Part shown: in pieces, positions 1-64,000 of the stretch | Layout: each line of letters opens with the position of its first letter | How positions within the stretch are numbered: position 1 is the stretch's first letter | Virus record (IMG/VR): IMGVR_UViG_3300033156_000312 | Coordinates: 1 to 64,000 of that record | Origin: a virus | Strand: one strand, 5' to 3' | DNA length: 64,000 bases | The notes under the pieces: model-generated | Seen by the model: the letters and a program-made list of their open reading frames with translations, nothing else | Told to the model about the DNA's origin: nothing | Databases searched by the model: none | Translations under genes and position numbers: made by a program

Positions 1-1
1 C

Positions 2-130
2 AAATTTCTTGATATTCGTTTTTATTATGAAACAGAAGAAGGAGATTATAAACCGACAAAAAAAGGAATTGCTATTCCGCTTGACTTAGTAGATAAAGTA
101 GTAAAAGCCATTAAAGAAGAAAACAAATAA
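2..130 (+). CDS. PC4/YdbC-family ssDNA-binding protein (5'-truncated by window edge)
   Basis: Manual translation KFLDIRFYYETEEGDYKPTKKGIAIPLDLVDKVVKAIKEENK*; the DIR.(F/Y)Y...KPTKKGI pattern is typical of PC4. Confidence 0.75.
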   Translation, partial: KFLDIRFYYETEEGDYKPTKKGIAIPLDLVDKVVKAIKEENK

Positions 131-170
131 CTACTATACTTTCTTCATATACTTTCTATATATATTTCTA

Positions 171-261
171 TTTATACTTAATATACTTAATAAAAATATA
201 TTAAGTATAAAAAAATTATTTAGTATTATTCGTAGTTATAAATAACTACTCATAATACTAA
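171..261. repeat. Two adjacent AT-rich inverted repeats (candidate origin or protein-binding sites)
   Basis: tttatacttaatata (171-185) pairs perfectly with tatattaagtataaa (197-211); ttagtattat-tc-gtagttat (220-239) pairs with ataactac-tc-ataatactaa (242-261). Confidence 0.7.
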
Positions 262-484
262 TGCTCTTTAATTTATAGTGATAATATTAAGTATCCAATT
301 GTGAGGGTAAAAACTGATGAACATACAAATTTTAGAAGAGAGAGCTATTAAACGAAAACATTATATGAAAAAATATAATGAAAAATACAGAATAAAAAAT
401 AATGATAATAGTTAGTAATATGGTCAATTATATGCTAAATAAGGTGTTAATAAGCAAAAAGTTAGTTATTTTCTCGTGTCTTAC

Positions 485-514
485 TTGACAGTGCCTATGT
501 CTGTATGATATACT
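485..514 (+). promoter_or_regulatory. Sigma70-type early promoter, copy 1
   Basis: TTGACA (485-490), 18 bp spacer, extended -10 TGaTATACT (506-514); RBS gggag before ATG 538. Confidence 0.75.
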
Positions 515-537
515 TATAGTAGAGTAAGGGAGATAAA

Positions 538-762
538 ATGGATAATAAAAGATTTACAAGTAAGGGAAGAAGTAGAAGAACAGTTAAAAATAAAGAGAGA
601 AAATTGAAAAGATTGTATCAAAGTCTTTTTAAAGCGTCTCTAAAAAAGAAAAAACAAAATCCACAGAAAACTTATTTTTGCGATAAGTTTAAAACTGTGG
701 ATTCTTTTTTAAAAATCATAAATATCAAACAATCTAATATAGAAAAAAAGTGGGAGACCTAA
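538..762 (+). CDS. Hypothetical basic early protein
   Basis: First ORF after the promoter, with RBS. Confidence 0.55.
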   Translation: MDNKRFTSKGRSRRTVKNKERKLKRLYQSLFKASLKKKKQNPQKTYFCDKFKTVDSFLKIINIKQSNIEKKWET

Positions 763-763
763 A

Positions 764-982
764 ATGGGAGCATTAATTGAAATCTTAAAAATTATAGAAA
801 CAAAAGAGGGCGGAGCAAAAATCACAATAGCTTATAATAACGATTTAAAAGAAACGGTTAAGAATTATTTTGGAGTTAAGACAGCTACAAAAAATCGCAT
901 TAAAACATTTTTATATCAAGCAATTATGGAAGGAATATTACGTCATAAAAGAAAAGGATTAGCGAGAGATGAAAAAGAATAA
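764..982 (+). CDS. Hypothetical protein
   Basis: ORF with GGAG RBS in a tightly packed operon. Confidence 0.6.
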   Translation: MGALIEILKIIETKEGGAKITIAYNNDLKETVKNYFGVKTATKNRIKTFLYQAIMEGILRHKRKGLARDEKE

Positions 983-1220
983 AGAACAATTAGTTTGGAT
1001 GACAGATATTGATACTTACGCAGAGATAGTAGAACTTGCTCAAAAAAGAGGAAAGAAAACAGGAGATAGTATGCAACAGGAATTTGAGGAAATTTTGAAG
1101 AAACGAAAAATTAAATTATTGGGACAAACGGATTACGATTTAGATTTACTCACAGGCAATATAAGAGAGATGGGATTAAAAGTTTTAAATTTGAAAGAAT
1201 TAAATAGGAGAAAGAAATAA
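969..1220 (+). CDS. Hypothetical protein
   Basis: Overlapping ORF in the operon. Confidence 0.6.
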   Translation: MKKNKEQLVWMTDIDTYAEIVELAQKRGKKTGDSMQQEFEEILKKRKIKLLGQTDYDLDLLTGNIREMGLKVLNLKELNRRKK

Positions 1221-1387
1221 TGCTTAACCTAATCAAGAAAGGTAAAAAATATATTCTTCAAGCAGTTAGAGATACTGGCGAGAAGATATTTGAATATACT
1301 ATGAATTGGGAAGAGTATGTAGAATTATTTTGTCAAATATCTGAAACTGTATGTAATGTTTTAGGAGAGAAAAAGACCAAAAAATGA
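1220..1387 (+). CDS. Small hypothetical protein (55 aa, not in ORF track)
   Basis: MLNLIKKGKKYILQAVRD...KKTKK*; TAATG coupling and AGGAG RBS. Confidence 0.55.
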   Translation: MLNLIKKGKKYILQAVRDTGEKIFEYTMNWEEYVELFCQISETVCNVLGEKKTKK

Positions 1388-1557
1388 TAGAAATGTTATT
1401 AAAATTATTAATTATTCTGATTTTAATAGGAATTATAATTTGCGTATTTCTACCGTTTTTATTTGTAGTAGCTTTGTTTATAACAGGAATAGTTGCTGGA
1501 ATAGTATCAGCAACAACAAAATTTATTGAATATATAATTAACTTATTCAGGAGATAA
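1384..1557 (+). CDS. Small membrane protein (57 aa, not in ORF track)
   Basis: MIEMLLKLLIILILIGIIICVFLPFLFVVALFITG...; ATGA overlap and AGGAG RBS. Confidence 0.55.
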   Translation: MIEMLLKLLIILILIGIIICVFLPFLFVVALFITGIVAGIVSATTKFIEYIINLFRR

Positions 1558-1558
1558 A

Positions 1559-1783
1559 ATGAGAAAAAAAGATGTTGAATTATTTTCAAAAGCCATTCAT
1601 ACGCTCAAAGCTCTTATGCAACATTTAGCAGATGAAAGAGAAAATTATCATAAACAAGTAGATTTGCTTACTACACAACATGATGTCAGAATAAACAATA
1701 TGTTAAAAGAGGCAAAGGAAGTTTTAGATAAAGTATATGAATTGTATGAAGATTTGTATCATAATGGAAATGAGGGAGAATAA
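1559..1783 (+). CDS. Hypothetical coiled-coil protein
   Basis: ORF with AGGAG RBS. Confidence 0.6.
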   Translation: MRKKDVELFSKAIHTLKALMQHLADERENYHKQVDLLTTQHDVRINNMLKEAKEVLDKVYELYEDLYHNGNEGE

Positions 1784-1949
1784 TGATAAAACTTATTTTA
1801 ATCTATTGCCAGCCCTTAACAGTTATAATATTTATTATTGCAGGAATAGCTCACTTATTTCTAAAACATTGGCAATTTGGTTTAATGAATTTAACTTTAG
1901 CATGGTTTAATTTTCTATGTTTTTATGGACATTCAATTTTTAAATAAAA

Positions 1950-2342
1950 ATGAGAAAAAAAATTAAAAAACAATTAATACAATTAGCTCAAAATAACAAA
2001 AAAGGTTATCCCTTTTCTGCTTGTATAAAATATAGAAATAATTTTTATTATGCAGTTAATGAAGTTATTACTACGAATGACCCAACAGCACACGCAGAAA
2101 TTCAAGTTATTCGATTAGCTTGTAAAAAAGAAAAAAAAGAAACATTAAAAGGGGCAAAATTGTATTGTTCAGGAGAACCTTGTCCAATGTGTTTAACAGC
2201 AATCGCATGGGCAGGAATTAAGGAAATATTTTATATTAATCCCTATTTTTTAGCTACTTCTAATAATTGTTATTATGATAGGTCTTCTAAGAAAGTTAAT
2301 AAATTTTTAAATCTAAAAAGAAAAATTATAAAGTTAAAATAA
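1950..2342 (+). CDS. Zn-dependent nucleoside/nucleobase deaminase (GuaD/TadA-like)
   Basis: DPTAHAE and EPCPMC motifs. Confidence 0.85.
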   Translation: MRKKIKKQLIQLAQNNKKGYPFSACIKYRNNFYYAVNEVITTNDPTAHAEIQVIRLACKKEKKETLKGAKLYCSGEPCPMCLTAIAWAGIKEIFYINPYFLATSNNCYYDRSSKKVNKFLNLKRKIIKLK

Positions 2343-2356
2343 AGGAGAAAATAAAA

Positions 2357-2713
2357 ATGCCTTATATTTCAAACGAGAATGATAGAAGAGAGAAATTAAG
2401 AAATGGAGAATCTGCACTTACAGCAGGAGAATTGAATTATCAAATATTTTATTATGTTAAACATAATTTTTTTGAAGTGTCTGAAAAAATAGCATATAAT
2501 ACCATTAAATTTTTTGTTGATAATTTTTTAGGAACGAAACCAAACTATCAAAAATATAATGATATGACTGGATGTTTAATTCGTTGTTTTAAAGAACTGA
2601 AAAGACGAAAGAATATAGAAGTTTGGTTATTGAAAGATATAATGAATAGTTATGATGATGAAATAGCCAAATATGAAGATACAAAAATTCAAAGTAATGG
2701 AGATGTGGAATAA
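2357..2713 (+). CDS. Conserved phage hypothetical protein (MPYI...AGELNY...YED.KI..NGDV type)
   Basis: Strong RBS; N- and C-terminal motifs recalled from phage proteins. Confidence 0.55.
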   Translation: MPYISNENDRREKLRNGESALTAGELNYQIFYYVKHNFFEVSEKIAYNTIKFFVDNFLGTKPNYQKYNDMTGCLIRCFKELKRRKNIEVWLLKDIMNSYDDEIAKYEDTKIQSNGDVE

Positions 2714-3399
2714 TGTTTGCTAATATTTTACGATTTCTTAAAATAAAAATATTTTATGTTTATTTGGCGGGCCCTATTGAAATGGATAAAAAGGAAGGCG
2801 GACAAGGGTGGAGAAATAATATAACTCCCTCTTTAGATAAAATAGGAATTTATGTTCAAGACCCATGTCGCACCGAGCCTTTAGTTACTGATATGACGGT
2901 TATAGAAGCTCAAGAGAAATTTAATGGTTGGATTCAATCAGGTAATTATGAATTATTTACTAACAAATTTGAAAAAGTTGTTTATAAAGACATACGAATG
3001 GTTCATAAAAGCGATTTTCTTATTGTCCATCTTTTCCCTGATATTCCTACCACAGGCACAATTCACGAAATGAGCGAAGCGTGGAGACAACGCAAACCTA
3101 TTTATTTAATATGGAAAGATGCCAAAAGCAAATTATCAAAGTGGGCATTATATTTAGTCATATCTTCTGGAGGAAAACTATTTGAAAGTGAAAATAAATT
3201 GATAGAATTTTTAAATGTGAAATACGAAATAACAAATCAAAGTTTTAGAACTCAAATAATTCAATTACTCAAAGCTATTGGCAGATTAATTGAAGAAAAA
3301 ATTTATCGCCGTAAATTAAATCAAATTAAGAAAAGTATTGTAGATTTAATTGACACGAAAAAAGAAGAAAAGGAAGAAATAAAAAAGGAAGAGAAATAA
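2713..3399 (+). CDS. Nucleoside 2-deoxyribosyltransferase-like / nucleotide N-glycosidase
   Basis: VYLAGPI...WR...DP...D.RMV.KSD...TGTIHE...A...KP. Confidence 0.7.
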   Translation: MFANILRFLKIKIFYVYLAGPIEMDKKEGGQGWRNNITPSLDKIGIYVQDPCRTEPLVTDMTVIEAQEKFNGWIQSGNYELFTNKFEKVVYKDIRMVHKSDFLIVHLFPDIPTTGTIHEMSEAWRQRKPIYLIWKDAKSKLSKWALYLVISSGGKLFESENKLIEFLNVKYEITNQSFRTQIIQLLKAIGRLIEEKIYRRKLNQIKKSIVDLIDTKKEEKEEIKKEEK

Positions 3400-3716
3400 T
3401 GGGACAAATCACGATATGTGATATTTGTAAACAAGTTATTAGCGAAGGAGATAAAAAATATATAATGGGAATTAATCCTGTTAATGAAAGTGGAAGAATA
3501 AAGAAAAAAGTAACAGATTTTCACGAAACCGCTGAAATATTAATTAGTAATACTTATAGATATGGTAAATGCCAGCTTTTTGAGATATGCACAGAATGTA
3601 AGAAAGTTTTGGAGTATCTTTTTAGATTAAGAAAAAAAGAACTTAAAAAATTAAAAAGAGAAGTTGAAAAGATGTATAAGATAAAAAAAGAAGGAGAAGA
3701 AACTGGGAGGCAATAA
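3399..3716 (+). CDS. Hypothetical Zn-binding protein
   Basis: CDIC ... CTEC. Confidence 0.55.
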   Translation: MGQITICDICKQVISEGDKKYIMGINPVNESGRIKKKVTDFHETAEILISNTYRYGKCQLFEICTECKKVLEYLFRLRKKELKKLKREVEKMYKIKKEGEETGRQ

Positions 3717-4270
3717 TGAATTTGAAACATCATATTAAATGGTTCGATGAAATTAAAGGTCAATTTCGTTATGGTGGACAGAAATATGCTCATTCTAACC
3801 AAAAAGAAAGCACAGACGTTTTATTTGAGAATTTTGGAAAAAATTGGTTGTTTGGGACATTAGCAAAATATATCTTTAGATACCGCAATAAAGCAAGAGA
3901 AAGAGACCTTTTAAAAATAGCGTGTTATTCTTTTATTTTATGGCTAAAAAGAGGGTTTCATTTAGATAGAAAAGGCTCAAAAGGAATTATAAATACAACT
4001 GTAGATATTAAATCCAAATATTTTCAAACATTTAGTAATAGAGTCTTTGATTTTATAGGAGATTTTAATGATTTAGATTTGAGTTTAGAAATAGCATTAG
4101 ATAAAATTTATGATATGTTATATTATTTCGGGAAAACTGAATTTCAAGAGATAAAGGAAAGTCAATTATTTGAAATATTTGCTTTGTGCTATTATATTTG
4201 GGAAAACGATATTCCAACAGAACAGAAAGGAACAGACCAAGATATTTACAATGCAACAGACAGAAAATAA
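3716..4270 (+). CDS. DUF3310-like phage protein
   Basis: GTLAKYIFRYRNK...DLLKIA resembles the G..IKY..R...K....DL.KA motif. Confidence 0.45.
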   Translation: MNLKHHIKWFDEIKGQFRYGGQKYAHSNQKESTDVLFENFGKNWLFGTLAKYIFRYRNKARERDLLKIACYSFILWLKRGFHLDRKGSKGIINTTVDIKSKYFQTFSNRVFDFIGDFNDLDLSLEIALDKIYDMLYYFGKTEFQEIKESQLFEIFALCYYIWENDIPTEQKGTDQDIYNATDRK

Positions 4271-4428
4271 TTCAGAAAGAATTATCATAGGATATTGTCA
4301 ATATTGTTTAGAAAATATTTACTTATATGATACTTATATCACACGCAGAAATTATAATTGTGATAATATTACAGAAAAATATCATGTAAGTTGTTATTAT
4401 TTACAATTTCCACAAGGAGAAGAATATT

Positions 4429-4725
4429 ATGAATAAAAATGAATTAGAAGCAATAGCCGAAGAAATAACAAAAGCAACTAAATACTTACAAAATGCCAGT
4501 AAAATGATAGAAAAATTGCCTGATGATGACCACAAAAAACTTTTATCTTCTTATATAACAAGTGTCGGATTATCTAATTTTTATTTAGGATTAGGGATGG
4601 CTTCAATATTTAGCACATTATCTGATAATTCTTCTTCTACAATATCAACTAAAAATTTCAATGAATTAATGAAACGATTGATGAGGGAAAAGGAAAATGA
4701 TAGTGAAAGTGAGACAGATAAATAA
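4429..4725 (+). CDS. Hypothetical protein
   Basis: ORF with AGGAG RBS. Confidence 0.55.
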   Translation: MNKNELEAIAEEITKATKYLQNASKMIEKLPDDDHKKLLSSYITSVGLSNFYLGLGMASIFSTLSDNSSSTISTKNFNELMKRLMREKENDSESETDK

Positions 4726-4921
4726 TAGAGAACAACAAGATAGAGAATTAGGAAAAGCTTTGAAAATTTTAAAAAGAAAGCTTGCAAAAGAAGGGGTATT
4801 TCAAGTTTTGAAACAAAAACGATATTATATTAAGCCAAGTGAAATAAAACATAAAAAAGCTATGGATTTAAGACATAAAAAGAAATTGACGGAGCGAAAT
4901 CGTGGAAAAAAGAAAAGATAA
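4697..4921 (+). CDS. rpsU: Phage-encoded 30S ribosomal protein bS21
   Basis: KALKILKRKLAKEGVFQVLKQKRYYIKPSE matches the bS21 ALR.FKRK....G...E...R.YYEKPS signature. Confidence 0.85.
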   Translation: MIVKVRQINNREQQDRELGKALKILKRKLAKEGVFQVLKQKRYYIKPSEIKHKKAMDLRHKKKLTERNRGKKKR

Positions 4922-5738
4922 AGTTATAATACTGGATTATGGGATATTTATGTTTAGAAGTATTTATTCTTGGAGAAATAATAAACAAATTCCTCCAGAA
5001 TACACGTGTTTAAATATGATGACTTCTTGTTTGAAAAAAATCGGTGTAGAACCAATGGATACTATTATTGTAGCATGTGATTATGGAAGAAGTTGGAGAA
5101 AAGATGTAGATAAACAATATAAAGCTGATAGAAAAGAAGCCAGAGAACGACAAACAGACATAAATTGGGAAGATATGTTCAAACGATTTAACGAATTAGA
5201 AAAGAAAATTCAAATTGGAACTGATTGGCATGTAGTAAAGGAATGGTCTTTCGAGGCAGATGACCTTATGGCAGTTGCTTGTCGCTATTATAAAGATAAA
5301 GAAGTAATATTGGTAACGTTTGATGCCGATGTTGAGCAACTGAGTATTTATGATAATGTGAAAATCTTTTCTCCACTAAAAAAATATAAAGGCAAAAAAG
5401 GCGGATATAAACATGTGAAAGAACCTTTGAAAGTATTAGCTCAAAAAATAGAGAAAGAAACGGCTGATAATTTAACTAATCCCATATTAAGCAAAGAGGA
5501 CTATGAAAAGAGAGAACAAATAGTTTCTTTGCTGACACTTCCAGAATTTGTAGAAAATAGAATTAAAGATATTTACGATAATTTGACTGAAAAAGAATAT
5601 ATAAATGACAATGCAATTCCATATTCTACTATGCGAAATAAAATAGCTACTCTTTATAATAATAAAAAGGATATTGTGAACTATGAAGATTCCATAAATT
5701 ATAAACCAAAGAAAAGAAGAAAGAAATGCAAAAAATAA
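4902..5738 (+). CDS. 5'-3' exonuclease / flap endonuclease (T4 RNase H-like)
   Basis: IILD, D..RSWRK...YKADR, FEADD and DAD..QL motifs. Confidence 0.85.
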   Translation: MEKRKDKVIILDYGIFMFRSIYSWRNNKQIPPEYTCLNMMTSCLKKIGVEPMDTIIVACDYGRSWRKDVDKQYKADRKEARERQTDINWEDMFKRFNELEKKIQIGTDWHVVKEWSFEADDLMAVACRYYKDKEVILVTFDADVEQLSIYDNVKIFSPLKKYKGKKGGYKHVKEPLKVLAQKIEKETADNLTNPILSKEDYEKREQIVSLLTLPEFVENRIKDIYDNLTEKEYINDNAIPYSTMRNKIATLYNNKKDIVNYEDSINYKPKKRRKKCKK

Positions 5739-5781
5739 AATGCCCAAAATGAAAATCCTGAGCTTATAAAGGAGAAATAAT

Positions 5782-5898
5782 ATGAAAGGAAACGTTGGGT
5801 CAAGAAATAAACATTCGAGGAAAAATAAAAGGCATCGTTTCAAAAAAAGACGAAGATTAATGAGACATCGCCGTAAATCAAGAGGTGGAAGACAATAG
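5782..5898 (+). CDS. 38-aa Arg/Lys/His-rich peptide (not in ORF track)
   Basis: MKGNVGSRNKHSRKNKRHRFKKRRRLMRHRRKSRGGRQ*; AAGGAG RBS. Confidence 0.6.
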   Translation: MKGNVGSRNKHSRKNKRHRFKKRRRLMRHRRKSRGGRQ

Positions 5899-6070
5899 TG
5901 GATAAGAGCAAACTTGAACATATAAAAATTTATATCAATCGTAAAGGTAAAAGAAAACTTACGAAGGCATTAATAGTCAAAGAAAATGCTAAAACAGTGT
6001 GGGTTGTATTAAAAGATGGAAATATTATTAAAAGACACAAAAAACGAGATATAAAAGGAGGGAAATAATA

Positions 6071-6451
6071 ATGACAGAAGTTAGAAAAGATGGAAATATT
6101 CCAGAAGAAGTTAAAAATCAGATTATGCCAGATAGCAAGAAAAGAGTAATCACAGAAAAATTATCTCAACGTTATCTCGATGATTTAGAGAAAATAAACA
6201 GAGAAAAACAACAGCTTCTAAATCAAATGTTAAGCATTTCTGTAAGAATAGTTGACATGCAGAAACAACAGCAAACTATTCGAGAAAAAATACAGAATAA
6301 TACTCAAAAACAACAAAATACTCTTGAACACGCTTTTAAAAAGATGAAACTTGGTAAGAAAAAAGAATATCGTTGGCAATTTAGGCAAGATAGTTTTGTG
6401 GGAGTATTAAATCCCACAAAGAAGAAAGCTCCAGAAAATCCGAAAAAATAA
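6071..6451 (+). CDS. Hypothetical coiled-coil protein
   Basis: Gln-rich helical ORF with GGAGG RBS. Confidence 0.65.
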   Translation: MTEVRKDGNIPEEVKNQIMPDSKKRVITEKLSQRYLDDLEKINREKQQLLNQMLSISVRIVDMQKQQQTIREKIQNNTQKQQNTLEHAFKKMKLGKKKEYRWQFRQDSFVGVLNPTKKKAPENPKK

Positions 6452-6463
6452 GGAGGAAAAACA

Positions 6464-6994
6464 ATGAAATTCAAGGTAGCCTTTTATAAGAATGGGAGCT
6501 ATCTAATTAAGATGGTTCTTGATGAAGGTGAAGAAGTTTGGGCAAAAACTACAAAAAAAGTTCATGATTATGCTAAAAAGAACTTTACAGAGAATGAAGA
6601 GTGTGATTACGATTATGAAGAAAAGAATGGTGAATACTTCATAAATCGTATTTTGAAAAAAGGTTCTGGCACTACAAAGAAATCTTCTAAAACAGAAAAC
6701 AGAAAGAAATATTGTGAATGTGGAGCTGAAATAAAGAATACAAAGTATGATAAATGTTACACTTGCAATCAGAAAAGCGGAAAAACTGACAGCAGTGGGA
6801 AACCTAATTATGGTGCAGGTGCACCTTATGGAAGCTTACTCCCAGATGAAGCAGAAAGAAGAAACAAATTAGCAACACTTTCTTCCGTCTGTGAAGCTGT
6901 GCAAGTTATGACAGGTCAAGTGCAAGACGCAGACACACTTGCCGATATGATTTTAGTGATTTATGATAAATTATATGACAAATTATTCAGATAA
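6464..6994 (+). CDS. Hypothetical protein with Zn ribbon (possible ssDNA-binding protein)
   Basis: Strong AGGAGG RBS; beta-rich N-terminus; CEC...CYTC; function is inference. Confidence 0.45.
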   Translation: MKFKVAFYKNGSYLIKMVLDEGEEVWAKTTKKVHDYAKKNFTENEECDYDYEEKNGEYFINRILKKGSGTTKKSSKTENRKKYCECGAEIKNTKYDKCYTCNQKSGKTDSSGKPNYGAGAPYGSLLPDEAERRNKLATLSSVCEAVQVMTGQVQDADTLADMILVIYDKLYDKLFR

Positions 6995-7013
6995 TTTGAA
7001 AGAAGGTGTAAAT

Positions 7014-7598
7014 ATGTCGAAGAAAATAAAACATAAAAAGAACCCTGCTCACAGAGGAAAAGAACAAAAGATAGATATAGAACAGATATTGCTCAAAAAT
7101 CGTCAGTTATTTTTATTTGGTGCGATAGATGAAAAAATGGCATACAATGTAACTCAACGAATGATAGCTCTTGCCAGAATTAGCTCAGAACCTATTGTGC
7201 TATACATTAATTCGTCTGGCGGTTGTGTAGATGATGGATTTGCGATAATTGATTGTATGAAAGGAGTTAATGTTCCTGTCATCACGTTTATAGTAGGAAA
7301 CGCTTGTTCAATGGCAGGATTAGTTGCAATAGCAGGGGATAAGAGAGTAATAACGGAACATTCAGTGATAATGTTTCACGATATGCAAGCAGGTATTATA
7401 GACTATGCAACAAAAATAGAAGATAGAGCAGAATTTTATAAAAGAGAACAGAAAAAATTGTTTGATTTTATTCGAAAATATACAAACCTATCAGAAAAAG
7501 AAATCCAAAAAGCTATTCATGGAGAACTATGGTTATATCCTCAAGAATGTATTAAAAAAGGTATAACTGATATGATTGCTGGCGATAAGGAGAAATAA
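7014..7598 (+). CDS. clpP: ClpP-family (S14) serine protease
   Basis: LYINSSGG, GNACSMAG (catalytic Ser), IMFH (His); start moved to MSKK after GAAGGTG. Confidence 0.88.
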   Translation: MSKKIKHKKNPAHRGKEQKIDIEQILLKNRQLFLFGAIDEKMAYNVTQRMIALARISSEPIVLYINSSGGCVDDGFAIIDCMKGVNVPVITFIVGNACSMAGLVAIAGDKRVITEHSVIMFHDMQAGIIDYATKIEDRAEFYKREQKKLFDFIRKYTNLSEKEIQKAIHGELWLYPQECIKKGITDMIAGDKEK

Positions 7599-7863
7599 AA
7601 TGATAAGAAATAAAACTCATATTTTTAGGATAATGACACTATTGTTTAAGGTTTGGGTAAGAAATCCTAATTTAAGATTTTGTCAATTGATACAAAACTG
7701 TTTTAGAAGTAGTTGGGCCAACAAAGATGAAAAAATTTATTACGGACAAGGGAAAGATATTTATTACGAAGAAGATAAAGAATTAGAACGTAGATTGAGA
7801 GAAGTTTATTTGAGAGGAGATAGTAATGGGAACACTAATAAGAATACTAAAAGCAAGTTTTAA
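7576..7863 (+). CDS. Hypothetical phage protein
   Basis: W...P.LRFCQL...DIYY.ED motif. Confidence 0.5.
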   Translation: MLAIRRNKMIRNKTHIFRIMTLLFKVWVRNPNLRFCQLIQNCFRSSWANKDEKIYYGQGKDIYYEEDKELERRLREVYLRGDSNGNTNKNTKSKF

Positions 7864-8563
7864 ACCATTATTGATTGTATTATTAGTTTTCAACTTGATA
7901 GCTATTTATAATTTGCTTGAAACCCTTGCAATATTTCAACAACAAATAAATCTAAAAGAGGAAATATTACTTCAAGAAATTCAATGTTTGAGAAAAGAAA
8001 TTAAAACCGTAGATATACCCGAAATTGAAAAATTGAAAAAAGCAAATGTATTAATAGAAAATGTAACTATAAAACGTTGTGGGTCGGGGACACATATCAA
8101 AATAGATAAAAAAAGTTATATTTTGACTTGTGCTCATTTAATAAAAGAGAATAATAATATAATTAACGCTAAATTAGATAATGGAGATACGCATCCATTA
8201 CAATTATTAAAAAAGAATAAAGAATTAGATTTAGCTTTATTTAAAATTTGGGCAGTGGGGGATTTGCCTTATTTAGAAATTAGTGATGAAGAACCGAAAG
8301 AAGGAAGCGAAGTAACTGTAATAGGAAATCCCAACGCTATTGTTGATGTTGTAACAGATGGAATAATATCACATATAGACGATAAAGGATATACTATTAC
8401 AAATACAATATTTTTTGGAAGTAGTGGGGGTTGTGTTATATACAAAAATCGCATCATTGGAGTAGTTACACAATTTCGTATTTTCTTTAATCCTCCTGTA
8501 ATAGCCAATTATGGTTATGCTATAAAATTAAGTATAATTCAAGAATTTTTAAAAGGACTATAA
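7826..8563 (+). CDS. Membrane-anchored trypsin-like (S1C/HtrA-like) serine protease, no PDZ
   Basis: N-terminal hydrophobic segment; TCAH, DLAL and GSSGG catalytic triad. Confidence 0.85.
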   Translation: MGTLIRILKASFKPLLIVLLVFNLIAIYNLLETLAIFQQQINLKEEILLQEIQCLRKEIKTVDIPEIEKLKKANVLIENVTIKRCGSGTHIKIDKKSYILTCAHLIKENNNIINAKLDNGDTHPLQLLKKNKELDLALFKIWAVGDLPYLEISDEEPKEGSEVTVIGNPNAIVDVVTDGIISHIDDKGYTITNTIFFGSSGGCVIYKNRIIGVVTQFRIFFNPPVIANYGYAIKLSIIQEFLKGL

Positions 8564-8564
8564 A

Positions 8565-8708
8565 ATGAGAGACCCAAAATTACATTCTCGTTACATAGAT
8601 GGTAGAACATTAAAAGCTTATTACTGCATAGAACCTAATTGTAATAACGATTTTATTTGTAAATTTTGCGGAAAATCGCAAATTAAAAAGAAAGGTGATG
8701 ACAAATGA
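8565..8708 (+). pseudogene. N-terminal remnant of a Zn-finger HNH endonuclease
   Basis: MRDPKLHSRYIDGRTLKAYYCIEPNC... resembles NYIDGRCLKKHYCKDC of the 38335 HNH; no nuclease domain follows. Confidence 0.5.
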
Positions 8709-9490
8709 AAAATCTAATGAAATACCTTGCTCTGATTACTTTAGCAATTGCCTTAATTTGTCAGCAAAATCCGAATAATTCTCAAGATGTGTTTGTTACT
8801 GATGAGAAGACATTACAATCTAAATTTGATACAAAACGGTTTGATTCCTTATTTACTTCGGAAACTCTCAAATTGAGACAAGGCATGGTTGCTGTAAAAG
8901 TTGGTAAAAGAGGTGGTGCAGGAGTAATAGTTGAGATAGATGATAAGTATTTATATGTGCTTACCGCTAAACATATTTTATTACAAAAAGGACAACTTGC
9001 GATAGAAGTTTTAGATAAAAACAGTAAATCAACTATTATCAAAAATATTTCAAAAACAAATACAGTAAAACATAGAAAAGTAGATTTGGGATTAATTAAA
9101 GTGCCAAGACCTGAAGGAGATTTCGGGACAATTAAATTAGCTGAGAGACCTGTTTTAATTGGTGAAAAAATACGTGTGGTCGGACATCCCTGTAATATTT
9201 ATTATGCTATTACAGAGGGTATAGTTTCAAGTTATAAGAAAAGAAAATTTCAAGGAATTAAAGAAGAATACATAGTTGTATCTGCTCCTTCTTTTAGTGG
9301 AGGGTCAGGAGGAGCTTTAATAAATAGCAAAGGACAATTAGCAGGTATTGTGGTCGGGATAATGTATATAGGACGAAATGCGATGGATTATAAAAACACT
9401 GTATATGTGTTTCATATCGTGTATGTAACAAAATTAGAATTTATTAAAGATTTCTTGTATAAAAATGGAATTATAATGAGGATTCAATGA
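8705..9490 (+). CDS. Exported or anchored trypsin-like serine protease, no PDZ
   Basis: Signal-like N-terminus; TAKH, DLGL and GGSGG. Confidence 0.85.
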   Translation: MKNLMKYLALITLAIALICQQNPNNSQDVFVTDEKTLQSKFDTKRFDSLFTSETLKLRQGMVAVKVGKRGGAGVIVEIDDKYLYVLTAKHILLQKGQLAIEVLDKNSKSTIIKNISKTNTVKHRKVDLGLIKVPRPEGDFGTIKLAERPVLIGEKIRVVGHPCNIYYAITEGIVSSYKKRKFQGIKEEYIVVSAPSFSGGSGGALINSKGQLAGIVVGIMYIGRNAMDYKNTVYVFHIVYVTKLEFIKDFLYKNGIIMRIQ

Positions 9491-10134
9491 TGATAAGCAT
9501 AGTCGTGTTCCTAATGGGATTGCTGTTAGCCATTATCATTCATGAAGTAGGGCACACACTCAGTGCTCTGCTTCTGGGCGTAGAAGTGGAAGTGTTTAGT
9601 ATAGGATTTGGAAAAGTGATTTGGAAGAAAAAATGGAGAAATATACAATGGCAAGTAGCTTTAATTCCTTTAGGAGGTTATACAAAATTAGCTGGAGAAG
9701 ATAATAAATCTCCTCACGGATTTTTGTCTCAACCTTATTGGAAGAAAGTCATTATTTTAATATCAGGGGTATTAATGAATTTGTTACTTGCTTGTGTGAT
9801 ATATCTTATTCATTACGAAAATATTTGGACAGGTATGCGAATAGATTGGAACATATTGACTTGGATATTCACACATCAAAGAGATTTAATATATACATTT
9901 GTATATGTAGCACAACCAAATCTTTTACTTTTACAAATTAGTTTAATAAATTTCGGGTTAGCTTTATTTAATATATTGCCTCTGCCTTCTTTGGATGGTG
10001 GCATGTTATGGGCAGTGTTATTAGAAAATAAAGTTGCAGATTTTGAAACCTTTTTGAAAAAATTTAGTTATTATGGATTTTTATTTCTATTATTCTTACA
10101 ATTTATTTTAATCTATTGGGTCTATTGGGGATAA
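9487..10134 (+). CDS. Site-2 intramembrane metalloprotease (M50, RseP-like), no PDZ
   Basis: HEVGH, FSIGFG, IPLGGY, G..MNLL and FNILPLPSLDGG. Confidence 0.9.
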   Translation: MMISIVVFLMGLLLAIIIHEVGHTLSALLLGVEVEVFSIGFGKVIWKKKWRNIQWQVALIPLGGYTKLAGEDNKSPHGFLSQPYWKKVIILISGVLMNLLLACVIYLIHYENIWTGMRIDWNILTWIFTHQRDLIYTFVYVAQPNLLLLQISLINFGLALFNILPLPSLDGGMLWAVLLENKVADFETFLKKFSYYGFLFLLFLQFILIYWVYWG

Positions 10135-10179
10135 AAAATGTTAAAGTGGTTCTTTAGTCCTATAACAGGAGAAAATAAA

Positions 10180-11718
10180 TTGCGTTACTTTTTTACGGCA
10201 GATTACCACTTAGGCCACGCTAACATCATAAAATATTGCAATAGACCTTTCAAAAGCGTGCATCATATGAATAAAGAGATAATCAGGAGACACAATGAAA
10301 GAGTAAAAGAAGATGATATAGTTTTTATGATTGGAGATTTTTGTGTATCAGGAGATACTTATATAGATACTCCTCAAGGACGCAAGCAAATTCGCATTTT
10401 AAAAAAAGGGGATAAAGTATATTCGGTTAATTTAAAAAATAAACAGTTAGAGATTTCTAATATAAATAAAGTTTGGAGAACTAAAAGTAAAATACGTTAT
10501 CATCTGATATTAGAAAATAATATTACGCTTAAAGTTACTTCAGAACATCCTTTCGCTGTTAGTAGAAATAAGGTTTTAAAGTGGGTAAAAGCTAAAAATT
10601 TAAAATCAGGAGACGTTCTATTTAGAAAGAAAGATTCATTACCACGAATATTGAAATTAAAAAAACAGGAAAAAAACTATATGATAGGATATATTTTGGG
10701 ATATAGTTATGGAGATGGATACTTTAATAAGTATTCTGTAGTTATAGATAGTAAAGATAAAGAAGGACTACAAAGAATAGTAAATTATATTCAAAAATTA
10801 TATAACAGAAAATTAAAAATACGACTAACAAAACTTGTATATTATCGTTTAAGAATACCCTATGATATATATAATTCTTTGAAAAATCGGGATTTAACTT
10901 TCAAAAAAATCAATCGAAATATACCAAAATGGTATTATGGTTTTTTAGCAGGATTTTATGATGCAGAAGGTAATTGCCAGTATCAAAATCATAATTGGTA
11001 TATTAGATTAGGGTCTACTGATAAAAAATTATTTAATTTTGTTGTTTTGTTATTAAAATATTTTAATTTATCTATTATTACAAGAAAATGCAAACAATAC
11101 AAACATTATAAAGTTTTTTATGAGATAAAATTATTAACTAAAGAAACTTTTAATTTTTTCTTACAAATTAGACCTGCAATTAAAAGAAAATATCCAGATT
11201 TAAAAATATTATCTAATGGAACTAAAATTAAACAAATAATTAAAGTTAAACATAAATATAACAAATATTTTAAAAATTATAATCTAACTGTTGAACCAAA
11301 CAACAATTATTTTATTAAAGGAATTTTAGTTCATAATTGTTTCAAAGGTGGAAAAGAAGGCGGGAAAATTTCAGCGTTGAAATGGGAAAAAAGATTAAAT
11401 GGCAAAATAATATATATCAAAGGAAATCATGATAAAAGGAATTCTGTCAAAACGATAATAGAACGTCTTGTAATAAAATATGAAAATAAAAGAATTAATT
11501 TAGTGCATAGGCCCGAATTTGCAGATGTAAATTATGAAATTAATTTCACTGGACACGTGCATAAAAACTGGAAAATTGAAAGAATAAGAAAAGGATTTCA
11601 ATTTACGAACTGTATTAACGTAGGTATAGATGTATGGGATTTTTATCCTGTAACTTATGAAGAGATTATGAAAAGATATAGTCATTGGAAAAAGAACTTG
11701 AAATTAAAATATGAATAA
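10180..11718 (+). CDS. Calcineurin-like metallophosphoesterase containing an intein
   Basis: TADYHLGH, GDF, GNHD and GHVH; likely TTG start after GGAGA. Confidence 0.85.
   Translation: MRYFFTADYHLGHANIIKYCNRPFKSVHHMNKEIIRRHNERVKEDDIVFMIGDFCVSGDTYIDTPQGRKQIRILKKGDKVYSVNLKNKQLEISNINKVWRTKSKIRYHLILENNITLKVTSEHPFAVSRNKVLKWVKAKNLKSGDVLFRKKDSLPRILKLKKQEKNYMIGYILGYSYGDGYFNKYSVVIDSKDKEGLQRIVNYIQKLYNRKLKIRLTKLVYYRLRIPYDIYNSLKNRDLTFKKINRNIPKWYYGFLAGFYDAEGNCQYQNHNWYIRLGSTDKKLFNFVVLLLKYFNLSIITRKCKQYKHYKVFYEIKLLTKETFNFFLQIRPAIKRKYPDLKILSNGTKIKQIIKVKHKYNKYFKNYNLTVEPNNNYFIKGILVHNCFKGGKEGGKISALKWEKRLNGKIIYIKGNHDKRNSVKTIIERLVIKYENKRINLVHRPEFADVNYEINFTGHVHKNWKIERIRKGFQFTNCINVGIDVWDFYPVTYEEIMKRYSHWKKNLKLKYE
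10342..11337 (+). mobile_element. Intein with LAGLIDADG homing endonuclease (332 aa)
   Basis: Starts CVSGDT after GDF; block B VTSEHPF; LGYSYGDG and LAGFYDAEG; ends ILVHN with Cys at +1. Confidence 0.92.
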
Positions 11719-12151
11719 AATACGATTTTTTAAAAGAAAAGTAAAAGAATTAGCTTTACTTACAAACATAGAAGAAGATATAGAATTAAGACGTGATAAT
11801 AGATTAGGAGGATATAGTGCTTGTATATGTTTATATTTATATTGCGATACACATGAACCTGTATATTTAATGAGATATAATGAACGAAAGATTAAAGATA
11901 TGACTAAAGCAGAAATTTTGAATATGATATTTCATGAACTTGGGCATATTAAATTTAAACATGAATATGATAACAAGAAGTCTATTGAACAAATGGAATA
12001 TGAAGCAGAAAAATTTGCTATTGAAAATATACGGCGACATTATCCTCAATACTTTCAAAAAGTATACTGTAATTTGAAAAAATACAAAACACATGATAGA
12101 GCAGTATATCGAAAAGCGTTTGGTAAATTAATTGATGAGATTAAGATATGA
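11711..12151 (+). CDS. HExxH zincin metallopeptidase (ImmA/IrrE- or M48-like)
   Basis: FHELGH followed by EYEAEKFA. Confidence 0.65.
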   Translation: MNKIRFFKRKVKELALLTNIEEDIELRRDNRLGGYSACICLYLYCDTHEPVYLMRYNERKIKDMTKAEILNMIFHELGHIKFKHEYDNKKSIEQMEYEAEKFAIENIRRHYPQYFQKVYCNLKKYKTHDRAVYRKAFGKLIDEIKI

Positions 12152-12262
12152 AAAATCTAATAGCAAGATATATTCTGTGAAAATTTTGTCAATTAGAATG
12201 GGATTATTTACGATTTATAGTGATAAGAAAAGATTATAAATCTTATATATATTGGAGATAAC

Positions 12263-13489
12263 ATGAAACAACGAAAAGTTAAAATACCATTTTTGGTGTA
12301 TCTTTTCTTCATTTTAATTTATGCCAATCAAGGATTATCATCTTTGCCTTCACAGGCAATTTATTACCTGACTCGTGAAACCTGGAAACTATCAGCTACT
12401 ATGCTTGGAGGATTAGCGTTTATAACGTCTTTTGCATGGTATATTAAACCTTTATTTGGTATAGCTATTGATTGTTATCCTATTTCTAATTATCGAGCTA
12501 AATATTATCTCTGGATAAATTATCTATTTTTAGTGTTTACAGGGATATATATTATTATATTTGGTTTCAATTTGGTTAGTTTAATTATAATTATGTTTCT
12601 TATGAATATAGCCATTGGATTTAATGATGTGGCCAACGACGCACAAATGGTAAAGCTCGAACAAAAACATAATCTCAAAGGTAAAATACAAGCGATACAA
12701 TGGATTTCATTAGGAGTTGCAGGATTAATTGTTTCTTTAGGTGGTGCGTGGATAGCCAAAACATTTCCAGAGCCACTCAATTATAAAATAGCTTATAGCA
12801 TTTGGCTATTATTGCCTCTTGGAACTTTATTTTATCTCGCAAAAGGATATAAAGAAAAGAAAGTAACAGAACGCAAAAGTTTTACTCAACTCAAAGAAAA
12901 TTTTAAGAAATTGAAAAACAAAGCATTTCTAATAGGAATATTATTCATAGCGTTTTTAAGATTCAGTCCTTCATTCGGAACAGCATTGATGATTAAAATG
13001 CGAGAGACTATGGGGATAGATAAAATGTTTTTGGGGTATATGGGAGCAACTGGCACAGTGTTAGGATTAATAGGATATGCAATATATTATTGGAAAGCAT
13101 ATAAATTCCCAATGAAAAAATTGTTATATTTTACTATTATATTTTCGGCGTTAGCGAATTTATGTTATTTATATATTCCAAATAAATGGTTTATATTTGG
13201 ATATAGCATTGCTTTCGGAGCCTTTGATGGAGTTTGTTTTTTGACAGTATTAGCGTTTATGGCAAAAATCGTTCCCGTAGGGGCAGAGGGATTATTTTAT
13301 GCTTTAATAACATCTATTAATAACTTTGCAGGACGATTAGGAGGAATGATGGGTTGCATGATTTATGATAAAATGGGATATGAAACAAATGTAATTGTAG
13401 CTTCAATTACCACATTAATGTGTATAATATTTGTGCCTTTATTGCATTTTAAAGGAGAACGAAAGGACGTCAAAGAAAAGATATTGTAA
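12263..13489 (+). CDS. MFS transporter, folate-biopterin (BT1)-like
   Basis: About 12 hydrophobic helices; W.IKPLFG..ID..PI..YR, DVANDA.MV and P.GAEG..YA. Confidence 0.8.
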   Translation: MKQRKVKIPFLVYLFFILIYANQGLSSLPSQAIYYLTRETWKLSATMLGGLAFITSFAWYIKPLFGIAIDCYPISNYRAKYYLWINYLFLVFTGIYIIIFGFNLVSLIIIMFLMNIAIGFNDVANDAQMVKLEQKHNLKGKIQAIQWISLGVAGLIVSLGGAWIAKTFPEPLNYKIAYSIWLLLPLGTLFYLAKGYKEKKVTERKSFTQLKENFKKLKNKAFLIGILFIAFLRFSPSFGTALMIKMRETMGIDKMFLGYMGATGTVLGLIGYAIYYWKAYKFPMKKLLYFTIIFSALANLCYLYIPNKWFIFGYSIAFGAFDGVCFLTVLAFMAKIVPVGAEGLFYALITSINNFAGRLGGMMGCMIYDKMGYETNVIVASITTLMCIIFVPLLHFKGERKDVKEKIL

Positions 13490-13546
13490 AGAAAGCGATT
13501 GATAATTATATTGAATGGTTTAGAGAGAAAATTAAGGAACATAAAA

Positions 13547-13828
13547 ATGATAGCTAAGATGTTATTTTCGATTAGTGGCACACTCTGGGCAATAGAAATG
13601 TTGCCACAGATATATAAAACATATAAAATAAAATCTGTGCAAGATATTTCTCTGTTTTTTCCTTCACTTTGTTTTATATCATTTTGTTGTTTTTTAACAG
13701 CAAGTTTTATGACACAAAATTGGATTTTAGTAAAGACACATATTTTCCCATTTGTATGTAACACTGTGTTTCTAATACAAACTTTAATTTATAGGAGAAA
13801 TAATGATGAAACTAATAGACTATATTAA
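13547..13828 (+). CDS. PQ-loop (SemiSWEET-like) membrane protein
   Basis: LPQIYKTYKIKSVQDIS; three hydrophobic segments. Confidence 0.75.
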   Translation: MIAKMLFSISGTLWAIEMLPQIYKTYKIKSVQDISLFFPSLCFISFCCFLTASFMTQNWILVKTHIFPFVCNTVFLIQTLIYRRNNDETNRLY

Positions 13829-13994
13829 AGAATATTATAGCGGACATATTGATAAAAAAGAAATGAAAGAAGTTTTGAAAAAAGCAGGGAAAGATTTGAT
13901 TCAAGAAATTCATAAAGAAACTAATGGTAGTAAAGAGTTAGTTACCAGAATCCTTGCTATTGTGAAAAACTTTTTTGGAGGTATTAAGTCATGA
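13803..13994 (+). CDS. Hypothetical protein
   Basis: ORF with AGGAG RBS. Confidence 0.5.
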   Translation: MMKLIDYIKEYYSGHIDKKEMKEVLKKAGKDLIQEIHKETNGSKELVTRILAIVKNFFGGIKS

Positions 13995-14506
13995 GAAAAG
14001 CAAGAAATAAAAATAGCTTGTTTAGAAAAATACGAAGATACGACAAAAAATATACAATTCGCACAAAGATTCGCAGAATATATAGGAGAATAATGAATAC
14101 TATTACTAAAACTCCTTTTTATATTAGACGTTTCATACAACGAGGCAAAAGAGGATATGCTAATTGCGATACTTGGAATTTTTGTTACTATTTGTCAGAT
14201 GTGATAGGAAAAGGAACAAGACATCTTAAAAGACAACTAAATGGACATCCAGACAGTTTAACAGAAGGTCAATGGGTTGATACTCTAAATAGTATTGCTA
14301 ACACTTTTGATATTGCTCGAAATATAATTAATGGAGATTTATATTTAATAGAAGATGAGGATGACCGAAAAAAATGGGCAAAAAATTTAAAGAAAATTAA
14401 TAAAAAATATAAAGATAATGCAAGATGTATGACAGATACAGAAATTAGGGAATTCAATAGAGGTTGGCGGTTGTTTAAAGAATATTTCTTTAGCTTATGG
14501 GATTAG
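13991..14506 (+). CDS. Conserved phage hypothetical protein
   Basis: QR.KRGY...D.W...YL...G..LFKEYF.SLWD pattern. Confidence 0.6.
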   Translation: MRKARNKNSLFRKIRRYDKKYTIRTKIRRIYRRIMNTITKTPFYIRRFIQRGKRGYANCDTWNFCYYLSDVIGKGTRHLKRQLNGHPDSLTEGQWVDTLNSIANTFDIARNIINGDLYLIEDEDDRKKWAKNLKKINKKYKDNARCMTDTEIREFNRGWRLFKEYFFSLWD

Positions 14507-14704
14507 GAGAAATAGAATGGAATGTAAATACTGCAAAAGAGAATTACCTAATAAAAAACATGAAACAAAAAATGGCTGTATCTGGTGCGATTCTAAATAT
14601 CATTATAAACAGCAAAAAATAGAATTCTTAAAAATATTGTCGGAACTCATTAAGATATATAGAGTTAGATAAATGTTAAACAAAAAAAAGTAAGTTTGTC
14701 TGAC

Positions 14705-14734
14705 TTGTCAGTGCTACTAAAAGTATGATATACT
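14705..14734 (+). promoter_or_regulatory. Sigma70-type early promoter, copy 2
   Basis: TTGTCA, 18 bp spacer, TGaTATACT; gtatgatatacttatagt identical to copy 1. Confidence 0.75.
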
Positions 14735-14761
14735 TATAGTGAGAGGGAAAGAAGATATTAC

Positions 14762-14974
14762 ATGAAGAATCCTAAACTTAGAATTAGAAAAAAGATAAAA
14801 ATATCAGGGATTAAACGTCTCAAAAATTTAATTAAAGAAGATATTCATTATGGATTATTGGATATTGAACCTTATATAGTTGCTGATATTATGAGAAGAT
14901 TAAAAAAAGAAGGTATTATTTATGTCTCGAAAACATCGAAGAAAAATAGAAAGAAAAAGAAGAGAAAAAAATAA
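14762..14974 (+). CDS. Hypothetical basic protein
   Basis: First ORF after promoter copy 2. Confidence 0.55.
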   Translation: MKNPKLRIRKKIKISGIKRLKNLIKEDIHYGLLDIEPYIVADIMRRLKKEGIIYVSKTSKKNRKKKKRKK

Positions 14975-15158
14975 ATCTCGTAGGAGAAAAGGATGGCTTA
15001 GCAAACATTTAGATAGTGCTCCTACGAATAGATGGACAAAGATAACTACCTATTTTTTAATGTTATTTGAATTTGTTTTTGTTATTTGGTGGCTTCAAGA
15101 ATTACTTTTAAATTGGAATGAAATTATAACAAAATTTAAACAGTTGATAGGGAGATAA
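14922..15158 (+). CDS. Small membrane protein with basic N-terminus
   Basis: Arg/Lys-rich N-terminus and one TM segment. Confidence 0.55.
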   Translation: MSRKHRRKIERKRREKNKSRRRKGWLSKHLDSAPTNRWTKITTYFLMLFEFVFVIWWLQELLLNWNEIITKFKQLIGR

Positions 15159-15161
15159 AAA

Positions 15162-15530
15162 ATGAGAGAGATTAAATTTAAGGCTTGGAATAAAAAAGAT
15201 AACTGTTGGTTAGGAGTTGAATTAACACTAAAAGATTTTGAAGAAAATAAGGGCATAACGACCAATGCTGACGATTTTATATTTTCGCAATACACGGGCT
15301 TGAAAGACAAGAACGGTAAAGAGATATACGAAGGGGATATAGTTGAAATGGATGTATGGTGGAAAAGACACAATTATAAAGAATTAGTAAAATTTGAAGA
15401 TGGTAGGTTTTATCCTTTTACAGAGTATTATCATACTTGTGAGGGAATAAAATTAATTTTGTCTGATATACATTGTAAAATAATTGGTAACATTTATGAA
15501 AATCCTGAGCTTATGGAGAAAACAAAATGA
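15162..15530 (+). CDS. YopX-family protein
   Basis: MREIKFKAW...QYTGLKDKNGKEIYEGDIV...IGNIYENPEL. Confidence 0.92.
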   Translation: MREIKFKAWNKKDNCWLGVELTLKDFEENKGITTNADDFIFSQYTGLKDKNGKEIYEGDIVEMDVWWKRHNYKELVKFEDGRFYPFTEYYHTCEGIKLILSDIHCKIIGNIYENPELMEKTK

Positions 15531-15988
15531 TAGAATTTACTTATTTATATAGAATAGGGTTAGCCCTTATATTAAGCTTATTTATAGGTTGGGAAAGAGA
15601 ACAACAGCATAAAGGGGCAGGGCTTAGAACTATCTCTTTAATTACTCTGGGAGCTACTCTAATAGTTATTACTACTTTAAAATGGGACATATATAAGGGA
15701 TTAAATAATTCTTTTGATGCAATCAGAGCAATTGCTTATTATCTCGTAGGAATTGGGTTTGTTGGTGGAGGATTGATAAGACAGAAGAATGGAAAACTTT
15801 TAGGACTTACAACTGCTTCTTTATTGCTTCCCGTATCAGTAATAGGTTTCTTATGTGGAATGGGAGAATATATATTAGCAGTTATTTCAGCAATAATTAT
15901 TTTCTTTATTCTTAAATTGAAATATGTGAAAATTAGATTTGAAAAAGTTAACAGAAGAAGAAAAAGAAGATGCAGAAGAATAAAGTAG
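15527..15988 (+). CDS. MgtC/SapB-family membrane protein
   Basis: IGWERE...K.AGLRT...GIGFVGGG.I...GLTTAS. Confidence 0.88.
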   Translation: MIEFTYLYRIGLALILSLFIGWEREQQHKGAGLRTISLITLGATLIVITTLKWDIYKGLNNSFDAIRAIAYYLVGIGFVGGGLIRQKNGKLLGLTTASLLLPVSVIGFLCGMGEYILAVISAIIIFFILKLKYVKIRFEKVNRRRKRRCRRIK

Positions 15989-16185
15989 AGATATTAAGAA
16001 ATGCTAACACTTCAATCTGTTGGACTTGTGAAGGATTAAGAGCCATTTATAATAAGAAAAAAGATACTATTGATATTTGTCCTACTTGTAATGGCACAGG
16101 TATATTCGTAGAAACGCATTATTATCATATATTTATTGATAAAAAAGGTAATAAATGTGCTATTGATTCTGATACTTTAGCATAA
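15970..16185 (+). CDS. Small Zn-finger protein
   Basis: CWTC.G ... CPTCNGTG. Confidence 0.55.
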   Translation: MQKNKVEILRNANTSICWTCEGLRAIYNKKKDTIDICPTCNGTGIFVETHYYHIFIDKKGNKCAIDSDTLA

Positions 16186-16198
16186 AAGGACAATCATT

Positions 16199-16885
16199 AT
16201 GAATAAACGTAATTTGACATATTATTGTAAAAATTGTAAAACTGTTATCGGTTGGAAATCTGCTTTATATGGTTCTGGATTATGTATTTCTTGTTCTGTT
16301 AAAATTAGATGGAAAGATAAAAAATATAGACAAAAAATGAATCGAATAGGTAAGAAAGCAAACGCTTATAAATCTGGTATATATTGTAAAAATCATAAGA
16401 ATCACTGTATAGATTGTGGAAAGGAAATAACTTCAACTGCAAAAAGATGCAATTCTTGTGCTGTTATAAAACATGGCAAATGTATAAATCAAAATTATTG
16501 TATAGATTGTGATAAAGTAATTAGTTTCGGCACAGCTATATATGGTCAAGGAAGATGTAAAAGTTGTGCTAAAAAAGGAAATTTGAATGGTAATTATATA
16601 GACGGAACATCGTATGAACCTTATAGTTCCGAATTTACACAAAGATTGAAATATGAAATTAGAGAAAGAGATAATTTTGAATGTCAAAATTGTTATATGA
16701 CAGAAGAAGAACATCTTTCAGTTTATGGAAGAGTATTGGAAGTTCATCATATTGATTATAATAAACAAAATTGTAATAAAAATAATTTGGTAACTTTATG
16801 TAAACAATGTAATTTAAGAGTAAATAAGAATAGAGATTATTGGTTTGCTTATTTTACTTATATTTTCAATCAGGAAATCAATTAA
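16199..16885 (+). CDS. Free-standing HNH endonuclease with tandem CxxC fingers
   Basis: Repeated CIDC...C..C; IRERDNFEC..C...LEVHHIDY...NLVTLC..C...NRDYWFAY. Confidence 0.85.
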   Translation: MNKRNLTYYCKNCKTVIGWKSALYGSGLCISCSVKIRWKDKKYRQKMNRIGKKANAYKSGIYCKNHKNHCIDCGKEITSTAKRCNSCAVIKHGKCINQNYCIDCDKVISFGTAIYGQGRCKSCAKKGNLNGNYIDGTSYEPYSSEFTQRLKYEIRERDNFECQNCYMTEEEHLSVYGRVLEVHHIDYNKQNCNKNNLVTLCKQCNLRVNKNRDYWFAYFTYIFNQEIN

Positions 16886-17172
16886 TGAAAAGAAAATCAA
16901 AGAATAAAGGTCGTAAATTTGAAGAAAAAGTAAGAAAGACAATCAATTCAGGACAATTGTGGTTTGATAAAGGAGATTTAAAGAGTAAAGATTACGTAAT
17001 TGAATGTAAGTTTACGGAAAAGACAGGATATAGAATTACGAAGAAATTATTAAAAAAGCTGTGGGAAGAGGCATTGGAAGCGAACAAAATGCCTGCTCTT
17101 GTAATTGGCATACAAGATGAACAAGATAAATGGATTGTAAAAGCTGTTATTGAAAAAAAGAGGAGGCGATAA
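16885..17172 (+). CDS. PD-(D/E)XK Holliday-junction resolvase-like nuclease (Hjc-like)
   Basis: KGRKFEE...KGDL...IECK...P.LVI; ATG overlaps the HNH stop codon. Confidence 0.7.
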   Translation: MKRKSKNKGRKFEEKVRKTINSGQLWFDKGDLKSKDYVIECKFTEKTGYRITKKLLKKLWEEALEANKMPALVIGIQDEQDKWIVKAVIEKKRRR

Positions 17173-17174
17173 CA

Positions 17175-18293
17175 ATGAAATGGAATAGAGATAGACTAAA
17201 TTTAATTAAAGCTTATCTGACCCAGGGCTATACCTACGCCGAGATAGCCAAGAAGTTAAAATTGACCTATGACCAAGTGGGCCACGCTGTCAACCGTTAT
17301 AATCTAAAAGATGATATAGTGAAAGAATTAACGACAGTGAAGAAAGGCACGAAGCTAAAGAAAGATGAGATAGCTCAAGTGGCTCGAATTCTTGGAGAAA
17401 GACTTTATGAGAATTATAAAAAAATTGAGATAGTTGAGCCCAAAGCTACTTCTTGTAAAGGTAAGAGAGAAGAAATGTCTGTTCTTGACCTTTCTGATTT
17501 GCATATTGGTATGATTAACAAAGTTTTTGACAGCGAAAGCGGAAAACAAGCAGTTACATACAATATGAATATATTTAGAAAGGAAATGGGGATATTACAA
17601 AATTCCATTGAACAAATACACGATATTCTCTCTCATTCCTACAATTTGAAAGAACTTACTATTTTCTTACTTGGGGATATAGTAACAAATGATAGAATAT
17701 TCCCAGAGCAAACATTTGAAATAGAGAAAGTAGTAGGCGACCAAGTATTTGACGCTGTAACTTATCTTACAAAGTTTATAACCAATTTGCTAAACTTATA
17801 TGAAAAGATTACAGTAGTCGGAGTTGTAGGAAATCATGGCAGGTCAAATCCTACTCATTATTCAGAGCCAGTAGAGAATAATTTTGAATATTTTCTCTAC
17901 AAAATGCTTCAAAAACAGTTTGCAGACAGTAAAAGAGTGAATGTTATTGTTCCACAAACTCGTAGATATATTCACAAAATTTATAAATGGAGACATCTTA
18001 TAGAGCACGGCGATTCAATGCGAGGAAGTAGTGATTCTTATATTGAGAAACAAATCAAAGATTTATCTCTCAATATTGGAGGATTTGATGTTATGCACTT
18101 TGGTCATTACCATAAATTAAAAGAAAGAGAGATGGCTGATAAGGTATTGATAAAACAGAATGGATGTTGGATTGAGAAAGATAATTATGCTTTCAAGAAA
18201 TTCAAAACTTATTCTGTTCCCAAACAGCATTTCTTTGGTTGTTCTCCAAAGCGAGTTGAAACCTGGGGATATAAAATTGACCTAAGGGGTTGA
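17175..18293 (+). CDS. HTH plus calcineurin-like metallophosphoesterase/nuclease
   Basis: N-terminal TYAEIAKKL HTH; SDLHIG, LGD, GNHG, HGD and GHYH. Confidence 0.8.
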   Translation: MKWNRDRLNLIKAYLTQGYTYAEIAKKLKLTYDQVGHAVNRYNLKDDIVKELTTVKKGTKLKKDEIAQVARILGERLYENYKKIEIVEPKATSCKGKREEMSVLDLSDLHIGMINKVFDSESGKQAVTYNMNIFRKEMGILQNSIEQIHDILSHSYNLKELTIFLLGDIVTNDRIFPEQTFEIEKVVGDQVFDAVTYLTKFITNLLNLYEKITVVGVVGNHGRSNPTHYSEPVENNFEYFLYKMLQKQFADSKRVNVIVPQTRRYIHKIYKWRHLIEHGDSMRGSSDSYIEKQIKDLSLNIGGFDVMHFGHYHKLKEREMADKVLIKQNGCWIEKDNYAFKKFKTYSVPKQHFFGCSPKRVETWGYKIDLRG

Positions 18294-18317
18294 GAACAAA
18301 GGACTTATGACAAATAA

Positions 18318-18596
18318 ATGCGGACGAAAAATAAGGAGGAAGTAATGACAAAGTATCCTAAGTTTGAAAAAGTAGATGACCATACTATTCGTATAATTAT
18401 GGAAAAAGCTAATGAAGTTTCATTAGCGAAGATTATACAAAACAGAGAACAATTATTACAACAAAAGAAAATGGTCGAAGAAGCACTTAAAAATGTAGAA
18501 AAAGTGCTTGAAAATGCAAAAAAATTAGGTATAACTCCGAAAGAGGTAACGTCTAATGACAGCCGAGATAATAAAAATTCAAAAAAGACCGAGTAA
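18318..18596 (+). CDS. Hypothetical coiled-coil protein
   Basis: ORF; likely start at MTKY after AGGAGG. Confidence 0.55.
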   Translation: MRTKNKEEVMTKYPKFEKVDDHTIRIIMEKANEVSLAKIIQNREQLLQQKKMVEEALKNVEKVLENAKKLGITPKEVTSNDSRDNKNSKKTE

Positions 18597-18798
18597 ATAT
18601 GGTGGGTTTTTCTATTTAGTTTGTTTCAAAGGTCTTAATGGACAGAGTTATATTTCGTATATTTATCCCAAAATGCGAAACTATGCACGTTGGAAAAAAG
18701 TTTTAGATGTAGGAATAACTTTATCAGGACTTCATTTAGTTAAAGGTAAAAGAAATCTTGTTGACGCAGATAGCCGCTTCGTGAAAGTTGAGGAATAG
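18556..18798 (+). CDS. Hypothetical small beta-rich protein
   Basis: ORF with GAGG RBS. Confidence 0.55.
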   Translation: MTAEIIKIQKRPSKYGGFFYLVCFKGLNGQSYISYIYPKMRNYARWKKVLDVGITLSGLHLVKGKRNLVDADSRFVKVEE

Positions 18799-18800
18799 TT

Positions 18801-19022
18801 ATGGCAAGGAGAAAAAGAATGAAACACGTAAAGAAAAATAGGTCATTTGGACATAGACATAAGCATAACAAGAAAAGCGTAGCCGAACGGAAACGTATTA
18901 AAAATCTTTTGAAACGATGGAAAAAACAAGGTCGAGATGACCTTTTAAATCAATACTTTCGTCAACAACAATTAGGAACTTTAGGAATATATGAAGTTCC
19001 TATAACTCCAAAAGGAATTTAA
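18801..19022 (+). CDS. Hypothetical highly basic protein
   Basis: Arg/Lys/His-rich ORF with GAGG RBS. Confidence 0.55.
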   Translation: MARRKRMKHVKKNRSFGHRHKHNKKSVAERKRIKNLLKRWKKQGRDDLLNQYFRQQQLGTLGIYEVPITPKGI

Positions 19023-19023
19023 T

Positions 19024-20913
19024 ATGCAATATAAACAAATAATTCTATCAAAGCTTATTGACTATTTAAAGTATAAAAAAATCAAATTGAGTCGAGGGCA
19101 TATAAAGACTTTTTCTTGTCCTTTTTGTGGCAAGACAGCAACATTATTACCAAACTCTCATTATGTAAATTGTTTTTTTTGTCGTCCTAAAGAAAATTTT
19201 GGAGAATATTTTACAGTTATAGATATTGCAAGAAAATTGGATAAACCAGATGCTTCAGATGAAGAAATCTTACAATATCTTAAAGATATATTAAACATTA
19301 AAGTAATGACAAAACAAGATGAAGTAAAAGTAGAAGATATATTAAAGAAATATCAAGAATGGGGGTTCGATTTAGTTCCAATAGTTACTAATGGAAAAAT
19401 TCCCGCAGAAAAAGAATGGACAAAGAAAACCCATAAAGATATAAATGAATGGATGCGATGGATAAAAGACGGTCTTAACATAGGAGTTAAAACGGGAAAA
19501 GTAAGCAATATTATTGTAGTGGATATAGACCAAAAACCAATACCAAATGAAATCAAAAATTTATTAAGAGATGATAGCACTTTTATTCAAGAAACAACAA
19601 AGGGCTATCATTTATTTTATAAATATGACTCTGACTTACCAAAAACTCGTATAGATGAAATCAAAATAGATATAGAGAATGATGGTGGGCAAGTTGTGAT
19701 ATATCCTTCGAGAATTAAAGATAAGGAAAGAAAAATTCAACAATTTGGAAAGATAGCAGAAATGCCCGAAGAATTAAAAGAATATCTAAAGAAACAAATG
19801 ACCGTCCCTCGCAAAACTCAAAGTGAAAAGATAAGTGAAGATATACAAACAGAAGATTTTAATTTAGGGGTATTGGGAGAAGGACAAAGAAATTCATCTT
19901 TAGTAAGAATAGGTGGAATTTTGAGAAAAGAACTTAATAAAAAACAAACCGAGTATACTTTACATATGCTTAATAAAGTTTTATGTAAACGACCTCTCCC
20001 CGTCAAAGAAATGCGAGCTATGATAAATAGCTTAGATAAATATACTCACTTTGATGAAAAAGAGTTGGCTCATAAAGTATTAGAATATTTGAGAGACATA
20101 GAAGAAGCTAATAGAAATGAAATTGCTATGGCAATAGTAGGAACTAATCGAGGAGAGGAAAAAAAGAGAATAGATAAAGCTCTACAATATTTGGTTAAAG
20201 AAAGATATGTATCTAAAATAGGGAGAAGTTATTCCATTCGAAAAAAAGTAGAATGGAAAGAAACTTTGATTAATATAGGAGTTCCGATTGATTTTCAAAT
20301 GCCATATTTTTATGATTTAATGCACTTTCATTTTGGAGATTTAATTATTATCGGGTCAAGAAACGCTACAGGAAAAACTCATATAGCCATGAATATAGTT
20401 AAACAATTAGTTGAACAGAAAATTACTCCTTATTATCTTTCTCTTGAAGGTGGTTCAAGATGGGCAAAAATAGCACTACAACTCGGATTAAAAGAAAGAG
20501 ATTTTAAGTGGGAAGAAACTTCTAATCCTAATAATGTAGAATTAGAACAAAATGCTATTACTATAATTGATTGGTTATGTCCAAAAAGTTATGCAGAAAC
20601 AGATAAAATATTACAAAACTTAAATGATAAAGTGCGTGAAACTAAAGGAATATTAATTGTTTTTGTTCAGTTACGAGATAATAACGAATGGTTAGCTAAA
20701 GATTTAATAAAACAATTCCCTGCTTTTGCTTGTAGATATATTTATGATAATGAAGATAGTGGAGAATATGGCAAATTTAAAATAGACAAATTAAGAGATG
20801 CTAAAATACGTATTAAAAGTTATGAATTACCAGCATATTATAATTGGGAAACTAAAGAACTCATATTAGTTTCAGAATTAGAACAAAAAAAGAAATTAGA
20901 AAATGAAGAATAA
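19024..20913 (+). CDS. Primase: Zn finger, bifunctional Prim-Pol, PriCT and P-loop (helicase-like) domains
   Basis: CPFC/CFFC; NIGVKTG...VVDID, TTKGYHLFY, GGQVVIYPS; EGQRN; GSRNATGKT and IIDW. Confidence 0.82.
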   Translation: MQYKQIILSKLIDYLKYKKIKLSRGHIKTFSCPFCGKTATLLPNSHYVNCFFCRPKENFGEYFTVIDIARKLDKPDASDEEILQYLKDILNIKVMTKQDEVKVEDILKKYQEWGFDLVPIVTNGKIPAEKEWTKKTHKDINEWMRWIKDGLNIGVKTGKVSNIIVVDIDQKPIPNEIKNLLRDDSTFIQETTKGYHLFYKYDSDLPKTRIDEIKIDIENDGGQVVIYPSRIKDKERKIQQFGKIAEMPEELKEYLKKQMTVPRKTQSEKISEDIQTEDFNLGVLGEGQRNSSLVRIGGILRKELNKKQTEYTLHMLNKVLCKRPLPVKEMRAMINSLDKYTHFDEKELAHKVLEYLRDIEEANRNEIAMAIVGTNRGEEKKRIDKALQYLVKERYVSKIGRSYSIRKKVEWKETLINIGVPIDFQMPYFYDLMHFHFGDLIIIGSRNATGKTHIAMNIVKQLVEQKITPYYLSLEGGSRWAKIALQLGLKERDFKWEETSNPNNVELEQNAITIIDWLCPKSYAETDKILQNLNDKVRETKGILIVFVQLRDNNEWLAKDLIKQFPAFACRYIYDNEDSGEYGKFKIDKLRDAKIRIKSYELPAYYNWETKELILVSELEQKKKLENEE

Positions 20914-21814
20914 AAAATTAAATCAATATATAATATCAGCTAAAAAGTTAATCAACATGCCTTATAATCAATTAAATTTAGCTAATTACAAGAAAAAATT
21001 TGTTAATATTTATAAATTAAAAAATATACACTTTATAAATACTTCTTCTAAAAAACCTATTAAATTAATGTCTGGACAATCTAAAAATGCAGGTATTATT
21101 GCTTCTTCAATTCCATCTTCCAAAAGAAATATTTATTTAATAGGTAAGGGGATTTTATTTGATGCAGGAGGATATGATTTAAAATCTTCTGGAAAAATGA
21201 ATAATATGAAATGTGATATGAGCGGAATGGCAATAGCATTTGCTGTATCTTCTTATTTTAAAAATAATAATGTAATCGCTTATTGTCCTGTCGCTACAAA
21301 TTTTATACATAATAACCAAATTACTCCTGGCGATTACATCAAGATAGGAAATAAAACTGTAGAAATAACAAATACAGATGCAGAAGGTAGATTAATTTTA
21401 GCTGAAGCATTAAGTCAACTTACTGTTGAAAAGAATGATATAATTATAACAATAGCTACTTTAACAGGAGTATGTGCTTATGCTATTGGAGAAAAAGCAA
21501 CCGCTTTTATGACTCCAACTAAAGAATTTACTCATAAATACAAACTTGCGAGCAAAAAAGCAAACGAACTTGCTTGGAGACTTCCATTATGGGACTATTT
21601 ACAAAAATCTTTTAATAAAAAAAGAATAACGAATACTTCTAAGGAAAAATGTGGGACTATTATGGGGGGAATGTTCCTAAAACAATTTATTCCAAACCCC
21701 AAAAATTGGATTCATCTCGATATAGCTTATTCGGCTTATGATAACAAAAAAAATAAGGCGACTGGAGAACCTATAATGAGTTTAGTTTACTTTGTTGAGG
21801 AGTTATTGAAATGA
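20903..21814 (+). CDS. M17 leucyl aminopeptidase (catalytic domain only)
   Basis: GKGILFDAGG.DLK, MKCDMSG, NTDAEGRL, ATLTG and HLDIA. Confidence 0.9.
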   Translation: MKNKKLNQYIISAKKLINMPYNQLNLANYKKKFVNIYKLKNIHFINTSSKKPIKLMSGQSKNAGIIASSIPSSKRNIYLIGKGILFDAGGYDLKSSGKMNNMKCDMSGMAIAFAVSSYFKNNNVIAYCPVATNFIHNNQITPGDYIKIGNKTVEITNTDAEGRLILAEALSQLTVEKNDIIITIATLTGVCAYAIGEKATAFMTPTKEFTHKYKLASKKANELAWRLPLWDYLQKSFNKKRITNTSKEKCGTIMGGMFLKQFIPNPKNWIHLDIAYSAYDNKKNKATGEPIMSLVYFVEELLK

Positions 21815-22341
21815 AATATCCAATTAAAAAAATAGAAAAGGCGTTTAATATCAAATTAAAAAGAAATGCTGTATCTCTTGGATTAGACACCGCCAGCAAA
21901 TCGGGATATTGTATCGCAAAAACGAATACTAAAACTATCAAATTAGATATTGGGTTTATTAATATTGATGTAAAAGGGATTAAAGACAGAGTTTTAAAAA
22001 ATGCTCTTAGATACGAAGAATTATATAGACAATTGAAAAAGCTTATAAAATCAAATTATATTGTTGTGATTGAGGACGTTTTTCATTCATTTAATGCTTA
22101 TACAACTATTTTATTAGCAAGAATAGGAGCAATTGCCTGGACTCTCGCAAAAGAAATTGACTGTAAGAAGATAATGTGGAAGACAGCCGTTCAAGCCAGG
22201 AAAGGTTTGAGCTTACCTTGTAACAAAAAGAAAAAAATAGTAATGAATGAAATGAACAAAATACTGAATACTAAGATAAAGAACTCTGATATGGTGGACG
22301 CATTAATTTTGGCTATTAATGGTCTAATTAAGGAGAAATAA
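21811..22341 (+). CDS. RuvC-like resolvase
   Basis: LGLDTA..SGY, VVIEDVF and D.VDAL. Confidence 0.78.
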   Translation: MKYPIKKIEKAFNIKLKRNAVSLGLDTASKSGYCIAKTNTKTIKLDIGFINIDVKGIKDRVLKNALRYEELYRQLKKLIKSNYIVVIEDVFHSFNAYTTILLARIGAIAWTLAKEIDCKKIMWKTAVQARKGLSLPCNKKKKIVMNEMNKILNTKIKNSDMVDALILAINGLIKEK

Positions 22342-22510
22342 TGGAAGAACCGAATAAATTATTTTGGAAAATAGTTTTTATAGCGACAATAAGTTGCTTT
22401 CTAAGTTCTACTATGTTATATAGCCATACAGGCTTTTTAATTTTCAGTTTAAGTGTAGCTGTTATTTTAATATCTTTATTTTATAAAATTATTCGGAGAT
22501 TTTAAATAAA

Positions 22511-22717
22511 ATGAAACCTATAACCATCTGGACTCGCTATACTAAACAGAAAGACGGAACTTATAAATGGGAACATAATCACATTGAAGATGAGCTTATT
22601 AGAGGGATAGAACCTATTCCTAATTGTGAGTTTCAATGCAAAGCGTGGAAAGATGCTCAATGGCGTCGTTGTTGGGGGTATCTCAATGTTCGTAATAAAG
22701 TTATTACGTTTATTTAA
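22511..22717 (+). CDS. Hypothetical protein
   Basis: ORF with GGAG RBS. Confidence 0.5.
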   Translation: MKPITIWTRYTKQKDGTYKWEHNHIEDELIRGIEPIPNCEFQCKAWKDAQWRRCWGYLNVRNKVITFI

Positions 22718-22933
22718 GAAATCTAAATGTAATCATATTGTTGGTATAAAGCACATTAAATTTGGACATAATGAAGTTGTTTATGAAGATGAATTTATTA
22801 ATCATAAATGTAAATTTGACGGAGAAATTCTTTGGAAATGCCCTTTATGTAAGAAAGAAATTTGGGTATGGATTAATAAATATGAACCTGAATTTGGACA
22901 TTTTCAAGCGAGACAATATGTGGGGTATAAAAG

Positions 22934-23155
22934 ATGAATGAATTTTTTGAGAAATTTCATAAAGAACATTGGCTAAAAATTGAACTGTCTTTTATTGAAT
23001 GGCTCTATAAATATAAAAATTTTTTAGGTAGATTAAAGTTAGAAGATTTTAAACAATTTGATTCGAGAGAAGAAGCTATGAACACTTGGATTAACGAGAT
23101 AATTCATGAAGTAAGGAGAGAGAAGTATGAAAAGAAGAATAAAAAGAAAACCTAA
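22934..23155 (+). CDS. Hypothetical protein
   Basis: Coupled ORF in operon. Confidence 0.5.
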   Translation: MNEFFEKFHKEHWLKIELSFIEWLYKYKNFLGRLKLEDFKQFDSREEAMNTWINEIIHEVRREKYEKKNKKKT

Positions 23156-23441
23156 ACTCATAGGTAGATTTCGCCATTCTCATCTTATTAATTGCGGATT
23201 AAGAGTTGACCTTCATGAAGATGAAGATGAATGGGGCAGAATGAGTGAAAGTCTTTGCTATGAAATTCTTGAAGCTTCCAAAGAGAAACTCAAAATCAGA
23301 GTTTGGCATATTATTTATGAAGATAATATTGGAGAACAATGCGAAGATAGTTTAGGAATATTTGAAATAGATTTAACAGCTCCCTACAATAAAAATAATC
23401 TAAAGTTTATAAGGAGTGAATTGAAAGATGGAAAAAAATGA
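23127..23441 (+). CDS. Hypothetical protein
   Basis: ORF with AGGAG RBS. Confidence 0.55.
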   Translation: MKRRIKRKPKLIGRFRHSHLINCGLRVDLHEDEDEWGRMSESLCYEILEASKEKLKIRVWHIIYEDNIGEQCEDSLGIFEIDLTAPYNKNNLKFIRSELKDGKK

Positions 23442-24393
23442 AAGACTAAATAGAATACTAAAAGAATTAGAGAACAAATATAATATTAAGAAAGCGAAAG
23501 ATATAGATAAAGAAGATATTATATCTACAGAAATATTTCCTCTTGATTATGTGCTATCTGGAGGAATTCATGAAACAGAAGGCGGACATAGAATAGAATT
23601 TTTTGGAGCAGAAAGCACAGGCAAATCAACTTTTGCTTTGCATATAATTAAGAAATTTCAAGAACAAGGAAAAGTTTGCGTCTATATGGATGCTGAAAAT
23701 TCCTATGATAAAGAATGGGCTGAGCAAATTGGCGTAGACAATGAAAAACTTTTAATAGTAAAACCTTCATCTTTAGAAGAAGCTGGAGATTTATTTGTGA
23801 AACTTATTCCAGAAGTGGATTTAATTGTTATAGATAGTATAGTAGGATTAATTCCTGAGGAAGAAATAGATAGAGAAACAAATCAACCTACTATGGGATT
23901 ACAGGCAAGAGTTAATGCTCTTATTACAAGAAAAATATATAGAGCAATTGCTCATAAGAAAACCACTATGATATTTATTAATCAACTACGAGAGAAAATA
24001 GGGGTTATGTTTGGTAATCCCTATACTACTGGTGGTGGACGAGCAATCAAACATATGTATAACACAAGAATAGAATTCAAAACAGGTGCACCTATTGAAC
24101 ATGGGAGTGGACAGAAGAAAGATAGAATTGGCTGGGAAATAAAGATGAAATGTATTAAGAATAAAAAAGGAACTCCCTATCGTCAAGCAGTTGTTGATTT
24201 CTATTTTGATGGGAGAATAGATAATAAGAAAAGTTTGCTATTCTCTGCTATAAAGTATGGGATAATTGAACGAGCAGGGTCTTACTATAAATATGATAAA
24301 ATTAAAGAACAAGGGGCAGAAAAATTCTGTGCAAAATTGGATAATAAAGTCTGGAAGAAAATAGAAAAAGAAATATGGAAGAGGATAAAATAA
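23428..24393 (+). CDS. recA: RecA/UvsX-type recombinase
   Basis: GAESTGKST, DAE, VIDSI, QAR and FINQLREKIGVMFGNP.TTGGG. Confidence 0.93.
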   Translation: MEKNERLNRILKELENKYNIKKAKDIDKEDIISTEIFPLDYVLSGGIHETEGGHRIEFFGAESTGKSTFALHIIKKFQEQGKVCVYMDAENSYDKEWAEQIGVDNEKLLIVKPSSLEEAGDLFVKLIPEVDLIVIDSIVGLIPEEEIDRETNQPTMGLQARVNALITRKIYRAIAHKKTTMIFINQLREKIGVMFGNPYTTGGGRAIKHMYNTRIEFKTGAPIEHGSGQKKDRIGWEIKMKCIKNKKGTPYRQAVVDFYFDGRIDNKKSLLFSAIKYGIIERAGSYYKYDKIKEQGAEKFCAKLDNKVWKKIEKEIWKRIK

Positions 24394-24605
24394 TGAAAAT
24401 CAATACAGAATTTGATGTTAATGAGAAAGTTTTTGATGATTTAACAGGCGAAGAAGCTACAGTTATTGGTATAGAATTTAAGAACGGAAAACGTTTTGGA
24501 GAATATGCTACTGCTTGTAATACTGTAGGTTATTGGGTAAATAATGATTATCTTGGAGGTGGAAGGCATCCCTGGGAATTAAGTAAACTTATGAGGAGTA
24601 GATAA
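24393..24605 (+). CDS. Hypothetical protein
   Basis: TAATG-coupled ORF starting MKINTEF. Confidence 0.5.
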   Translation: MKINTEFDVNEKVFDDLTGEEATVIGIEFKNGKRFGEYATACNTVGYWVNNDYLGGGRHPWELSKLMRSR

Positions 24606-25014
24606 TGAAAATAACAATAACATATAAATCAAGTGTGCAAATAAGCCCTGAAGATTTCACTACATTTACTGAAGTTATAGATTGTAATGAAAATGAAACA
24701 CTAAAAGAATTGCACAAACGGCTTACTGAAAAATGGTCTAATAAAAAATTTGACGGAGAAATTCATTTTAGAGAAAATTAAAGAGAAGGAAATAAAACTT
24801 AATCCACTATTGAAATTTTTGAATAAATATTTAGATGTATTTGATAAATTAAGCACAAGAGAACGAGAATTTATATTAACGACGTTAGAAAAATCTTGTT
24901 GTATGATAATTACACCAAAAAGAATATTATCTCAAACAGAGATAGAAGAATTGGGAAATAAATTAGTAAATAATAAAATAATAATCATTAACAAAGAATT
25001 ATAAGGAGAAAATT

Positions 25015-25476
25015 ATGCGTATAAGAGATATTGAGAAGCTTTGTCAAGATAATGAAACTCTTGACCAAGTAATTGATGAATGTGAAAAATTGTGTAATAG
25101 AACAGATTATTGGATGAATTGTATGAAAGACGGATTGCTTTCTTCCGATAATCCGAAAGAAGTCGTAAATGCTTTACAAGAATTAACAGGCATATTTGGG
25201 CTTCTGAATACAGTAGTTGCTGTTGTTGGAACTGAAAAGAAAAATAGAGAAGTTAGATATTACAACAAAATTCGTATGGATATGGAAAATGCAGGGAAAA
25301 AGTTTGTCTCTACTGTTGGGGAGAAACAAGCCAGTGAACATGTTGCAGAATATAGAAGAGTAAGAAACTATATACAAGCATATCGAGAATCCTGTGAAAA
25401 GGCTATATCAAGTTTACAGAGTATTTTAAAACAAATTCAGGTCGAAGCCAGATTAACAGGGAAAGAAGAGGGTTAA
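25015..25476 (+). CDS. Helical protein, possibly a UvsY-like recombination mediator
   Basis: All-helical, near recA, strong RBS; function inferred from context. Confidence 0.4.
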   Translation: MRIRDIEKLCQDNETLDQVIDECEKLCNRTDYWMNCMKDGLLSSDNPKEVVNALQELTGIFGLLNTVVAVVGTEKKNREVRYYNKIRMDMENAGKKFVSTVGEKQASEHVAEYRRVRNYIQAYRESCEKAISSLQSILKQIQVEARLTGKEEG

Positions 25477-25477
25477 T

Positions 25478-25888
25478 ATGGATAGCGGAAATATACATAA
25501 GGTCTGGGGAACAAGAAGAAGAATACTTTTAACAAATACTATAGAATTAGATTTGCTTCATTTAAAGAAAGATACTTTTTGTAGCACACATTCTCACAAA
25601 TCTAAAATTAATCTATTTACTGTTATTAAGGGAAAAGTTAGGATTGAAACGGAGTTTGGAAGAATTATCTTAAAGAAAAATGAATCTTTTGAAGTTAGAC
25701 CGCCATTAAAACACCGTTTCGTAGCTTTAATGAATAGTATAATGGTTGAAACTGCTTATGTAAATAATGGAAAGATAGATACAAATGATATTAATAGAAA
25801 CGTCTTAGGGGGAAGAATTATTAAAGGAAAATATATTAGTATTCCCGAATTAAGAAAAAAAGGATATTTGGAATTAAATAATGAATAA
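25478..25888 (+). CDS. Cupin-domain protein
   Basis: KVWG...S.HSH..K...F.V..G...V.P..KHRF. Confidence 0.75.
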   Translation: MDSGNIHKVWGTRRRILLTNTIELDLLHLKKDTFCSTHSHKSKINLFTVIKGKVRIETEFGRIILKKNESFEVRPPLKHRFVALMNSIMVETAYVNNGKIDTNDINRNVLGGRIIKGKYISIPELRKKGYLELNNE

Positions 25889-26672
25889 ACGACAGAAAAA
25901 ATATTTAACAAATAAATGTAAAGATTGTGGGAAAACTTGTTGTGATGTATCAATAAGATGTAAAAAATGTGCAAATATAAAAGTTAATAAAATGAAAAAA
26001 TTTAATTTTTCAAAAAAATTATTAGAAAAAGAATATATATTAAATAGAAAGTCTTTGAAACAAATTGCGAAAAAATTAAATTGTTCTTCTGCGACAATTG
26101 CAAATTATTTAAAATTGTATAATATTAAAACAAGAACTTCTTGGGAAGGGTCAGAATATAAATCAAAAAAATGTAAATATTGTAAAGGAGAATTCATTTC
26201 TGTTTATAAACAACAAAAATATTGCTCTGATATTTGTGCGAGATATGATTGGAGAAAAAATAATATAGATAAGATTCGCAAACAACAACGAGAATTCGCC
26301 AATAAAAATTATTCTAAATATAAAATAAGAATACAAAAATACGGTAAAAATTTTCGTAAAAAATATCCATGGATAGTAACCTTTAAAAATATAAATCAAA
26401 GATGTAATAATCCGAATAATTCGCATTTTAAATATTATGGAGGTAGAGGAATAAAAAATCGACTTACAATAAAAGATTTAAAATTTCTTTGGTTTAAAAA
26501 CAAAGCATATTTAATGAAATGCCCCAGTATTCATAGAATAAATAATGATAAAGATTATACATTAAAAAATTGTGAATATATTGAACTATCTAAAAATATT
26601 AGTTATCGAAATATAATAAATAATATCAAACGATTAAAGAGGAGAATATTAAAATTCAATGCAATTAGTTAA
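25881..26672 (+). CDS. HNH-type homing endonuclease with HTH and Zn fingers
   Basis: SLKQIAKKLNCS HTH; QRC.NP....YGGRGI; PSIHRINNDKDY...NC. Confidence 0.75.
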   Translation: MNKRQKKYLTNKCKDCGKTCCDVSIRCKKCANIKVNKMKKFNFSKKLLEKEYILNRKSLKQIAKKLNCSSATIANYLKLYNIKTRTSWEGSEYKSKKCKYCKGEFISVYKQQKYCSDICARYDWRKNNIDKIRKQQREFANKNYSKYKIRIQKYGKNFRKKYPWIVTFKNINQRCNNPNNSHFKYYGGRGIKNRLTIKDLKFLWFKNKAYLMKCPSIHRINNDKDYTLKNCEYIELSKNISYRNIINNIKRLKRRILKFNAIS

Positions 26673-28875
26673 TATATACAATAAAAATAGAAAAATTTAT
26701 TTATTTAAACGTAATAATAGAGGAGAATTAACTGTAGAAATCAATAATTCGTTTTTTCCTTATTTCTATACTCCTTGTGTTGAGGGAAACTATAAAGGAT
26801 ATAAAGGCGAATCCTTAAAGAAAGTTATTGTCTCTACACCGAAAGAAGTCGCTAAAAATAGAACAGATAATAGTTACGAATCTGATATAATTTTTACGAG
26901 AAGATATTTAATAGACAAAATAGACGAAATAGAAAAGACTGACATTAAATATTGCTTTTTAGATATTGAGGTTCAATCTACAAAAAAGCCAAATGTTCAA
27001 CGAGCCGAATATCCAATTTCTTGTATCTCGGTATACAATTCTTTGTATAAAAATATACAAACTTTCTTTTTAGCTGATTATGAAGATGAACCCACTATGC
27101 TCAATGAATTTATAGTTTATATGAAAAAAGAATCCTTTGATATATGGTTCTCTTGGTATATTCGATTTGACTATCATTATCTATCTAATAGGTATAATAA
27201 TTTGACGGGTATGACATTCGCAGAAGAAATCAGTCCAATAGGCCAAGTTAGATACGGAGACAAAGAATTATTCTACCCCGCAGGGATTAGTATAGTTGAT
27301 TATCTAACTTGGTTCAAAATCATAACTCAAAACAGAGAACGTCAATATACTCTCGACCATATCGCAGAGAGACATCTGGGAGCGGGTAAAACTCATACAG
27401 AAGTCGATTTCTCAAAGTTATCAGAAGAAGTCAAAGAACGTAATAGAGAAGATGTTGAAATAATGCAACATTTAGAAGAAAAAAAGAAATTAATTCCCTA
27501 TTTTGACGAAATCAGACGTTTAGCTAAAGTAGAATGGGAGGATTTAATATACAATTCGAGAATAATTGACGCACTATTGCTTTCGGAGGCAAAACGACAA
27601 AATGTCGTGTTGCCAATGCGTCAGAAAGATGTAGAGAAAGAAGAGTTTGAGGGGGCATACAGAGAAGCATTTAAGACAGGAGCTTTTTGGAATATAGGAA
27701 AATACGACTTGTCTTCGGCATATCCAAACGCTATAATTGACTTTTGTTTAGACCCAGCAAATATAGAAAATTTAAGTAATAAAGCTCAATTAAATGAAAT
27801 AGATAATAACAAACTACTCCAAATCGAAAATACTTATTTCAAACAAAACTCTAATGCATTATTACCTACAGTTGTTAAGAAGTTAATAACTTTAAAAACT
27901 GAAATTAAGCAAAAGTTGTCAACAACAAGCACAGAAGATAAAATATATAAAGATATAAAAAAGATGTATGATGCTATTAAGGCAGTGGTAAACTCTGCCT
28001 ATGGAGTTTTTGGTTCACCTTATTTTCGCCTTTTTGACCCAAAAGTAGCTTCTGCAACGACCTATATAGTAAGGAGTATATTACATCATGTTAAAGATAA
28101 CTGCGAAAAGGACGGTCATAAAGTTATATATGTAGATACGGATTCTGTCTTTATTCAAAGTTCAGACAATTTAACAGATTATTTAAATAGACTCATAAAA
28201 GAATGGTATAAAACAAAATACAACAAAGAAAATCATGGTATAGAATTTGAATACGAAGGACAATTTGAGAAGCTTCTTATTTTAACAAAATGCAGATATA
28301 AAGGACATTTAAGAAAACCTAACGGGGATTTAGATATAGAAACTAAAGGAATTGAAAGTAAACGTAAAGATAGTAATCAATTTATTAAAGAATTTCAAAC
28401 AGAATTAATAGATAAAATTTTTAATAAAGAAGACAAAGAAAGTATATTTGAATGGATTAAATTACAAGTCGAAAAAGTTAAGAACGCTAAATTGGCAGAA
28501 ATTTCTTTTCCATGTAAGTTAGGAAGAGACCCCAATTTATATAAGAATACTCCTATATTCTTACGAGCATTACGCAACACTGAAGGATTTGAAAAGAATG
28601 TGGGAGACCCATACTATTATATCTTTATGAAAGGAACAGATGAAAGCGGTAAAGGGTTAGTATTAGCATTTGATGAGAAAAATGACAAACATATTAACAG
28701 AGATAAAATAGATTGGGAACAAATGATTAATCGTAATATTTTGATGAAATTAGATAGTATTTTTGAAGCTATGAACTGGGACATTGGGGAAGTTATTGAA
28801 ATAAAACCCAAAAAGAGAAAAAGACGAAAAAAAACAACTAAAAGAGAGAAAGATGTCAAAAAAGCAGAAGTCTAA
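26659..28875 (+). CDS. Family B DNA polymerase
   Basis: Exonuclease FLDIE and FD..YL; DLSSAYP, K...NSAYG, YVDTDS and KGIE. Confidence 0.95.
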   Translation: MQLVNIYNKNRKIYLFKRNNRGELTVEINNSFFPYFYTPCVEGNYKGYKGESLKKVIVSTPKEVAKNRTDNSYESDIIFTRRYLIDKIDEIEKTDIKYCFLDIEVQSTKKPNVQRAEYPISCISVYNSLYKNIQTFFLADYEDEPTMLNEFIVYMKKESFDIWFSWYIRFDYHYLSNRYNNLTGMTFAEEISPIGQVRYGDKELFYPAGISIVDYLTWFKIITQNRERQYTLDHIAERHLGAGKTHTEVDFSKLSEEVKERNREDVEIMQHLEEKKKLIPYFDEIRRLAKVEWEDLIYNSRIIDALLLSEAKRQNVVLPMRQKDVEKEEFEGAYREAFKTGAFWNIGKYDLSSAYPNAIIDFCLDPANIENLSNKAQLNEIDNNKLLQIENTYFKQNSNALLPTVVKKLITLKTEIKQKLSTTSTEDKIYKDIKKMYDAIKAVVNSAYGVFGSPYFRLFDPKVASATTYIVRSILHHVKDNCEKDGHKVIYVDTDSVFIQSSDNLTDYLNRLIKEWYKTKYNKENHGIEFEYEGQFEKLLILTKCRYKGHLRKPNGDLDIETKGIESKRKDSNQFIKEFQTELIDKIFNKEDKESIFEWIKLQVEKVKNAKLAEISFPCKLGRDPNLYKNTPIFLRALRNTEGFEKNVGDPYYYIFMKGTDESGKGLVLAFDEKNDKHINRDKIDWEQMINRNILMKLDSIFEAMNWDIGEVIEIKPKKRKRRKKTTKREKDVKKAEV

Positions 28876-29086
28876 ATACTGTCAATGTAAAAAAGCCAGA
28901 GTTTCTTATACGAATGAAGAAATTGTTTGTTCAAAATGCTGGAAGCCCATTAAACTCAAAATCAGAAAAATTTGGACTATTAATCCTCACACTCGTATTA
29001 AGGAAAGCGATAAAAAATATAATAGAAAGAGAGCAAAAAGAAAATTAAGAAAACAATTGGAGGAAGAGAATGGGTATATTCGATAA
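28853..29086 (+). CDS. Small basic Zn-finger protein
   Basis: CQC...CSKC; P.TRIKESDKKYNRK. Confidence 0.55.
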   Translation: MSKKQKSKYCQCKKARVSYTNEEIVCSKCWKPIKLKIRKIWTINPHTRIKESDKKYNRKRAKRKLRKQLEEENGYIR

Positions 29087-38334: not shown

Positions 38335-38952
38335 GTGATGAAAACTAAAAAACGTAATCGCAAAGGCAAAAATAACAGTAATTATATAGATGGAAGATGT
38401 TTAAAAAAGCATTACTGTAAAGATTGTGGAAAAAAGATTTCTTTACAAACTGCTATATATGGAAAAGGAAAATGTAATTCTTGTTCTCATATAATACACG
38501 GAGAATATTTAAAAGTTCATTATTGTATAGATTGTAATAAAGAAATAGGAAATAGAGCTACAAGATGTAGAAAATGTGCAGACAAATTACATAGCGAAAG
38601 AATGTCAACTAAGTTGAATTATTTTGCTGGAAAACACTTTACAAAAGAAAAAAACCCGAATTGGCAATATGGACTTTCATTTGAAGAATATGGTGCAGAA
38701 TTCGATAATGCTCTCAAAGAACAAGTAAGACAAAGAGACCATTATAAGTGTAGAATTTGTGGATGTAGTCAAGTAGAGAACGAAAGACAGTTAGATGTTC
38801 ATCATATTGATTATGATAAGAAAAATAACGATATGAACAATCTTTTGACTTTATGTGTGCATTGTCATAGAAAGACCAATCACAATCGAGATTATTGGTT
38901 TGCTTATTGTCGATATATTATTTCATATTTAAAAAGAAATAAGTTAATATAA
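38335..38952 (+). CDS. Free-standing HNH endonuclease with CxxC fingers
   Basis: VRQRD.YKC..C...LDVHHIDY...NLLTLC..CH...NRDYWFAY; paralogue of 16199. Confidence 0.85.
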   Translation: MMKTKKRNRKGKNNSNYIDGRCLKKHYCKDCGKKISLQTAIYGKGKCNSCSHIIHGEYLKVHYCIDCNKEIGNRATRCRKCADKLHSERMSTKLNYFAGKHFTKEKNPNWQYGLSFEEYGAEFDNALKEQVRQRDHYKCRICGCSQVENERQLDVHHIDYDKKNNDMNNLLTLCVHCHRKTNHNRDYWFAYCRYIISYLKRNKLI

Positions 38953-39536
38953 TGAATATAACAAACACCAAAAAATTCTTATTTGAAATAGCGGATGTGC
39001 TTGAGAAACACAATATAGAATTTTGTATATTTGCAGGCAATCTTTTAGGTTTAATTAGAGACGGAGATTTCATTCCATGGGATAAAGATATTGATTTAGC
39101 AGTGCGAACTCGCTTTTGGAACGATACTAAATTATTCAAAAAAGTTGCTGAAGATTTAATAAGAAAAAATATTTCACTTGATTATATTTGGAATAATGAT
39201 ATTTTAAGAATAGGAAAATATGGAATTCCTTGTCATATTATTTACTTACGAAAAAATAATAAAGAATATTATCAATATGCAAATTCAGGGAAACATAGTT
39301 TCCCTTTAGAATGTATGAATACTTTTGATGAAATAAAATTTTGCGGAAGAAAATTTAAGATTCCTCATAATTCAAAAAAGTTATTAGAAAACACTTTTGG
39401 GAAATCATGGAAAATTCCTATGAAAGAATCAGCATGCAAAAGATTAAATAAAACTAAACTAAATTGGAAATCAGTAATTAATAAAGACAGATTTCATCTG
39501 AATTATATTATACCGTTTTTTGAGGAGGAACAATGA
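38952..39536 (+). CDS. LicD-family phosphotransferase
   Basis: GNLLGLIRDGDFIPWDKDID...F.G..FKIP...L...FG..W.IP. Confidence 0.88.
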   Translation: MNITNTKKFLFEIADVLEKHNIEFCIFAGNLLGLIRDGDFIPWDKDIDLAVRTRFWNDTKLFKKVAEDLIRKNISLDYIWNNDILRIGKYGIPCHIIYLRKNNKEYYQYANSGKHSFPLECMNTFDEIKFCGRKFKIPHNSKKLLENTFGKSWKIPMKESACKRLNKTKLNWKSVINKDRFHLNYIIPFFEEEQ

Positions 39537-40162
39537 GATATGTCATAGGATTTGGGACAGGAAGAAGCGGAACAGTATCTCTCGCTAAATTGCTTAATGA
39601 TTGTAAAAATGTAAACGTATCTCATGAATTTAGAGATAGAGGAGTTTATCATAGATTATCATGGAAGTTTAAGCAAAACGAAGCTAAAGAGAGATTAGAT
39701 AATTTGAGAAAATTAGAAGGTAAATTAGTAGGAGATGTTGCACATTATTATTTGAACTATATAGATTATTTTGTAGAAAAATTAGAAACAGATATTAAAT
39801 TTGTGCTTCTTGGAAGAGATGCCGAAGAAACTGTCAAATCATTTATGAAGAAATCAAGAGGATTCAATCATTGGATGTCTCCTCATACAAAAGTATTTAA
39901 AGATGGCAAATACAGACATATAGATTGGGATAGAACATTTCCAAAATATAATGATGCCACATCAAAGAGACAAGCTATTTCTTTCTATGTAAATCATTAT
40001 TATATTAGATGTATGGGATTAATAGGTCTATACCCAAAACGAATATTTCTATTAGATATAAAAGAAATAAATAATAAGAAAAAACAAAAAGAACTATTTG
40101 ATTTTCTTGAAATTCCCGAAGAAGATAGAGTATATCAGAGAATTTGGGAGAATAAATCATGA
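39533..40162 (+). CDS. Second sulfotransferase-fold protein
   Basis: GTGRSGTVSL P-loop, SHE and L.RD....VKS. Confidence 0.7.
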   Translation: MRYVIGFGTGRSGTVSLAKLLNDCKNVNVSHEFRDRGVYHRLSWKFKQNEAKERLDNLRKLEGKLVGDVAHYYLNYIDYFVEKLETDIKFVLLGRDAEETVKSFMKKSRGFNHWMSPHTKVFKDGKYRHIDWDRTFPKYNDATSKRQAISFYVNHYYIRCMGLIGLYPKRIFLLDIKEINNKKKQKELFDFLEIPEEDRVYQRIWENKS

Positions 40163-40725
40163 ATCCTACTATAAAAGATATACAAAAACTAATGAACAAT
40201 AAAACAATTTGTCTAATTGGCAACTCACGGTCTATATTGAAGAATGAAAAAGATATAGATATATATGATGTTATTTGTAGATGTAATAGAGGAAAACCTC
40301 AAGGAAAATCTAAATATATAGGTAGTAGAACAGACATATTATTTTTATCAACGAAAATAGATGGAGTCAGATTACAGAGAAACTTTAATCCCCGATTCAT
40401 AATCTGGCTCCCCCCTGGGCGAAAGCGAGTTACACCTTTCGTAAAAAACAATGCCTATTTCGTGCCCAAAGAAGAATGGCAAATATTATACGATAAACTT
40501 TCTGGAGAATATCGTCCTTCAACAGGACTTATGGCTTTGAATTTTATACTAAATCATCTTGAATTTAAGAAGCTCATTATTTACGGATTTGACTTCTTCA
40601 AATCTGGGACATGGTATCATCAAATAAAGAGCGGAGTGCATGAAGCTCATAATCCAGAAGAAGAGAAAAAGATAATAATAGAAATGATTAAGAATCGACC
40701 AAACGTGGAAATGAGAATAGAATGA
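40159..40725 (+). CDS. GT29 sialyltransferase-like glycosyltransferase
   Basis: Sialylmotif-like LIGNS..IL...ID.YDVICRCN...GSRTD; PSTG, YGFDFF and H....E. Confidence 0.8.
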   Translation: MNPTIKDIQKLMNNKTICLIGNSRSILKNEKDIDIYDVICRCNRGKPQGKSKYIGSRTDILFLSTKIDGVRLQRNFNPRFIIWLPPGRKRVTPFVKNNAYFVPKEEWQILYDKLSGEYRPSTGLMALNFILNHLEFKKLIIYGFDFFKSGTWYHQIKSGVHEAHNPEEEKKIIIEMIKNRPNVEMRIE

Positions 40726-41336
40726 TAATAATATCTTATGCAACTAAAAATACTCCTTATATGCAAGTAATTGAGCAAAGATTAAAACCTACTTTAAAGA
40801 AATTTAAGCTTAAATATGATATAGAATATCCAGAAGATTTTGGTTCATGGCAAGAAAATACTCATTATAAAGCCGAATTTATCAAGAAGATGCTTCTAAG
40901 ACATAAAGAAGCTGTCTGTTTTATTGATTCTGATGCTACTATAGAAAAATATCCTAAATTATTATATAAATTACAAGACTACGATATGAGTTTACATTAT
41001 CTTGATTTTGATTTACAATGGAGAAAAAAATCAGGCACAAAACGAGAAGCTCTTAGTGGCACTTTATATTTAAATTATAATGAAAAAATGTTGAAATTTC
41101 TTGATGACTGGATAGCTGAAAATGAAATCGATGCTCAATGGGAACAAAGAAATATGCAAAAAGTATTGGAAAGATGGAAAGATAAATTGAGAATATATCC
41201 TCTCCCATACGAATATATAGTTATAGTATATGGGGGAGATAGAATACCTTCTCATATGGTCAAAAAAGAAGATGTAGTAATTCTCCATCATCAAGCGTCC
41301 AGACGTTATAGAAATTGGAAACGGAGAAAAAAATGA
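40722..41336 (+). CDS. Nucleotide-diphospho-sugar transferase (GT-A, GT77-like)
   Basis: W..N..YKA.FI, FIDSDA, SGTLY, EQ, LP.EY and HHQASRR. Confidence 0.75.
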   Translation: MIIISYATKNTPYMQVIEQRLKPTLKKFKLKYDIEYPEDFGSWQENTHYKAEFIKKMLLRHKEAVCFIDSDATIEKYPKLLYKLQDYDMSLHYLDFDLQWRKKSGTKREALSGTLYLNYNEKMLKFLDDWIAENEIDAQWEQRNMQKVLERWKDKLRIYPLPYEYIVIVYGGDRIPSHMVKKEDVVILHHQASRRYRNWKRRKK

Positions 41337-41698
41337 TTTTAATGATATGTGCTATAATAACAAATATAGGAGATTATGTTACTACATTAATAGGATTTCA
41401 TTTTGGTTGCACTGAAGCAAATCCGTTAGCAAGATGTTTATTTAAAATTCCGATTATAGCATTTTTGATTAAGATACCATTAGTAACCTATTGGTTAATT
41501 ACAGGAAATAGTTTATTACATTTAATAGCGACTATTTTGCTCGGTTTTTGTTGTATTAATAATATAATTCAAATTATGAAAATGAGGAGAGTAATAAAAT
41601 GGATAAGCCAAGCCAACTCATTATCATTGGGGGCGGCCCGTCTATACGTGAAGGAATTAGTAAGGGTCTATGGCAAAGAATACAAAATAAATTTGTAA
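41333..41698 (+). CDS. DUF5658-like small membrane protein
   Basis: D..TT..G...G..EANP motif; hydrophobic. Confidence 0.6.
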   Translation: MILMICAIITNIGDYVTTLIGFHFGCTEANPLARCLFKIPIIAFLIKIPLVTYWLITGNSLLHLIATILLGFCCINNIIQIMKMRRVIKWISQANSLSLGAARLYVKELVRVYGKEYKINL

Positions 41699-42291
41699 TA
41701 GGAATCAATTTCTCCTATAAGTATCACAAAGACCCCACAATTCAATGTTTTCTCGATTGGAAATTTTTTCAACAGAATAAAGAAGAAATGTTAAAGCTTC
41801 CTTTGATAGTTACAAAAAAACATAACAAGATTTCTGGTAATAATATGATTTATTTACGACCTACAACTAATTATCGTAGAGATTTAAGTAGTGGGGCGTG
41901 GAAGGGTTCTTTAACAGGTATTTATGCTGTCTCTTTAGGGATTTATTTATTAGATGAAGGGACAATTTTTTTGTTGGGCTACGATTTCGATGGCATTTCA
42001 CAGAAGGATTCAAAAAAACCTCTTACACATTATTTTCAGGGACAATATAAACATAATGGGGTAGGAAAAGTGAGTTATTATAGAACTAAAGGCAAAGCTC
42101 AAAATGATTTTCATCCGTTCGCTAAAGAGAAAAAAGTTAAGATATATAATGTCTCTCTAAATAGTAAGATACCACAATTTGAGAAGATAAGTTACGATAA
42201 ATTCTTTTCTCTTTTAAATAATAAAAAATATAATCAAGTAGTATTACGAGAGTGGATTAAGAATAAATTAAAAGGAAAACCTGAGAAATAG
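41599..42291 (+). CDS. Maf/DUF115 (MptE-like) glycosyltransferase-related protein
   Basis: IIIGGGPS, VIGIN, G..A..L, LLGYDF, THYF and IYNVS..S. Confidence 0.7.
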   Translation: MDKPSQLIIIGGGPSIREGISKGLWQRIQNKFVIGINFSYKYHKDPTIQCFLDWKFFQQNKEEMLKLPLIVTKKHNKISGNNMIYLRPTTNYRRDLSSGAWKGSLTGIYAVSLGIYLLDEGTIFLLGYDFDGISQKDSKKPLTHYFQGQYKHNGVGKVSYYRTKGKAQNDFHPFAKEKKVKIYNVSLNSKIPQFEKISYDKFFSLLNNKKYNQVVLREWIKNKLKGKPEK

Positions 42292-42468
42292 TTATATCTA
42301 AAGGAGGTAAGAAAATGAATAGAAGAAAAACTGAAAAATTGATGCGATTAAAAGGATGTGAAGACTGTAAAAATTTAACTTGTCTCTGGAATAGTGAAGT
42401 AGCCACTAAAAGTGTGGCAAATGTTTTTACATCTAAATATAATTGTAATACAAGTAAAAGGAAATAAA

Positions 42469-42939
42469 ATGGAAATAAAAAGAGGAGATTTAATTCTTCT
42501 ATATTATAGATTCGACCCTATTGCTTGGCTTATTAGAAGAAAAACACATAGCAAATGGAATCATATAGGAGTAGCATTGCATGGAACTAAAATTATAGAT
42601 TTAAGAGCTACTAAGCTTCGCTATGCAAAGATTTCTCGCTTTACTAAAAGCTGTATTTATAAAATCAAAATCTTACGCATTAAAAATTTAACTCCAGAAA
42701 TAAGAGAACATTTAATTAACACTCTTGCGAAACAATCAGAAATAAGACATTATTTCAAGATGTTGTGGAAATTTTTTCTGATGTTCTTCAATATCCCTAC
42801 TGATATTTGTCTTAGTTGCTCAGAAGTAATCGCACAAGCATTAAGAGAGAAGAATATAGACATTTGCTCTGGAAAAGATGTGCGATTGATTACTCCCGAA
42901 GATTTTAACAAAAGTAAAGAGGTCTATCATGTCTCCTAA
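42469..42939 (+). CDS. Permuted papain-like NlpC/P60 (YiiX/YebB, C92) protein
   Basis: GDLIL...IR..T.S.WNHIG ... CSE.I...ITPED. Confidence 0.75.
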   Translation: MEIKRGDLILLYYRFDPIAWLIRRKTHSKWNHIGVALHGTKIIDLRATKLRYAKISRFTKSCIYKIKILRIKNLTPEIREHLINTLAKQSEIRHYFKMLWKFFLMFFNIPTDICLSCSEVIAQALREKNIDICSGKDVRLITPEDFNKSKEVYHVS

Positions 42940-43603
42940 AATAGCAATTCTTGTTCCATGTTACAATGAAGAAAATCATATTAACAATATGATTTCTAAA
43001 TTAAATAAATTGTCGTTACCTTATTTGTTTGTAAATGATGGTTCTACAGATTGCACTCATAAAATTCTACATAGTATTCAATGCCCTTATATTGAGTATT
43101 ATCCAAACAAAGGCAAAGGATATGCCATAAAAAAAGGAGCTAAACATTTAATAGCTCAAGGATATGATTATATTTTGATTATAGATTCAGACGAACAAAA
43201 TGATATGAATGATTATTCACAATTTGTGAATGTTTTAAAAATACATCCAGATGCAAAAATTGTTATAGGAAATAGATTTCATAACCCTCAAAACATGCCA
43301 ACTATAAGATATTATACTAATAAATGCATGTCTTGGATTATATCCAAATTAGCTCATCAAAAAATAACAGATACTCAATGTGGGTTTAGATTAGTGCATA
43401 AAGAGGTATTTAAAATAAGAACAAAAAGTTTACGATTTGAATACGAATCCGAACAATTAATCAAAGCTGGAAGAAAAGGATATAAAATAGTATCGACTCC
43501 TATCAAATGTATTTATTTTAAAGATAGAAAATCCAAAATTAGACCTTTACAAGATACATTCAGATTTTTTAAAATGTTATTAAATATTTATTTAATAAAA
43601 TAG
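42929..43603 (+). CDS. GT2 glycosyltransferase (DPM1-like)
   Basis: PCYNEE, VNDGSTD, NKGKG.A, DSD.Q and DTQCGFR. Confidence 0.92.
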   Translation: MSPKIAILVPCYNEENHINNMISKLNKLSLPYLFVNDGSTDCTHKILHSIQCPYIEYYPNKGKGYAIKKGAKHLIAQGYDYILIIDSDEQNDMNDYSQFVNVLKIHPDAKIVIGNRFHNPQNMPTIRYYTNKCMSWIISKLAHQKITDTQCGFRLVHKEVFKIRTKSLRFEYESEQLIKAGRKGYKIVSTPIKCIYFKDRKSKIRPLQDTFRFFKMLLNIYLIK

Positions 43604-45723
43604 GGATGAACCCACCAATTTTCATTATATTGAAATGGCAGTGGACAATTTGAATGGTCTGTTGATTCGTAATCTATTAATTGAGTTATTGTATATTTTC
43701 CCCAAAACCATAAGGAATTATAATCACATCTTGTGTCTCCCCCTCCTATATAAGTCGGAGCATCTGGACTTTGCCATGCAGAAGAAGGACTATCAGGAGT
43801 TACAAAATAGTTATACATATCCAAAGACCAAGGCCAATCATCAGCGGGACATAAATTTGGAACATTATAATATTTAATTCCTGCGTATATGTTTTTATCT
43901 ATAGGATAACTTGAATCAGCAAGAATAATATCCCCATTCGCATAAAATTTACTGATTGTTAATTCTTTACAACAATATTGAATAGTGCCAGTTACTTTTG
44001 GAGGCGTTTTGCCATGCACATTATCCCCAAACCATACAGTATCAGCAAATATCCAATAAACTGTATCTTCTGGCCCATAACTTATCACCTCTCCAGGTTC
44101 TATTCTTGTCCATTCTTTTCCTCGAATTGTTACAGTTGCAGATTTATCGATAACGTCTGAATGTAATAAAGTTATATGAGTAGTTCCAAATAAATAACTT
44201 TCATTATGATATTCTTCTGCCAAATACATAGCCCCATCAGTTTTAGTCAATATACGATTATAACTTCCTCTGGTTAAAGCATTTTGCCAAGAAAATTCCC
44301 ATTCCGTTTCATCTAAAACTTGAACGGCCTTATAAGAAGTTCCAAACAGTTTGGTCTTTACTGAAGCATATCTGTTTATTTTTTTGTTTCTCTCCAAATT
44401 ATCCATATCCCATCTATTAGGAACATACATAGTGAATTTATATACTGATTTATCTTCTTTTACCGAACCAGCAGAGTTATATAAATTATCAAAACAGTTC
44501 ATATCTATCGCAGGAGACCATGTTGCCCAAGAATGACATAAATCCCATTGTCTAATATAACTTTCTCGTTTTATTGAGCTTAATTCATATGTTGGAGTAA
44601 ATACTCCTATATGCTGATATATTCCTCCGTCTTTATGTTCTAACGTTACTTGTTTACCTGTTGCAATAGCATCCTCTAAAAACCCGCATCCAACAAAATT
44701 ACGCTCAGAAAGATTTTGAGGAGAAACTTTATATTCATCTAATTTAATTTCATTAGGTCGTGCATCGCTGAGAATTGTGATTTGAAGTTTTATATCAGAT
44801 TCTATAGTATTCCCAGGGAAAAAAGTGCACCATTGGTCAGTTCTGCTTTCATGTCCTGAATATTTAATAAATTTACCCAAACAATGAGGAATTGGAACAG
44901 TATCATCACAACCACAGGCCCAATCGTATCCTCCAATACCATAATATCCCTGTTCAGCACATTTGCCTCCTGAAGCTTCGTAACATCCCTTATCTGTTGG
45001 CCCGAAGTATCTTCCTATTTGTTGTTGTAAATAAAAAATCCAATAATAATGACAATAAGCATCTCCTGTATGCCAATTCGCCCAATTGAACCACGATAAA
45101 TTCCCTTTTAAATATCTTGTATTAGCTCGATAAATAATTGCAGGAATCATTGGAATTTCAGAAGGGATTGGATGTCTTAAATCTTCAAAATGTATGTTTT
45201 GAATTGAACCTTTCCAATTCTTTAAATCGGGAGGAATCCAATCGTATTGATAATAGAGGTCGCCCACTGAACGCCTTTCATTTCCTTCATCATCATAATT
45301 GAAATATTGTTCTTTAGTAATACCGATACATTCCAATATTTTCTCTGTAGAATCTCTAATCTCTTGAATTAATTGTTTTGTAACTAAAAAATAGGCAGGG
45401 TCTCCTGGAACTAATGATTCGGGAATAGGACTAAATTCTGTTCTTTCAGAAGTAGGAATTCCTGCATCTATCTCTTGTTGTTTTCTGGCATCTTGGATTT
45501 CTTGTAAATGGTCTTTATGTATAACAGTAATCCCAGAATATAACTGTTTATCATTTAAATCAGTTACATATCCTGGGATTCCATTTAATGTAAGTAAAGG
45601 GTCATCTTTCCAAGTATAAATCCCTTGATTACGATAATACTCTCTTAGAGCTTCATCTGCTATTGGGTCTCCAGAGTTTATTATCCTACTAAAACACACT
45701 GGACATCTCTTGACATCTGCCAT
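43588..45723 (-). CDS. Putative tail-tip / receptor-binding virion protein
   Basis: Last gene of the tail operon; H..E(I/L) repeats near the N-terminus; rich in Cys, Trp and Tyr. Confidence 0.55.
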   Translation of the reverse strand: MADVKRCPVCFSRIINSGDPIADEALREYYRNQGIYTWKDDPLLTLNGIPGYVTDLNDKQLYSGITVIHKDHLQEIQDARKQQEIDAGIPTSERTEFSPIPESLVPGDPAYFLVTKQLIQEIRDSTEKILECIGITKEQYFNYDDEGNERRSVGDLYYQYDWIPPDLKNWKGSIQNIHFEDLRHPIPSEIPMIPAIIYRANTRYLKGNLSWFNWANWHTGDAYCHYYWIFYLQQQIGRYFGPTDKGCYEASGGKCAEQGYYGIGGYDWACGCDDTVPIPHCLGKFIKYSGHESRTDQWCTFFPGNTIESDIKLQITILSDARPNEIKLDEYKVSPQNLSERNFVGCGFLEDAIATGKQVTLEHKDGGIYQHIGVFTPTYELSSIKRESYIRQWDLCHSWATWSPAIDMNCFDNLYNSAGSVKEDKSVYKFTMYVPNRWDMDNLERNKKINRYASVKTKLFGTSYKAVQVLDETEWEFSWQNALTRGSYNRILTKTDGAMYLAEEYHNESYLFGTTHITLLHSDVIDKSATVTIRGKEWTRIEPGEVISYGPEDTVYWIFADTVWFGDNVHGKTPPKVTGTIQYCCKELTISKFYANGDIILADSSYPIDKNIYAGIKYYNVPNLCPADDWPWSLDMYNYFVTPDSPSSAWQSPDAPTYIGGGDTRCDYNSLWFWGKYTITQLIDYESTDHSNCPLPFQYNENWWVHPYFIK

Positions 45724-45733
45724 ACCTTACTCC

Positions 45734-46435
45734 TTACGCTGTCGGGTCATATTCTGAATATGTTGCAAATAATCTCCAACACCTTGCATTTTTATCCCAC
45801 GTTATAGCATTTTTAGAGCCATCTTCATTGTATAAAGGACTTCGTTTTGGATTTCCATTTTCGTCATTTACTATATTTCCGTTAGAGTCTCTTTCAACAA
45901 AATAACACGATTTAATATCAATTTCAATTGCTTTTACTCCCCAACTTTTTGTTTTTGCATCAAAATCTAAATGAAGTGGCCCTATCATTTGAACACCGTC
46001 TAATCCATGTTCATTTTCATTAGATAATTTTATATTTGGTTCTTCTGTCCAAAATTGTTGAGTGTGAGGGTTATAATCTGTCATATCTTCATATTCTACA
46101 ATTTCTAATTGTTCTGAAATTAAAGCTCCTCCTGACCATCTTGTATGAGAATGTTTATTATAAGCTTTATTGGGAGTTGCATCAGGAGCTATTGCCCCAT
46201 AGCTGGGATATAATAATTCTAAATCATTCCAAGCTAACAGTCCCCCGTAAATCCCCCCAGCTCCACTTCCAGGCTCAACGGGCCCAGATAAACTTCTGTC
46301 TCGAATACCTCCTACTTTAGAATACGGAACTGGTTCGTCATGTTCTTCTGTATCTGATAACTGTCTTAATTTTGCTTTTAAATTGACTATTTCTTGTTCT
46401 AACAATTCAATTCGTTGATTTAGTGTCAACTTCAT
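45734..46435 (-). CDS. Putative minor tail protein
   Basis: N-terminal coiled coil; position in tail module. Confidence 0.5.
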   Translation of the reverse strand: MKLTLNQRIELLEQEIVNLKAKLRQLSDTEEHDEPVPYSKVGGIRDRSLSGPVEPGSGAGGIYGGLLAWNDLELLYPSYGAIAPDATPNKAYNKHSHTRWSGGALISEQLEIVEYEDMTDYNPHTQQFWTEEPNIKLSNENEHGLDGVQMIGPLHLDFDAKTKSWGVKAIEIDIKSCYFVERDSNGNIVNDENGNPKRSPLYNEDGSKNAITWDKNARCWRLFATYSEYDPTA

Positions 46436-46444
46436 ATATTCTCC

Positions 46445-49237
46445 TTACTCACCATGATAAGGTAAACTGACTGTTCGTATAAAACTCCTATCATTTTTAA
46501 GTTGTAAAGTTACTTTAAAAGTATTCAAATTATAAGACATTGACTGTATATTTAATGACTGTTCCAACATTTCTGGGACATATATTCTATTTGTTAAATC
46601 AATATTATAAAAACAAACAGCATCTATTATTAAATCTATCGTTCCTTCTATAGTTTTATCACAAGTTTTACTTAATTGCCAATTAGCATAATCATGAGCA
46701 AAAGGCTTATCATCCCATGAAGGAACATGCACTGCTCTCCCATCTGAATCTACATACCAGCCTCCTGTTTGGGCATTGAGATTTGTTAAAGATAACTGTC
46801 CTACTATTGTCGTAGGATAACTTCCCATTTTAGATGTTACAAATTTTAGTGGATGTTCATCGTCTCCTGGGGGTGGAGGAGGTGATAATTCAGGGTCTTC
46901 ACTTGGGTCTTCTGTTCTTGAATAATATTTTTTCTTCCACAATTTTAACCTAATTCCAGGAGCTCTAACCGATGTAATTTCGCCATAGTCATTCATTTTA
47001 TATAAATATATAGGGTCATTAAATGTAAGAATTCCGTCTTTATAATCTATAGTAAATCCATCTCGCAATTTGCCATCTGGTTCTGTCTTTGTATAATCAC
47101 TGGCTCCATCAGGTAAAAATACGTATACTCCAGGAGTAAAAACATCCGTCCACTCTTCTAAGTTAGGGTCTAAAGGAGGCAGTTTGTATCGTCTGAATAC
47201 GTTTTTGTATTGATTTGCCATATGAGATGGGTGATAATTCCACCCATAACCATGACCTCCATCTTTTCTTACTAATACTTCATTTGCTGAGTCCCAATCT
47301 GGAATAGCAGATATAGCAACAAAATTATACATGTATCCTTCATAAGTTTTATATCTGTCTTCATATCTTCCATTATCTTCGTTATACCATCTAAATCGTC
47401 TAACTACCCAGTTACCCATTGTAACTCTTAATTTATTTACAATATTTGCAACTGATTCGGTAATATTATGAGATAATACTTGATATATATTAAGATTTGT
47501 TCCTATTTTCTGTCTTTCTAATGTAATTATGCTTCCATTTCCAGCTCTCCATAACTTTCTATTTTCATCAACATCATAAAACCAACCAAAGTTCCCTGCT
47601 TCTTGAACTAATTGACTAATACAATCTGATGTTCCAATACCAAAACAATTTATTGACTGTGGTATAAAATCTCCTATTCCAGGATTCCATCCACAAGCAC
47701 TTAATCCTGCTGAAATAGTAGAATAATATACTTCTTTGGCATCGCTGGGTTTGTGCCCTATATAAAAATATTGATTATCACGATTATCTAACCAATATTT
47801 ATCTTGACAATTTACACTTATTGTGTCTGGAGTATCAGTGGGCATAATATCTACCACATATCCACTATATAATGTAAAATATCCACTCCAATCAGAATAA
47901 TAATAGCGAATTGAGACTGAGGATTCTACTGAAGGTTTAGTGTCATCATAAGGTCTTCCAAGAGTAAACGAAGCAGTATGAGAAGTGTTTAATGCTTTTG
48001 TAATAATGATAGAATCTATATCTGCATCAGTTTGTTCAACTCCATTAATAAAAACTTTAATGAATTCTTTGCCTTGAGATTGAAATCCTGCATCTCCTGG
48101 AGTCATCCATTCTGCTATCATTCTGAAATCGTTAGTTACATCATAAATTTGTCTTCCAATTGTTCTAATATCATTATCAACATCATATTCTTTAGCATAA
48201 GCCATATTGACCGTGTTTATACAAGTCCCTAATACTCTTTTAACAGTGTTTATTTTGTTATTTATGACTTCAAGAACAGTTTTTACGAAATTAAATTTGT
48301 TTAATGTGTCAGAAAGAACCTGAATAACAGTGTTAATTTTACTGTCTATATCATATCGTTTTTGAATAACCATACGAAAATCGTTATCTATATCGTCTAC
48401 AGTTCCAGATACAATTTCATCACTAAATAATATAGTATCTGCTGGTTCTATTTTTTCTCTCGAAACATTCAAATAGATGTCATCACTTAATTGTATAGTA
48501 TCATGTTCAAATACTTCTTTAGCAAACGTAATCTCATCAGAAATATTTAAAATATCTGAGAGTTCTTTCTTAAAGAGCGGATAATTAAGATAAATATCAT
48601 CAGAAATATTTAATGTATCAGATAAAAATATTTCTATTTTCTGTTCCATATTTTCAGTGCGAGCAGTATAAGTTGAAGCCCCAGAAGCTTTACCATGTGA
48701 AAATCCAGCATATAAATAACGATAAGTAGTATTATTACATGTTATTATGAGAGTATCTACTATATTCGTATCATTTGCTCTATCCGTCGAAGAAGAATAT
48801 ATTTTACACGTAGCCGTAGTGCCACTTCGAGAGACTTTAAGATAATAAGTCGTATATTTTGATAACCAGTCGGTAGAATCTGTTTGTCCGTTTGCCGCAT
48901 CTTTAAGACTTATTTTTATTTGGGTAGCTCCGTTTTTATTAATAGTAGATACAATCAATCCATTGGACATACTTAAATAATAATTTAAATCATTAGAAAT
49001 ACCCCAATGACCATGTATATTATAATCTCCTGTAGCACCTGTTACTATATCAGGATATATATCAAAATCAAAGGTTACATCTCCAAAGTATCCAGCCCCA
49101 AAATCTTTATAGACATAAGTGCTATCTTTAATTTCTAATGAGCCTTGACAAGATAAACCATCTGTAGATATATCCCATGTGCTATTATTACCTGTCGGGT
49201 CATAGACAGTGTATGTTTGAAAGTTCTCGTAAGCCAT
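46445..49237 (-). CDS. Large tail / baseplate-hub-like protein with N-terminal beta-sandwich and short repeats
   Basis: SD.LNISD.I and NKINTV repeats; position after tape measure and distal tail genes. Confidence 0.6.
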   Translation of the reverse strand: MAYENFQTYTVYDPTGNNSTWDISTDGLSCQGSLEIKDSTYVYKDFGAGYFGDVTFDFDIYPDIVTGATGDYNIHGHWGISNDLNYYLSMSNGLIVSTINKNGATQIKISLKDAANGQTDSTDWLSKYTTYYLKVSRSGTTATCKIYSSSTDRANDTNIVDTLIITCNNTTYRYLYAGFSHGKASGASTYTARTENMEQKIEIFLSDTLNISDDIYLNYPLFKKELSDILNISDEITFAKEVFEHDTIQLSDDIYLNVSREKIEPADTILFSDEIVSGTVDDIDNDFRMVIQKRYDIDSKINTVIQVLSDTLNKFNFVKTVLEVINNKINTVKRVLGTCINTVNMAYAKEYDVDNDIRTIGRQIYDVTNDFRMIAEWMTPGDAGFQSQGKEFIKVFINGVEQTDADIDSIIITKALNTSHTASFTLGRPYDDTKPSVESSVSIRYYYSDWSGYFTLYSGYVVDIMPTDTPDTISVNCQDKYWLDNRDNQYFYIGHKPSDAKEVYYSTISAGLSACGWNPGIGDFIPQSINCFGIGTSDCISQLVQEAGNFGWFYDVDENRKLWRAGNGSIITLERQKIGTNLNIYQVLSHNITESVANIVNKLRVTMGNWVVRRFRWYNEDNGRYEDRYKTYEGYMYNFVAISAIPDWDSANEVLVRKDGGHGYGWNYHPSHMANQYKNVFRRYKLPPLDPNLEEWTDVFTPGVYVFLPDGASDYTKTEPDGKLRDGFTIDYKDGILTFNDPIYLYKMNDYGEITSVRAPGIRLKLWKKKYYSRTEDPSEDPELSPPPPPGDDEHPLKFVTSKMGSYPTTIVGQLSLTNLNAQTGGWYVDSDGRAVHVPSWDDKPFAHDYANWQLSKTCDKTIEGTIDLIIDAVCFYNIDLTNRIYVPEMLEQSLNIQSMSYNLNTFKVTLQLKNDRSFIRTVSLPYHGE

Positions 49238-49263
49238 ACTTAATTCCTCTTAGATATTTAGTA

Positions 49264-49791
49264 TTATGCTCCTGCAACTGTAATAGTTATCTTTACATAC
49301 AAATCAGTATCGTTATCAACAGATTTGGCATTAAATACGAATCTATCAAGCATTATAGAACCTGTTACTGTTCCACTATCAAAAATTCCAGCTTCTTTAA
49401 TATCATAAGATTCACCTGTGCCAAAACTGAAAGTTTTCTCGAAAGTGCATTTATAATCTGCTAAATATGCACGAGTTGCCTCTTCTCTTGCAACTTCATT
49501 CTTTAAAGCTGTATCACCAGCCACGACTGAATCGCCTGTTTCACTAATTCCAACAGCTATATGAGTAAATTCAGTTATACCTGTTCCTATTCCGCCAAGC
49601 AATTTTGCGACGTGTTCTTTACCAGTATTAACTATCATATTTTTAACTTCTTCATGTTCTACAACAGTGCCATCTTTCTTTCTGGTTTCGATTATTGCAT
49701 CGCCTATAAGAATTATCCCGTCTTTCATTTTACGTTTCCTCCTCAGATTCATTTCTATTTTATCTCGTAATACAAATTTTTCTTTTTTCAT
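49264..49791 (-). CDS. Tail fibre/collar-type structural protein
   Basis: N.IVNTG...IAVG...DTAL.NEV.R...IKEAGIF...MLDR motif. Confidence 0.65.
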   Translation of the reverse strand: MKKEKFVLRDKIEMNLRRKRKMKDGIILIGDAIIETRKKDGTVVEHEEVKNMIVNTGKEHVAKLLGGIGTGITEFTHIAVGISETGDSVVAGDTALKNEVAREEATRAYLADYKCTFEKTFSFGTGESYDIKEAGIFDSGTVTGSIMLDRFVFNAKSVDNDTDLYVKITITVAGA

Positions 49792-49792
49792 A

Positions 49793-50221
49793 TTATCTCC
49801 ATCCAGCAGGATTTAATCCTACGATTTTCCTATCATTTATGTCAAAGTCTCTTCTGACTATATCCCCAATTTTATATCTACTGTCTAAAGTCTGAAAAAG
49901 AGTTATACGATAGCTCACTACTTTTTTTCCTTTACGTCCCATGATGTAAGCATATTCAATTCTGGGTTTATTATTAAGCTTTTCTATTGTCTTCCCGATT
50001 CTCGCCCAATCTTTTGTAGCTTCTATCATGTGATAATATTCATCATAACCATGTAAAGTCAAATAATTACCGTCAGGTAATCTATAAAATATTCTTTTAA
50101 TTTTCTTATCGGGCATATCATTCCAACCAGTGTTGAAATAACTTTTACCCCCTTCATACGCACTTCCATCGCTGAAAATTACTTGATAAAGAGCTTGATT
50201 TTTTTTATCACTCTTTTTCAT
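49793..50221 (-). CDS. Hypothetical protein in tail module
   Basis: Coupled ORF with GGAG RBS. Confidence 0.55.
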   Translation of the reverse strand: MKKSDKKNQALYQVIFSDGSAYEGGKSYFNTGWNDMPDKKIKRIFYRLPDGNYLTLHGYDEYYHMIEATKDWARIGKTIEKLNNKPRIEYAYIMGRKGKKVVSYRITLFQTLDSRYKIGDIVRRDFDINDRKIVGLNPAGWR

Positions 50222-50661
50222 TATTTTATCTCCTTTACAGTTATACCTTTAATGATTGTTACAAGCGATTTCAAATTATATATTGCTTTCATAAGAATTC
50301 TTTTTCCTTTTCTCTTAGCTTCGCATAATCCACAAGCTTCAGTTGTTTTAATGAAAGTTCTTAGTTCCAACTCTATAGACTTACCATTAACATCGATATT
50401 TGCTTTTAATGAAACTTGATAGCGATTTTTTCGTCTATCAAGTCGCTTTCTATTTAATTCTTTGAATCTTTGTTGAACTTTTGCTGGAATTGGTTCCTCA
50501 CGTTTTTCAAGAACAATATTACATTTGTTACATTTCATTGTTGCTACTTGTGAAATAGCCTTAATAACTTCAAATTGATTCTGCTCTTTCTGTTCAACTT
50601 TGGATTTCATTTCCTGAATCAAAATGAAGTTTTGTCTATTACCGCATTTTGGACATTGCAT
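50221..50661 (-). CDS. Zn-ribbon protein
   Basis: CPKC...CNKC...CGLC. Confidence 0.55.
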   Translation of the reverse strand: MQCPKCGNRQNFILIQEMKSKVEQKEQNQFEVIKAISQVATMKCNKCNIVLEKREEPIPAKVQQRFKELNRKRLDRRKNRYQVSLKANIDVNGKSIELELRTFIKTTEACGLCEAKRKGKRILMKAIYNLKSLVTIIKGITVKEIK

Positions 50662-50691
50662 TATTATCTCCTTTGTTTATAATCAATTATC

Positions 50692-51357
50692 TTAATTCCA
50701 GGTATATCTACATGTTAATACAAAAGTTTCAACTGCTGGAGTTCCGTAACCTGCTGGGATTACAATTTTGAGATTAGCATAAAGATTTCTCTCTGATTCA
50801 CCAGTTGATAAACTTATAGCTCCATTACCATCATTCAATTGTAACACTCTTGCAGAATCATCACCAGCTATCGCAGTTCCAGTCCAATCTACACCAGGAA
50901 GTGAAGAAGTTGTGCAAATAGCCTTAATCATAGAATTTGCAGGTGTTCCATTACCAAGAACATGTTTAGCATATGTAGTATGATTATCATCATCCCATGC
51001 TTCTAATTGAGGTTCAGAAGCAGTATCTCCATCAAAAGCAAAATTAAAAACATATCTCTTATTTTCACCCATACCAATAACTTTATGAGTATAATATGAA
51101 CCTCCAACATCATGAGAATAATCCATTAACAAACAGAGAGCTACTGTAACATCTACAGACGCATCTATAATAGTTGCCGCTTCATTTAACTCTGTCGGAG
51201 TGGGTTCAGAAGTCATTAAATCTTTGACTATTGCACTCCCTGCCGTCCAAATCAGATAATCGTGGTCAAGGTCTAAAGCAATATACCCTGCACCAGTATC
51301 TTCATAAGCTAAATCTGCATCCACATAATTTACTCTTACTGTTAGATTTGTTGCCAT
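50692..51357 (-). CDS. Putative structural (tail) protein
   Basis: Acidic, rich in Thr, Gly and Ala; strong RBS. Confidence 0.55.
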   Translation of the reverse strand: MATNLTVRVNYVDADLAYEDTGAGYIALDLDHDYLIWTAGSAIVKDLMTSEPTPTELNEAATIIDASVDVTVALCLLMDYSHDVGGSYYTHKVIGMGENKRYVFNFAFDGDTASEPQLEAWDDDNHTTYAKHVLGNGTPANSMIKAICTTSSLPGVDWTGTAIAGDDSARVLQLNDGNGAISLSTGESERNLYANLKIVIPAGYGTPAVETFVLTCRYTWN

Positions 51358-51393
51358 CGTATTCCTCCTACTGATTTCTTTTTCGTATATCCA

Positions 51394-51816
51394 TTAATAC
51401 GCTAATACTAAAAATGCTACTCTATACTCTTGAACTCCCACTCTCATTGATTGTGGAAATTCTATCTCTGATATTCTTCTGACCGTATAAGACCAGTCTG
51501 TAGTCCATGCACCCCCAGTAATAGGTCTATGCTTTAAAGTTAATGTAGCAACATCAGTTGTAATATTTGAACGCATAGTATTCATCAAAGTAGTTATATC
51601 TTCATAACCATCAGCATCATATAACTTTCCTCTGACTTCAATTGTCTGACTTTTTTTACCTCCAGGAATTACTATAGCACCATCTCCTCTATTACCTTGA
51701 ATAATTGTAGCTTTCATTCCTTCTTTAGGGTCAGTTACATGAAATACATATGGTAAATCATAATCATGAGTGCCATCATCAAAATTTACTACTACTTCAT
51801 AATCTTGATATGCCAT
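51394..51816 (-). CDS. Putative distal tail protein
   Basis: About 140 aa beta protein directly after the tape measure gene. Confidence 0.55.
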   Translation of the reverse strand: MAYQDYEVVVNFDDGTHDYDLPYVFHVTDPKEGMKATIIQGNRGDGAIVIPGGKKSQTIEVRGKLYDADGYEDITTLMNTMRSNITTDVATLTLKHRPITGGAWTTDWSYTVRRISEIEFPQSMRVGVQEYRVAFLVLAY

Positions 51817-51829
51817 ATATTATCTCCTC

Positions 51830-54613
51830 TTACATAAATTTTCTTGTTTGGTCAGCAAAGCGTTTTTGGAATCTCTGGTCTTCTAATAGTTTTTGTTTGA
51901 TTTGCTTTCCAATAGAATCTGCTATTTCTTCTGCTGTTTCACCTTCTGCTGTGAACGTCATATCACCGATACTAATTTCTATTCGTCTTTCTCGTGTTCT
52001 TTCTGCTTCTATCATTCCACGTCTTACACCTTCAGCAATATTTTCTGCTGTTAATTTTTCTGGAGGAATTAATGCTTGTGAAGGGAACAATTCAGAATAT
52101 AACTCTCCCATTACTGCTCCACCTAACTCTCTGGCTCTACGTTTGCGTTGAACTTCTCTCCAATCTATTCTTGTCTCTTCCCATGTTTCTCCATATCCTC
52201 CAGTTACTATTGCTCGTTTGCTTCCTTCTTCAATTCCTTGTGCGGTAGCATCAGAAAACATTTGAGTAAAGATTTCTCTCATTCGTCCTTCCAATTCAGT
52301 AGTCCATTCTGTTCCCAAATCTTTAAAAGATTGTCTCCAAATTCTCATATGCTCTTCAACTTTACTTTTTGTTTCATCTGCACCTAATATGGGAGTTGCT
52401 TCTCCTCTATCAGCTCTCTTTAATTCACTTACAATATCTCTCCATTGTTTTCTAAAATCTTCAAGAGCTGGAGGGATTCCTTCAGTCCAAACTTTCCAAA
52501 ATTCGTTAGCAGTTTTTGGGAAGCTTTCATCGAATATTTCAATATCAGGCAATCTCCACAAGGATTTGCGAATATCATTAACAGCTTCTTGACCTTTTTT
52601 AGAAAAATGACTAAAATATTGGTCAATCAAAGTTCTATCTTCTATATCTCTTCTATATCTTCCAGCCAATTGTTCTGGAGTTAATTTCATTAATTCCATT
52701 ACTCTTCGTAGTTTATTTCGTTCATATTTATCAGCTTGTGCGAAAGATGTATATAAACCTCTAATGGCTTCTCTTTGTCGTTGTCTTATGTTAAGTTGTT
52801 CTAATTGAACTTGATTCATCATTTTAGCAACATTGACTAATTCTTTTTCTGTAATAACATGAGCTTGTGTAATTCTTAATACTTCAGCCCAATCTTGTTT
52901 TAAAACGGCAATTAGTAATTTTTGCTTGTTAACTTCTATTCCTTGATTTTTTAAAGATTCAGTTACAGCATCAACATAATCGAGTAATTTTTGTTGAGAT
53001 ATTTGCATTTCATCATATCCCAATATCTCTAACTTGCGATAATTAATTAAATCTTCTTGTAATTGTAATCGCATTTTAATAGCTTCATCAATTTCATATT
53101 CTGCATTCATCTGTGCTTCTAATTCTTTTAGTTCTTCTTCTCGCTGTTTCTCAAGTTCTTCTAATCTTGCTCTTCTTCTATCAAACCATTCTTCTCCAGC
53201 TTTAGCCCCTGCCCCAACAACAGTTTCTAATCCTTGTTTCTTTAATTCATCTTGATAGCGTTTCATCATTTTTGGTAGTGCGGCAAATGGGAATAAAGAT
53301 TCTATTATTTGCTCTCCTTTTGTTTTGGGAGTCATAGCTAATAGACCTCTCCAAACCGCTTTAATTCCTTTGCCCACTTCTCCTAATTGTGCTCCTGCAA
53401 TTGTGGCATTTAATGACATTCTTTCAAGCCATTTATTTACATCTTTTAAAGCTTCAACAAAATCATCTGTTCGAGTTATTCCGATAACAAAATCTTTAAT
53501 TAACATGTTAAAATTATCTCTCATATTTTCTAATTGAACTTCAGGGGTATTATCTCGAATTTCTAATAACGCATCTGCCATCCCTTTTGAATTTTTCTGT
53601 AAATCTACTAAAGTTTCATTGAATCTTTCACCCATAGCAACCATGGCTCGAATTATACGTTTAGAACGTATATTAAATATTTTACTAAGTCTTTTTTCAA
53701 TTTCTGGCGTTGTTTTACCCATTTTTCTAAAAGTATCTATTAATTCTTTTAAAATGTCGAACCAATCTAAAGCTCGTTTTGGGTCAAATGCTTTTCCTAA
53801 TTCTTTTTCTACTGCTGGAAGTTTTTGTGCTAATTCATCTAAACTTCGCCCAAATAGACGACCAGACCTTCCACCTTTCAATAAAGCATCGTGAGATACT
53901 GCTAATACTGCAACTAATTCAGTCATACTAAGACCAAAAGCTTTTGCTTGCCCACCAACATTGGCGATAGCTTGAGCCAATTCATTCATTTCTATTTCAT
54001 GGTCTGACCAAGCTCTTGCCAAAACATCGGCAATTTTTCTCATTTTCTCTTGTTTTGTGGTAACTCCTTCTATATTATCTCCTAATAGACGATACATAGC
54101 AGATACAGTTTTTGCAGTCATAGCTACATCACCATAAGTTCCTTTAGCTAATGTTACCGCAGGGATTGTTGCCATAATAGCATCTCTAAATGTCAGACCC
54201 GATGTGCCCATTCGATAGTAAGCTTCTATAACTTCTTTTGAAGTTCCTGCATGGGTTCTTGCAAATGTTTCGGCAAGTCCTCTCAATTCTTCCATAGCTC
54301 TTGCCATTCCTTCAGGTGCTCCTGATGTAACAGCAGAAGCTCTTGCTATCGCAGATTCTAACTCTACCCAATATCTCACTCCCTGACTTATAGTATTAAA
54401 GACCGCCATCATAGCTTGTCTAAATGCAAACCAAACAGGAACAACTATAGCTACTCTTTTCAAAGCTTTGATAAATTGCCCTGTCATTCCTGTAGCTCTT
54501 TTAGTAGTTTTACCTGTCTTATCTATCTGTTTTTCTATACTTCTGATTTGCGTCATAGCGACCTTGCCGCCTTTGACTGTTACCAGAAATGATATTAGAT
54601 ATTTTTTATCCAT
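51830..54613 (-). CDS. Tail tape measure protein
   Basis: 927 aa helical, Ala/Gly-rich TP901-type core; follows chaperones and tail tube. Confidence 0.88.
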   Translation of the reverse strand: MDKKYLISFLVTVKGGKVAMTQIRSIEKQIDKTGKTTKRATGMTGQFIKALKRVAIVVPVWFAFRQAMMAVFNTISQGVRYWVELESAIARASAVTSGAPEGMARAMEELRGLAETFARTHAGTSKEVIEAYYRMGTSGLTFRDAIMATIPAVTLAKGTYGDVAMTAKTVSAMYRLLGDNIEGVTTKQEKMRKIADVLARAWSDHEIEMNELAQAIANVGGQAKAFGLSMTELVAVLAVSHDALLKGGRSGRLFGRSLDELAQKLPAVEKELGKAFDPKRALDWFDILKELIDTFRKMGKTTPEIEKRLSKIFNIRSKRIIRAMVAMGERFNETLVDLQKNSKGMADALLEIRDNTPEVQLENMRDNFNMLIKDFVIGITRTDDFVEALKDVNKWLERMSLNATIAGAQLGEVGKGIKAVWRGLLAMTPKTKGEQIIESLFPFAALPKMMKRYQDELKKQGLETVVGAGAKAGEEWFDRRRARLEELEKQREEELKELEAQMNAEYEIDEAIKMRLQLQEDLINYRKLEILGYDEMQISQQKLLDYVDAVTESLKNQGIEVNKQKLLIAVLKQDWAEVLRITQAHVITEKELVNVAKMMNQVQLEQLNIRQRQREAIRGLYTSFAQADKYERNKLRRVMELMKLTPEQLAGRYRRDIEDRTLIDQYFSHFSKKGQEAVNDIRKSLWRLPDIEIFDESFPKTANEFWKVWTEGIPPALEDFRKQWRDIVSELKRADRGEATPILGADETKSKVEEHMRIWRQSFKDLGTEWTTELEGRMREIFTQMFSDATAQGIEEGSKRAIVTGGYGETWEETRIDWREVQRKRRARELGGAVMGELYSELFPSQALIPPEKLTAENIAEGVRRGMIEAERTRERRIEISIGDMTFTAEGETAEEIADSIGKQIKQKLLEDQRFQKRFADQTRKFM

Positions 54614-54616
54614 TTT

Positions 54617-54961
54617 TTAATGTTTCTCCTTAAAAATTACTGATGGCAAATTACCTGAAGTATCTCTTTGTCTCTTTTGTTGTTTTGAAGATTTGGGTTT
54701 CTCTTCCTCCTGCGATTTATATAATAGATATGCCTCTGTTCTCATCTCGTCATCTATTACCTCTTGAGAAATATATGATTTTTTCATCTGTAAGTCATCA
54801 TATAATACATTATATATCTGAAGCCATTTGAGAAATAATAATTGTAATCGAGAAAAGTCTATATTATTATAAAACAGATTAATATTACTCATTTCTTTGG
54901 CTCTACGATATAGAAATTGATACTGATATGATTTTGCCAACTTTCTTACAAATTTTTCCAT
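54617..54961 (-). CDS. Putative tail assembly chaperone (second)
   Basis: Directly before the tape measure gene; own AGGAG RBS. Confidence 0.55.
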   Translation of the reverse strand: MEKFVRKLAKSYQYQFLYRRAKEMSNINLFYNNIDFSRLQLLFLKWLQIYNVLYDDLQMKKSYISQEVIDDEMRTEAYLLYKSQEEEKPKSSKQQKRQRDTSGNLPSVIFKEKH

Positions 54962-54973
54962 ACTTAACTCCTA

Positions 54974-55609
54974 TTACAGAGTAGGAGCAAAAACTAAGTA
55001 ATTGACATAATAAAAAGTTTTATTAATCAATTCAGAATCAGAAGAATTTGCAAATTCTTTATAGCCTCTAAATACTTTCTCCCATTTATCTTCCCCGACT
55101 TTCTTTTCCAACACCAAATAAGCATAATAAGAATTAACTTCCAAAGTCAACTGGTCTTCTATAGAGTAACTAAGTAAATCTGTTTTCTCTATATTAATAG
55201 TCATTTGTTGCACTCGAAGCTCACTTATATCATTTTTTAACTTTTCAATATCTTTTTTATTGTTGGTCTTAGCCAATCTTATCTGAAGCTTCTCTATATC
55301 ATCTTGCAATCTTATCATCTTCTGTTCCATTTCAGGAATGTCAATACCTTTTTTCTGATATTTTTCAACCCACTGTCTTCTGAAAAACATATCATCATCA
55401 TCAACATATTTAGCATACGTTTTTCTTCTATGCTTCTCAATATCTAACTGTTCAGCGTAAGTAGGTTTTCTTACTCTATATACTTGCTCTTTGACTTTAA
55501 AAGCTATCTTATTATCTTTTAGTAATTGTTCTATTTCTTTGCCCTTTTCAAGCTCTGAAATAGTCTTAACCATCTCTTTATTAATTTCTTTCTTGTCCTT
55601 ACCCATCAC
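54974..55609 (-). CDS. Putative tail assembly chaperone
   Basis: Between tail tube and tape measure; helical. Confidence 0.55.
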   Translation of the reverse strand: MMGKDKKEINKEMVKTISELEKGKEIEQLLKDNKIAFKVKEQVYRVRKPTYAEQLDIEKHRRKTYAKYVDDDDMFFRRQWVEKYQKKGIDIPEMEQKMIRLQDDIEKLQIRLAKTNNKKDIEKLKNDISELRVQQMTINIEKTDLLSYSIEDQLTLEVNSYYAYLVLEKKVGEDKWEKVFRGYKEFANSSDSELINKTFYYVNYLVFAPTL

Positions 55610-55650
55610 TTACCTCCTCTTTAGGATAAAAAATACCCGATTCAGACAAA

Positions 55651-55875
55651 TTATTTCTGTCTTTCGGGCTTAATTCTAAATTCGACACGACCAATTTCTA
55701 TAAGTTTCTTCGTAACTCTACTCTGTTCATATATAATTTCTTTAGCTAAGTCCTTATATAGCTTAGGGTTCAGAGCTTTATTCTTATCCAAAACCTCTAT
55801 ACGTTTACATAAAATTCCGACTAATACCTTTGCTTGGTCGTCTATTAGTTTAAATAATCTCTCATACTTTTCCAT
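55651..55875 (-). CDS. Hypothetical protein
   Basis: GAGGT RBS. Confidence 0.55.
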   Translation of the reverse strand: MEKYERLFKLIDDQAKVLVGILCKRIEVLDKNKALNPKLYKDLAKEIIYEQSRVTKKLIEIGRVEFRIKPERQK

Positions 55876-55892
55876 TTCTTACCTCTTCTTAC

Positions 55893-55958
55893 TCTAATAA
55901 GGGGCAGAGAAGCTCTCTAATGAATGTAGCTCAAAGAGAGCAATCTCTCCCCATTAGA
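55893..55958 (-). other. Long imperfect RNA hairpin 3' of the tail tube gene
   Basis: tctaat..gggg.agaga.gctctct / agagagc..tctctcccc attaga; no U-tract. Confidence 0.6.
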
Positions 55959-55964
55959 TTAGTA

Positions 55965-57224
55965 TTATATACCGATTTTTGTTGAATCGGCAGATATTAT
56001 CAAATTTTCACCTTCAAGAGTGTTATCCTGAGTAACATACTCATTAACACTTGCCCCGCCACGTAATTCAGTAGGCGATAAGCCAGCGGCTTTAAAACCA
56101 TATTTAAATGAACTCTTGGTGTTATCATCAAAAATCTTAATTATCAAAGTTGCTTCATCAGTTAAATTCTCGACATCAATTATCCCGAAGTCGGGAGCTT
56201 CTCCTGCCAGCACTTCTTCGATAGTGAAATCCTCAAGAATTCTGCCTAACGTTACCGTTACGGTAGAATCAGTAATACCTCTTGCCACGACATCTTTATT
56301 TCCAATTTCTCTTATATCTTCTCTATCAAACGCAACGTCAAGAGTTACGCTTTGTAAACGATAGATATAATCAGAAGCACTTGGCTTACCTGACGCAGGT
56401 ATATACAAGTAGATAGAAACACTATCTCCAATTATACCAGCGACATCAGAATCGTTTAATGAGAATATCGTAGCAGGAGCCGTTCCAGATGTATAATAAA
56501 TTTTATATACATCGCCGATTGCGGCCTCATGAACTGTCAACATTTTCAATGATGGTGTATATTCATACTCTTCACTTGAAGAACCTTCTGATAGCTCTTT
56601 ACTGGAACCACTTCTAACTCGAACAACTCTCTGCATATACTTATCAGCAGTATTCGGGTCTTCAGCAGGTTCTCTTGTGCTAAGGTCTATCTCAACATCA
56701 TTACCTGTAAGCAAATCGCCAGTTTCAACCTCTGCTCGGTGATAAATGAAATACTTATTATCTCCTTGCAGAATTCTGGCTTGCTCTCCTACAAAGTCAA
56801 AACTTCTTTCAACGATTGCCTGTGGGTCTCCTATGGTAATTGAGAAGCCAGAGCATCTCAATGCAGGATACCATGCAGTGCCTTTAAATGTGCCATCATC
56901 ATCAGTCAGATATGCACATATATCGAAGTAAGGAGTTTTAAAATCTGCCAGGTCAATTTCATCTTCACCAACAGCACCTTTTACATCACTATTGACTAAC
57001 TTCTGCCAAAATTCAATATTTCCATACTCGTATTGGGTTAATGTATACCCAATCGTCGGACTCTTTTTCAGATACCCTACAGCACCATCTCGCCCTATCT
57101 CCTCAACCTTCTCTCTATTGAGAGTGATTGTTGGGTCAATTGCTTGTGCTCTGTCAATCTCGGCATCAGCAACGTCGTCCAATATAGGGAAGATTCTCGG
57201 TCTGTAATATGAACTGTGGATCAT
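55965..57224 (-). CDS. Major tail (tube) protein
   Basis: 419 aa, acidic, two similar halves (REKVEEIG / REDIREIG); strong AGGAGG RBS; canonical position. Confidence 0.7.
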   Translation of the reverse strand: MIHSSYYRPRIFPILDDVADAEIDRAQAIDPTITLNREKVEEIGRDGAVGYLKKSPTIGYTLTQYEYGNIEFWQKLVNSDVKGAVGEDEIDLADFKTPYFDICAYLTDDDGTFKGTAWYPALRCSGFSITIGDPQAIVERSFDFVGEQARILQGDNKYFIYHRAEVETGDLLTGNDVEIDLSTREPAEDPNTADKYMQRVVRVRSGSSKELSEGSSSEEYEYTPSLKMLTVHEAAIGDVYKIYYTSGTAPATIFSLNDSDVAGIIGDSVSIYLYIPASGKPSASDYIYRLQSVTLDVAFDREDIREIGNKDVVARGITDSTVTVTLGRILEDFTIEEVLAGEAPDFGIIDVENLTDEATLIIKIFDDNTKSSFKYGFKAAGLSPTELRGGASVNEYVTQDNTLEGENLIISADSTKIGI

Positions 57225-57260
57225 TGTGTCCTCCTTTGACTATTTTTCCGACATTATCTT

Positions 57261-57545
57261 TTAATCATTTTTATGACGCTCCTCACAAATTGCATCTCTT
57301 TTAATTATCGCTTTTTCTATTTTTCCTAATCTTCTATAAACCTTTTTCATCTCTTCATAAAGTTTGTCTTTAGATTCATTACTTTCTTTTTGTAATATTT
57401 TTACATCTTCTATAACATGTTTTAAGTCATTTTCTCTTATTTTAGTTGACACTATCTTGCCCACTATAAAATTAAAAACACTGAAGAAAAATGATACTAC
57501 TGCTATTATAAAGCCCCAAAATCGCCAATCTTTTAGAATTTCCAT
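57261..57545 (-). CDS. Small single-TM coiled-coil protein (holin/XhlA-like)
   Basis: N-terminal TM followed by a coiled coil. Confidence 0.45.
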   Translation of the reverse strand: MEILKDWRFWGFIIAVVSFFFSVFNFIVGKIVSTKIRENDLKHVIEDVKILQKESNESKDKLYEEMKKVYRRLGKIEKAIIKRDAICEERHKND

Positions 57546-57546
57546 G

Positions 57547-58026
57547 TTATACTTCTATCCTCCCAAGACTACAGGTTAAAGTAAGAAGATGGCGGTATCG
57601 GTCATGAACATCGAGCTTACTTTTCTCAATATCGAAATCTATTGGAGTATCATCTATATTTGTTATTCTAATTCTTCCATTCGCCACTTTGCTCGTAATT
57701 TGTCCATTTGTTATCGTATAATCATAATAAGTGCATCCACTCTTTAATTTTTCTATCAAAAAATCTTTTAAATCCAATCTTTGTCCATCACTTTTCGCAA
57801 ATATATCTATTAATACTGACGGTGTTCTTACTGTAGAATTCCCACCGATTTCCGCTGGGTCATGAGATGTGATTCCACATCTTATACAAATAACAGGTAA
57901 ATCTATATTATAAACTCTTGAAAATGTTTTCTCTATATTGACATCACTCCAAGACCCAATTAATTCGCTTTCAAGATATTGTATAATACTGGCTTCGATA
58001 TTCCGAGATATTCTATATACTCCCAT
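57547..58026 (-). CDS. Putative tail terminator
   Basis: LPVI.I...IDIFA; size and position. Confidence 0.6.
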   Translation of the reverse strand: MGVYRISRNIEASIIQYLESELIGSWSDVNIEKTFSRVYNIDLPVICIRCGITSHDPAEIGGNSTVRTPSVLIDIFAKSDGQRLDLKDFLIEKLKSGCTYYDYTITNGQITSKVANGRIRITNIDDTPIDFDIEKSKLDVHDRYRHLLTLTCSLGRIEV

Positions 58027-58580
58027 TATTGTCCTCTTTTTAGTGCCTGTAAAATTTTAGTGAGTTCCAATTCCATTTTTACTTGACTCGCTTGTATATA
58101 GTTAATTGGTCTAATTGGATGAGTAGGCCATATTCCACTTCCTGCTCCAGATTGATAATCAAAATGTTCTCTTCCTTTGCCAGCATATTCAGCTTTTGGT
58201 CTTCCGTCTCCACCTCTAAAATAGCCAGGAACGAATCCGCCACGAGCTGGGATATATGGGCTTCCACTTACTGTTTTGCCGGAATTCACAACATACCAAT
58301 ATGGGGCTCTTGTATTTAATCTGTCCAAACTACCAATTCCCCAAAATATTCTTCCCAATCCTGCACCAGCTTCTTTTACAAAATCAACGGATTTTGCTAA
58401 ATTACCACTCCCACCTTCTCTTTTTCTATTAGCATTTATATATGATTTCATATATCGTAATGTTCTATAGCCTAACACTAAAGCTCGCTCTTGAAATTTG
58501 AACCAATCTTTTTGAACAGTTTCATCCCAGAGTTTCTTAGTCTTGAATCTGGGAGTTACTTTCATTTTAAATTCTGGCAT
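58026..58580 (-). CDS. Putative neck / tail-completion protein (HK97 gp10-like)
   Basis: SGNLAKS...APYW..VN.G; position. Confidence 0.6.
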   Translation of the reverse strand: MPEFKMKVTPRFKTKKLWDETVQKDWFKFQERALVLGYRTLRYMKSYINANRKREGGSGNLAKSVDFVKEAGAGLGRIFWGIGSLDRLNTRAPYWYVVNSGKTVSGSPYIPARGGFVPGYFRGGDGRPKAEYAGKGREHFDYQSGAGSGIWPTHPIRPINYIQASQVKMELELTKILQALKRGQ

Positions 58581-58770
58581 TTTCTATCTCCAATCCTAAT
58601 TTCAAAAACCCTAATTTTATTTGTGCTTTTTTATTACATTCTTCGTTGGAACAAATTATCAAAAATCTATTACTTTTATTTGCTATGCAGTAAGTAGTAG
58701 CTTGAGCCTTGCAAAAGAAACACTTATGTCGCTTAAAATAAGATTTATACTTCCTTTTTGATATAGACAT
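58567..58770 (-). CDS. Small Zn-finger protein
   Basis: CFFC...CSNEEC. Confidence 0.45.
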   Translation of the reverse strand: MSISKRKYKSYFKRHKCFFCKAQATTYCIANKSNRFLIICSNEECNKKAQIKLGFLKLGLEIENARI

Positions 58771-59098
58771 AACAACGAAGATAATTTCCTTCCTCTCTTA
58801 TCTGCATACGTCCTGAAACTTTCCATCCATAAAAAATTTCTCCATCTATCAAAATTTTATAAGAAGCTTCAATGAGAGAGCGATGTTTTTTTTCGATAAT
58901 TATCTCTTTTGCTTTAGTTACACTAATTCCTATCATTTTCCATTGAGCTTGTGTTGCAGTTAAATCAGAAACAATTGCTCTTATCGGAAGAGGATTTAAT
59001 TCGCTATAGTCAACATTTTTCTCGAAAGGGTCTTGAATTTCCTCTTGTGCCATTATAATCCCAATTGATTGTGCTTGTTCCTGAAATAATTTATCCAT
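58745..59098 (-). CDS. Putative head-closure protein
   Basis: About 120 aa beta protein before the neck and terminator genes. Confidence 0.55.
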   Translation of the reverse strand: MDKLFQEQAQSIGIIMAQEEIQDPFEKNVDYSELNPLPIRAIVSDLTATQAQWKMIGISVTKAKEIIIEKKHRSLIEASYKILIDGEIFYGWKVSGRMQIREEGNYLRCYVYIKKEV

Positions 59099-59101
59099 AA
59101 T

Positions 59102-61522
59102 TTAGTCCCAAAGTTCCGCCACACCGTGTAGCTTGAGTTTTTTATTGTTAAATGTTTGCATTTTCCATTTCATATTAGTGCCACTAATACCTGTTGTTTC
59201 AAATTCTTTTATACCACTTAATACACGTTTATTATTATCGTAATCGCCTTCATCTGTCAAAGTAACTTGTTCCCAAGTAGTTCCTCCATCTTTACTTACA
59301 TAAGCTTTTAGGTCTGTATTAATTGTAATTGTGTCAATATCTTCTTCAAATAACACCAATCGTGCAGTATCTGGTTCTGTATCAGCAGTAAATGATTCTG
59401 AAATTAAAATCATATTAGAAGGGTCAGATTCAGCGTATATATTATCTATATAGAAAGTATTAGTAGCATCTGCGTTAGTTACTTTAATTTTTATCCAGTC
59501 TATATCATCTTTATTAGCGTCTGAAATAGCTGATATATCCCAAGTTTTAGTTTCCCAAGTATTAGCTGAACTTACTGCTATATTATAAGTAGAAGTAGTT
59601 CCTCCACTATCGTGTATTTGTAATTGTAAATTAGTCCCTGTTCTTGAAGCGTATATATCAAATTTTATTCTGTCATATGAAGATAAATCTTTATAACTCC
59701 CAGTGCTATATTCGTGAGTAAGTGTTTCATTTAAAGAATCAGTAGCATCTGCAACTATTTTGAGAGAATATGAGCCTTGTTGTTTTATTGTTGATTCTGA
59801 ATATGACTGAAGTCCACCTTCTCCATAAGCTTGTGTTGGAACTGTTATAGTATCTGTATTACCAGTAGAAGGAGAAGCATTAAAGATATTAGAATGTTGT
59901 ATTCTTATTTCATCCATATAGCCATTAAAATAATAGTATCCTGGAATTCCCCCTATAAATAATTCATCCGCAATTGTCAATGTTGAATTATCTTGAACAT
60001 AGTTTACTTGATTACCGTCTTTGTATATAGCATATTCATTACCTACTTTACAAAGGGCTATATGATGCCAATTAGTATCTGTTATTTCTCCTCCATAACC
60101 TGTATTAATTATATCATCACTATCACGTAAACGAAATCTTATCCCACTTCCATCAGCATGATTAAATTGCCAAAAAGAAGTTCCATCTCCTTGTTGTATA
60201 TAAATCTCAGTTCCAGCATGGTCAGTATGTTTTACCCAAAAATCTATAGTCCAATCATCTGAATTTGAATCGCATATATCCCAATCTGCACTATCCGAAA
60301 AAGACATATAATCAGAATCACCATCAAATTTGTAAGATGCTGTGCCCCATTTTTTATTAGCAGTATCTAATTGCATAGTTCCATGAAATGTAGGAATATG
60401 ATAATTTCCACTTCCACCGTCCCCAGAAACATCTTGTGTATTCATATGCAATAATAATTTCGTATTAGAATCTGAACTATGTTCTGTTGTTGGAACTGTT
60501 ATAGTATCTGTATTACCAGTAGAAGGAGAAGCATTAAAGATATTAGAATGTTGTATTCTTATTTCATCCATATAGCCATCGAAAAAGTAAGAATAGCCTG
60601 AAGCTAAATTCCCTATTAATAAATCTCCAGCAAAAGTATCTATATCACTATCATTAAGATACCCTCCTTGTGTCCCATCAAGATAAATTCCGTAATCGTT
60701 TCCCACTTTACAAAGGGCTATATGATGCCAATTAGTATCTGTTATTGTCGAACCATTAAAATCAACAATCCAAACGTTTGCTGAACGTATCGCAAATCTT
60801 AATCCAGCAGTATCGCTGTGAGTTAAAATCCATCTATTCTCAACATCTTCAAACTGTGCCATGTAATATTGCAATCCAGTAATATTATTATGTTTTACCC
60901 AGAAATCTATAGTAAAATTAGTGGAAATATCCCAATCAGCACTATCAGGTATAGATAAATAATCACTATCACCATCAAAGTAACAAGAAGAAGAACCCCA
61001 CTTTTTATTGTCTGTTTTCAATTGTGCCGTTTCGTTTTGAGTTACTACATGTCCTGTATTTCCAGAATCTATAATTTCTTTTCCACCATCTTGACCATCT
61101 CCATGAAGAAGTAATTTTGTATCAGAATCTAAACCGCCAACTACAGAAGTTTCCCAATTTGCTTGTGCCGAAGCGTCAGAGGAATATTCGCAATAATCTA
61201 TTTCTAAATCTGCTATAGAAGAAGGTTCATAATAATCATCAGTAGAATTATAAGTTTGCCCTGAACTTCCACCTGTTCCAGTATCTACACCACTCTCATC
61301 AGTAAATACATCTCTAATACCGTCTATCATTTCATGTTTTGTAAATGAATTTTGAACAGCTATATCAAAGGCATTAAGCATAGTATTTAATTCTATTCTA
61401 TCCGCTATTTTAGCTTTGTTATTCTCTATTTTTAGAGTAAAATCATCTATTTTATCTGCCAGATAACCTGGAGATGTATCACTTGAATTAGCTTGAAATT
61501 TATTACTTTCATGTTTTGGCAT
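59102..61522 (-). CDS. Fibre/adhesin with two LamG (ConA-like) domains
   Basis: Duplicated TKLLLH...FDGDSDY...TIDFWV...WHHIAL...GYMDEIRI. Confidence 0.85.
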   Translation of the reverse strand: MPKHESNKFQANSSDTSPGYLADKIDDFTLKIENNKAKIADRIELNTMLNAFDIAVQNSFTKHEMIDGIRDVFTDESGVDTGTGGSSGQTYNSTDDYYEPSSIADLEIDYCEYSSDASAQANWETSVVGGLDSDTKLLLHGDGQDGGKEIIDSGNTGHVVTQNETAQLKTDNKKWGSSSCYFDGDSDYLSIPDSADWDISTNFTIDFWVKHNNITGLQYYMAQFEDVENRWILTHSDTAGLRFAIRSANVWIVDFNGSTITDTNWHHIALCKVGNDYGIYLDGTQGGYLNDSDIDTFAGDLLIGNLASGYSYFFDGYMDEIRIQHSNIFNASPSTGNTDTITVPTTEHSSDSNTKLLLHMNTQDVSGDGGSGNYHIPTFHGTMQLDTANKKWGTASYKFDGDSDYMSFSDSADWDICDSNSDDWTIDFWVKHTDHAGTEIYIQQGDGTSFWQFNHADGSGIRFRLRDSDDIINTGYGGEITDTNWHHIALCKVGNEYAIYKDGNQVNYVQDNSTLTIADELFIGGIPGYYYFNGYMDEIRIQHSNIFNASPSTGNTDTITVPTQAYGEGGLQSYSESTIKQQGSYSLKIVADATDSLNETLTHEYSTGSYKDLSSYDRIKFDIYASRTGTNLQLQIHDSGGTTSTYNIAVSSANTWETKTWDISAISDANKDDIDWIKIKVTNADATNTFYIDNIYAESDPSNMILISESFTADTEPDTARLVLFEEDIDTITINTDLKAYVSKDGGTTWEQVTLTDEGDYDNNKRVLSGIKEFETTGISGTNMKWKMQTFNNKKLKLHGVAELWD
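59834..60579. repeat. 92-bp perfect direct repeat (59834-59925 and 60488-60579) in the LamG gene
   Basis: tgttggaactgttatagtatc...catccatatagccat is identical in both copies; a second 42-bp identity lies at 60045-60086 and 60705-60746. Confidence 0.9.
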
Positions 61523-61528
61523 AATTTA

Positions 61529-61705
61529 TTACCTCTGCTTTGGGACTATTTGAATCATAGGAACTGTAATTAAATCTAAATCATATTTTTCAAGAATAGT
61601 TCTAATTTCTTTATCTGCTTTTTGTATCTTTTTTTGCAATAATTGTTGAGCTTTAATCTGTAACTCTTGTTCTGTTAAACGTTCACTTTTTTTCTTCTTA
61701 AACAT
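61529..61705 (-). CDS. Small coiled-coil protein (58 aa, not in ORF track)
   Basis: MFKKKKSERLTEQEL...PMIQIVPKQR*; GGAGG RBS. Confidence 0.55.
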   Translation of the reverse strand: MFKKKKSERLTEQELQIKAQQLLQKKIQKADKEIRTILEKYDLDLITVPMIQIVPKQR

Positions 61706-61716
61706 CTCCTACCTCC

Positions 61717-63306
61717 TTAAGTTAATTCTACTCCCACAACATCTCCACTTCCTCTTCTAAATAATAAATAAATACGATTTGAATCATCAGTATCTTTCCA
61801 TATTGCCATATAATCATCAGCATTTAAAGTTGGTTCAGAAGCTTGAGCGTATATTTTTATTTTTAATTCCCCTGTTATTTCTTGTTTTCCGTTTATTTTT
61901 ACATATTCATTATCAAATTCTCCATAAATTAAAGGAACAGACCCAGTAACCTTTCCATCATTTTCAATATATAACTTATTTGAACCTGTTTCATTATAAC
62001 CTGCATGATTTCCAATGAAAACATTCTTGTTACCTGAAATATTATTACGTCCTGACCCTGCACCTATGAACACATTATACTCTCCTTCTGTGTTCTGATT
62101 TCCTGCCGCATGCCCTACAAAAGTATTTTGCTGGCCTCCTATATTGTTTTCCCCTGCATTTACACCTATAAAAGTATTATAAATTCCTGTTGTATTAAGT
62201 CGTCCAGAGTATCTTCCTATAAACGTATTTCCATATCCAGTGCATCCTCCTGTAATATCTTGCCCTTGTCCTGCCGCATGCCCTACAAAAGTATTATACT
62301 CTCCTGTTGTATTCCAATACCCCGCCTTCATACCTATAAAAGTATTAAAATCGGCTATATTTTGACAACCAGATAACTGACCTACAAAAGTATTATACTC
62401 TCCTTCTGTGTTCTGATTTCCTGCCGCTTGCCCTATAAAAGTATTATGCTCTCCTGTTGTATTCTGATTTCCTGCTCCATGTCCTATAAAAGTATTGTTA
62501 CTTGCTATTGTATTTTTTTGACCTGACTTTACCCCTACAAAAGTGTTGTTATATCCTGATGTATTGTCTATACCTGCCCAAGCACCTATAAAAGTATTAT
62601 AATTGCTGGTAGCATTTTGACCTGCTCGTGCACCTATAAAAGTGTTATAAGTTTCTGAAGTAATTGCTTGTCCTGCATAAGCACCTATAAAAGTATTATA
62701 AATTCCTGAAGTAAAATTATAACCAGCTCTTATTCCTACAAAAGTGCCTTCAGTTCCCGTTGAAAGTCCACTTTGTCCTTTGCCTGCTTCTTTACCTATA
62801 AAAGTGTTCTTATCCCCTGTATTATATAATCCTGCTTCTTTACCTAAAACTATCCCATCTGTATTTAATTCTTTCAGGAAATCATAACCAGTGTATCTAT
62901 AAGCTCCTATTTTTAAATCTAAACCATTAGAATCGAATCTTGTTATCTCATTGTTATCTACTACATTAGTAATATAACTCCCGCCAGTTATGTCTACAAC
63001 TTCAACTTTTGAATCGTCTTCTTCTATTTTATCGGTATTTATTACAAGTGCTTCCGCTTTCCATTTTGAAGAAGCTGAATCATATCTCATTATATAATCG
63101 TCTTGAGGAGTTCCAGTATCAAAATCTACATCACTTAAATCATTCAATTGATTTACAGAGCCAGAACCAGCGACCCATTCAAATTTGCTTTGACCAGAAG
63201 CTTTACGAATATAATAATTATCCTGAATAGCATTAATAGCTTCAATATCATCTGGTAGAATACTTCTAATTTGAGAATGCCTAACTCTTGTATTTCTTTC
63301 CGCCAT
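61717..63306 (-). CDS. Fibre protein with 14-aa NTF(I/V)GxxAGxxNT beta-roll repeats
   Basis: About 20 tandem repeats; LNDLSDV motif near the N-terminus. Confidence 0.8.
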   Translation of the reverse strand: MAERNTRVRHSQIRSILPDDIEAINAIQDNYYIRKASGQSKFEWVAGSGSVNQLNDLSDVDFDTGTPQDDYIMRYDSASSKWKAEALVINTDKIEEDDSKVEVVDITGGSYITNVVDNNEITRFDSNGLDLKIGAYRYTGYDFLKELNTDGIVLGKEAGLYNTGDKNTFIGKEAGKGQSGLSTGTEGTFVGIRAGYNFTSGIYNTFIGAYAGQAITSETYNTFIGARAGQNATSNYNTFIGAWAGIDNTSGYNNTFVGVKSGQKNTIASNNTFIGHGAGNQNTTGEHNTFIGQAAGNQNTEGEYNTFVGQLSGCQNIADFNTFIGMKAGYWNTTGEYNTFVGHAAGQGQDITGGCTGYGNTFIGRYSGRLNTTGIYNTFIGVNAGENNIGGQQNTFVGHAAGNQNTEGEYNVFIGAGSGRNNISGNKNVFIGNHAGYNETGSNKLYIENDGKVTGSVPLIYGEFDNEYVKINGKQEITGELKIKIYAQASEPTLNADDYMAIWKDTDDSNRIYLLFRRGSGDVVGVELT

Positions 63307-63318
63307 ATATTCCTCTTG

Positions 63319-63513
63319 TTACAAATTTAAATTCTTTAAGATAAATAGAATTAACCTACTTAACTTCTTTAGATAGTTTTTAGCCGAATTAAGGTTAGTT
63401 ATATTATTATCAATATAATTATTAATTTGTTGTGGCGATAAATTATCAATCCAAGATAATTTAATTTCTCTTATCGCTTCTCGCTGTTTGTCTGATTTGA
63501 GTCGTTCTGGCAT
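63319..63513 (-). CDS. Hypothetical protein
   Basis: ORF in late operon. Confidence 0.5.
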   Translation of the reverse strand: MPERLKSDKQREAIREIKLSWIDNLSPQQINNYIDNNITNLNSAKNYLKKLSRLILFILKNLNL

Positions 63514-63514
63514 T

Positions 63515-63715
63515 TTATAGTTCCTCTCTTACAAATGCGGATATTTTAAAATCAAATTTATAATCCTGAAAGCACTTCTTACAAGTTACTTTATAACTGT
63601 TTAATTTATAGGTAAAATCATTTGAATTTACTTTTTCTGTTATTGGACTGATATAAAAATCATCATGTCCACAGAACCGACAATAAAAGTTCATTTTAGT
63701 AACTAAAGTGCTCAT
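63515..63715 (-). CDS. Small Zn-ribbon protein
   Basis: CRFC...CKKC. Confidence 0.55.
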   Translation of the reverse strand: MSTLVTKMNFYCRFCGHDDFYISPITEKVNSNDFTYKLNSYKVTCKKCFQDYKFDFKISAFVREEL

Positions 63716-63958
63716 TTATTTTTCTTCTTTCTTTTCTTCTGGGGGCATTAATAATTCATTAATAAACAGAATAATTCCTTCTAACTTTGCCACTTGAAAT
63801 TGTATTTGTTTTATTGCATTTTCGCCTTTTTTCTTTTCGGCTTTCGCCCACTTTAATTTACCTTCTATAATTCCACGAAGATTATTAGAGTCTATCTGGC
63901 GATTCTTTTTCATACGTTTTAAAGTTTCTTTCTGTTTTTTATTCATTTTTTTCCTCAT
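63716..63958 (-). CDS. Hypothetical coiled-coil protein
   Basis: AAGGAG RBS. Confidence 0.55.
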   Translation of the reverse strand: MRKKMNKKQKETLKRMKKNRQIDSNNLRGIIEGKLKWAKAEKKKGENAIKQIQFQVAKLEGIILFINELLMPPEEKKEEK

Positions 63959-64000
63959 TTTATACTCCTTACTTTAATAATTATAGTTAACGTGTTTTTG

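Follow-up and report, generated by a model that had tools for sequence, protein, structure and literature searches.

In the sigmaE envelope-stress response of Escherichia coli, the anti-sigma factor RseA is degraded by DegS, then by RseP, and finally by ClpXP. Bacterial site-2 proteases (S2Ps), of which RseP is one, control envelope-stress, iron-uptake, sporulation, and virulence signaling, and their PDZ filter is what makes this signaling "regulated." [quoted passage not shown] Among phages, the peptide deformylase (PDF) of cyanophages is presented in PMC3660681 as an auxiliary protein-processing gene, and ClpP-like genes are reported from jumbo phages in 10.64898/2026.10.24.761521. In the literature searched, no paper on a characterized phage S2P was found, and the single mention of a viral "M50" auxiliary gene came from a report on river metagenomes (PMC12993620).

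The uncultured phage described here (82 kb; record 87% complete), of which a window of 64,000 nucleotides was analyzed, encodes together the same three protease families that act in the sigmaE system, with DegS-like anchors and folds in its trypsin-like proteins and an RseP-like core in its M50 protein. It differs from that system in the absence of PDZ domains from the membrane enzymes, in the Glu found at the acid position of the ClpP-like protein and the missing N-terminal segment of that protein, and in the lack of co-conservation of the three genes among related phages; nor was an RseA-like substrate, RseB, or ClpX identified. With the cyanophage and jumbo-phage genes the locus shares the placement of nonvirion protein-processing genes in the replication or auxiliary part of the genome; those accounts describe neither an M50 site-2 protease nor an anchored HtrA-like protease. 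The reading favored here, at a probability of roughly 0.45, is that two core phage proteases and a set of accessory genes make up a loose protease tool set, with one enzyme for each compartment.

Gene content of the protease locus

Four protease genes with intact catalytic residues lie on the plus strand between positions 7014 and 10134, as judged from the open reading frame (ORF) list and profile searches (Table 1). The initial annotation had counted four proteases among five consecutive genes; the four proteases are confirmed, and the run comprises six ORFs rather than five. In a simulation of 200,000 random placements of the 7 peptidase-like genes among the 130 ORFs, 682 trials brought 4 of them into a run of six consecutive genes, and chance clustering is unlikely. 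The stop codon of the second trypsin-like gene (Tryp2) overlaps the start of the M50 gene by 4 nucleotides, and an identical overlap joins the trypsin and M50 genes of one related locus (L010). The tight packing of the four genes, with these overlaps in both phages, is consistent with the genes working as a unit, at least within this subclade.

Table 1. Features of the protease locus and its surroundings
Feature	Coordinates	Strand	Basis
ClpP-fold serine protease	7014..7598	+	194 aa from ATG 7014; longest ORF from 6963
Small ORF, nonprotease, 87 aa	7600..7863	+	ATG 7600 (95 aa from TTG 7576)
Tryp1, membrane-anchored PDZ-less HtrA/DegS-like serine protease	7826..8563	+	PF13365 3.9e-17
Cys-rich ORF, 47 aa, between the trypsin genes	8565..8708	+	ORF list; family searches empty
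Tryp2, divergent PDZ-less HtrA-like serine protease with N-terminal signal/anchor	8705..9490	+	PF13365 3.8e-17; PF00089 6.4e-10
PDZ-less RseP-type site-2 metalloprotease (M50), 215 aa	9487..10134	+	PF02163 8.8e-38
Calcineurin-like phosphoesterase split by a LAGLIDADG intein	10138..11718	+	PF14890, PF14528, phrog_547; nonprotease
Small HExxH protein	11711..12151	+	PF18894 1.3e-4 (22.5 bits, cutoff 23.7); PF06114 8e-4; phrog_87 5e-6
BT1/folate-biopterin-type MFS transporter	12263..13489	+	PF03092 9e-25
M17 leucyl-aminopeptidase catalytic domain, same arm	20903..21814	+	PF00883 1.2e-64

The two remaining ORFs of the run are small. The 87-aa ORF, with AAGGAG 8 nucleotides upstream of its ATG, had no Pfam match and only a weak match to phrog_8499 (7e-4), and its single relative among the related loci is placed elsewhere in L008. 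The 47-aa Cys-rich ORF is possibly a gene remnant; an iterated local HMM built on it drew in HNH-endonuclease-like ORFs, to which pairwise BLASTP similarity was weak (E 0.027). Downstream, the relatives of the phosphoesterase are intein-less proteins of 175 to 191 aa, and the small HExxH protein, which can be counted only tentatively as a fifth peptidase, has homologs in L005, L007, L026, and G002. In relatives, the island is anchored by the conserved BT1 transporter (37 viral loci, 229 homologs). The genome's additional peptidases are the M17 enzyme, a papain-type C1 peptidase, and the weak HExxH peptidase; M17 is present in 5 of the 42 related records discussed below, one of them a weak match, and directly follows M50 in L012. 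A PDF gene was not found in this phage.

Membrane proteases without PDZ domains

The claim that two trypsin-like proteases with N-terminal hydrophobic anchors are encoded here was borne out by the PF13365 matches and a hydropathy scan, which placed the hydrophobic stretch at residues 4 to 22 of Tryp1 and 1 to 19 of Tryp2. The NCBIfam DegP and DegS models matched Tryp1 at 5.6e-15 and 7.7e-15, far under cutoff, and a DegP family model matched Tryp2 at 2.2e-18; such scores for the trypsin-like proteins amount to 55 to 66 bits, compared with family cutoffs above 400. In the structural model of Tryp1 (pLDDT 84.1), residues 2 to 58 form a long helix (the anchor and its stalk) that leads into a two-barrel protease domain, for which the top Foldseek matches were DegS (1soz) and PDZ-deleted DegS (2qf0) at E 4e-12, with HtrA1 and DegP also matched. 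The triad H104, D135, and S200 is invariant in 16 trypsin sequences and is set on a chymotrypsin fold. The phage proteins share the His-Asp-Ser triad and two-barrel fold of PDZ-deleted DegS (2QF0, 2R3U, 3LGI) and HtrA domains, together with the N-terminal membrane anchor of DegS, but they are naturally PDZ-less, are only 20 to 28% identical to those proteins, and carry a long helical stalk after the anchor.

In both Tryp1 and Tryp2 the polypeptide stops directly after the protease domain, where the C-terminal PDZ domain is absent. A profile search of the ClpP-like, Tryp1, Tryp2, and M50 proteins, run to a threshold of E <= 0.01, detected no PDZ family, in agreement with the initial annotation, which had described all three membrane proteases as PDZ-less. 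Basic residues and a hydrophobic segment open all 16 viral trypsin homologs except that of L026, which fell below threshold, and by the positive-inside rule a DegS-type topology is predicted in which the catalytic domain would lie outside the cytoplasm; the prediction comes from AF2 models together with simple hydropathy scanning.

Tryp1 and Tryp2 are distant paralogs (24% identity). The relatives of Tryp2 comprise 10 PDZ-less metagenomic proteins of 238 to 283 aa, beyond which PDZ-bearing HtrA proteins appear only at E 7e-6, and no match to Tryp2 was found in GenBank phages. Close relatives of the trypsin-like proteins are solely metagenomic and viral. The trypsin gene, like that for ClpP, is always situated among replication genes in the relatives examined.

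The M50 protein is of the RseP type, as the initial annotation had it, with HEVGH at residues 19 to 23 and NILPLPSLDGG at residues 162 to 172. Hydropathy and the structural model (pLDDT 91.8, pTM 0.86) give it four TM helices and a membrane-reentrant beta-hairpin with strands at residues 34 to 50 and 53 to 68. The best Foldseek matches were RasP of Bacillus subtilis (9a6w) and RseP (9j83, 7w6y, and 7w6x), with E values from 4e-9 to 5.5e-7. Residues H19, E20, H23, N162, P165, D170, and G171 are invariant in 26 sequences, and the hairpin motif G40, F41, and G42 is invariant among the M50 sequences. The protein has in common with group I S2Ps (RseP 7W6X, 7W6Y, and 9J82/9J83; RasP 9A6W) an HExxH motif located in TM1, an NxxPxxxLDG motif located in TM3, the GFG beta-hairpin, and the four TM helices. 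It differs in the TM2-TM3 spacer, where about 35 residues, or nearly nothing in a shorter viral subgroup, take the place of the PDZ domain or domains.

This difference is also apparent in sequence comparisons with cellular proteins. The RseP model TIGR00054 matched the M50 protein with 99.6 bits in two stretches and did not reach its cutoff of 147.55. The N-terminal half is 36 to 47% identical to cellular RseP, and in nearly every one of the best 80 matches from the genomes of 185,579 species it was this half alone that aligned, mostly residues 1 to 111 or thereabouts, with four matches extending to residues 128 to 174. Phylogenetic analysis grouped the PDZ-less M50 proteins in a single branch, separated with a support of 100 from 69 RseP proteins that bear PDZ domains, and no PDZ-less M50 protein was found among 50,697 GenBank phage records.

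The ClpP-like protein

The ClpP-like gene, whose ATG at 7014 is preceded by GAAGG, carries the ACSM and MFH motifs noted previously, and its product matches PF00574 at 3e-37 over profile positions 3 to 179 of 182, with 128.7 bits passing the cutoff of 20.2. The protein stayed well under the cutoff of every ClpP model of NCBIfam, of which the cellular subfamily scored best (115 bits, against a cutoff of 249). Residues S116, H139, and E188 are invariant across an alignment of 9 viral ClpP homologs, and E188 is aligned with the Asp of solved ClpPs, which we take to be their catalytic acid. Alignment to the solved ClpPs begins near residue 14 of the query and residue 12 of the chain, with a Lys-rich N terminus replacing approximately the first 12 residues of the solved proteins, and the N-terminal axial segment, which docks to ClpX or ClpA, is absent. 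A search of this 87%-complete record for unfoldases (PF00004 and PF07724) gave no match. Because the N-terminal segment is missing and no unfoldase was found, a degradative role for the ClpP-like enzyme in the cytoplasm is an assumption.

It is possible that the protein is instead a capsid (prohead) maturation protease that is encoded away from the virion genes and is functionally unrelated to the adjacent membrane proteases. In PHROG, its top matches belong to head maturation proteases (phrog_94 at 4.6e-36, phrog_1684, phrog_2976, and phrog_133), capsid maturation proteases of Gordonia phages are among its matches in GenBank phages, and the presence of the gene in 6 of 7 near-complete relatives resembles that of a core gene. 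No other prohead protease or HK97-type capsid was found in G000 to G003, where PF04586 reached only 13 bits and PF05065 had no match, but since the head module is not recognizable in this phage family, a missing alternative protease means little. The NCBIfam model for ClpP-related head maturation proteases (NF045542) scored 90.2 bits, under its cutoff of 120 and below the score of the cellular ClpP model, and the protein is a bare 194-aa chain, fused to neither scaffold nor capsid, whose alignment with solved ClpPs spans their full length. In every relative examined, the ClpP gene belongs to the replication arm, lies on the other strand from the tail genes, and is never beside recognizable virion genes. 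Two copies are present in G001 (in tandem), G037, G038, and G040, and G029 (95% complete) has none. The initial annotation had considered a prohead role unlikely on the basis of the distance from the head genes; the replication-arm location does make that role less likely, and we regard it as improbable.

Conservation in related phages and possible roles

Whole-record searches were made of 42 related IMG/VR records, 7 of which are at least 90% complete. Because the records were chosen via M50 or BT1, the following frequencies are biased: Trypsin_2 was present in 30/42 records (7/7 of those at least 90% complete), ClpP in 25/42 (6/7), M50 in 26/42 (1/7), PDF in 23/42 (5/7), and M50, ClpP, and trypsin together in 15/42 (0/7). 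All 6 near-complete records without M50 retain the trypsin gene, and 5 of those 6 retain ClpP. The absence of a gene from fragmentary records proves little, and the completeness classes are themselves shaky, since the records with all three families include G004, G032, and G038, which have terminal repeats and yet are rated by CheckV as only 47 to 65% complete. M50 presence is patchy on the tree of the BT1 transporter, requiring at least 10 changes among 38 rows, compared with a mean of 12.5 when presence was shuffled (50 of 500 shuffles were as low). In G003, a complete record without M50, the gene order FEN, g6464, trypsin ... BT1 is the same as that in its close relative G010, which has M50.

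These patterns bear on the initial proposal that the phage carries an ungated copy of the sigmaE cascade, that is, a dedicated relay in which one or both of the anchored HtrA-like proteases shed the exposed part of a specific host anti-sigma factor, receptor, or defense effector, or of a phage regulator, a PDZ-less M50 protease cuts the remaining stub, and ClpP with host ClpX degrades the product. The proposal holds insofar as a homolog of each tier is encoded in one packed run, with the trypsin-like proteins DegS-like in build and fold, the M50 protein RseP-like, and both membrane tiers PDZ-less. The trypsin gene also directly adjoins M50 in L004 and L008, in addition to the overlap in L010. 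Co-conservation of the S14, Trypsin_2, and M50 families, by which the proposal was to be judged, is largely lacking among the near-complete relatives, none of which holds all three. In the 20 records with both trypsin and M50, the two genes are within 1.2 kb of each other in 6 but 14 to 73 kb apart in 14, and M50 is more often coupled to PDF, which it adjoins in 11 of 18 loci. No anti-sigma-like substrate was recognized beside the protease genes, the gene 3' of M50 varies between relatives, and the unfoldase search of this record was negative. Furthermore, a PDZ-less S2P should not require a site-1 cut, because impaired PDZ domains are described in PMC7728848 as giving DegS-independent cleavage. 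A dedicated relay consequently appears rather improbable. A hand-off from the HtrA-like enzymes to M50 and then to ClpP is possible in this phage, but not as a conserved or obligatory function.

The proteases might alternatively serve mainly the exported and membrane proteins of the phage itself, such as the products of a large glycan-synthesis operon or the BT1 transporter. M50 would then remove small membrane remnants along with signal peptides, extracytoplasmic quality control would fall to the HtrA-like enzymes, and PDF, in the relatives that have it, would mature N termini. The many putative membrane and glycan-pathway proteins encoded in the window would favor such a role, as does the position of M50 near the BT1 transporter and abutting PDF. 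RseP is described as eliminating signal peptides and degrading small membrane proteins (PMC8144685, PMC10470546), functions that would suit this arrangement. Such housekeeping functions are already provided by the host, however, and M50 is optional in close relatives with the same neighboring genes; this explanation is considered improbable.

That relatives keep, lose, and scatter the protease genes independently argues for a loose tool set rather than a fixed three-step relay. The cluster is best explained as a combination of core genes of a family of uncultured, low-GC, tailed phages of about 85 to 110 kb with accessory genes that are gained and lost at a variable spot of the same early/replication arm. 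The core would consist of two genes, one for a divergent protease of the ClpP fold and the other for a DegS/HtrA-like protease that is membrane anchored and PDZ-less, and the accessory genes in this phage would be the virus-specific, PDZ-less RseP-type S2P and the second, divergent HtrA-like paralog. All of the proteases would be produced together with the replication genes. The HtrA-like enzymes are expected to be tethered to the cytoplasmic membrane by a single N-terminal helix, their catalytic domains lying on its outer side, and may cut exposed parts of envelope proteins independently of PDZ-dependent activation. Having lost the PDZ size filter, M50 could cleave TM segments with no prior cut, its targets probably being single-pass proteins, signal peptides, and leftover stubs. 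The ClpP-like enzyme would act in the cytoplasm, either with a host unfoldase or on peptides, and the phage M17 aminopeptidase could reduce peptides to amino acids. The tool set as a whole may serve in remodeling or recycling host and phage proteins, although an intramembrane protease is a weak fit for bulk recycling.

A more far-reaching possibility, which we consider doubtful, is that deletion of the PDZ domains from RseP gave rise to a phage clade of "ungated" S2Ps that, paired in this and similar lineages with anchored, naturally PDZ-less DegS-like proteases, form a constitutive device for membrane-protein demolition or signaling. The targets of such a device early in infection would be inner-membrane proteins of the host (anti-sigma factors, receptors, or membrane defense effectors), which it would strip or activate, leaving the released pieces for ClpP to clear. 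The order of genes in a single genome suggested a cascade, and comparative genomics corrected this overreading to a mixture of core and accessory genes. A virus-specific branch of filterless S2Ps would nonetheless offer a natural experiment on intramembrane proteolysis freed from regulation. This branch occurs in phages that also carry a PDZ-less, anchored DegS-like protease, found in 7/7 near-complete records, and could represent a new phage route to the takeover or dismantling of the host envelope.

A packed run of protease genes in an uncultured phage

The clustering of protease genes described in the initial annotation was confirmed: four of them lie on the plus strand in a tightly packed run of six ORFs at 6963-10134 (see the table), an arrangement for which 682 of 200,000 random placements gave four of seven peptidase-like genes within six consecutive ORFs (130 ORFs). 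The ClpP-like gene most likely starts at the ATG preceded by GAAGG. No PDZ family matched anywhere in the run (Pfam, E <= 0.01), in agreement with the earlier description of its membrane proteases as PDZ-less. The 47-aa ORF was considered as a homing-endonuclease remnant and set aside as a weak lead, with a pairwise E value of 0.027 to the HNH-endonuclease-like ORFs of the phage. Downstream of the run, the calcineurin-like phosphoesterase gene is split by a LAGLIDADG intein (intein-less forms in relatives are 175 to 191 aa), and a 5'-3' exonuclease gene at one related locus seems to bear a related insert.

Upstream lies g6464, a conserved protein that many relatives encode just ahead of ClpP or trypsin. 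With a Cys-x-Cys...Cys-x-x-Cys cluster and an N terminus that weakly resembles an OB fold (Atlas structure TM scores of only 0.3 to 0.36), it may be a DNA-binding replication protein. A role as a ClpP adaptor was unsupported, the Atlas matches being viral hypothetical proteins sharing the weak OB-fold-like N terminus.

Positions of features in the source genome and at related loci (window positions unless a locus is named)
Feature	Position	Strand	Evidence or remark
g6464, 176 aa	6464-6994	+	
ClpP-fold protease	from 6963 (longest ORF) or ATG 7014	+	PF00574 3e-37
87-aa ORF without assigned function	7600-7863	+	preceded by AAGGAG
Tryp1	7826-8563	+	PF13365 3.9e-17
Cys-rich 47-aa ORF, between the two trypsin genes	8565-8708	+	ORF call
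Tryp2	8705-9490	+	PF13365 3.8e-17
M50 protease	9487-10134	+	PF02163 8.8e-38
Calcineurin-like phosphoesterase	10138-11718	+	
BT1/folate-biopterin-type MFS transporter	12263-13489	+	
M17 leucyl-aminopeptidase catalytic domain	20903-21814	+	PF00883 1.2e-64; directly after PrimPol-helicase gene
408-aa tail-spike-like protein	L003:10379-11605 (genome 72478-73704)	-	Gp53-like_C, DUF1565; Atlas 0.92; adjoins supposed portal gene
632-aa protein	L003:11905-13803 (genome 74004-75902)	-	C-terminal zinc-ribbon motifs; ChaB domain PF06150 5e-12
Papain-family C1 cysteine peptidase	L003:17205-18050 (genome 79304-80149, past the window)	-	PF00112 7.8e-22; phrog_16701
5'-3' exonuclease (616 aa), related locus	L007:4797-6647		
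BCS1_N + AAA ATPase (401 aa), related locus	L009:11313-12518		0.7 kb downstream of M50
Canonical ClpP, related record G011	G011:C1:31864-32403		279 bits
Canonical ClpP, related record G025	G025:C1:37219-37764		230 bits

The source record is linear, 82,045 bp long and 87% complete (CheckV), and the window, its first 64 kb, has a GC content of 25 to 36%. A plus-strand arm, which extends to ~43.6 kb, encodes a PrimPol-helicase, a family-B DNA polymerase, a bacterial-type RecA, a 5'-3' exonuclease (FEN), and an SMC-like ATPase, and is followed by a minus-strand arm encoding a tape-measure protein and baseplate- or fibre-like proteins. The papain-family gene raises the peptidase-like total of the genome to seven; M17 closely follows M50 in two relatives (L012 and L053). 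No tRNA genes were found, and neither promoters (61 versus 60.5 in shuffles) nor terminators (4 versus 2.6, counted as not higher) exceeded shuffled sequence in scans of 4500-14500.

The whole region, searched as DNA against 50,697 GenBank phage records, and a candidate terminase protein, searched against GenBank phages, each gave zero matches, so that no cultured relative or host can be named. The features of the phage nevertheless point to a bacterial host, namely, the bacterial-type RecA and 5'-3' exonuclease, peptide deformylase (PDF) genes in relatives, and strong AAGGAG sites ahead of genes. On the same grounds we rejected an archaeal host, which was raised by a BT1 homolog on a 101,973-bp NCBI contig labeled Promethearchaeota; this contig, a MAG deposit, is probably a mis-binned phage of the same family.

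Likeness to DegS and RseP without PDZ domains

Both trypsin-like proteins are closest in NCBIfam to the protease domain of DegP/DegS/HtrA (E values of 1e-12 to 1e-18, with all scores below the curated cutoffs), and they share 24% identity, each grouping with different relatives. A hydropathy scan found a single N-terminal hydrophobic segment with Lys or Arg ahead of it (residues 4-22 of Tryp1 and 1-19 of Tryp2), and the same build was found in 15 of 16 viral trypsin homologs, with L026 below the threshold. The AF2 model of Tryp1 (pLDDT 84.1) opens with a long helix (residues 2-58) that leads into a two-barrel domain, and its top PDB matches are DegS and DegS-deltaPDZ, followed by HtrA1 and DegP (E of ~4e-12). 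Residues H104, D135, and S200 are unchanged across 16 aligned sequences. Tryp1 therefore shares the fold and catalytic triad of the DegS/HtrA family, but neither Tryp1 nor Tryp2 has a PDZ match.

The M50 protein is closest in NCBIfam to RseP (99.6 bits over two stretches, below the curated cutoff), and hydropathy places hydrophobic helices at residues 1-19, 88-106, 146-164, and 197-215; M50 is a predicted integral membrane protein, and the trypsins are predicted to be membrane-anchored. Its model (pLDDT 91.8; pTM 0.86), which includes a beta-hairpin at residues 34-68, best matches RasP (9a6w) and RseP (9j83, 7w6y, and 7w6x), followed by SpoIVFB and the M. jannaschii site-2 protease (S2P). Residues H19, E20, H23, N162, P165, and D170 and the GFG motif are unchanged across 26 viral sequences. 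The core motifs and fold are thus those of Group I S2Ps (RseP/RasP), but PMC7728848 takes as the defining mark of that group the PDZ domains that separate TMH2 from TMH3, and these M50 lacks. The same source describes the PDZ tandem of RseP as a size-exclusion filter whose impairment leads to DegS-independent cleavage; by analogy, the PDZ-less M50 would be expected to need no preceding site-1 cut.

A search of 5.8 billion proteins with M50 returned four PDZ-less proteins (206 to 219 aa; 44 to 48% identity), followed by PDZ-bearing RseP proteins covering just 39 to 66% of the query. When 1.84 billion representatives were searched exhaustively, 20,397 matches were obtained, only 10 of them at E <= 1e-30, and ~17 to 20 of the best 150 were PDZ-less single-stretch proteins. 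In a set of 185,579 species, each represented by a single genome, nearly all of the best 80 matches, which stem from Acidobacteriota, Campylobacterota, and Aquificota, span the N-terminal half only (mostly residues ~1-111; four rows extend to 128-174). No GenBank phage record covers at least 80% of the protein. Trees built from 113 rows separate the 44 PDZ-less sequences (26 viral and 18 short representatives) from 69 PDZ-bearing ones by a branch with support of 100, which holds without the PDZ columns. The trees are unrooted and allow, but do not prove, a single origin of the PDZ-less proteins. No work on a phage site-2 protease turned up in the literature searched; PMC12993620 lists among auxiliary genes a viral "peptidase M50" common to a Patescibacteria genome and its virus.

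The ClpP-like protein and the head-protease question

The ClpP-like protein aligns to solved ClpPs from about residue 14 through the C-terminal end (best E of 1.7e-23), with S116 and H139 conserved, an invariant Glu at the acid position, and a Lys-rich N terminus. No unfoldase was found in the source record, at its 87% completeness. Relatives carry AAA ATPases of ambiguous kind, including a BCS1_N + AAA protein and proteins of ~340 to 400 aa in G001 to G003 and G029 that have no counterpart found in the source record. Two relatives, G011 and G025, encode a canonical ClpP alongside the divergent phage-type copy (~105 to 109 bits). A preprint (10.64898/2026.10.24.761521) places an ATP-dependent Clp protease among the common structure clusters of huge phages.

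That the ClpP-like protein instead serves as the prohead protease, maturing the capsid, is a live rival because the head genes of this phage family were not recognized. PHROGs and Pfam recognized no more than the tape measure and proteins resembling baseplates or fibres, PF05065 gave zero matches, and PF04586 gave only a 13-bit match, in G003. No portal family was detected in the 632-aa protein, and the 408-aa protein was rejected as a capsid protein, since it resembles beta-helix tail-spike proteins. In all relatives inspected, replication genes surround ClpP and trypsin.

Core and accessory proteases in related viruses

Single-protein scans of viral contigs with M50 or Tryp2 found no relatives, whereas alignment-based scans did: the PDZ-less M50 alignment led to 13 viral loci and BT1 to 37, 8 of these on the same contigs. 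Neighborhoods were read by local HMMs on all ORFs and by Pfam. BT1 is the most conserved gene of the island (homologs are up to 83% identical), and beside it lie shifting mixes of ClpP, trypsin, PDF, M50, M17 aminopeptidase, and a small HExxH protein. Counted up to 10 kb from BT1, PDF was present at 20 of the 37 loci, M50 at 18, ClpP at 16, and trypsin at 14; M50 and trypsin occurred together at 5 loci, M50 without trypsin at 13, and trypsin without M50 at 9. PDF immediately adjoined M50 at 11 of the 18 M50 loci, and M50 is coupled to PDF more constantly than to any protease. No conserved small membrane partner was found adjoining M50, and the genes downstream differ among relatives.

Over 42 whole related records, sampled via M50 and BT1 and many of them fragments, Trypsin_2 was present in 30 (7/7 of those at least 90% complete), M50 in 26 (1/7), ClpP in 25 (6/7), PDF in 23 (5/7), and M17 in 5 (2/7, one of them weak). 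M50, ClpP, and trypsin occurred together in 15 records; three of these (G004, G032, and G038) have terminal repeats, though CheckV completeness is 47 to 65%. Two trypsin matches were found in the source genome alone. Among the 20 records with both M50 and trypsin, the spacing was at most 1.2 kb in 6 (the source record, G006, G007, G009, G010, and G012) and 14 to 73 kb in the other 14. A BT1 tree of 38 rows required 10 changes for M50 presence (mean of 12.5 with shuffled labels, which were as low in 50 of 500), and complete M50-less genomes stand beside M50-bearing ones, such as G003 next to G010.

The proposed three-tier cascade, in which a DegS-like cut is followed by an RseP-like cut and then by ClpP, thus finds homologs of all tiers packed together in the source phage, but co-conservation largely failed, with 0 of 7 near-complete records carrying all three, and the rarity of M50 in these genomes and its distance from trypsin in most records that have both speak against the relay as a conserved unit. 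As judged from gene content, the trypsin-like and ClpP-like proteases appear to be core genes of the phage family, with functions that would be independent of M50, and M50 appears to be an accessory gene that is itself of viral lineage. The four-protease run arises in one subclade, where M50 and, in the source genome, a second trypsin paralog adjoin the core genes. Because of this core/accessory split, and because a PDZ-less M50 would be expected to act without a site-1 cut, we favor a tool set, with one protease acting per compartment, over a fixed cascade. A hand-off between the proteases may take place in the source phage, but it is not the conserved design.
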